From assembly GCF_008065095.1 (NCBI RefSeq), contig NZ_CP042911.1, positions 8,400,001 to 8,432,000 on the forward strand: a stretch of DNA of 32,000 nucleotides, read 5' to 3'. This DNA is from Gemmata obscuriglobus (GTDB taxonomy: Bacteria > Planctomycetota > Planctomycetia > Gemmatales > Gemmataceae). Below are positions 1 to 32,000 of the stretch, in pieces (position 1 is the stretch's first letter; every line of letters begins with the position of its first letter). The position numbers and the translations under genes are program-made. The notes beneath the pieces were generated by a model. That model did not search any database. It was not told where the DNA came from and saw nothing but the letters and a program-made list of their open reading frames with translations.

Positions 1-81
1 GTTCGGCTTCGAGGGCCGTTCGCAGGGCGGTGATCTGTTCGGCCGATCCGGCACGAGGGTTGAACAGTACGCACACCTTCA
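1..81 (-). CDS. 5' end (27 codons) of a probable diacylglycerol/lipid-kinase-family protein; the gene continues beyond the window edge
   Basis: A reverse-strand ATG at 79-81 gives MKVCVLFNPRAGSAEQITALRTALEAE. This is the hydrophobic-xx-NPxxG opening typical of DAGK-catalytic-domain lipid kinases. Third positions are G/C-rich. There is no clear SD, and the fragment is too short to be sure. Confidence 0.35.
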
Positions 82-469
82 TGGAGATCTGCCACCGCCG
101 AAATAGAGTGGGCGTCGCCGCGCCGAGTCCGTGACCGCACGTGCGAATGCGATTTCCGGGCCGTTTCCATCCGCGCCCGGTTAAATCACGAGGCATCGTA
201 CCAGATTACGGTGTGTCGCGCGAAGCGGCCGGGGCCACTTCGAGGCTTCGCGGACACAAATATCGGATCAAACGTCGAGCGATCACGTTAGACACGCCGC
301 ACCGAGAAAAGTGCCGCACGTGGTACAGATGTAGTGTTCCGACGTATCGCAGTGGCGCCGAAGCGGCCCACTTCGGCAGGCATCACCCCAGCGGAGTGCG
401 GGCGATCGCTCAACAGCCGGGGGGAGGAGAAGAACCGCTCGCCCCGGCGGCCCGACAAGCCATTGGACC

Positions 470-1963
470 CTACTTTACCCGCAGAGTGATCTCATACCGC
501 AGTTGGTTGTTGATGCTCGGCTGAGCACCCGCCGGGGGCGCGCCGGTCAGCGTGAACGTGTTGCCCTTCAGTTCGTACACGAACGGCTTGAGCGTGTCGG
601 GGTCTTCGGGCACCGGCACCAGCTTGATGTCGGCCAGCGATTTGGGCGGCTTGCCGTCGCCGGCGGCCGCGTGCAACCGGACGGCCTCGACGGCGCGCAT
701 CAGCGCGACCCGGCGGTTCAGCCGGCTGTGCGCCTCGAACGTCTTCTCGATCGCGGGCACGTTCATCGCGAACACGCTGACGATCGGGTCGCCGCTCTCC
801 TTGCGCAACTTTTCGGACCGCTCGCGCACCTTCGTAATCTCGGTGCGGGCGTCGGGGACGTTCAGGCTGAAGCACTTCGCGAGGTCGTCGTTGTACGACC
901 GGTACGCGGCGACCGCCCGCAGCGCCACTACCTGCGCCGCAGGCATCTCCTTGATCGCCGCCGCGTCCCAGCCCAGGGTGAGGAGTTGCTTCCGCGCGCC
1001 CTGGTAGTTCATGGTGGCGTACGCCGTCGTACCGATGCCGCCGGTGCCGATCTGCTTGTCGTCGGGGCGGCCCATCGTCTGGAACGCGGTCATCATCTCT
1101 TCGAGCAGCGCGTTCGCGCGGTCCGTCGAGAGCGCCCCCTTTTCGAGCAGCCGCGCGTTCGGGAACAGGTTGTCGAACAGCCGGGCTTCGCCCTCGAACG
1201 CGATCCGCGGGTCGATGACCGGGCGCGGAAGGGTGGTGAGCGCCCAGTACATGTTCGGGCTGCCCGGGCGCTGAATCAGGTGATCCACTTCGCCCAGGAA
1301 AATGCTGGCGACCGCGACGCCGACGAGCGTGTGAATCAGCGTCGGGCCTTCGCCCACGTCCTTGCCGAGCCGCATCCCGATTTGGATGCAGTGGACGGCC
1401 TCGTCGAACTTCCCCTCCGCGAGCGCGACGCGGGTCCGCAGCTTCTGGAACCGCGCCAGTTCACGGAAGGTTTGCACCTCCGCGAGCAACCCGTCGATGT
1501 TACCGACCGACAGCTTGGAGCCCAGCTCCCAGTCGCACCGGTCGGCCCGTGCGGCGTCGTCGAGCGCGCGGAACGAGGCCGCGTGTGTCGCAAGGTACTT
1601 CTTCACCTCCGCCAGCGGCAGGGCGTCGACGGTCCCCTCTTCCCATCGGATGAGCGTGTCCTGGAGCTTTTTCGATTCCTGGGCGTCACGGGGCCAACTC
1701 GGCTGGAGCAGTTTCGCGCGGTGGTAGTCCATCGCGGCGTTGCCCGGCTTGCGGTCGCGGAGCCGGGGCAACAGTTCGTACTTGAGTGCCGGCGCCGCGG
1801 CCGGGGCCGGCGACGCCGCGAGCCGGGTGACGAGCGCGGCCGGCGAGTGGGAACGCTCCACACCGTCGGGCGGGGCGTCCTTTTTCGGCTCGGGCGCGCG
1901 TTCTGGTGGTTGTGCCCCCGCGAGCGCGCACGCCAGGAGCAGGAAGATCAACACGCGTGCCAT
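470..1963 (-). CDS. Secreted hypothetical protein (497 aa, signal peptide, mostly helical); last gene of the ECF sigma operon
   Basis: I trimmed track ORF 470..2116 to the ATG at 1961-1963, giving MARVLIFLLLACALAGAQPPE, a signal peptide. GGAGG (rc of 1972-1976) lies 8 nt upstream. The gene starts 20 nt after the anti-sigma-like gene. Third-position G/C bias is strong. I recognise no family. Confidence 0.75.
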   Translation of the reverse strand: MARVLIFLLLACALAGAQPPERAPEPKKDAPPDGVERSHSPAALVTRLAASPAPAAAPALKYELLPRLRDRKPGNAAMDYHRAKLLQPSWPRDAQESKKLQDTLIRWEEGTVDALPLAEVKKYLATHAASFRALDDAARADRCDWELGSKLSVGNIDGLLAEVQTFRELARFQKLRTRVALAEGKFDEAVHCIQIGMRLGKDVGEGPTLIHTLVGVAVASIFLGEVDHLIQRPGSPNMYWALTTLPRPVIDPRIAFEGEARLFDNLFPNARLLEKGALSTDRANALLEEMMTAFQTMGRPDDKQIGTGGIGTTAYATMNYQGARKQLLTLGWDAAAIKEMPAAQVVALRAVAAYRSYNDDLAKCFSLNVPDARTEITKVRERSEKLRKESGDPIVSVFAMNVPAIEKTFEAHSRLNRRVALMRAVEAVRLHAAAGDGKPPKSLADIKLVPVPEDPDTLKPFVYELKGNTFTLTGAPPAGAQPSINNQLRYEITLRVK

Positions 1964-1983
1964 GTCTGGTCCCTCCGGATGCT

Positions 1984-2430
1984 TCACTTCTCGCCCGGCG
2001 GGGGCGCCGAGGGGCCGAGGGGGGGCAGCGCGCCGAGCCCGACCGTGAGCACCTCGTTGCGGACCCCGAACCAGCGGACCGCCGCGCCCGGTTCGGGCGC
2101 CGGGCTGTCGGTCCACGACGGGGCGGGCGCGGGTTCCACCGCGGGCGCGGCGCCCTTCGGCGGGGGCGTGAACCGGTCGATGTACACGATGCGCTCGGTC
2201 GGCTGGGGAGCGGGCCGGAAGACGAGCACCACGGCCAACCCGACCGCGACCAGCGCGCAGCCCCCCGCGACGACGCGCCAGAACAGAAGCGCCCGGGCCT
2301 TGGACTCCCGCCCCGCGGCGAACATGAGCGCGTGCCAGTTGAACCCGTGCGGGGACGGGTCGAGCTGCGCGAGTGCGACCGCGAGCGGGTCGGGCCGGTT
2401 CGGCGGATGCTGGGGTGCGGGGGTGCTCAT
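1984..2430 (-). CDS. Single-pass membrane protein, probable anti-sigma factor (148 aa)
   Basis: The ATG at 2428-2430 overlaps the TGA of the upstream sigma gene (ATGA, 4-nt overlap). There is one TM segment (LLFWRVVAGGCALVAVGLAVVLVF) and a Pro/Ala-rich C-terminal part. The assignment rests on position directly downstream of an ECF sigma. No zinc anti-sigma motif is visible. Confidence 0.6.
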   Translation of the reverse strand: MSTPAPQHPPNRPDPLAVALAQLDPSPHGFNWHALMFAAGRESKARALLFWRVVAGGCALVAVGLAVVLVFRPAPQPTERIVYIDRFTPPPKGAAPAVEPAPAPSWTDSPAPEPGAAVRWFGVRNEVLTVGLGALPPLGPSAPPPGEK

Positions 2431-2918
2431 GTGGCTCGAACGGGGCGCTCGGCCCCGAGTTTCTGGCGGAGGGTTTCGATGCCCGCGGCGTAGCGCCGGT
2501 AGCAGGTCGCGGCGGAACTGCCCACCGCTTGAGCGATCTGCTCGAACGTCAGCCCGCCCCACAGGTGCGCCACGATGATCTCGCGCGTCTCGGCGGGGAG
2601 GACGGAGAGGGCTTCGGAAGCGGCCCGCGCGTCCAGCCCGGTGGGGTCGTAGGACGGCTGGAACCACCGGGGCGCGCTGTCGGCGGCGGCGGCCTCGTAC
2701 CGGTGCCGCCGGCGGGCCGCCCGGCTGGCGTCGATGGCCCCGTTCCGCACCACCTTGTAGAGCCACGGGAGCAGGTTGTCCGGCGGGGTGCCGAGGCGGA
2801 CCAGCTTGAGGAACGCGGTCTGCACCACGTCCTCCGGGGTCGCGCACCACTGCCGCGCGTACAGCACGAGTGCCGCCGCGTACCGATCGACCAGTTCGGC
2901 TAGCTGCTCCGGTCCCAT
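2427..2918 (-). CDS. RNA polymerase ECF-type sigma-70 factor (163 aa)
   Basis: Region 2 is recognisable (PEDVVQTAFLKLV..., LPWLYKVVRNGAIDASRAARRR), as is region 4 (LSVLPAETREIIVAHLWGGLTFEQIAQAVGSSAATCYRRYAAGIETLRQKL). The ATG is at 2916-2918. Confidence 0.85.
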   Translation of the reverse strand: MGPEQLAELVDRYAAALVLYARQWCATPEDVVQTAFLKLVRLGTPPDNLLPWLYKVVRNGAIDASRAARRRHRYEAAAADSAPRWFQPSYDPTGLDARAASEALSVLPAETREIIVAHLWGGLTFEQIAQAVGSSAATCYRRYAAGIETLRQKLGAERPVRAT

Positions 2919-3106
2919 CGAAAGGTACTAACGCCGCTCCCGCCGTGGCATTTCAGGCGCCCGCGGCGCCACTATATCAAACGCAGTCGTTTCGGGGTTT
3001 CGGGTTCCCACTCTGCGGCGAAAATCGCTCGGCGTCGTGGAATGCAGACCCTTCCGAACGTATGACCTGGAACGCAGGCGTGGAACCGGAAACGATCGGA
3101 ACGGGC

Positions 3107-3802
3107 ATGAAACTCACCCCTCTGGGCGATCAGGCGGTGCTGGCGTACCTCGCGGACGAACCCGCGGCGGTGGCGCTCGCCGCGACGGTACGCGCGGCTA
3201 ACCCCGTCTGGCTGTTCGATGTCGTCCCGGCCTACGCGAGCGTCGGGGTGTTCTTCGACGCCGACCAAATTCGCGCCGCAGACGTAATGGATTGGCTGAA
3301 CGCGCTGGCGAGCGAGAAGAGCGAACCCTCCGAGGCCGTGCTCGGCGGCAATGCCCACTCGGGGGGCTCACGCCCCCCACTCGCCTTTCGCGTTCCCGTG
3401 TGTTACGAGATGCAACTCGACCTGGCCCGTGTGTGCGAGCACACCGGCCTCTCGGCCGACGCCGTCATCGAGCGGCACACGGCGACCGTTTACACGGTGT
3501 ACGCAATCGGGTTCGTGCCGGGGTTCCCGTATTTGGGGTATCTGCCATCGGAACTGTGTGGGGTGCGACGGCTGCCGAGCCCCCGGACGCGGGTCGAGCC
3601 CGGGAGCGTCGGGCTGACGGGCCGCCAGACGGGCATTTATCCGCTGGCGCGCCCCGGCGGCTGGAACCTGATCGGCCGAACGCCGCTGACGATTGTGGAC
3701 GTGGCCGACGGGTTCTTCCCGCTGCGGGTGGGGGACACGGTCCGCTTCGAGCGCATCGACGAGGCGCGGTACCGTCAGTTAGAAGGCGAGCGATTGAAGT
3801 AA
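3107..3802 (+). CDS. pxpB: 5-oxoprolinase subunit B / KipI-allophanate hydrolase subunit 1 family
   Basis: The ATG at 3107 gives MKLTPLGDQAVLAYL..., a typical family N-terminus. Family core motifs are present: YAIGFVPGFPYLGYLP and PRTRVEPGSVGLTGRQTGIYPLARPGGWNLIGRTP. The upstream part of track ORF 2870..3802 looks non-coding. Confidence 0.85.
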   Translation: MKLTPLGDQAVLAYLADEPAAVALAATVRAANPVWLFDVVPAYASVGVFFDADQIRAADVMDWLNALASEKSEPSEAVLGGNAHSGGSRPPLAFRVPVCYEMQLDLARVCEHTGLSADAVIERHTATVYTVYAIGFVPGFPYLGYLPSELCGVRRLPSPRTRVEPGSVGLTGRQTGIYPLARPGGWNLIGRTPLTIVDVADGFFPLRVGDTVRFERIDEARYRQLEGERLK

Positions 3803-3803
3803 A

Positions 3804-3866
3804 TCGAAAGCGAAAAGGCAAAAGGGAACGGCTAACGCTGTTTCCCTTTTGCCTTTTCGCTTTCGA
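3804..3866. terminator. Perfect 25-bp inverted repeat (63 nt) between convergent pxpB and the ABC permease; probable bidirectional terminator
   Basis: 3804-3828 (tcgaaagcgaaaaggcaaaagggaa) is the exact reverse complement of 3842-3866, with a 13-nt loop. On the minus-strand transcript the stem is followed by UUUACUUCAAUC, and on the plus strand by CCUUUGAC. It starts 2 nt after the pxpB stop. Confidence 0.6.
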
Positions 3867-3891
3867 CCTTTGACGGACCCGAAGGGGCGGC

Positions 3892-5406
3892 TCAACCGTC
3901 GCGCTTGGCGAACCGCCACGAGGCGAGCCCAAGCGCCAGGGCGATGAAGATCAGCGACACGCTGACGGCCCCGCCGAACGACGGGAACTCGACCAGCAGC
4001 CCGAGCAACCGCGACAAACCGGTCGGCAGGTTCGCGTCGGCGATCAGCTTGGTCGTCAGCTTGTCCAGGTCCTTGTACCGCGGCAGGATGTTGTTGAGCG
4101 TGTCCACCAGGGTGTACGACCACTCGGGCAAGTTCACCTGCTGGGTCACCTTGTTGCGGTCGAAGAACCCTTTGACGACCCCACCGATCACCCACATCCC
4201 GAACATGAACCCGACCGAAATCAGGATGGACGCGATCGCGCTGCGGGTCAGCACCGCGACCAGCGTGGACACCGCGTACACGACCGCGAACGTGAACGTC
4301 AGCGCCGGAATCACCAGCAAGAAGCTCGGGTCCCAGTACCCGGAGCGGATCGCCGTGACCAGCCACACCAGCCCGATGGTGAACGTCGAAACCAGGAAGA
4401 TGAACGTCAGCCCGCCGATGTACTTGTAAACGAGCAGTTGCACCCGGCCGATCGGCTTGGAGATCAGCAGGTCCAGGCTCCCCTTGCGGAGCATGTTCGG
4501 GATGAAGAACGCGGTGATGACGACGCTCAGGAGGAGTGTGACCGCGGCCCCGATCCCGTTCACCAACTGATCCTGGACGAAGTACACCGCCAACCCCAGC
4601 GGGACCCGATCGATGGTGAACGCCTTGAACAGGATGTGGATCTTGTGCGGCCACCCGCGGGCGCCGGTCACGCTCTTGAGCGTCACCTCGAACTGGTACT
4701 CGGGTTCCGCCACCCCCGGTTTGCGCTTCACGACCACGTCCGACTTGCTCACACCGACGAACGTAACGAACTGCGACTGCAGGAACTCGGCCATGTCCTC
4801 GTCGGACACGCCCTTGATGTCCTCGTCTTTCATGTTCGGGGGCATCACGATTTCGAGCTTCTTGTCGGTCCCGCCCTGGTTGAGGAGCCGGTTCCGGTTC
4901 TGGCGCGGGTCCTCCTTGATCTTCTCGCCGGCCGGCAGCTTCCACGCCGCTACCGCGAACCGGAACACGTCCGCCCCGCCGGGGGGCTTGGGTTTGGGCT
5001 TCTTCTCCTCTTTCTTTTCGTCCTTCTTTTCGTCCGTGGCGCCGCCTTCTTTCACAGATGACGCGTCGTTCGCGGCCCCGGCTTTGCGCGTGCGGAACGG
5101 CTGGTCCGTGTACTCGACGGTCAGGTTGAACGTCATGGTTCCGTCGGCCGCTAACCCGGCTTCGGACGGCGTGTACGCGAGCGGCATCGGCATCCCGACC
5201 GGGTACTGGCTGCGGCCCTTGTCCGGGAACACGATGTTGAACTGGTCGAGCACCGCGGGCAGGCCCTCGCCCGGCCCCTCGGGCTCGTACGACACGCTCC
5301 CCACGAGCACCACCATCAGCAGCGCCAGCGCGAGCATCAGGTAGATGACGAACCCGTCCACGGCCTCGCGGAACGAGTCTTTCAGGATGGCGAAGAACTG
5401 TTGCAC
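3892..5406 (-). CDS. ABC-2-type transporter permease with a large extracytoplasmic loop (504 aa)
   Basis: The GTG start at 5404-5406 lies 3 nt after the stop of the ABC ATPase gene. There is an N-terminal TM, a loop of about 230 aa, then 5 or more TM segments (e.g. GIGAAVTLLLSVVITAFFIP, LTFIFLVSTFTIGLVWLV, FLLVIPALTFTFAVVYAV). Confidence 0.85.
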   Translation of the reverse strand: MQQFFAILKDSFREAVDGFVIYLMLALALLMVVLVGSVSYEPEGPGEGLPAVLDQFNIVFPDKGRSQYPVGMPMPLAYTPSEAGLAADGTMTFNLTVEYTDQPFRTRKAGAANDASSVKEGGATDEKKDEKKEEKKPKPKPPGGADVFRFAVAAWKLPAGEKIKEDPRQNRNRLLNQGGTDKKLEIVMPPNMKDEDIKGVSDEDMAEFLQSQFVTFVGVSKSDVVVKRKPGVAEPEYQFEVTLKSVTGARGWPHKIHILFKAFTIDRVPLGLAVYFVQDQLVNGIGAAVTLLLSVVITAFFIPNMLRKGSLDLLISKPIGRVQLLVYKYIGGLTFIFLVSTFTIGLVWLVTAIRSGYWDPSFLLVIPALTFTFAVVYAVSTLVAVLTRSAIASILISVGFMFGMWVIGGVVKGFFDRNKVTQQVNLPEWSYTLVDTLNNILPRYKDLDKLTTKLIADANLPTGLSRLLGLLVEFPSFGGAVSVSLIFIALALGLASWRFAKRDG

Positions 5407-5409
5407 GGT

Positions 5410-6378
5410 TCACTCCCCCCCGCCGACCGGGCGTGCGCGGCGGCGGCGGCCGCGGTCCACGCCGGGCTCGGCCCCTTCCACGGTCGTCATGAACACGTCT
5501 TCCAGCGACTGCTTCTTCTCGACGATGTGGGTCACCGTCAGCCCCTGGCCGGAGAGCAGCTTCATCACCGGCTCGATGGTCTGCCCGTCCGGCAGCGTCA
5601 CCTCGACGTGCCCCGGGGTGTCCGGCAGCTTGCGCACCGTGAACCCCAGTTGCGCGACGGCGTCGGTCGGGAACGTCTGGCCGGCCAGCAGCCCGAGGAC
5701 GAACGTCCCCTTCGTCTTGGTCAGCTCGGCGATGGTGCCTTCGCGCACCAGCTTGCCCTGCTGGAGGATGGCCACCCGGTCGCAGATGAGTTCCACCTCG
5801 CCGAGCAGGTGCGAGTTGAGGAAGATGGTGTGGCCGTCGTCCTTGAGCTGCGCCATGAGGTCGCGGATCTCAGCCCGGCCCATCGGGTCCACGCCGTCGG
5901 TCGGCTCGTCGAGGATGATGAGGTCCGGGCGGTGCAGCATCGCCTGCGCGATGCCGAGCCGCTGCTTCATGCCCTTCGAGTACGTTTTGATCTTGTAGTG
6001 CATGCGGCCGGCGATCCCGACCTGCTCGAGCGTCTCGGGGATGCGCTTCTTGCGCTCGGCGCTCGGCACCCCGTACAGGCTGCCGTAGAAGTCCATCAGC
6101 GAGTACCCGGTGTGGTACCCGGGGAACGCGTGGTCCTCGGGCAGGTACCCGACCCGGCGGCGGGCGTTCGCGTCGCCGGCCGGGGCGCCCAGGAGCGACG
6201 CCTGCCCCTCGGTCAGCCCGACGATCCCGAGCAGGATCTTGATGAGCGTGGTCTTGCCGGCGCCGTTCTGGCCGAGAAGTCCGTAGATCTGTCCCTTCTC
6301 GACCCGGAGCGACACGCCCTTAAGGGCCTGGAGCCGGCCGTAGGTCTTGCGAAGCTCAACCGTCTCGATCACCGACAC
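5410..6378 (-). CDS. ABC transporter ATP-binding protein (322 aa, with C-terminal accessory domain)
   Basis: Walker A (GLLGQNGAGKTT), signature (YSKGMKQRLGIA) and Walker B (LIILDEPTDGVD) are all present. The GTG start is at 6376-6378, with GGAGG about 6 nt upstream. Confidence 0.95.
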   Translation of the reverse strand: MSVIETVELRKTYGRLQALKGVSLRVEKGQIYGLLGQNGAGKTTLIKILLGIVGLTEGQASLLGAPAGDANARRRVGYLPEDHAFPGYHTGYSLMDFYGSLYGVPSAERKKRIPETLEQVGIAGRMHYKIKTYSKGMKQRLGIAQAMLHRPDLIILDEPTDGVDPMGRAEIRDLMAQLKDDGHTIFLNSHLLGEVELICDRVAILQQGKLVREGTIAELTKTKGTFVLGLLAGQTFPTDAVAQLGFTVRKLPDTPGHVEVTLPDGQTIEPVMKLLSGQGLTVTHIVEKKQSLEDVFMTTVEGAEPGVDRGRRRRARPVGGGE

Positions 6379-6511
6379 GGGCGCCTCCGGTGCATGGGGC
6401 CGCTGACTTCAACGAATGTGCCGTCACGCAGAAGATACGGACAACCCGGCGCGGGAGCAATGGAGTACAACAACGGGGGGCCGAACCTGTACAACCGCGA
6501 GGGCCGCTGCC

Positions 6512-6871
6512 GTGCCGAAGTTAACCGTCGAAGGTGTGGGGGAGTTCGAGGTGCCCGCGGGCAAGCGGCTCGTGCTGGCGCTGGTGGACGAGGCGGGCGT
6601 GGACCAGCTCCACGCCTGCGGGGGCAAGGCCGCGTGTACGACCTGCAAAGTGGAGTTCGTTTCCGGCGAGCCCGACCAGATGACGGAGGCCGAGAAGCGG
6701 GTGCTCGCGGCCAAGGGGCTGAGCGGGGTGCGGCTGAGCTGTCAGATCGCGTGCGACGCGGACCTGGCGGTGAGGTGCGTGAGCCGGTTCGCCGGCAGCG
6801 GGCGCAAGAACGCAGGGACGCGCCCGGGCGACGCGATCGACCCGCCCCCGGCCTGGACGACGAAGGGGTGA
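6512..6871 (+). CDS. [2Fe-2S] ferredoxin (adrenodoxin-like Cys spacing)
   Basis: The Cys ligand pattern is C-x5-C-x2-C-x31-C (HACGGKAACTTCKV ... LSCQI). I chose the GTG at 6512 (VPKLTVEG...) because the first 32 codons of track ORF 6416..6871 have atypical third positions. The start is uncertain. Confidence 0.75.
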   Translation: MPKLTVEGVGEFEVPAGKRLVLALVDEAGVDQLHACGGKAACTTCKVEFVSGEPDQMTEAEKRVLAAKGLSGVRLSCQIACDADLAVRCVSRFAGSGRKNAGTRPGDAIDPPPAWTTKG

Positions 6872-6905
6872 GACGGGGAGGAGCCCCGGAGCGGTCGGCA
6901 CCGGC

Positions 6906-6928
6906 GCCGCGGGTGCGCCGCCCGCGGC
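6906..6928. terminator. Short GC hairpin between convergent ferredoxin and chemoreceptor genes
   Basis: gccgcggg (6906-6913) pairs with cccgcggc (6921-6928) across a 7-nt loop, followed by tgttgc on the plus strand. The U-tract is weak. Confidence 0.3.
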
Positions 6929-6934
6929 TGTTGC

Positions 6935-8791
6935 TCAGAAATCACTGAACCCGTCGCCGGACGAATCCAGTTCGTGGCCCCGCGCGTGGCCGTTGCCGTT
7001 GCTGCTGCGCCGGTGGTTGATCGCCTTCGTGACCGCCGCCCGGGGCTTGGGGGCGGCCCCCCTCTTCGCCGGCTTCGCCGCTTTCGCGGCCGGTGCGTGT
7101 CCGCCCGGTCCCAGATTGAACCGGCCCACCAGATCGCGGAGCTGGGCCGCGTGATCGGTCAGGGTCTGGGCGGTGGCGCTCATCTCCTCGGTCTGCGAGG
7201 CGTTGCGCTGGGTGACGGTGTCCATCTGGGCCACCGCCTTGTTCACCTGCTCGATGCCCGTCGATTGCTCGCGGCTCGCGGACGCCATCTCGGTGACGAT
7301 GTCGGTGACCCGCTTGACGCTGGTGACGATCTCGGCCAGTGTGGTGCCGGACCGGTTGACCAGTTCGGTTCCCGCGTCCACCTTCTTCACGCTGTCCTGG
7401 ATCAGGGCCTTGATCTCCTTGGCCGCGGTGGCGGACCGCTGCGCCAGGTTGCGAACTTCGGTGGCGACCACCGCGAACCCGCGCCCCTGCTCCCCGGCCC
7501 GGGCCGCTTCCACCGCCGCGTTCAAGGCCAGCAGGTTGGTCTGGAACGCGATCTCGTCGATGGTGGTGATGATGTCGGCGATCTTCTTGCTGGACGCGTT
7601 GATCTCGCTCATCGCGCCGACCGCGGAACTCACCACGCTCCCGCCCTTTTCGGCGACCTCCTTGGACCCGCTGGCGAGTTGCCGCGCCTGCTGGGCGCTG
7701 TCGGCGCTCTGCCGCACGGTTGAGGTAATCTGTTGCAGGGTGCTGGCGGTCTCCTCCAGGCTGCTGGCCTGCTGCTGCGCGCCGGTGGAGATTTCTTCGC
7801 TCGCGGCGGACAACTGCCCGGACGCGTCCGCCAGCTCCTCGGCCACTTCCCGCACGCCTTCCAGCGCGGACCGCACGCTCCCCACGGCCTCGTTCAGCGC
7901 CGCCCCCACCTGTCCGAGGTCGTCGTTACCGAGGGCCGGCATGGTTTGGGCGAAGTCGCCCGCCGCCATCCGGTTGACGGCCCCCAGCACCACCGCCACC
8001 TTGCGCTTCTGCTCGGTGATGTCGGTGGCGAACTTGACCACCTTGTACGGCTTCCCGTCGGTGCCCACGATCGGGTTGTACGAGGCCTGGACCCACAACT
8101 CCTTGCCGCCCTTGCCGACCCGCTTGAACTCGCCCGCCACGTACTCCCCGCGGTTCAGCTTGGCCCAGAACTCGCGGAACTCGGGGCCGGACGCGTGCGC
8201 CGGCTCCACGAACATGCTGTAGTGCCGCCCCTGGATCTCGTGCGCCGCGTACCCGAAGATCGTCAGGAAGGTGTCGTTGGCCGAGACGACGGTGCCGTCG
8301 AGGTTGAACTCGATCACCGCCATCGCCTTGCGGATGGCCGCGATCTGCCCGTGGTAGTCGGCGTTCGCCGCCTCCAGTGCGAGCCGCTTCGTGACCACGT
8401 CCCAGGTGACCATGGTGCCCAGCCGAGCGCCGGTCGCCGAAAACAACGGCTTCACGCGCAGCTCGAGCGTCTCCGGCCCGAGTCGGATGAGCGTCGACGG
8501 CGGGATGGTGTCGGGGCTCGTGAGGGTTCGCCGGACGTTCTCGGGGCGCTTGTGGAACACGTCGATCGACTGCCCCACCAGCGACTCGGCCCGGACCGGC
8601 AGGTGCTCTTGCAGCGCCTTCAAGGTTCGGAGGGTGGCCGCGTTGGCGTACCGGATCACGAACTGCGTGTCGCAGAACATGACGTTGAATTCGACGGCAT
8701 CCAGGATGTGCGCCGGCACCTCGGCGGGCAGCGCCCCGGCTCCCTTGGCGGCGGTCCGTCCCGCGGCGGGCGTGTGGCTGAAAAAGCCCAT
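6935..8791 (-). CDS. Soluble methyl-accepting chemotaxis protein with two PAS domains (618 aa)
   Basis: The MCP signalling hairpin is present ([44 protein letters not shown]). Two PAS-like regions are visible ([18 protein letters not shown]..., [22 protein letters not shown]...). I see no hydrophobic TM segment. The ATG is at 8789-8791. Confidence 0.95.
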
Positions 8792-9215
8792 AACGTGTCA
8801 CTGGTCCGGAGGAGGTAGCGATTCAGGTCGCGTGCCGAATTCGGAAGCGGCCCAGCAGCCCCGCTCGCACGGGCCGGCTGGGCCGCTTTCGCCGGCGGGC
8901 GACCGAAGCGGCGCGAATCGCCGCGCGGCCGGCAGGAGCGGGGCACGCGCTCCCGGTCGCACGGACGACCGCTTTCGAACAACGGAACGGGGCGCCGTAT
9001 GCTCACCGGCGGCCCCGACTAATAGGATCGATTCCTTCCGCACGGATTTGCTCACACCATAATTCGCTGGCCTGGGCCGGGTCGAATGTCTCGGTGGGGA
9101 GCAAGTTTGCGGCCGATGTGCCCGACGGACTTGGCAACGCCGGGGGCCGCCGGTTAGGTTGGTGGCGTGATCTGCGACTTGTTCCCGCCCCGCTCGTCCG
9201 CACCAGGAGAGGTCA

Positions 9216-9590
9216 TTGAGCCGCTACGCCCGCAGCCAGGTGTCCGGCCCCGCAATGGGGCTGCTGGTGACCGCCGCCATCAGCGTCACGGCTCTCATCG
9301 TGGCGCTCATCATTGATGTCGTCATTCTGGCCACCTTTCGCCTCGAACCACCGCAGAAGACGCAGGTGGTCGTCCGGACCACGTGGGGCGCGGCGATGCT
9401 GGTGGCCAACTTCGTGATCATCAACGGGGCGCTCCGCATGAAACAACTGGAGAGCCACCCGCTCGCGCTGACCGCGTGCGTCCTCGGTATGATCCCGTGC
9501 CTCGGCCCGTGCTTCGTTCTCGGCCTCCCGTTCGGCATTTGGGGGCTCACCGTGTTGAACGAGCCTCGGGTCCGGCGGGCCTTCCGGTGA
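9216..9590 (+). CDS. Small integral membrane protein, function unknown (124 aa)
   Basis: A TTG at 9216 follows AGGAG (9205-9209). There are three or four hydrophobic segments, and third-position G/C bias is strong. Alternative starts are the GTG at 9240 and the ATG at 9255. Confidence 0.65.
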   Translation: MSRYARSQVSGPAMGLLVTAAISVTALIVALIIDVVILATFRLEPPQKTQVVVRTTWGAAMLVANFVIINGALRMKQLESHPLALTACVLGMIPCLGPCFVLGLPFGIWGLTVLNEPRVRRAFR

Positions 9591-9632
9591 CGAACCCGAA
9601 GTTGCGGTGAGGCAGACCCGAACGGGCGACGG

Positions 9633-10670
9633 TCAGCCCGCGCGGCTCGCTGACCGGCACAGCGCCTCCAGCACCGCGCGGGGCTTGCCGGCGTCGAGCG
9701 CGGCTTCGGCCCGCTCCACCCCCTCTCGGAGAGTCTGCACGGCTTCCGCGGCCCACAGGGCGGCCGCCGCGTTCGCCAGCACGATCCGCCGGGCCGGGCC
9801 GTCCGCGCCCGCCAGCACCCCGCGAACGGCGGCCGCGCTCTCGGTCGCGTCTTGCGCGCGGATCGCCGCGAGCGGCACAGGGGCCAAACCGAACTCCGAC
9901 GGCTGCCACTCGCGGGCCTCGTACTCGTTGCCGCGCACGACCCGCACCATCGTCGGTGCCGTCAGACTCACCTCATCCAGCCCATCCCGGCTACACACCA
10001 AAACCGCTTGCCGGACGCCCAGCCGCGCCAGCGCCGCCGCCAACGGGTCTAACAACTCAGATTTTCCCACGCCGAGAAGTTGGTACGGTGCATTGGCCGG
10101 GTTCGCCAGCGGCCCCAGCAGGTTGAACAGGGTTCGAACGCCGAGCTTCTTCCGGAGGGCGGAAACGTGGGCCATGCCGCGGTGAAAGTGCGGGGCGAAG
10201 CAGAACGCGAACCCGGTGCGGTCGAGGCACTGCTGCGCCCACTCGGGGCCGGCTTCGATCGGTACGCCGAGTTCGCGCAGCACGTCCGCGCTGCCGGACT
10301 TGCTCGAAACGGCGCGGCCCCCATGCTTTACCACGGGGACGCCCGCGCCGCACGCCACGAGGGCCGCCGCGGTGCTGATGTTGAACGTCCCGCTGTCGTC
10401 GCCGCCGGTCCCGCAGGTGTCGAGCACCGGCCCGGACACCGGCACGAGCTGGAGCATCTGCTCGCGCAGCACGAGGGCCGCCGCGGCCACCTCCTCCGCC
10501 GTTTCCCCCTTCATGCGGAGGGCGGTGATGAACGCCGCGCCGCGAACCTCGTCCACCCGCCCGGCGACGAGGTCGCGGACCGCGTCGGTGACCTCGGCCG
10601 CGGTCAGGTGCCGCCCGGACAGGAGCGCCGAAAACAGTTCGGGGAACCAAGTTGGGGTCGGTAGCTCCAA
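9633..10670 (-). CDS. trpD: Anthranilate phosphoribosyltransferase
   Basis: Diagnostic motifs are present: DTCGTGGDDSGTFNISTAAALVACGAGVPVVKHGGRAVSSKSGSADVL and FCFAPHFH. The TTG start is at 10668-10670. Confidence 0.95.
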   Translation of the reverse strand: MELPTPTWFPELFSALLSGRHLTAAEVTDAVRDLVAGRVDEVRGAAFITALRMKGETAEEVAAAALVLREQMLQLVPVSGPVLDTCGTGGDDSGTFNISTAAALVACGAGVPVVKHGGRAVSSKSGSADVLRELGVPIEAGPEWAQQCLDRTGFAFCFAPHFHRGMAHVSALRKKLGVRTLFNLLGPLANPANAPYQLLGVGKSELLDPLAAALARLGVRQAVLVCSRDGLDEVSLTAPTMVRVVRGNEYEAREWQPSEFGLAPVPLAAIRAQDATESAAAVRGVLAGADGPARRIVLANAAAALWAAEAVQTLREGVERAEAALDAGKPRAVLEALCRSASRAG

Positions 10671-10751
10671 GACACACGCCCTACAGGGGTGAAAGACCGG
10701 TGTACCTCGCGAAATGCTATCGCGCGGATACCGAAAGCTGCAATTTTTCTC

Positions 10752-10780
10752 TTCCGCTGTGAACAGTTGTTACTTATACT
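10752..10780 (+). promoter_or_regulatory. Candidate lexA promoter with embedded SOS-box-like site
   Basis: This is an AT-rich patch in a GC-rich genome. TATACT lies at 10775-10780 and a weak -35 (TTCCGC) at 10752-10757, 17 nt apart. GAACagttGTTA at 10761-10772 matches the GAAC-N4-GTTC LexA box at 7 of 8 positions and sits in the spacer. Confidence 0.3.
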
Positions 10781-10943
10781 TCCATTCATGTAGTGGACGG
10801 GTGTAGCGATTGTTCCGGTCGGGCAACCTGGGGTAGATCGAATGCTCGCGACGCCGTCCGCCACCGAACACGAACCCGCCGACAGCACGGACATCCTCTC
10901 GGTGGGCCGTCTGTCCGCTCCATCCGCCTTCGGAGACGACCCC

Positions 10944-11573
10944 ATGTCGGAGCGCGTGCAACTCACGCCCAAGCAGCAGTCGATCTACAACTACATCCGC
11001 AAGCACATCGAGGAAAAGGGGTTCCCGCCCGCGATCCGAGACATCTGCACGGAGTTCGGCATCTCCTCGCCCAACGGCGTGATGTGCCACCTGAAGGCGC
11101 TGCAGACGAAGGGGTACATCAACCGCGTCCAGAAGGGCGAGAACTCGCAAAAGGCGCAAGCCCGCGGGATCACCATCCCGGGAGTTACGTCTGGTGGGTT
11201 CAGCCTGCCGTTCGTCGGCGTGGTTGCCGCGGGCAAGGCCATTGAGTCCGCCGAGGACGATCAGCGGCTCGAAATGCGCGAACTGTTCGGCAGTGAGGAC
11301 CTGTTTGTCGTGAAGGTGCGCGGCACGTCCATGATCGAAGGGCACATTGCGGACGGCGACTTTGTGGTGATCCGCAAGGCCGAGACGTGTGAAAACGGCG
11401 AGAAAGTTGTCGCAATGATTGAGAAGGCGATGACGCTCAAGAAATACTACAAGAAGAAGAATGAGATTCAGTTGCACCCGATGAACAGCACGATGGAGCC
11501 GATCATCGTGGACCCTTCCCGTGAGGACATCCGTATCCTCGGCATACTGGCCGGCGTCATCCGTAAGTGCTGA
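10944..11573 (+). CDS. lexA: LexA repressor (SOS regulator, S24 self-cleaving peptidase)
   Basis: The ATG at 10944 follows GGAGA (10932-10936). The N-terminal winged-helix region is LTPKQQSIYNYIRKHIEEKGFPPAIRDICTEFGISSPNGVMCHLKALQTKGYI. The cleavage region is VVAAGKAIE. The catalytic Ser is in RGTSMIEG, and the Lys region is VVAMIEKAMTLKKY. Confidence 0.95.
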   Translation: MSERVQLTPKQQSIYNYIRKHIEEKGFPPAIRDICTEFGISSPNGVMCHLKALQTKGYINRVQKGENSQKAQARGITIPGVTSGGFSLPFVGVVAAGKAIESAEDDQRLEMRELFGSEDLFVVKVRGTSMIEGHIADGDFVVIRKAETCENGEKVVAMIEKAMTLKKYYKKKNEIQLHPMNSTMEPIIVDPSREDIRILGILAGVIRKC

Positions 11574-11599
11574 TCGAGAAAATAGATGCGGCAAAGAAT

Positions 11600-11641
11600 C
11601 ACGAGCCGGATCGGCGCTTACTGGCGCCGATCCGGCTCGTG
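11600..11641 (+). terminator. Perfect 18-bp stem hairpin downstream of lexA
   Basis: cacgagccggatcggcgc (11600-11617) is the exact reverse complement of 11624-11641, with a 6-nt loop. It lies 27 nt after the lexA stop. No U-tract follows. Confidence 0.4.
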
Positions 11642-11780
11642 GCAATTGACCGAACCGACAGGACGCAAACGGTTCCGCGCACCAACTTCAGGAACCGAAC
11701 GCTTCCCGTCGATCGTTGTGCGCCACCTGTCGTGAAGGCAACTCGGTTCGCCGGTGAAAGGTGGGCGAGGGAACGGGAAC

Positions 11781-11809
11781 TTGACACGCCGTCAAGAAGC
11801 TCGACACTT
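11781..11809 (+). promoter_or_regulatory. Candidate sigma-70-type promoter of the ATPase gene, possibly giving a leaderless mRNA
   Basis: A consensus TTGACA lies at 11781-11786, then a 16-nt spacer, then GACACT at 11803-11808 (3 of 6 matches to TATAAT). The ATG at 11815 is about 7 nt downstream and has no SD. TTGAC-acgcc-GTCAA (11781-11795) forms a small palindrome over the -35. Confidence 0.3.
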
Positions 11810-11814
11810 TCCCC

Positions 11815-14800
11815 ATGCACCGCGAGATCAGTACTGTCGATGACCCGTTCCGGTCCGAGACACCGCTCGGGTTGTACCTGCTCACCGCTGTTATCGGCGG
11901 GCTGGTCGCGGCGGACCTGTGGCCCGTCGTCGCCGCGTGGCTCAAGGGCCAGGGCATTGAGACGTACACCTGGGCGCGCGAACTGTATGGGTTTCGTTAC
12001 GCGCTCGTAGCGGCCGTCATCGGCGGCGGGCGGGTGTTGTACACGTCCCTGGAATCGCTGTTCGAGGGTCGTATCGGCTCCGACCTCGCCCTCGCGATCG
12101 CGTGCCTCGCAGCCATCATCCTGAAAGAACCGGTCGTCGCCGCGGAGGTGGTCTTCATCGGGCTGGTTGGCGAGTGCCTGGAAGCGTACACGTTCTCGCG
12201 CACACAAAACGCGCTCGGCAAACTTGCGGAACTGTTCCCGACCCGGTGCTGGGTGCTGCGCGACGGCGCCGAGGTCCGCACCTTCACCGCCGACGTGATC
12301 GTCGGCGACAAGGTCGTAGTAAAGCCCGGCGGCCGGGTGCCCGTTGACGGCGTGGTAACCGACGGGCGCTCGGCGGTCGACGCGAGTGCGATCACCGGCG
12401 AGAGTCTGCCGGTCGATAAGGGGGTCGGCGACGCGGTTCTGGCCGGGAGCATCGTGCAGCAGGGCGCGCTCACCGTCGAGGCGCAGAAGGTCGCGAAGCA
12501 GACCGTCGCCGGACAGGTGATCGAACTGACCGGCCAGGCGCTCAAAGACAAGGCCCCGCTCGAACGGTACGCCGACCGGCTGGCGCGGTACTTTTTGCCG
12601 CTCGTGCTCGTGCTGGCGCTGGTCACGTTCCTGGGCAACGTCGGCTACCAAATGACCGGTACGCCGGCCCCGGGGCTTCCGAAGCCGACCCTGCGCGCCG
12701 CCGCGCAAGTGGCCGCGTACCCGGCGCTCGCGGTGCTGGTGGTCGCGTGCCCGTGCGCGCTGATCCTCGCGACCCCGGCCGCGGTGATCGCCGCGCTGGG
12801 GCGGCTGGCGGGCACCGGGGTGCTCATCAAGGGCGGGTCGGCGCTGGAGCGGCTCGCCGGCGTGACCGCGTTCGCGTTCGACAAGACCGGCACCCTCACC
12901 GAGGGGCGGCTCGAACTGGGCGACGTGATCCCCCTTTCGGGCGCCACGCCGGACCAACTTCTTGCGGTTGCGGCCGCGGCCGAGCAGCGGAGCGAGCACC
13001 CACTCGCGCGGCTCCTCGTGCGCGAGGCCAGTTCGCGTGGCCTGCCCCTCGCGACCGTTGACGAGTTCCGCGCGCACCCAGGCGCGGGCGTTACCGCCCG
13101 CGCCGAAGGCGGGGCGCTCGTCGTGGGGACGCGCCGGCTGATGGAGGAGCGGGGCGTAACGCTGCCGCCGGAGGCCGTGGCGGCGCTGGAACGGCTCGAC
13201 GCGGCCGGGCAGACATCGCTCGTCGTGGCCCGTGCGGGCGTCGTGCTGGGCGTACTCGGTGCGCGCGACACGCTCCGCCCCGAAGCCGCACACGTGCTCG
13301 CCGAACTGCGCGCGCTGGGCATCCGGCCCGTCGCACTGCTCACCGGCGACCGGGCCGCGGTGGCGCGATCGGTTGCGGAGCAACTGCCCGTGACCGAAGT
13401 CCACGCCGAAATGCTTCCGGCCCAAAAGGCGGAATGGGTAGCGGCGCAGAAGCCGGCCTCCGCTGCACCCTCCTCTCCTGGGGGGGAAACTGACAGTAAC
13501 AGTAACCCCGCCCGAGAGGAGCAACGTCCAACAACCGATCCGGTTGCAGGGCCGGTCGCAACGCGAGCCCCCGAGTCCCTCCCTGATTTCCCAGGGGAAG
13601 GGGTTGGAGGGAGAGGTTCTTCCGTTGCGTTCGTCGGCGACGGGATCAACGACGCACCCGCGCTCGCGCGGGCCGGCGTCGGGATCGCCATCGGCAGCGG
13701 AACGGACGTCGCCGCCGAGGCCGGCGACGTCGTGATGATGGGCGCCCCGCTCGCGCCGCTGCCGCTTCTCGTGAAGCTGTCGCGCGAAACGGTCCGCATC
13801 ATCCGGCAGAACATTCTGATCTTCGCGTTCGGGGTGAACCTCGTCGGCATCTTGCTGACGGGGCTGTTGTGGCCGCTGTTCGCGACCTCGCCGGAGTGGT
13901 ACGAGTCGGCCCCGCTGGTGGGCGTCATCTACCACCAGTTCGGGTCGCTGGCGGTCCTGCTGAACTCGATGCGGTTGCTCGCGTTCGACCGGGCGGACAA
14001 CCGCACCCTCTCGCGGGCCAAAGGGGCGGCGAAAGCGGTCGAGGGGTGGCTGAACCGGTTTTCGATTGACGACACCCTGCACGCCGTCGCGCACCGGTGG
14101 AAGCTGATCCGCGCCGGCGCGTTCGGGGCGTTCTTCGTCGCCCTCGCGCTCACCTCGTTCGCGCAGGTCGAAACCGACGAGGTGGGCGTGGTGCGACAGT
14201 TCGGGGCGATAACCGCGGACCTGCCGCCAGGGCTGCACGTGCGCTGGCCGTGGCCGATCGAGACCGTGACCCGCGTGCGGCCCGACGAGGTGCGCACGGT
14301 CGAACTCGGGTTTCGTGTGTTGGCGGAGCCGCAGAGCAAGAAAGCGTCTACGAGCAACACCTGGACCAGCGGGCACGGCGACGGCGTCGGGCGGCTCACC
14401 GACGAGGCCGTGATGGTCACCGGCGACGGCGACCTGGTCGAGATCCTCGCCACTGTTCGGTACCGCGCCAGCGCCCCGCGCCAGTACCTGTTCGCGGCCC
14501 GCGACCCGGACGCGCTGATGCGCTCGGCCGCCGAAGCGGTCCTGCGCGAGCTGGTCGCCAGCCGGCGGTTTCTGGAGTTGCTCACGCTCAAGCGGGCGGA
14601 ACTGGAGCGCGACGCCACGAACCGCCTGACCCAGCGCCTCGCCGAGGTCGCTCCGGAGGGGCTCGGGGTCACCCTCGAGGGGTTCACGCTGCACGACCTG
14701 CACCCGCCGCCGGAAGTGGTGAACTCGTACCACTCCGTCGCGAAGGCGATTCAGGAGCGCGACCGCACCATCAACGAGGCGCTCGCCGGCGCGCTGCGCA

Positions 14801-15231
14801 CCCGGCGCCGCTCGGAAGAAGAGGCGGACCGCATCCTGAAGCGCACCGAAGCCGAGCGGCACACGAAGGTTGAAAGCGCGAAGGCGGACCGGGACGCGTT
14901 CCTCGCGTGGCACACGGCCCGCGCGCAGTTGACCGACGCCGAGGAGGCCGCCCTCGCCGCCGAGCGGGCGAACCGAATCGCGGCGAAGCAAGATCCGGCC
15001 GCGGTGGACAAGGACCTCGCAGAGCGCCGGACCCGCACGCTGGCGGAGCGCCGCGCGCTGCTCGAAACGCGGCTGACGTACCAGACCGTCGTGGACGTGC
15101 TGAAGTCGCGCGACAAGGTCATCATCGACGCGCCCGAGGCGCCGGGCCGCCGGCACCTGTTCCTGCTCGACCCGGAACTGCTCAAGGTCCCCCAACTGGT
15201 CGCGCCGCGAACGATCGAGAAAGACCCGTGA
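11815..15231 (+). CDS. P1B-type heavy-metal-translocating P-type ATPase fused C-terminally to an HflK-like SPFH/band-7 module (1138 aa)
   Basis: This is one uninterrupted ORF. ATPase motifs are ITGESLPV, VACPCALILATP, FDKTGTLT and GDGINDAPALA. After the last ATPase TMs comes an extra TM (LIRAGAFGAFFVALALTSFAQV). An HflK-collinear region follows (EVGVVRQFG...PPGLHVRWPWPIETV, VMVTGDGDLVEILATVRYR, GFTLHDLHPPPEVVNSYHSVAKAIQER, a charged coiled coil, then SRDKVIID). Confidence 0.9.
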   Translation: MHREISTVDDPFRSETPLGLYLLTAVIGGLVAADLWPVVAAWLKGQGIETYTWARELYGFRYALVAAVIGGGRVLYTSLESLFEGRIGSDLALAIACLAAIILKEPVVAAEVVFIGLVGECLEAYTFSRTQNALGKLAELFPTRCWVLRDGAEVRTFTADVIVGDKVVVKPGGRVPVDGVVTDGRSAVDASAITGESLPVDKGVGDAVLAGSIVQQGALTVEAQKVAKQTVAGQVIELTGQALKDKAPLERYADRLARYFLPLVLVLALVTFLGNVGYQMTGTPAPGLPKPTLRAAAQVAAYPALAVLVVACPCALILATPAAVIAALGRLAGTGVLIKGGSALERLAGVTAFAFDKTGTLTEGRLELGDVIPLSGATPDQLLAVAAAAEQRSEHPLARLLVREASSRGLPLATVDEFRAHPGAGVTARAEGGALVVGTRRLMEERGVTLPPEAVAALERLDAAGQTSLVVARAGVVLGVLGARDTLRPEAAHVLAELRALGIRPVALLTGDRAAVARSVAEQLPVTEVHAEMLPAQKAEWVAAQKPASAAPSSPGGETDSNSNPAREEQRPTTDPVAGPVATRAPESLPDFPGEGVGGRGSSVAFVGDGINDAPALARAGVGIAIGSGTDVAAEAGDVVMMGAPLAPLPLLVKLSRETVRIIRQNILIFAFGVNLVGILLTGLLWPLFATSPEWYESAPLVGVIYHQFGSLAVLLNSMRLLAFDRADNRTLSRAKGAAKAVEGWLNRFSIDDTLHAVAHRWKLIRAGAFGAFFVALALTSFAQVETDEVGVVRQFGAITADLPPGLHVRWPWPIETVTRVRPDEVRTVELGFRVLAEPQSKKASTSNTWTSGHGDGVGRLTDEAVMVTGDGDLVEILATVRYRASAPRQYLFAARDPDALMRSAAEAVLRELVASRRFLELLTLKRAELERDATNRLTQRLAEVAPEGLGVTLEGFTLHDLHPPPEVVNSYHSVAKAIQERDRTINEALAGALRTRRRSEEEADRILKRTEAERHTKVESAKADRDAFLAWHTARAQLTDAEEAALAAERANRIAAKQDPAAVDKDLAERRTRTLAERRALLETRLTYQTVVDVLKSRDKVIIDAPEAPGRRHLFLLDPELLKVPQLVAPRTIEKDP

Positions 15232-15299
15232 TGCCGAACGCCGGGCCGCTCGGCGCCGCGGTCGTTCCAAACTTGCCGGTGGGCGCAACCTCCAACCGA

Positions 15300-16436
15300 T
15301 CAGAACCGAATCCGTAACGTGCCCGCGAGAAATGCTCCCGGTTCGACATCGACCCGGTCGTGCATATCGGACCCCTGGTTCCGCCCCTCACCGAAGCGAC
15401 GACCGAACGCGTAACCGGCGTTGAAGTCGAGCGTGGCGCGCTCCAACACGCCCCAGCGAAGGCCCGCCAGCACCCGCTGTTCGGCCGCGAAGAACCGGTC
15501 CTTCTTGTCCGCCCGGTCGGCCAGGAAGTACGACTCGGTGACGTTCTCGTACCCCGCGTAGAAGTTCAGCCGCTCGGTCGCGCGGTAGGTGACCCGGGCG
15601 TTGATGTTCGTCAGCGGCACGTAGGTCACGTTGAGGGTCCAGTCTTCCGCGGGCCGCCACGTGAGCGAGAGCGGCAGCCCGATGTTCATCTGGAACTGCT
15701 CCGAGGGGTTCCAGGAGTACGAGATCAGCGGGAGCGGGAAGTTCAGGTTCCCGGCCGAGGAGTACGCGAGGCCGAACATCCAGGCGTCCCGGCTGTTACG
15801 GGCCGGCACCCGCAGCAGCGCGGTGAGCGAGACGTTCAGCTCGTCGAAACTGTTGAACGGCTTGTCACTCGGCGAGCCGAAGTCGGCCCTTAGAATGCCG
15901 ACCCAGCCGTTCTCGAACACGTGGTTGTAGCTCGCCCCCACGTTCACGTTCCACAGGTCGCGCGGGAAGGGCCGGCGGGTGTCCGGCAACAGGGCGTCGG
16001 TGTCGAAATGCGTCTCGCGGACGCCCAGCGTGAGGGACAGGCTGTCCGCGCCGTCCTTCCACACGGGTGCGCTGACAGACAGGTTTTGTCGGACCGCCCC
16101 GAAGTCGGTGTTCTGTCCCTTCACCGGGCGCGACGGGTACCAGCTCGCCGCGTACCAGGCGCCGCTGGCCCGCCCCGCTCCACCGAACCCACCCGCTCCC
16201 CCGAACCCGTCGCCGCTCATCATGTCCGGGCGGGGCGGGCGCCGGGGCGGAACGTCAGCGGCGGGCGGGGCTTCCGGGCTCGGGTCGGTCGTGGGATCGG
16301 GCGCCGGTTGGGGAGCGCCGAGCCGCGTGCGCGCGTCCGCGCGAGTCGCGGGCGGCTCGTCTTGGGCCAGAGCCGTTCCGAAGCTCAGGCCGATCGCAAC
16401 CGGTACCACCAGAAGTAACACCCGCCGGATCGACAT
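15300..16436 (-). CDS. Putative outer-membrane beta-barrel protein (378 aa)
   Basis: The signal peptide is MSIRRVLLLVVPVAIGLSFGTALAQ, with GGAGG 9 nt upstream of the ATG at 16434-16436. A Pro-rich linker follows, then alternating amphipathic strands. The C-terminus ends ...GTLRIRF (terminal Phe). Confidence 0.7.
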   Translation of the reverse strand: MSIRRVLLLVVPVAIGLSFGTALAQDEPPATRADARTRLGAPQPAPDPTTDPSPEAPPAADVPPRRPPRPDMMSGDGFGGAGGFGGAGRASGAWYAASWYPSRPVKGQNTDFGAVRQNLSVSAPVWKDGADSLSLTLGVRETHFDTDALLPDTRRPFPRDLWNVNVGASYNHVFENGWVGILRADFGSPSDKPFNSFDELNVSLTALLRVPARNSRDAWMFGLAYSSAGNLNFPLPLISYSWNPSEQFQMNIGLPLSLTWRPAEDWTLNVTYVPLTNINARVTYRATERLNFYAGYENVTESYFLADRADKKDRFFAAEQRVLAGLRWGVLERATLDFNAGYAFGRRFGEGRNQGSDMHDRVDVEPGAFLAGTLRIRF

Positions 16437-16684
16437 CTTCGACGGCCTCCTTGTTCGAGCGACTCGCGTGCGGGCCTATAGCCTCGCGCCCGGCGTCTGC
16501 ACAGAGCCAGTCAGGGACGGCGTACCAAAACCGCCGCGCCGGGCGACAATTTTTTGCCCGAGCACGCTCCGGCCGCCGGGAGGCGGTGTTGGGCTGGACA
16601 ACGTCGGCCCCGCCGGGTTACTCCTTCGGTCCGGAAAACCGCGGCCGCATCCGACCCGAGCGGGTATCCACCTGAGGCTCTGGC

Positions 16685-17332
16685 GTGGGCAATCTGACGG
16701 CGGAGATGAAATTCGGTTACGCGGGCAGCGGCTCGGTTCAAACCGACCAGGCGATTCGGGACGCGCGGGCCGGCGACCGGGAGGCCCTCGGCGGACTGTT
16801 CGACCGGTACGTCAACTATCTCACGCTCCTCGCCCGGGTGCAGATCGGGCGCCGGCTTCAGGGCAAGTTGGACCCGGCCGACGCGGTCCAGGAGGCGTTC
16901 CTTCAGGCGCACCGCCACTTCTCGAACTTCCGCGGCTCGACTGAGGCGGAACTCGCCGCGTGGCTCCGCCGCATCCTCGCGTGCGTCTTGTCCAACACCG
17001 TCCAGCACTATTTGGGCACCCAGGCGCGCGACCCGCGACTGGAACAGGTGATCGCTGCCGACGTGGACCGGTCCTCCGCCGCGCTGGTCGGGCGCCTCGC
17101 CGCCCCGGGGCCGAGCCCGAGCGAGGCGGCCTGCCGGCACGAGCGGGCGGTGCTGGTCGCCGACGCCCTGGCGCGGCTCCCAGATGACTACCGGGAGGTG
17201 GTGCTCCTGCGGTTCGCGGAAGGCCTCGCGTTCGCGGAGGTGGCCGCCCGCATGGGTCGGTCGGTGGACAGCGTCGAAAAGCTCTGGGTCCGCGGGGTCG
17301 TTCGGCTCCGGCAGTTAATTGGGGGGCCGTGA
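16685..17332 (+). CDS. RNA polymerase ECF-type sigma-70 factor, kinase-associated (215 aa)
   Basis: Region 2 is DPADAVQEAFLQAHRHFSNFRG. Region 4 is LARLPDDYREVVLLRFAEGLAFAEVAARMGRSVDSVEKLWVRGVVRLRQL. The stop overlaps the start of the kinase gene (GTGATG at 17329-17334). The start is either the GTG at 16685 or the ATG at 16706. Confidence 0.85.
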   Translation: MGNLTAEMKFGYAGSGSVQTDQAIRDARAGDREALGGLFDRYVNYLTLLARVQIGRRLQGKLDPADAVQEAFLQAHRHFSNFRGSTEAELAAWLRRILACVLSNTVQHYLGTQARDPRLEQVIAADVDRSSAALVGRLAAPGPSPSEAACRHERAVLVADALARLPDDYREVVLLRFAEGLAFAEVAARMGRSVDSVEKLWVRGVVRLRQLIGGP

Positions 17333-17862
17333 TGGGAACGCGCGCCGCGGGGCCGGAGTGCGAGCCGGCGGACGACCCGCGCGTCGTGGAACTGGTCAAG
17401 GAGTACGAGGCCGCGTGGGAGCGGGGGCGGCCCGACCGCAGCCGGTTCCTCGCACGCCACCCGCACCTCGCCTCCGTGGTCGCCCTCGGCCTTGATGGGA
17501 TCGACATTCTCTACCAAGAAGTTGGGGTTCTCACCCGCGCGGACCGGCCCGTGGTGTGGGCGGAAAGCGGCCTGATCGGCGCCCGAGTTGGTGAATTCCA
17601 GGTGGTCCGCGAGATCGCGCGCGGGGGAATGGGCGTCGTGTACGAGGCCCTTCAACCCGCCCTCAACCGTCGGGTGGCGCTCAAGATACTCCCCCGCTCA
17701 CTGGCGACCGACCGGGACCGGTTGCGGCGGTTCGAGGTGGAGGCCCGCGCGGCCGCGGCGGTCGCGCACCCGCACATCGTTCCGGTGTACGCGGTCGGCG
17801 AGGACCGCGGAGTCAATTACTACGCGATGCAGTTCGTCGACGGGGCTTCCTTGATGTCCTGA
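17329..17862 (+). CDS. Ser/Thr protein kinase, N-terminal fragment (N-terminal helical region plus kinase N-lobe); frame broken near 17850
   Basis: The glycine loop (IARGGMGVVYEA), VALKIL, the E of helix C (RFEVEARAAA) and the hinge (YYAMQFVDGAS) are present, followed by a premature TGA at 17860-17862. Confidence 0.85.
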   Translation: MMGTRAAGPECEPADDPRVVELVKEYEAAWERGRPDRSRFLARHPHLASVVALGLDGIDILYQEVGVLTRADRPVVWAESGLIGARVGEFQVVREIARGGMGVVYEALQPALNRRVALKILPRSLATDRDRLRRFEVEARAAAAVAHPHIVPVYAVGEDRGVNYYAMQFVDGASLMS

Positions 17863-18002
17863 TCGAAGCGTACCAGCCCCCTGCGGGCGGTGAACCACAC
17901 GCGCCCCGCCTCAGCGCGCCTGAACGGGGCGGCGAGTCGGTCCTGTCCCCGGAGGAACTTGTCGACCTCCGCCGCCGGAACCGCCCGGCGTTTCACCAGA
18001 CG

Positions 18003-19430
18003 GTGGCCCGGATCGGGGGGCTCGTCGCTCGCGCCCTGGACCACGCGCACCAGAACGGGGTCGTCCACCGCGACATCAAACCGGCGAACTTGTTACTCGG
18101 TCGGGACGGCCACATCTGGGTGACCGACTTCGGGCTCGCACAGTTCACCGACGCGGCGACCGTCACCGGAACCGGAACGGCCATCGGGACATTGCGGTAC
18201 ATGAGCCCGGAGCAAGCTGAAGGCGACCGCCGCCGGCTCGACCACCGGGCCGACGTGTACTCCCTCGCCGCGACCCTGTACGAGCTGTCCACCGGCCGCC
18301 CCGCGTTCCCGGCCGAGACGCCCGCCGCGCTGCTGTTGCAGATCGCGCGGGGCGCCCCGCCCGCCCCCCGGTCCGTCGACCCGACGGTGCCCCGCGATCT
18401 GGAAGCGGTGCTGCTCAAGGGGCTGGAGACGGACCCGCGCGACCGGTACGCAACGGCCGCCGAGTTCGCCGACGACCTGGACCGGTTCCTGAACCGGCGC
18501 CCGATCGCGGCCCGGCGCCCGTGCGCCGGGGACCGGGCGCGGAAATGGGCGGGCCGGCACCCGGCGGTCGTCGCCGGCGCGGCCATCGCCCTCGTGCTCT
18601 TGACCGCGGGGTCGGGCGCCATCGCCGCACTCAACCAGCGCGCGTACCGGGCCGAGCGGGACCGGGCGGACGAAGCCGAGCGGCGGTTCTACCAGTCGAA
18701 ACAGCTCGGCGACCTGATGATCCAGATCAGCGAGGAAGAGGGGCGGTCGAACGTCTCGTTCCACGGACCCCGCCGGCGCCTCCTGCTGGCCGCCCTGGAG
18801 AACTACCGGCAACTGAACGAAGCCGGGCACAACGACCCCCAGGTCCGTGCCGAACTGGACCGCGCGACGGCCCGGGTCGAGGAGCTTTTGGCTGAGGAAA
18901 AGGCGGCCCGGGAGTCGTGGCGGGTGGGGCTGCTGTGGTTTCAACCGGTGCGGGCGGAGCTGCGGTTGTCCCCGGATCAAGAGGAACAGGTTCGGCAGTC
19001 GTTCCGGGTCCGCGGCCTGGAGCCGGGAACCGCAACCGCCGGCCTGGGAACGATACGCGATGACCTCAACTTGCGGGGCAAGATCGCCCGCCTGCTGAGC
19101 GACCCGACCGCCCGGAACGAACTGCTCCGCCCGCTGACCGGGCCGCAGCGGAAGCGGCTCGGCGAACTGTTCCTCCGGTGCCTCGGGCCGATGGCCTTTG
19201 GCGATCCGGAGATCGTCGAAGCGCTGGGCCTCACCCCCCACCAGCGGCAGCAGATCCGGTTGCTCCAGCCGCCCGTGGCGTTGCGGCTCGGCCCGCCGTT
19301 CGCCGTCCTCCTGGACGACCGCCGGCCGGGCGGCATCGACCCGGCCTCGGACCCGGTGACGTTACTCACTTCGGAACAGCGCGCCATCTGGAAGGCGCTG
19401 ATCGGTCGCCCGTTTGAGATGCCCTGGTGA
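18003..19430 (+). CDS. Ser/Thr protein kinase, C-terminal fragment (kinase C-lobe, TM, extracytoplasmic LTxxQ-repeat domain)
   Basis: HRDIKPANLLL, VTDFGLA and GTLRYMSPEQ are present, along with the TM HPAVVAGAAIALVLLTAGSGAIAAL. This frame is open from 17595. From about 17850 it reads LDVLIEAYQ..., continuing the kinase fold. 18003 is only the first in-frame start codon. Confidence 0.85.
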   Translation: MARIGGLVARALDHAHQNGVVHRDIKPANLLLGRDGHIWVTDFGLAQFTDAATVTGTGTAIGTLRYMSPEQAEGDRRRLDHRADVYSLAATLYELSTGRPAFPAETPAALLLQIARGAPPAPRSVDPTVPRDLEAVLLKGLETDPRDRYATAAEFADDLDRFLNRRPIAARRPCAGDRARKWAGRHPAVVAGAAIALVLLTAGSGAIAALNQRAYRAERDRADEAERRFYQSKQLGDLMIQISEEEGRSNVSFHGPRRRLLLAALENYRQLNEAGHNDPQVRAELDRATARVEELLAEEKAARESWRVGLLWFQPVRAELRLSPDQEEQVRQSFRVRGLEPGTATAGLGTIRDDLNLRGKIARLLSDPTARNELLRPLTGPQRKRLGELFLRCLGPMAFGDPEIVEALGLTPHQRQQIRLLQPPVALRLGPPFAVLLDDRRPGGIDPASDPVTLLTSEQRAIWKALIGRPFEMPW

Positions 19431-19522
19431 GGCCCGGCCCACGTTTTCACGGCGTAAGAATCGGTAACGAAAGGGGCGGACGGTCACGGCTTCGTTTCGA
19501 CCCACGCGGGCCTCGTGTTCAC

Positions 19523-19606
19523 GAAGACCAATTTTGACAGGATGAACAGGATTGACGGATGAAGACATGTGGATTGAACATCCTGTCGATCCGGTCAAAA
19601 TCTTCT
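19523..19606. repeat. Imperfect palindromic element built from direct and inverted CAGGAT-type 9-mers, between convergent kinase and argA genes
   Basis: GACAGGATG (19536-19544), AACAGGATT (19545-19553) and GACGGATG (19554-19561) run forward. CATCCTGTC (19579-19587) and GATCCGGTC (19588-19596) are inverted. The flanks ATTTTGAC (19531-19538) and GTCAAAAT (19594-19601) are complementary. The element is clearly GC-poorer than its surroundings. Confidence 0.55.
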
Positions 19607-19722
19607 TGACCCCGCTACCGAACTTTGGTGCCCTGTGGCCTTACGCTCGGACCGGCAGCGCCCCCCAAGCGCAACTCATCGCGCCCGGCGTTCTTCGCTG
19701 AGCCCGAAACGCCAGCGCGGCG

Positions 19723-21060
19723 TTACGCGGGCCGGTCGCTCAGTTGCTTGATCAGCACCTGCGACTTGCGGCGGCTCTGTTCGTACCGCTCGCGCCGCGC
19801 CGGCGGGAGGTCGTCGGGCGTGCCCAGCGCGTACCCGCCCTTCTGAACGAAGTAGTTGATGGCCTGGGTCGAGAGGCAGAACAGCTTCGCGATGCCGCGC
19901 CGCCGCGCCGCCCCCTCGGTGAACTGAATCAGCTTCGCCCCGATCCCCTGGTTCCCGTAGCGATCCGCAACGAACACGCTCGCCAGTTCGGCCATGTTCT
20001 CCTCCGGGTACGTGTGCAGCGCGGCGCACGCGACCGGGTTGCGGTCCACCTCGAACACGAAGTAGTCGCCGATGATCTTCTCCAGCTCGGCCCGCGACCG
20101 CTTCAGCAGCTCGTCGTTCTGAACGCCCTGCTGGATCAGGCCGAACACCGCCCGCACGTCCTTCTTCTGCGCCTGCCGGATCGCCTGGTACTCGTTGGCG
20201 TGGATCAGCGTGCCGATGCCCTCGTTCGAGAACACCTCGCCGAGCAGCCCCTCCTGCTCGCGGCCGTCGATGATGTGGACCCGCTCCACGCCCTCCTTGC
20301 ACGCGCGCACCGCGGCCGTCAGCTTCGTGACCGCCCCCGGGGGCAACTCGGCCCGGCTCTTCTTCAGGACCGCGTCGGCCTCTTGCGCGGTCATCTGCCG
20401 GATCACCGCGCCCCGGGCGTCCCGGACCCCGCCCTCGGTGTTGAGGTACACGAGCTTCACGGCCTTGAGCGACTTCGCCAGCTCCACCGCGACGGCGTCC
20501 GAGTTGAGCCGGTACGACGCGCCGGCGCCGTCGATGCCGATGGGCGGGATCACGGGCACGATGTCGCGCTCGAGGAGCAGTTCGAGGAGCCCGGTGTCGA
20601 CCCGCTCGACGCGCCCCGTGAACAGGTGGTCGACGCCGCCCAGGATGCCCGCCGGGTGCGCGACCAGCGCGTTCGGACACACGGCCCGGAGGTCGTTGGC
20701 GGTCAGCCCCTCCAGGATCTCGTGGGTGACGCGGTTGGCCGCGGTGATGGCGACGTTGAGCGTCTCGCGGTCGGTGATCCCGGTGCCGTCGATGTCCGAC
20801 GGCGTCATCTTGATCAGCTCCCCGTAGCGCTTGATCTGAAGGGCCGCGCCGTGCACCAGCACCACCCGGATGCTCAGGCTCCGCAGCAGCGCGATGTCGA
20901 GCAGCAGGTTCGGGAAGTTGTCGTCCTCGACCACGGCGCCGTCGAGGGCGATCACGAACACCCGGTCGCGGAACCGGGGGACGTAGCGCAGGATCTCGCG
21001 GAAGTGCGTCAGGCGTTCGTGCATTGGGGGGAGTTGTTCCTGTCGGTTTGTGGTACTCAA
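19723..21060 (-). CDS. argA: Amino-acid N-acetyltransferase (N-acetylglutamate synthase; acetylglutamate-kinase-like domain plus GNAT domain)
   Basis: The N-terminal region is an amino-acid-kinase fold (RDRVFVIALDGAVV..., RVVLVHGAA, VPVIPPIGIDGAGASYRLNSDAVA). The C-terminal region is GNAT (VFVADRYGNQGIGAKLIQFTEGAARRRG). The start is ambiguous: TTG at 21060 or ATG at 21024 (MHERLTHF...). Confidence 0.9.
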   Translation of the reverse strand: MSTTNRQEQLPPMHERLTHFREILRYVPRFRDRVFVIALDGAVVEDDNFPNLLLDIALLRSLSIRVVLVHGAALQIKRYGELIKMTPSDIDGTGITDRETLNVAITAANRVTHEILEGLTANDLRAVCPNALVAHPAGILGGVDHLFTGRVERVDTGLLELLLERDIVPVIPPIGIDGAGASYRLNSDAVAVELAKSLKAVKLVYLNTEGGVRDARGAVIRQMTAQEADAVLKKSRAELPPGAVTKLTAAVRACKEGVERVHIIDGREQEGLLGEVFSNEGIGTLIHANEYQAIRQAQKKDVRAVFGLIQQGVQNDELLKRSRAELEKIIGDYFVFEVDRNPVACAALHTYPEENMAELASVFVADRYGNQGIGAKLIQFTEGAARRRGIAKLFCLSTQAINYFVQKGGYALGTPDDLPPARRERYEQSRRKSQVLIKQLSDRPA

Positions 21061-21116
21061 CGGTTCGCCGGTCGGTCGGTCGGTTTTGCCGATGCCCCGC
21101 GATTGGAACGCCGATC

Positions 21117-21144
21117 AGGACAGCACCGGGTGAACATCTAGAAT
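21117..21144 (+). promoter_or_regulatory. Candidate sigma-70-type promoter for trxB
   Basis: AGGACA (21117-21122), a 16-nt spacer and TAGAAT (21139-21144) sit in the argA/trxB divergent region, about 85 nt upstream of the trxB ATG. This is a motif match only. Confidence 0.3.
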
Positions 21145-21228
21145 AGCACGACCGCCGGCGGCGACGACACCCGTTTGCCGCGCCGACCGAGAACCCGTAG
21201 CTGCGTACCGACCACTCCCGAGAACGCC

Positions 21229-22299
21229 ATGCCCGAAAACGTGATCATCATCGGCTCCGGCCCCGCCGCGTGGACCGCGGCCATCTACGCGGCCCGGGCC
21301 ACACTGAACCCGCTCGTGTTCGAGGGCAACCCGAACGACGACAAGAACCGGCAGAACGGCACCCTCCCGCTCGGACAGCTCGCGCTCACCACCGAGGTCG
21401 AGAACTTCCCGTCGTGGCCCGCGGGGGACACCCGGCAGTACCTCAAGACCGCGCTGAAGGCCGACGACCCCGACTTCCCGTACTGGGTGTCGGACGACAA
21501 GCCGCAGCCCACGCACGGGATCAACGGGCCGGAACTGGTCGCGCTCATGCGCCAGCAGGCCAAGAACTTCAGCACCCGGGTCGAGTCGAAGGACGTCGTG
21601 AAGGTGGACCTGAAGAGCCGCCCGTTCACGCTCACCACCCACGACGGCAAGACGTACCAGACGCACACGCTCATCATCGCCACCGGCGCGCGTGCCAACT
21701 ACCTGGGGCTCCCGAGCGAGGACAAGTTCAAGAACAAGGGCGTGTCCGCGTGCGCCGTGTGCGACGGCTTCCTGCCGCGGTTCAAGAACCAGCCGATCGT
21801 GGTGGTGGGCGGCGGCGACACGGCCGTCGAAGAGGCCGGGTACCTCACAAAGTTCGGCAGCAAGGTCTACCTGCTGGTGCGCCGCGACGTGCTCCGCGCC
21901 AGCAAGATCATGGCCGAGCGCGCCGAGCAGAACCCGAAGATCGAGATCCGCTGGAACACCGAGGTCGACGAGGTGCTCGGCGACGACAAGAAGGGTGTCA
22001 CCGCGGTGCGGGTGAAGAACAACAAGACCGGCGCGACGGAGGAACTCGCGGCGAGTGGCCTGTTCTTGGCGATCGGCCACACGCCCAACGTGGGCTTCCT
22101 GGACGGTCAGCTCGAACTGAACCCGGGCGGGTACATCAAGTGGACCACGCTGGCCCGCACGTACACGAGCGTGGAAGGGGTGTTCGCCGCCGGTGACGTG
22201 GCCGACGACTACTACCGCCAGGCCGTCAGCGCGTCCGGCACCGGGTGCATGGCCGCGCTCGACGCCGAGCGCTACCTCGGCCACCACGGGCTGATTTGA
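21229..22299 (+). CDS. trxB: Thioredoxin-disulfide reductase (356 aa, with insertions)
   Basis: The ATG at 21229 gives [24 protein letters not shown] (FAD GxGxxA). The redox centre is CAVCDG and the NADPH site is [13 protein letters not shown]. The C-terminus is GVFAAGDV...[22 protein letters not shown]. The upstream extension of track ORF 21175.. is probably non-coding. Confidence 0.95.
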
Positions 22300-22313
22300 G
22301 GTCGGTTTTCACG

Positions 22314-22344
22314 CGGCGTTCGGAGCTCTCGGTGCCGAACGCCG
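22314..22344. terminator. 10-bp stem hairpin between convergent trxB and the nucleotidyltransferase gene
   Basis: cggcgttcgg (22314-22323) pairs with ccgaacgccg (22335-22344) across an 11-nt loop. It abuts the stop codon at 22345-22347. There is no clear U-tract. Confidence 0.35.
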
Positions 22345-23073
22345 TCAGAACCGCGGCGGCTCCTTGCGGACCAGTTCGTTCGCGTAGTCGAGGCTGTCGA
22401 GGGTGCCGGCGTCGGTCCAGTAGCCGTCGAGGTTGAAGCACCCCATCCGGCCCTGCTGGATGTAGTGGTTGTTGACGTCCGTGATTTCCAGCTCGCCGCG
22501 CCGGCTCGGCTTGAGCGTTTTGATGAGCCCGAACACGTCCGGCGGGTAGATGTAGATCCCGACCACCGCCATCGGGCTCTTGGGCTTCTCGGGCTTCTCC
22601 TCAATGCCCAGCACCTTGTCCCCGTCCAACTCCGCGACCCCGTACCGCCCCGGATCGTGAACCTCCTTCAGCCCGATCCAGGCCCAGTCCGGGCGGGTGT
22701 TCGCCTTCTCCAGCAGCCCGATGAGCGGGTCGCGGAAGATGTTGTCGCCGAGCAGCACCAGCGACCGGCTACCCATGCAGAAGTGTTCGGCCAGTCCGAG
22801 CGCCTGGGCGATTCCGCCGGCCTCGTCCTGGACGCGGTATGTGAGCCGGCACCCGTGGTCCTTGCCCGAACCGAGCAACTCGACGAAGTCGCCCATGTGC
22901 TCGGTGCCGGACACGAGCAAGATCTCTTGCAGCCCCACCCCGGTGAGCTTCTTGAGCGGGTGGTACACCATTGGCCACGCGCCGACCGGCAGCAGGTGCT
23001 TGTTGGTCACCCGTGTGAGTTCGCCCATGCGGGTGCCCTTGCCGCCCGCCAGAATCACGCCGCGAATGGACAT
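22345..23073 (-). CDS. Sugar-phosphate nucleotidyltransferase, short form (probable glucose-1-phosphate thymidylyltransferase; 242 aa)
   Basis: The N-terminal motif is GVILAGGKGTRMGELTRVTNKHLLPV, and DEAGGIAQALGLA is also present. The ATG at 23071-23073 follows GGAG (rc of 23079-23082). The gene lies immediately downstream of the dTDP-glucose dehydratase gene. Confidence 0.85.
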   Translation of the reverse strand: MSIRGVILAGGKGTRMGELTRVTNKHLLPVGAWPMVYHPLKKLTGVGLQEILLVSGTEHMGDFVELLGSGKDHGCRLTYRVQDEAGGIAQALGLAEHFCMGSRSLVLLGDNIFRDPLIGLLEKANTRPDWAWIGLKEVHDPGRYGVAELDGDKVLGIEEKPEKPKSPMAVVGIYIYPPDVFGLIKTLKPSRRGELEITDVNNHYIQQGRMGCFNLDGYWTDAGTLDSLDYANELVRKEPPRF

Positions 23074-23083
23074 CTTTTCTCCG

Positions 23084-23155
23084 GTCTCAAGTCAGAAGGC
23101 CTCAGGTCGCAGGTCCGCGATCGGCTTTCCGACCTGAGACTTGCCGACGTGAGAC
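23084..23155. repeat. Imperfect palindromic RRGTC-period element (25-nt arms, 22-nt loop) between the dehydratase and nucleotidyltransferase genes
   Basis: Arms 23084-23108 and 23131-23155 pair at 20 WC plus 1 GU of 25 positions. The reverse complement of the right arm (gtctcacgtcggcaagtctcaggtc) matches positions 4-28 of the arm of the element at 31784 in 21 of 25 positions. They share GTCTCAAGTC and AGGTCGCA. Confidence 0.6.
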
Positions 23156-23161
23156 GTGGGA

Positions 23162-24175
23162 CTATCCCCGTTTCCCGTACTGCTTCTCGTAGTAGCTCAG
23201 GTAGTCCTTGTTCTTGATCGTCGCCACCCACGCGGTGTTGGCCTTGTACCAGCCGATCGTCTCGGCCAACCCCGCGTCGAACTTCACCTGCGGCGCCCAG
23301 CCCAGTTCGCGCTCGGCCTTCGTGCAGTCGATCGCGTACCGCCGGTCGTGCCCCAAGCGGTCGGCCACGTACTTGATGAGCGTCTCGGGCTTGCCGAGGA
23401 GCTTGAGCAGGAGCAGCGTGAGGTCCAGGTTCGCCATCTCGCACCGGCCGCCGAAGTTGTACACCTCACCGGGCGCCCCGCGGCGCCACGCGGCCTCGAC
23501 CCCGCGGCAGTGGTCGAGCACGTGAATCCAGTCGCGGACCTGTTGGCCGTCGCCGTACACCGGCACCTGCTGGTCGGCGAGCAGGTTGGTCACGAACAGT
23601 GGGATCAGTTTCTCGGGGAGCTGGTACGGCCCGTAGTTGTTCGAGCACCGCGTGATCACCGCCGGCAGCCCGAACGTGTGCTGGTACGCCTGCACGAGCA
23701 GGTCCGCGCCCGCTTTACTCGCCGAGTACGGGCTGTTCGGGTGCAGGGGGGTCTCTTCGGTGAACAGCCCGGTCGCGCCCAGGCTCCCGTACACCTCGTC
23801 GGTCGAGACCTGAACGTACTTGCTCACCTGGAACTCGCGGGCCGCGTCGAGCAGCACCTGCGTGCCCAGCACGTTGGTCCGCACGAACGGGCCGCTGTCA
23901 TGGATGCTACGGTCCACGTGGCTCTCGGCCGCGAAATGGATGACATCCGTCACCCCGCGCTGCATCGCGCCGCGCACGTCGTCGCGGGAGGTGACATCGC
24001 CCCGCACGAACGTGTGCCGCGGGTGGCCGTCGAGGTCGCGGAGGTTCGCGAGGTTGCCCGCGTAGGTCAGCGCGTCGAAGTTGACGATCTGTACGGCGGG
24101 GTCGGTCGCCAGCAGGTGGCGGACGAAGTTGGACCCAATGAACCCGGCACCGCCGGTGATCAAAACTGTCGGCAT
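23162..24175 (-). CDS. rfbB: dTDP-glucose 4,6-dehydratase
   Basis: MPTVLITGGAGFIGSNFVRHLL gives the Rossmann GxxGxxG. The catalytic motif is YSASKAGADLLV, and HVLDHCRG is present. The ATG is at 24173-24175. A GTG at 24184 would add 3 codons. Confidence 0.95.
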   Translation of the reverse strand: MPTVLITGGAGFIGSNFVRHLLATDPAVQIVNFDALTYAGNLANLRDLDGHPRHTFVRGDVTSRDDVRGAMQRGVTDVIHFAAESHVDRSIHDSGPFVRTNVLGTQVLLDAAREFQVSKYVQVSTDEVYGSLGATGLFTEETPLHPNSPYSASKAGADLLVQAYQHTFGLPAVITRCSNNYGPYQLPEKLIPLFVTNLLADQQVPVYGDGQQVRDWIHVLDHCRGVEAAWRRGAPGEVYNFGGRCEMANLDLTLLLLKLLGKPETLIKYVADRLGHDRRYAIDCTKAERELGWAPQVKFDAGLAETIGWYKANTAWVATIKNKDYLSYYEKQYGKRG

Positions 24176-24182
24176 GAACCAC

Positions 24183-24210
24183 ACCCTTCGCCCGGAGAGC
24201 TACGAAGGGT
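24183..24210 (-). promoter_or_regulatory. 8-bp hairpin overlapping the rfbB Shine-Dalgarno sequence
   Basis: acccttcg (24183-24190) pairs with cgaagggt (24203-24210). On the minus-strand mRNA the 3' arm contains GAAGGG, 8 nt upstream of the ATG. Confidence 0.25.
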
Positions 24211-24234
24211 TTGTAAGTCGGAACTCGTGTGGCG

Positions 24235-25260
24235 TCAAACCGGTTCGGCTTCGATCAGGCCGTGCGGCCCCTCGGTCGGGACGATCCGGGTGAGCTTGAA
24301 CCCGGCCCCCGCCAGCAGTTCCCGGTACTCCTGTTCGGTACGCTCCTTGCCGTCGCACACCACCATCATCTCGAGATCGAGGATGTGGGCGAAGTGCGGT
24401 GCGAACCCGGGCGGCACCACCATTTCGACGAGGAGCAGCTTGCCGGTCGCCGGGATCGCGGCGCGAACGGACTTCAGAATTTGCGTGGCCTTCGCATCGT
24501 TCCAGTCGTGGATGATGTGTTTCAGGATGTAGAGGTCGCCACCCGCGGGGACCGCCCGGAAGAAGTCGCCGCCTTCGGCCTTGCACCGGTCGGCCAAGCC
24601 CGCGGCGCGGATCGGCTCGTGCGCCCCGGCCGCGACTTGTGGGGCGTCGAACACGATGCCGCGCGCGCTGGGGGCCGCGCCGAGGACCGCGCGTAGGATC
24701 GCGCCGTGCCCGCCGCCCACATCAACGATCGTGCCGAACGGCGTGAAGTCGTAGGCCTTCAGCATCGCGGCGGCGGCCTGCTGTGAGAACCCGGTCATAC
24801 CCTCGTTGAACGTGGCGGCTTCGTCCGGGTGCTTCGCGAGGTAGTCGAACACCCCCTCACCGAACATGCGGTCGAAAACGGGCGCCCCGGCCTTCACACT
24901 ACCCGCCAGGTCGCCCCACGGCTTCCAGCTCCACGGATCGCAGACGTAGGTGGCGATGGCACGCATGGAGCCTGGAACGTCGGACCGCAGGAATTCGCCC
25001 ACCGGCGTGAGCGCGAACCGCTCTCCCTCGGCCCTCAACACGCCCAAACCGGCCAGCGCGCGAAGGACGCGGTAGAGGTGGTTCGCGTTCAGCCCGGCGG
25101 CGGAAGCGAGTTCGGCCGCAGTTTTGGGGCCGGCGGCCATCTGGTCGGCGAGTTTGAACCGCGCGACAACGGATACGGCCTGCGTAACGAGCTTTCCGAA
25201 CACCAGTTGCATCAGCACCGCGTGGGGCGGGAGCGGTTCGGGCGACTGCGGAGCGGGCAT
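24235..25260 (-). CDS. Class I SAM-dependent O-methyltransferase, COMT/plant-type family with N-terminal dimerisation domain (341 aa)
   Basis: The ATG at 25258-25260 (MPAPQSPEP...) follows GAAGGA. The winged-helix dimerisation region is ELASAAGLNANHLYRVLRALAGLGVL. The SAM motif is IVDVGGGHG, and YILKHIIHDWND is present. The upstream part of track ORF 24235..25515 is non-coding. Confidence 0.85.
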   Translation of the reverse strand: MPAPQSPEPLPPHAVLMQLVFGKLVTQAVSVVARFKLADQMAAGPKTAAELASAAGLNANHLYRVLRALAGLGVLRAEGERFALTPVGEFLRSDVPGSMRAIATYVCDPWSWKPWGDLAGSVKAGAPVFDRMFGEGVFDYLAKHPDEAATFNEGMTGFSQQAAAAMLKAYDFTPFGTIVDVGGGHGAILRAVLGAAPSARGIVFDAPQVAAGAHEPIRAAGLADRCKAEGGDFFRAVPAGGDLYILKHIIHDWNDAKATQILKSVRAAIPATGKLLLVEMVVPPGFAPHFAHILDLEMMVVCDGKERTEQEYRELLAGAGFKLTRIVPTEGPHGLIEAEPV

Positions 25261-25271
25261 CGCGTAGCGTC

Positions 25272-25318
25272 CTTCTGCGTTCGTAAGCGGGCGACGGCTT
25301 GCACTACGAGCGCAGAAG
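25272..25318 (-). promoter_or_regulatory. 14-bp intercistronic hairpin between the aminotransferase and O-methyltransferase genes, overlapping the OMT SD
   Basis: 25272-25285 pairs with 25305-25318 (13 WC plus 1 G:U) across a 19-nt loop. On the mRNA the 3' arm ends in the GAAGGA SD. Confidence 0.3.
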
Positions 25319-25360
25319 AGCGTTAAATTCGGAGAAATGCAAGGCGGACCCGCGCCGCGC

Positions 25361-26764
25361 TCACACCACCGGAAGGGCCGCCCCGGCGGGCGCGCCGGTC
25401 GCGGCCAAGGCCGGCTCGACCGTTCCCAGTACGCCGTCCAGAATGCCAAGCGCGGTATCGACTTGCGCCGCGGACACGCACAGCGGTGGGATGAACCGCA
25501 GCGCGGTTTCGCCACACCCCAAAAGAAGCAGGCCGCGGTGGAATGCGGTCTGAATCACCCGCTCGCGCACGGCCGGCGACGGCAGATCGGCGGCGGTCAT
25601 GAGCCCGAGCCCGCGCACGTTGGTCAGGGCCGGGTGCTTCCCACCGAGTTCGCGCAGCCCGGCCCGGAGTTGCTCCCCGCGGTCGGCCGCGTTCGCCATC
25701 AGCTCGCGCTCGAGTAACTGAATCGTCGCCAGCGCCGCCCGGCACGCCACCGGGTTGCCGCCGAACGTGCTGGCGTGGCTGCCCGACGGCCAGTCCATCA
25801 CGTCCGCCTTCGCGATGATCGCGCCGAGCGGCAACCCCGACGCGATCCCCTTCGCGGAGCAGATGATGTCCGGCTCGACGCCGTAGTGCTCCACCGCGAA
25901 CATTTTCCCGGTGCGCCCCATCCCGGACTGCACTTCATCGACCACGAGCATGATGCCGTGCTTGTCGCACAGCGTGCGGAGGGCCGTCAGGCAGGCGGGC
26001 GGCATCGGGTGGTAGCCGCCCTCGCCCTGAATCGGCTCGACGAAGATCGCGGCCACCTCATCCGGTGGGCACGTGCGTTTGAAGATGGTGTCGTCGATGG
26101 TCGCGGCGAGCCCGCACCTCGTCACACACATTTCTCCCGGGGGGGGGCAACCTCCCACAGGTTCCCCCCGCGCCCCCCTCCCGCCTTGGCACTCGCGCGG
26201 GAACGGCACGTGGTGAACGTCCGGTACGAGCGGCGAGAACCCTTTGCGGTGGATTAGCTTGGAAGCGGAAAGCGACATGGCCCCGTAGGTGCGGCCGTGG
26301 AACGCGCCGAAGAACGCGACCACGCGGTTCCGCTTCGTGTGCCAGCGCGCCAGCTTCAGCGCGCCCTCGATCGCTTCCGCGCCGCTGTTGCAGAAAAACA
26401 CCTTCTTGGGTGTCGGCCCCGGCGCCACCTGCGCCAGCTTCTCCGCAAGGTCGATTTGCGGTCGATAGTAGAAGTCGGTGCCGCTCATGTGGAGCAGCTT
26501 CGTGGACTGGTCCTGAATCGCCGCCACAACTTCCGGGTGGCAGTGGCCGGTGTTGGTGACCGCGATACCGGCGGTGAAGTCGAGGAAGAGGTTCCCGTCC
26601 ACGTCCTGAACGACGCACCCGCTGGCGCGCTCGACGAACAGCGGGTACATCGGGGTGTACGACGGCGAGACGTACCGCTTGTCGCGCGCGAGCAGTTCCG
26701 CCCCGTTCGGCCCCGGCAGGGGCGTGCGGATGTCGGGCACCACAACGTTGTCGAACATCCACAT
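25361..26764 (-). CDS. Class-III PLP-dependent aminotransferase (4-aminobutyrate/acetylornithine aminotransferase-like; 467 aa)
   Basis: Family motifs are FCNSGAEAIEGALKLAR, VEPIQGEGGY, LVVDEVQSGMGRTGKMFA and SAKGIASGLPLGA (the PLP Lys). The ATG at 26762-26764 follows GAGGG. Confidence 0.9.
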   Translation of the reverse strand: MWMFDNVVVPDIRTPLPGPNGAELLARDKRYVSPSYTPMYPLFVERASGCVVQDVDGNLFLDFTAGIAVTNTGHCHPEVVAAIQDQSTKLLHMSGTDFYYRPQIDLAEKLAQVAPGPTPKKVFFCNSGAEAIEGALKLARWHTKRNRVVAFFGAFHGRTYGAMSLSASKLIHRKGFSPLVPDVHHVPFPRECQGGRGARGEPVGGCPPPGEMCVTRCGLAATIDDTIFKRTCPPDEVAAIFVEPIQGEGGYHPMPPACLTALRTLCDKHGIMLVVDEVQSGMGRTGKMFAVEHYGVEPDIICSAKGIASGLPLGAIIAKADVMDWPSGSHASTFGGNPVACRAALATIQLLERELMANAADRGEQLRAGLRELGGKHPALTNVRGLGLMTAADLPSPAVRERVIQTAFHRGLLLLGCGETALRFIPPLCVSAAQVDTALGILDGVLGTVEPALAATGAPAGAALPVV

Positions 26765-26787
26765 CGTTTGGCCCTCGCCGAGTTAAA

Positions 26788-27117
26788 TCACCCCAGCCGA
26801 ACGAGCGCACTCGAGACGTGAAACGCGCCGATGGCCACACCGCCGACTACCAAGCCGAACGCGCTCAGATAGTGACCGGCGTTGACCTCACGGGTCGCGG
26901 CGAAGCGATTAGTGAACCCGAACCACTCGTACTGCGTCCACGCGGCGCGGCGGTAATCTTCCGCCACCGCGCGCAGGTGCGCGAGCGCGAACACCGCAGC
27001 GCCCCAAGCGACGATGCCGGCCACGAGCACGAACCAAAGAGGCCTTGCCCCACTGACAGGGGGCTGAAGCATGGGAAAACAGAGGGCCACCCCGAGTAAG
27101 GCGGTCGTACCCTTCAT
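26788..27117 (-). CDS. Small membrane protein, function unknown (109 aa)
   Basis: The ATG at 27115-27117 gives MKGTTALLGVALCF... There are three hydrophobic segments and G/C-rich third positions. It sits between the ALDH and aminotransferase genes on the same strand. The SD spacing is poor. Confidence 0.5.
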   Translation of the reverse strand: MKGTTALLGVALCFPMLQPPVSGARPLWFVLVAGIVAWGAAVFALAHLRAVAEDYRRAAWTQYEWFGFTNRFAATREVNAGHYLSAFGLVVGGVAIGAFHVSSALVRLG

Positions 27118-27173
27118 CCCTCGCCAACGTGTCCGGCGCACCCTCTCGCGTTCGGCCCGCCTCGTTTCGCTGG

Positions 27174-28679
27174 TCACGCCGGACCTCCGTCGATCGCCGT
27201 CGTCAGCCCTTGTGCCATCTTGATGTCGGTGCCGTGGTTCACGGTCCACGCGGTCTTGTGCGTCACCGCCTCCACCAGCGCCGCGGCCGACGGGTGCCCG
27301 TTGCCGCTCTTCTTCACCCCCCCGAACGGCAGGTGGACCTCCGCGCCGATGCTCGGCAGGTTCACATAGCCCATGCCGTACTCGCACTCGTCGCGGAAGA
27401 ACCGCATCCGCCGGTAGCTCTCGGTAATCACCGCCATCGAGAGGCCGTACTCGGTGTCGTTGTAAATCGCGGCGGCCTGTTCATCCGTTTTGAACGGGAT
27501 CAGCGCGACGTGCGGCCCGAACACCTCCTCGTGCGTCACGCGCAGACTCGGCTTGGCCTCCGTGCGGTACACGAACGGCGTCAGGAAGCACCCCTTCGCG
27601 TCCGGCGGGCCGTTGGGCGCGAGCAGCACCTCCACCCCTTCCGACTTCGCAAGCGCGTTGTAGTTCAGGACTTTCTCGACGCCCTTCCGGTTCACGAGCG
27701 GCCCGGCGAAGTTCTTCGCGTCGAGCGGGTCACCGAACTGGAGCCGCTTCGCCGTATCAACGAACGCCTTGGCGTACCGCTCGACCAGCGATTCGTGGAC
27801 GATGATCCGGCTCGCGGAGACGCACCGCTGGCCCGTGGTCTTGAACGCGCTGAGGATGCCTGCGTTTACGGCCAGGTCGAAGCGCGCGTCGTCGCACACG
27901 ATGACCGCGTTCTTCCCGCCCATTTCCGCCGCGACGATGCGGTTCGGGATGGTCGCCGACGCCTGCTGGATGCGCTCGCCGACCGCGTAGCTGCCGGTGA
28001 AGCACACCACGTTCACCGCGGGGTTCTTCACGAGCGCCTCGCCCACGTCGCCGCGGCCGTGAATGAGGTTGACGGTGCCGGCGGGGAAGCCGGCTTCGGC
28101 GAACAGCTCCACCAGTTTCAGCGCGATGGCGGGCGTCTCCTCGCTCGGCTTGAACACGCAGGTGTTCCCCTCGAGCAGGCTCGGCCCCAGCATCCAGAGC
28201 GGCACCGCGAACGGGAAGTTCCACGGGGTCACCACCGCCACGACGCCCCACGGCTTCCGCCGGGTGAACGCGTCCTTCTCGGCTATCTCCGACGCCACCA
28301 CCTCGCCGTACACGCCGGTGCGCCCGGTGCCGAACACGTACTGCACCATGTGCAGCCCTTCGACCACCTCGGCGCGGCACTCGGTGACGTTCTTGCCGCA
28401 CTCGCGGGCCATCAGCGTGGCGAGCGCATCGGTGTCGCGCTTGATGAGCTGCGCGAGTCGGTCGAACGCTTCCGCCCGCAGGATGCGTGAGGTGCGGCGC
28501 CAGCCCGGGAACGCCGCCCGGGCAGCTTCGACCGCCGCGGACACTTCGGCCGGCGTGGCCGCGGGGAACGTGCCCACCACCTCGCTCAGGTTCGCGGGGT
28601 TCAGGCTGGTGAAGTCCTCGCGGGCGTGCCAATCGCCGCCGATGAACGAGCGGCCCGGGATCGGGAGAGGATGGGCCAT
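27174..28679 (-). CDS. NAD(P)-dependent aldehyde dehydrogenase family protein (501 aa)
   Basis: Family motifs are VTPWNFP, FTGSYAVGERI, the catalytic Glu in EMGGKNAVIV, the catalytic Cys in GQRCVSASR, and EEVFGP. The ATG at 28677-28679 has GGAGG 6 nt upstream. Confidence 0.95.
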   Translation of the reverse strand: MAHPLPIPGRSFIGGDWHAREDFTSLNPANLSEVVGTFPAATPAEVSAAVEAARAAFPGWRRTSRILRAEAFDRLAQLIKRDTDALATLMARECGKNVTECRAEVVEGLHMVQYVFGTGRTGVYGEVVASEIAEKDAFTRRKPWGVVAVVTPWNFPFAVPLWMLGPSLLEGNTCVFKPSEETPAIALKLVELFAEAGFPAGTVNLIHGRGDVGEALVKNPAVNVVCFTGSYAVGERIQQASATIPNRIVAAEMGGKNAVIVCDDARFDLAVNAGILSAFKTTGQRCVSASRIIVHESLVERYAKAFVDTAKRLQFGDPLDAKNFAGPLVNRKGVEKVLNYNALAKSEGVEVLLAPNGPPDAKGCFLTPFVYRTEAKPSLRVTHEEVFGPHVALIPFKTDEQAAAIYNDTEYGLSMAVITESYRRMRFFRDECEYGMGYVNLPSIGAEVHLPFGGVKKSGNGHPSAAALVEAVTHKTAWTVNHGTDIKMAQGLTTAIDGGPA

Positions 28680-28797
28680 GCTGCGCCTCCGGATGTGTCG
28701 CTACCGCATTGTACGCCGGCCCGCTCGTGGCGAGCAAGCACGAGGCACTTGGCGCGGCCCGTAGAATGCACGGATGCGCCTGCACCGAGGAACGCTC

Positions 28798-30000
28798 ATG
28801 CCCGAAACGATCCCGCTCGTCGTCGGTTCCGAACCGTGGTCCTTGACCGTACCCGCGGACCGCGCGGTTCACGTGCGCCGCGCGTCATTTGTCCCCCCGT
28901 CCGCGGGCGCCGCGGAACTGGTGCGGGCCGCGCTGGAGCGGCCGTTCAAGTTCGAGCCGCTCCGCCGCGCGCTCACCCCCGACGACCGCGTGGCCGTCGT
29001 GATCGACCCGCGCCTGCCGCACCTCACGGAAATGCTGGCGGAAGTGCTTTCGCACATCGGGTCGGCCGGGGTGCCGCTCGCCGCGGTGACGGTCGTGTCA
29101 CCGCCCGGCGCGCCGCAGCCGTGGATCGACGACCTGCCCGAGGAGTTCGAGGACATCACCGCGGAGACGCACGACCCCGACGACGTGCAGAAGCTCATGT
29201 ACGTCGCGACCACGAAGGGCGGTCGGCGGGTGTACCTCAACCGGCGCGTCGCGGAGGCGGACTTCGTGGTCGTGCTGGCCGGCCGCCGGTACGACCCGCA
29301 CACCGGGTACGCGGGCGCAGAAGCGGCCCTGTTCCCGGCGCTTTCGAACGCCGAAACGCTCGCCGCGTTCGCGGACCGGTTCTCGTCCGCCGCGCCCGAC
29401 GGGAACCGCGAGACCGAGGCCGCGGAGGTCGCGTGGTTGCTCGGTGCGCCGTTCTTCGTTCAGGTGATCGAAGGCGAAGCCGGAACCGTTCACGGCGTGG
29501 TCGGGGGGCTGTTCGAGAGCGGGGCCGAGGGCATCCGCCAGCAGGACGCCCGCTGGCGCGGCGCCATTTCGGAAGAAGTGGACACGGTGATTGCGGCCGT
29601 GAGCGGCGAACCCGACGCCATCACGTTTCTCGATTTGGCCCAGGCCGCAGCGACCGCGGCGCGGGCGGTCAAAAAGGGCGGGCGGATCGCGCTGCTGACG
29701 ACCGCCGCCCCGGAACTCGGCCCTGGGGCCGAGTTGCTCCGCAAACTGGAAGGGCCGACCGGCGCCAAGAAGTTGCTCGCGAACGAGAAGCCGAGTGATT
29801 GGGCCGCGGCGAGTTTGTGGGTGTACGCCGCAAAGTCGGCGAGCATGTTCTTCGCGAGCGGCTATCCCGAGGACGTTGCTGAAGAGCTATTCTGCACGCC
29901 GATTTACACCCGGTCGGAGGCGCAACGGCTGATCGATACCGGCACCGGTACCGTGCTGCTGATCCCGGACGCGCACCGGGCGATGATTACCGTGGATTAA
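28798..30000 (+). CDS. LarA-like (DUF2088, lactate-racemase N-terminal-domain family) protein, apparently degenerate
   Basis: The ATG at 28798 follows GAGGAA. As I remember LarA, the order is collinear: LERPFKFEPL..., VAVVIDPRLP, VTVVSPPG, THDPDD...GGRRVYLNRRVAEADFVVVLAGRRYDPHTGYAG. The family call rests on recalled motif order and is not a computed alignment. Confidence 0.6.
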   Translation: MPETIPLVVGSEPWSLTVPADRAVHVRRASFVPPSAGAAELVRAALERPFKFEPLRRALTPDDRVAVVIDPRLPHLTEMLAEVLSHIGSAGVPLAAVTVVSPPGAPQPWIDDLPEEFEDITAETHDPDDVQKLMYVATTKGGRRVYLNRRVAEADFVVVLAGRRYDPHTGYAGAEAALFPALSNAETLAAFADRFSSAAPDGNRETEAAEVAWLLGAPFFVQVIEGEAGTVHGVVGGLFESGAEGIRQQDARWRGAISEEVDTVIAAVSGEPDAITFLDLAQAAATAARAVKKGGRIALLTTAAPELGPGAELLRKLEGPTGAKKLLANEKPSDWAAASLWVYAAKSASMFFASGYPEDVAEELFCTPIYTRSEAQRLIDTGTGTVLLIPDAHRAMITVD

Positions 30001-30359
30001 TGGCCGGCGTCGGAGCGCGGGCCTCCTCCGGCCCAACGGCACTGACTTTGTATCGGGTGGTGGTGTGCTTCGTGGTCGATTGGGGCGCTTGCGGGCGCGT
30101 CGGAAGAGGGCTCGTGGGTGTGCCCGTTCGGGGCGCGCCGCGGAGCCCCCACTTGAACGTAGGCGGACGCGCGTTGAATGCGTCCGGATCGAGCAGGACA
30201 CAGGCGCATCGGAGCTATTCGCGCCGGATCGGGCTGGGAGGTTATCAGCGATTCACGCCGGGAGGAAGGTGCTCAGCCCGGCGCAAATCCCAAGCCCCCC
30301 GAAGCAACACAATAGATTCCATTGGCCCGCACGCCGGCGCAATCCAGTCGGGGGCGGTA

Positions 30360-31718
30360 TCAGTCGCCCATACTGAAGAACACCGGCGCGGCGGCGGTCG
30401 TCGGGAGCCGGGTGATGCGGTCGAGCGCTTTTCGGAACCGGCCGGTCGAGGCGTAGTGCGTAACGACCACCAGTGGGACCGGGCCGCCGCCCTCTTCTTC
30501 CGCCTCGTGCTGCACGAGGCTCGAAATGCTGATCTCCTCGTCCGCCAGGATGCGGGTGACGTCCGCCAGCACCCCGGGGCGGTCCACGACCTGCAACCGC
30601 AGGTAGAACCGGCTCCGCACCCGCTCCGGCGGCTCCACCGTGAACCCGCGGTCCTCGCGGCTCCACAGCTTCGCCGCCGCGAACGTCCGCTGCGCCCGCC
30701 CCACCCCCAGGTCGATCAGGTCCGCGACCACGGAGCTGGCGGTCGGCATCTGGCCGGCGCCCGGCCCCTGGTACAGCGTTTCGCCCACCACGTCGCCGTA
30801 CACCAGGACGGCGTTGTACGCCCCCCGCACCTGGGCCAGCAGGTCGGTGTGCCGCAGCAGCACCGGGGCCACGTGCAGCGCCACCGTCGGCTCCGCCGGC
30901 ACGGCCCCGCTGCGGCTCAACTTCGCCCCGTTGCCGGAGTGGCTGTGCCCGCCGGTCCACGCCTCGGCCAGGAGCTTGATCGTGTACCCGAGTTCGTTCG
31001 CGAACCGGATGTCGATGGCCTCGATGGTGTCGATCCCCTGGCGCGCGATCTCGTGCGGCTTGGCCGCCACGCCGAACGCGATCTGGGCCAGGATCGCCAG
31101 CTTGTGCGCCGCGTCGCTGCCGTCCACGTCCAGCGTCGGGTCGGCCTCGGCGTACCCCAGCTTCTGGGCCTCCGCGAGCGCGTCCGCGTAGCTCTTCCCG
31201 CCCTCGGCCATCGCGGTCAGGATGAAGTTCGACGTGCCGTTCAGGATCGCCTGGATCGCGGTCACCTGGTTGGCCGCCAGGCTCTCGCCCAGCGCGCGGA
31301 TGACCGGCACCCCGCCCGCCACCGCCGCCTCGAAACAGACCGTCCGGTCGGCCCGCCGCGCCGCCTCGAACACCTCCGCGCCGGCGTCGGCCAGCAGCGC
31401 CTTGTTCGCGGTGACGACGTGCTTCCCGGCCGCGAGCGCGTCCAGCACCACCCGCTTCGCCAGCCCGGTGCCGCCGATCAGCTCGACTACGACGTGGACG
31501 CCGGGGTCGTTGATCGCGGCGTGAATGTCGGTCGAGATGATGTCGAGGGGGATCAGCGGGTCGCGCGACTTCGACGGGTCGCGGACCACCACCCGCCGGA
31601 GTTCGAGCGGCCGGCCCGCGCGCTGCGTCACGCGGTCCGCGTGCGCGAGCAGCACCCGCGCCACCCCGCCGCCGACGGTCCCGCAGCCGATGAGTGCGAT
31701 GCCCAGCGTGTCGTTCAT
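30360..31718 (-). CDS. hom: Homoserine dehydrogenase with C-terminal ACT domain
   Basis: The N-terminal NAD site is IALIGCGTVGGGVARVL. Catalytic-domain motifs are ILNGTSNFILT and AEADPTLDVDG.DAAHKLAILA. The C-terminal ACT-like region is YLRLQVVDRPGVLADVTRILADEEISI. The ATG is at 31716-31718. Confidence 0.95.
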   Translation of the reverse strand: MNDTLGIALIGCGTVGGGVARVLLAHADRVTQRAGRPLELRRVVVRDPSKSRDPLIPLDIISTDIHAAINDPGVHVVVELIGGTGLAKRVVLDALAAGKHVVTANKALLADAGAEVFEAARRADRTVCFEAAVAGGVPVIRALGESLAANQVTAIQAILNGTSNFILTAMAEGGKSYADALAEAQKLGYAEADPTLDVDGSDAAHKLAILAQIAFGVAAKPHEIARQGIDTIEAIDIRFANELGYTIKLLAEAWTGGHSHSGNGAKLSRSGAVPAEPTVALHVAPVLLRHTDLLAQVRGAYNAVLVYGDVVGETLYQGPGAGQMPTASSVVADLIDLGVGRAQRTFAAAKLWSREDRGFTVEPPERVRSRFYLRLQVVDRPGVLADVTRILADEEISISSLVQHEAEEEGGGPVPLVVVTHYASTGRFRKALDRITRLPTTAAAPVFFSMGD

Positions 31719-31783
31719 AAGTGCCTACCGCCTTCTCGAGGGTAGGCGTATTATCGCGGCGCTGGCGCGTGCGGCCACTTTTC

Positions 31784-31880
31784 GAAGTCTCAAGTCGGCA
31801 GGTCGCAAGTCGTAAAGTCGAAGACCTCCACTGTGAAGGTCTTCGACTTTACGACTTGCGACCTGCCGACTTGAGACTTC
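31784..31880. repeat. 97-nt palindromic element: perfect 43-bp inverted repeat with RRGTC-periodic arms
   Basis: 31784-31826 (gaagtctcaagtcggcaggtcgcaagtcgtaaagtcgaagacc) is the exact reverse complement of 31838-31880, with an 11-nt loop. It abuts the stop codon at 31881-31883 and lies 66 nt upstream of the hom ATG. There is no U-tract on either side. Confidence 0.8.
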
Positions 31881-32000
31881 TCAAGCTCGGGCTTTGCGAA
31901 AACGGAGCCGGCCGAGGAGCAGGCTGCCGAACCCGATGCCCGCGAGCACGACGCCCGGGGGGGCCGGAACCGCGCTGGGCGGCGGGGGGCAGTAGTCCGG
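31881..32000 (-). CDS. 3' end of a PEP-CTERM-type sorting-signal protein (partial; continues beyond the window)
   Basis: The reverse strand reads ...PDYCPPPPSAVPAPPGVVLAGIGFGSLLLGRLRFRKARA followed by TGA. This is a VPAP motif, a Gly-rich hydrophobic helix and a basic tail, which is the PEP-CTERM architecture. Confidence 0.45.
   Translation of the reverse strand, partial: PDYCPPPPSAVPAPPGVVLAGIGFGSLLLGRLRFRKARA

What the first reader, a model, noticed from the sequence alone, without database searches (positions are those of the whole stretch)
11815..15231. Heavy-metal P-type ATPase fused in one ORF to a complete HflK-like SPFH module
The first ~720 residues form a full P1B ATPase with TGES, CPC in TM4 of the core, DKTGT and GDGINDAP. 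It has no N-terminal CxxC metal-binding domain, and its last TM carries an unusual HQFGS motif, so I cannot infer metal specificity. There is no stop codon after the ATPase. The chain continues through a ~45-aa linker and one extra TM into ~400 residues collinear with HflK. These comprise the SPFH core, the PPPEV..A..ER motif, a long charged coiled coil and a KVIID-type tail. The extra TM would put the SPFH domain on the periplasmic face, as in HflK. No hflC, nfeD or ftsH gene is adjacent. SPFH proteins assemble into large membrane cages or microdomains. A transporter covalently tied to one would be an unusual way to confine metal export. I know of C-terminal hemerythrin fusions in P1B-5 ATPases, but I am not aware of a characterised SPFH fusion.
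Basis: partly seen in the sequence, partly recalled or inferred. Interest (0 to 1): 0.7.

Follow-up and report, generated by a model that had tools for sequence, protein, structure and literature searches.

The report
Metal pump fused to HflK-type scaffold
This gene really does encode one protein joining a heavy-metal export pump to a cage-forming HflK-like scaffold subunit; the design is shared by many soil and water bacteria, has not been studied, and suggests that SPFH cages can corral metal exporters.

Summary
ORF 11815-15231 (+) is an intact 1138-aa protein made of an 8-TM P1B ATPase without an HMA domain, a ~40-aa cytoplasmic linker, a ninth TM helix and a complete HflK-type SPFH subunit. 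It is not an artefact: all 120 best database hits carry the same fusion. The fusion recurs in Planctomycetota, Acidobacteriota, Armatimonadota, Verrucomicrobiota/Lentisphaeria and Sumerlaeota.

New context: in most lineages, including the Gemmataceae member Tuwongella, the fusion gene heads a cassette of fusion, hflC-type gene, hflK-type gene and usually a small anchored protein. In this window, as in Fimbriiglobus and Frigoriglobus, the fusion stands alone. The same SPFH type is also fused to CDF metal exporters. The exporter-fused modules share a signature (WxxxH insert, HPP) that the free partners lack. The insert lies next to the site where E. coli HflK contacts FtsH.

Most likely mechanism (inferred): the module polymerises, with HflC/HflK-type partners where they exist, into a periplasmic HflK/C-like ring that tethers divalent-metal pumps in a fenced membrane patch. 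Metal specificity is unresolved; a Zn/Co/Cd-class metal is favoured. I found no paper on it. I rate it a new variant of known kinds, interest about 0.7.

The parts
11815..15231 (+). Whole fusion gene (1138 aa plus stop)
   Evidence: GC3 0.86-0.96 along the ORF
11815..11826 (+). N-terminal MHRE. M1, H2 and R3 are invariant and E4 nearly invariant in 97 Gemmatales-type members. There is no HMA domain.
11857..12189 (+). MA, MB (with the GGG kink), M1 and M2, ending in GECLE. G119 and E123 are invariant across the whole fused clade.
12394..12405 (+). TGES (A-domain)
12748..12756 (+). CPC in M4. C312 and C314 are invariant in 33 diverse fused representatives.
12880..12894 (+). DKTGT phosphorylation motif
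13450..13623 (+). Variable low-complexity insert in the P-domain (residues 546-603). It is absent from many relatives, has pLDDT below 50 and has atypical GC3 of 0.53.
13636..13659 (+). GDGINDAP hinge motif
13798..13890 (+). M5, with invariant N675 in the context V-N. It has neither the Tyr of the Cu(I) 'YN' motif nor the Lys of ZntA-type pumps.
13933..13947 (+). M6 motif H707-Q-F-G-S. H707 is invariant across the fused clade, and the family pattern is H-(Q/E)-x-(G/S/A)-(S/A)-x5-N.
13981..14097 (+). Cytoplasmic linker (residues 723-761). The stretch 721-768 holds 9 K/R against 5 D/E. The model predicts two helices. W745, D752, L755, H756 and H760 are conserved within Gemmatales only.
14098..14175 (+). 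Ninth TM helix (residues 762-787), equivalent to the HflK membrane anchor
14176..14709 (+). SPFH/Band_7 domain (residues 788-965)
14317..14391 (+). Fusion-specific insert (residues 835-859) with invariant W850 and H854. Free HflC-type and HflK-type partners lack it. It ends at the residues aligned to E. coli HflK R141/E142, which contact FtsH.
14701..14718 (+). HPPPEV junction. H963 and P964 are invariant in exporter-fused modules. The partners have N (HflC-type) or S/A/T (HflK-type) at the H963 position.
14710..15108 (+). Coiled-coil region: CC1 helix 966-1037, an extra helix 1041-1056 from a Gemmatales-specific insert, and CC2 1061-1098
15115..15129 (+). KVIID C-terminal strand motif. K1101 and D1105 are conserved in the fused modules and in the HflK-type partners.
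11600..11641 (.). Perfect 18-bp-stem hairpin between lexA (10842-11573) and the fusion gene. It probably separates the two transcription units.

Best explanation
The gene encodes a single polypeptide. A P1B-type transition-metal exporter (8 TM helices, no HMA domain, metal site CPC / N / H-Q-x-G-S) continues from its cytoplasmic C-terminus through a ~40-residue linker and a ninth TM helix. It then becomes a complete periplasmic HflK-type SPFH subunit: SPFH domain, CC1, CC2 and a C-terminal strand.

It belongs to a large, multi-phylum family that has not been characterised. In that family the fusion gene ancestrally heads a cassette with a free HflC-type gene, a free HflK-type gene and a small anchored protein.

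Proposed mechanism (inferred, not shown): the SPFH module polymerises through its coiled coils into an HflK/C-like ring or cage on the periplasmic face. Where partners exist, HflC-type subunits alternate with HflK-type positions, and those positions are filled either by the free HflK-type protein or by the pump-fused one. Metal pumps are thereby tethered in a fenced membrane microdomain, a hard-wired efflux platform. The family-specific Trp/His insert sits at the position where HflK contacts its client, so it would face the pump's exit side.

The substrate is most likely a divalent metal of the Zn/Co/Cd class.

In this Gemmata-type genome the partner genes are not adjacent. The protein would either assemble with partners encoded elsewhere or homo-oligomerise.
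For: Shown:
- The ORF is intact and has uniform coding statistics.
- The domain architecture is as described.
- All 120 best homologues are fused.
- There are 32 full-length fused representatives at 50% clustering, down to 32% identity in the SPFH part.
- In 69 of 79 species-level loci the SPFH module is in frame with a DKTGT/CPC ATPase.
- The topology is 8 + 1 TM helices with a positively charged linker.
- CDF fusions independently use 6 + 1 TM helices.
- For the module, the best PDB sequence hit and the top five fold hits are E. coli HflK, aligned over 330-350 columns including the coiled coils.
- The cassette is conserved. Of 60 loci with enough downstream DNA, 41 have two SPFH paralogues plus the small gene, and all 60 have at least one paralogue.
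- The partners pass the curated HflC model (226.6 bits against 134.4) and HflK model (231.3 against 159.4).
- The cassette is retained in Tuwongella and in a 58%-identical relative.
- In the L019 cassette, the coiled-coil span from junction to tail is about 98-99 residues in all three proteins.
- W850, H854 and H963 are invariant only in exporter-fused modules, including 7 CDF fusions.
- The insert abuts the residues aligned to HflK R141/E142, which contact FtsH.

Evidence for a divalent metal:
- TIGR01512 (Cd-family) passes its cutoff and TIGR01511 (Cu) fails.
- The Cu(I) residues Tyr (TM7) and Met (TM8) are absent.
- The M6 motif H-(Q/E) resembles the IB-4 motif HEGxT.
- Some members have His-rich N-termini.
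- The CDF fusions have HxxxD in both TM2 and TM5.
Against: - Oligomerisation is inferred only by homology. I could run monomer models only.
- No partner gene lies in this window. Two searches did not show a named Gemmata HflC, so it is unknown what the protein assembles with in this organism.
- The Gemmatales module has a 35-40-residue insert between CC1 and CC2 that its HflK-type partner lacks. This could affect co-assembly.
- The Trp/His insert is modelled with low confidence (pLDDT below 50), and I had no coordinates to test for a metal site.
- By my own rough geometric estimate, a ring in which every subunit carried a pump would be sterically crowded.
- The metal is unproven. The best-scoring PDB sequence hits are Cu ATPases by a small margin, and Cu(I) pumps also have CPC.
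- A single clade of all exporter-fused SPFH modules has only 16/50 bootstrap support.
Confidence: 0.55

Rival explanations
1. FtsH-coupled control. Fusing the pump to an HflK paralogue inserts it into the FtsH-HflK/C protease complex. Pump abundance is then set by, or protected from, FtsH proteolysis, and the point is not to organise export.
For: The partner genes pass the curated HflC and HflK equivalog models. FtsH binds the cage only through HflK, and the P-type ATPase MgtA is cited as a known FtsH substrate. The module's closest solved structures are HflK chains from FtsH-HflK/C complexes.
Against: No FtsH-like ORF lies within about 6 kb of the SPFH match in 79 loci or anywhere in the window. 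In the fused paralogue, the residues aligned to the FtsH contacts R141/E142 are G859/R860, and a family-specific insert precedes them. This argues that the client surface has been remodelled. The fused module itself scores below the HflK cutoff. This rival is not mutually exclusive with the main explanation.
Confidence: 0.2
2. Periplasmic metal chamber. The pumps sit inside the fence and discharge into the lumen of the cage. The conserved Trp/His residues line the lumen and bind the metal, making a sequestration or metallation nanocompartment.
For: Two unrelated exporter classes carry the same SPFH type, with the same WxxxH and HPP signature. The signature is absent from the free partners and lies at the cage-interior client site of HflK. 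A small anchored protein is co-conserved and could be cargo.
Against: No metal-binding site has been demonstrated. Only two invariant His and one invariant Trp are involved, and the insert has low model confidence. A second group of CDF fusions (L076-L078) lacks the signature entirely. To my knowledge, known HflK/C cages have openings and are not ion-tight.
Confidence: 0.15
3. A co-expression device only. The polypeptide is cleaved in the linker after insertion, yielding a separate pump and HflK-like protein, and the fusion merely guarantees 1:1 synthesis.
For: The linker has no invariant residues across the broad family. It is modelled at moderate confidence, pLDDT about 70.
Against: The fusion has been kept across at least five phyla and down to 32% identity in the SPFH part without splitting. 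Within Gemmatales the linker has conserved residues (W745, D752, H756, H760). I saw no recognisable protease site.
Confidence: 0.08
4. Assembly or frameshift artefact joining two genes.
For: None found.
Against: The same junction occurs in 120 of 120 top homologues, including complete genomes. Coding statistics are uniform across the junction, and the other two frames have stops.
Confidence: 0.01

Closest known systems
E. coli HflK/HflC-FtsH complex (PDB 7vhp/7vhq, 7wi3, 9cz2, 9paw)
   Same: It has one N-terminal TM anchor, a periplasmic SPFH domain, CC1, CC2 and a C-terminal strand. HflK is the best sequence match and the best structural match. In relatives, the adjacent genes pass the HflC and HflK models.
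   Different: The anchor helix is preceded by a whole metal pump in place of HflK's cytoplasmic tail. The module scores below the HflK equivalog cutoff. It carries a WxxxH insert at the FtsH-contact site and His in place of Arg before PPxEV. The cassette has two HflK-type genes and one HflC-type gene. No ftsH is nearby.
P1B-4 ATPases (sCoaT, CzcP, CtpD; PDB 7qbz) and P1B-2 ZntA (4umv)
   Same: It has 8 TM helices including a GG-kinked MB, lacks a classical HMA domain as many P1B-4 pumps do, has a conserved M2 Glu and has an invariant M6 His followed by Q/E. It passes TIGR01512.
   Different: M4 is CPC and not SPC/APC. M6 is H-Q-x-G-S and not HEGxT. It lacks ZntA's M5 Lys and M6 Asp. It also has a C-terminal TM plus SPFH extension.
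Mycobacterial PacL/Ctp 'metal efflux platforms' or effluxosomes (PMC9374683, PMC13043812)
   Same: The concept is shared: P1B ATPases are clustered and stabilised in membrane assemblies by a dedicated scaffold encoded next to the pump gene.
   Different: PacL is a small DUF1490 protein with cytoplasmic Glu/Ala repeats and is not an SPFH protein. The association is non-covalent. The platforms are independent of the flotillin homologue Rv1488. Here the scaffold is an SPFH subunit, it is periplasmic and it is covalently attached.
P1B-5 ATPases with a C-terminal hemerythrin domain
   Same: They are another P1B subgroup with a functional domain fused at the C-terminus.
   Different: Hemerythrin is a soluble cytoplasmic sensing domain. 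Here an extra TM helix carries an oligomerising scaffold to the other side of the membrane.
Other SPFH cages with membrane clients (QmcA-YbbJ 8z5g; stomatin-aquaporin-1 9zd2; erlin, prohibitin, flotillin)
   Same: They share the subunit fold and the expected ring or dome assembly. The title of entry 9zd2 shows a transport protein bound to an SPFH cage.
   Different: In those systems the client is not covalently attached, and they are more distant matches than HflK.

Membership tests
P1B-type (heavy-metal) P-type ATPase | DKTGT, TGES, GDGxNDxP, the SEHP (HP) motif and a CPx motif in M4 | tested here: met
   All are present at residues 356-360, 194-197, 608-615, 393-396 and 312-314. TIGR01525 scores 516 bits against a cutoff of 346.
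P1B-type (heavy-metal) P-type ATPase | Eight TM helices (MA, GG-kinked MB, M1-M6) and the P1B fold | tested here: met
   Supported by hydropathy and AF2 helices. Foldseek top hits are CopB, CopA, ZntA and sCoaT, with target-normalised TM-scores of 0.64-0.74 for the top five.
P1B-1 (Cu+; CopA type) | CPC, plus YN in TM7, plus M..SS in TM8 (PMC3922081), and an N-terminal CxxC HMA domain | tested here: not met
   CPC and the Asn are present. The Tyr is Val (V674), the Met is His (H707), and there is no HMA domain. TIGR01511 scores 371 bits, below its cutoff of 397.
P1B-2 (Zn2+/Cd2+/Pb2+; ZntA type) | CPC, plus a conserved Lys in TM7 and Asp in TM8 (PMC3922081) | tested here: not met
   M5 has no Lys and M6 has no Asp. 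The ZntA-specific models are far below cutoff (317 against 1240). The broader Cd-family model TIGR01512 does pass (385 against 313.5).
P1B-4 (Co2+/Zn2+/Cd2+; CoaT/CzcP type) | SPC/APC in TM6 and HEGxT in TM8 (PMC3922081, PMC8880997) | tested here: not met
   M4 is CPC. M6 is H-Q-F-G-S, so the His is kept, the Glu becomes Gln (it is Glu in L026) and the Thr becomes Ser. This is a resemblance and not membership. I aligned H707 to sCoaT H657 only by motif register recalled from memory, because the direct PDB alignment failed.
SPFH / Band 7 superfamily | Band_7 domain above the Pfam gathering threshold | tested here: met
   PF01145 scores 70.9 bits against a cutoff of 23.6.
HflK (FtsH protease modulator) | A score above the curated equivalog cutoff | tested here: not met
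   TIGR01933 scores 121.7 bits against a cutoff of 159.4, and PRK10930 scores 63.8 against 660.
HflK (FtsH protease modulator) | Architecture: an N-in TM anchor, a periplasmic SPFH domain, CC1, CC2 and a C-terminal strand; closer to HflK than to HflC | tested here: met
   It is collinear with HflK from the TM helix onward. DSSP on the model shows the expected elements. The top five fold hits are HflK chains. It falls on the HflK side of a split separating the HflC-type clade in 50 of 50 bootstraps.
HflK (FtsH protease modulator) | A paired hflC gene and hetero-oligomerisation with HflC | tested here: inconclusive
   There is no hflC in the window. An hflC-type gene is adjacent in most relatives and lies elsewhere in the genome in F. 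ruber. Hetero-oligomerisation itself cannot be tested here.
HflK (FtsH protease modulator) | Binding of FtsH through R141, E142 and R185 (PMC13220708) | tested here: inconclusive
   The aligned residues are G859, R860 and R903, and a 25-residue family-specific insert precedes them. Binding cannot be tested here.
Exporter-fused HflK-type SPFH (the uncharacterised family defined here) | A metal exporter with an even number of TM helices, then one extra TM, then an SPFH module carrying the WxxxH insert and HPPxEV | tested here: met
   The window protein has W850, H854 and H963-P964. These are invariant in 33 diverse ATPase fusions and are also present in 7 CDF fusions.

The most novel reading that the evidence does not exclude
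The HflK/C-type cage with covalently tethered P1B or CDF exporters is a periplasmic metal-handling nanocompartment. The pumps sit inside the fence and discharge a divalent metal into the cage lumen. The exporter-specific Trp/His residues and a co-conserved small anchored protein capture the metal there, either for sequestration or to metallate specific clients. If so, SPFH cages would act as reaction chambers as well as scaffolds or protease regulators.
Probability: 0.15. Interest if true: 0.9.

Novelty: new variant of a known kind. Interest (0 to 1): 0.7.

Why it matters
How SPFH cages (HflK/C, prohibitin, stomatin, flotillin, erlin) select membrane-protein clients, and what they do to them, is still debated. 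Here evolution has attached a defined client covalently to a cage subunit. It has done so for two unrelated metal-exporter classes and across several phyla, and it has usually kept matching HflC-type and HflK-type partner genes next door.

That gives a natural, stoichiometrically defined system for structural and genetic tests of client confinement by an SPFH assembly.

For metal homeostasis it points to a hard-wired version of the efflux-platform principle recently described in mycobacteria. It also defines a P1B subgroup (CPC / N / H-Q-x-G-S, no HMA domain) whose substrate is unknown.

Tried and rejected
- A PDB sequence search with only M5-M6, meant to align H707 with sCoaT H657, returned nothing. 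The assignment rests on motif register and my memory of published signatures.
I used a narrower alignment of non-Gemmata modules instead, so the 79 loci under-sample Gemmatales.
- The fold search with the full-length model returned only P-type ATPases. I needed a second model of the C-terminal module to see the SPFH matches.
- Testing whether H808, H854, H960, H963 and H973 cluster in 3D was impossible. Model coordinates are not exposed, and the insert has low confidence.
- Two homology searches with HflC-type partners did not settle whether Gemmata has a free partner. The lists stop at about 58-65% identity, and most entries carry no name.
- The first NJ bootstrap run timed out. The rerun gave only weak support for one clade of exporter-fused modules.
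- Literature searches for a P-type ATPase or CDF fused to SPFH/Band 7/HflK found nothing relevant. The Smith et al. 2014 P1B review is not held.
- The fourth cassette gene could not be assigned. It has only sub-threshold hits to NTF2-like DUFs.
- The artefact explanation is rejected.


Full report
**Observation**

The ORF at 11815-15231 (+) is intact: 1138 codons from an ATG to a stop.

- Pfam finds E1-E2_ATPase, Hydrolase and Band_7, and no HMA domain.
- NCBIfam places the first ~720 residues in the P1B heavy-metal ATPases (TIGR01525, 516 bits against a cutoff of 346).
- NCBIfam matches the C-terminal part to hflK (TIGR01933) at 121.7 bits, below its cutoff of 159.4.
- Third-position GC is 0.86-0.96 in the ATPase, linker, extra TM, SPFH, coiled-coil and tail segments, and the other two frames across the junction contain stops. 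The junction therefore reads as one gene.
- A 1229-aa antisense ORF over the same region did not pass the codon-position GC filter that the plus-strand frame passed. I read it as a shadow ORF of the kind common in high-GC DNA.

**Not an artefact**

The 120 best hits in the 5.8-billion-protein database are all 979-1163 aa and carry the same three Pfam domains. They include proteins from Gemmata sp. JC717 (93% identity), Frigoriglobus tundricola, Fimbriiglobus ruber and Urbifossiella, and many independent metagenomes. They carry only generic names.

**The ATPase half**

Hydropathy and the AlphaFold model (mean pLDDT 80.5) give MA, a GG-kinked MB and M1-M6. The nearest solved structures are CopB, CopA, ZntA and sCoaT.

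Invariant residues across 33 diverse fused representatives (35-60% identity) include G119 and E123 (M2), C312 and C314 (M4), N675 (M5), H707 (M6) and the catalytic motifs.

Published signatures (PMC3922081) are:
- IB-1: CPC, plus YN, plus M..SS.
- IB-2: CPC, plus K, plus D.
- IB-4: SPC/APC, plus HEGxT.

This protein has CPC, then V-N, then H-Q-x-G-S, so it meets none of them.

The M6 pattern across the family is H-(Q/E)-x-(G/S/A)-(S/A)-x5-N. By register, the His falls where CopA has Met and where IB-4 pumps have the His of HEGxT. That register is my hand alignment plus recalled signatures, because a direct PDB alignment failed. In sCoaT, that His packs between the SPC residues and an M2 Glu assists release (PMC8880997). 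Both positions are conserved here.

**Which metal**

The metal is unproven. I favour a divalent metal of the Zn/Co/Cd class for these reasons:
- The Cd-family model TIGR01512 passes its cutoff and the Cu model fails.
- The Cu(I) Tyr and Met are missing.
- There is no HMA domain.
- Some members have His-rich N-termini.
- The same SPFH type is fused to CDF exporters with HxxxD in TM2 and TM5. To my knowledge that pattern is typical of Zn/Co CDFs.

Against this, Cu ATPases are marginally the best PDB sequence hits.

**Linker, ninth helix and topology**

Residues 723-761 form two predicted helices. The stretch 721-768 holds 9 K/R against 5 D/E, and residues 762-787 form a hydrophobic helix.

An exporter with eight TM helices ends in the cytoplasm, so one more helix puts the SPFH module in the periplasm, as in HflK. 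The CDF fusions follow the same logic with 6 + 1 helices, which independently supports this orientation.

The linker has conserved residues within Gemmatales (W745, D752, L755, H756, H760) but none across the broad family.

**The SPFH half**

It is collinear with E. coli HflK from the TM helix onward.

The model shows an SPFH domain (782-963), a 72-residue CC1 helix (966-1037), a short extra helix (1041-1056), CC2 (1061-1098) and a tail carrying KVIID.

Modelled alone, its five best PDB fold matches are all HflK chains (E from 4e-16 to 1e-11, 330-350 aligned columns). Stomatin, HflC, erlin, prohibitin, QmcA and flotillin cage subunits follow.

**Distribution**

An exhaustive search with the C-terminal 418 residues found 32 full-length fused representatives at 50% clustering, down to 32% identity. 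Most of the shorter hits are fragments of fusions. Named examples include Telmatocola, Zavarzinella and a Candidatus Sumerlaeota MAG.

A scan of one genome per species returned 79 loci. In 69 of them the SPFH match is in the same ORF as DKTGT, nearly all with CPC as well.

The record titles cover:
- Acidobacteriota (Blastocatellia, Bryobacterales, Terriglobia, Aminicenantes);
- Armatimonadota, including Zipacnadia and Thermosaccharophagus, and an Abditibacteriales MAG whose contig ends before the ATPase;
- Verrucomicrobiia and Lentisphaeria;
- Planctomycetia and Phycisphaerae.

**A conserved cassette**

Clustering the flanking ORFs showed that the fusion gene is normally followed on the same strand by two ~300-340-aa Band_7 genes and a ~160-180-aa gene.

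- Of 60 loci with at least 3 kb of downstream sequence, 41 have both paralogues plus the small gene, and all 60 have at least one paralogue.
- In L019 the first partner passes the curated HflC model (226.6 bits against 134.4) and the second passes the HflK model (231.3 against 159.4).
- The small gene encodes an N-terminally anchored protein. It has only sub-threshold hits to NTF2-like DUFs.
- No FtsH-like ORF lies in these loci.

Within Gemmatales the arrangement varies:
- The full cassette is retained in a 58%-identical relative (L083).
- Tuwongella immobilis keeps the fusion and both Band_7 genes but not the small gene (L085).
- Fimbriiglobus ruber, Frigoriglobus tundricola and this window have the fusion alone.
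- F. ruber keeps an HflC-type gene on another contig.

The solo state is therefore derived. I could not establish whether this organism has partners elsewhere in its genome.

**A second exporter class**

Three loci (Actinomycetota, Desulfobacula and Deltaproteobacteria MAGs) and seven database representatives encode a different fusion: a CDF (Cation_efflux) membrane domain, one extra TM helix and an SPFH module. One of the representatives is from Candidatus Tritonobacter, phylum Auribacterota. Pfam matched no CDF cytoplasmic domain in any of them. Two of the three loci are again followed by two Band_7 genes.

**A signature specific to fused modules**

W850 and H854 lie in a ~25-residue insert, and H963 precedes PPxEV. 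These residues are invariant in the ATPase-fused modules and are present in the seven CDF-fused representatives.

The free partners lack the insert entirely. At the H963 position they have N (HflC-type) or S/A/T (HflK-type). The L076-L078 group of CDF fusions lacks the signature.

In an NJ tree:
- The HflC-type partners form a clade in 50 of 50 bootstraps.
- All fused modules fall on the HflK side.
- A single clade of all fused modules is recovered but is weakly supported, at 16 of 50.

According to PMC13220708, FtsH contacts the cage only through HflK, via R141, E142 and R185. In the alignment these correspond to G859, R860 and R903. The family-specific insert therefore ends exactly at the HflK client-contact site.

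**Mechanism (inferred)**

Every solved close structural relative is a subunit of a ring or dome assembly. In the acidobacterial cassette, the distance from the PPxEV junction to the C-terminal strand is about 98-99 residues in all three paralogues (hand count).

I therefore propose co-assembly into an HflK/C-like alternating ring. HflK-type positions would be filled either by the free protein or by the pump-fused one.

My rough geometry, from published cage dimensions as I recall them, suggests that a ring with a pump on every subunit would be crowded on the cytoplasmic side. Dilution by free HflK-type subunits would relieve that.

The outcome would be a covalently wired metal-efflux microdomain, with the Trp/His insert facing the tethered pump or its released ion.

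In Gemmatales the fused module carries a 35-40-residue insert between CC1 and CC2 that its HflK-type partner lacks. What that means for assembly is unknown.

**Rivals**

- FtsH-coupled turnover of the pump is plausible. MgtA is a known FtsH substrate. The remodelled contact site and the absence of ftsH linkage weaken this idea, and it could coexist with the main model.
- A metal-loading chamber is the most novel reading that the evidence does not exclude.
- Cleavage in the linker cannot be excluded computationally.
- An assembly artefact is excluded.

**Comparison with what is known, and novelty**

The closest concept is the mycobacterial PacL/Ctp effluxosome (PMC9374683, PMC13043812). There the scaffold is a small non-SPFH protein, it is not covalently attached, and the platforms do not depend on the flotillin homologue.

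I found no paper describing a P-type ATPase or a CDF fused to an SPFH protein. Only open-access papers and bioRxiv preprints were searchable, so a subscription-journal report could have been missed. The architecture is also visible in domain databases under generic names.

I rate it a new variant of known kinds. It is widespread and uncharacterised, and it gives SPFH biology a naturally tethered client to study.

Noticed in passing
L076 5335-6867, L077 5308-6861, L078 1085-2620; proteins P0199, P0213, P0220, P0238, P0250, P0257, P0263: These are CDF (Cation_efflux) membrane domains fused through one extra TM helix to an HflK-type SPFH module. Pfam matched no CDF cytoplasmic domain in them. Seven representatives carry the same WxxxH and HPP signature as the ATPase fusions, and the three loci L076-L078 do not.
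   Followed up: yes
e.g. L019 9058-9570, L001 9192-9728, L026 8952-9506: The fourth cassette gene is a ~160-180-aa N-terminally anchored protein with a conserved 'PE.V...DA...GD...YL.CF.G.L' motif. It occurs in 61 of 79 loci and lies downstream on the same strand in 59 of them. It has only sub-threshold hits to NTF2-like DUFs. In L083 a different YcxB/bPH-like gene takes its place, and in L078 a 665-aa double PPIase follows the two Band_7 genes.
   Followed up: partly
window 13450-13623: This low-complexity Pro/Ser/Gly-rich insert in the P-domain (residues 546-603) has GC3 of 0.53 and GC2 of 0.71, against about 0.9 and 0.5 in the rest of the gene. It varies in length and sequence among close relatives, is absent from many, and is modelled as disordered.
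   Followed up: partly
window 11815-11826: The protein starts with MHRE in Gemmatales-type members. M1, H2 and R3 are invariant and E4 nearly invariant in 97 sequences. Many distant members start with MH or carry His-rich N-termini, for example the long HPHPH tract in L026. This may be a minimal N-terminal metal site replacing the HMA domain.
   Followed up: partly
window 11599-15288 (-): A 1229-aa antisense ORF spans the whole gene. Unlike the plus-strand frame, it did not pass the codon-position GC filter, so I read it as a shadow ORF of the kind common in high-GC DNA.
   Followed up: partly
window 11600-11641: A perfect 18-bp-stem, 6-nt-loop hairpin lies between lexA (10842-11573) and the fusion gene. 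The T-rich tail is on the minus-strand side.
   Followed up: partly
window 16685-17332 and 18003-19430: An ECF sigma factor gene is followed on the same strand by a Ser/Thr protein kinase gene, just beyond the convergent DUF6268 gene (15300-16436). Frigoriglobus has a 1253-aa ECF-sigma-domain protein directly downstream of its fusion gene (L082 11743-15504). I did not test for a regulatory link.
   Followed up: no
L047 (ORF open for 1671 codons upstream of the stop): In one acidobacterial chromosome the reading frame stays open about 600 codons upstream of the expected start. This is probably a non-coding run-on in high-GC DNA and not a longer protein.
   Followed up: no
L023, L027, L054, L069, L070, L072: In several MAGs the fusion ORF is interrupted or shortened. 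These are probably frameshift errors or pseudogenes. I did not examine them.
   Followed up: no
window residues 279-303 and 686-700 (nt 12649-12723 and 13870-13914): The predicted periplasmic M3-M4 and M5-M6 loops look to me longer than usual for a P1B pump and contain conserved residues (P303, W686, P687, P700). They are candidate contact points for the SPFH module.
   Followed up: no
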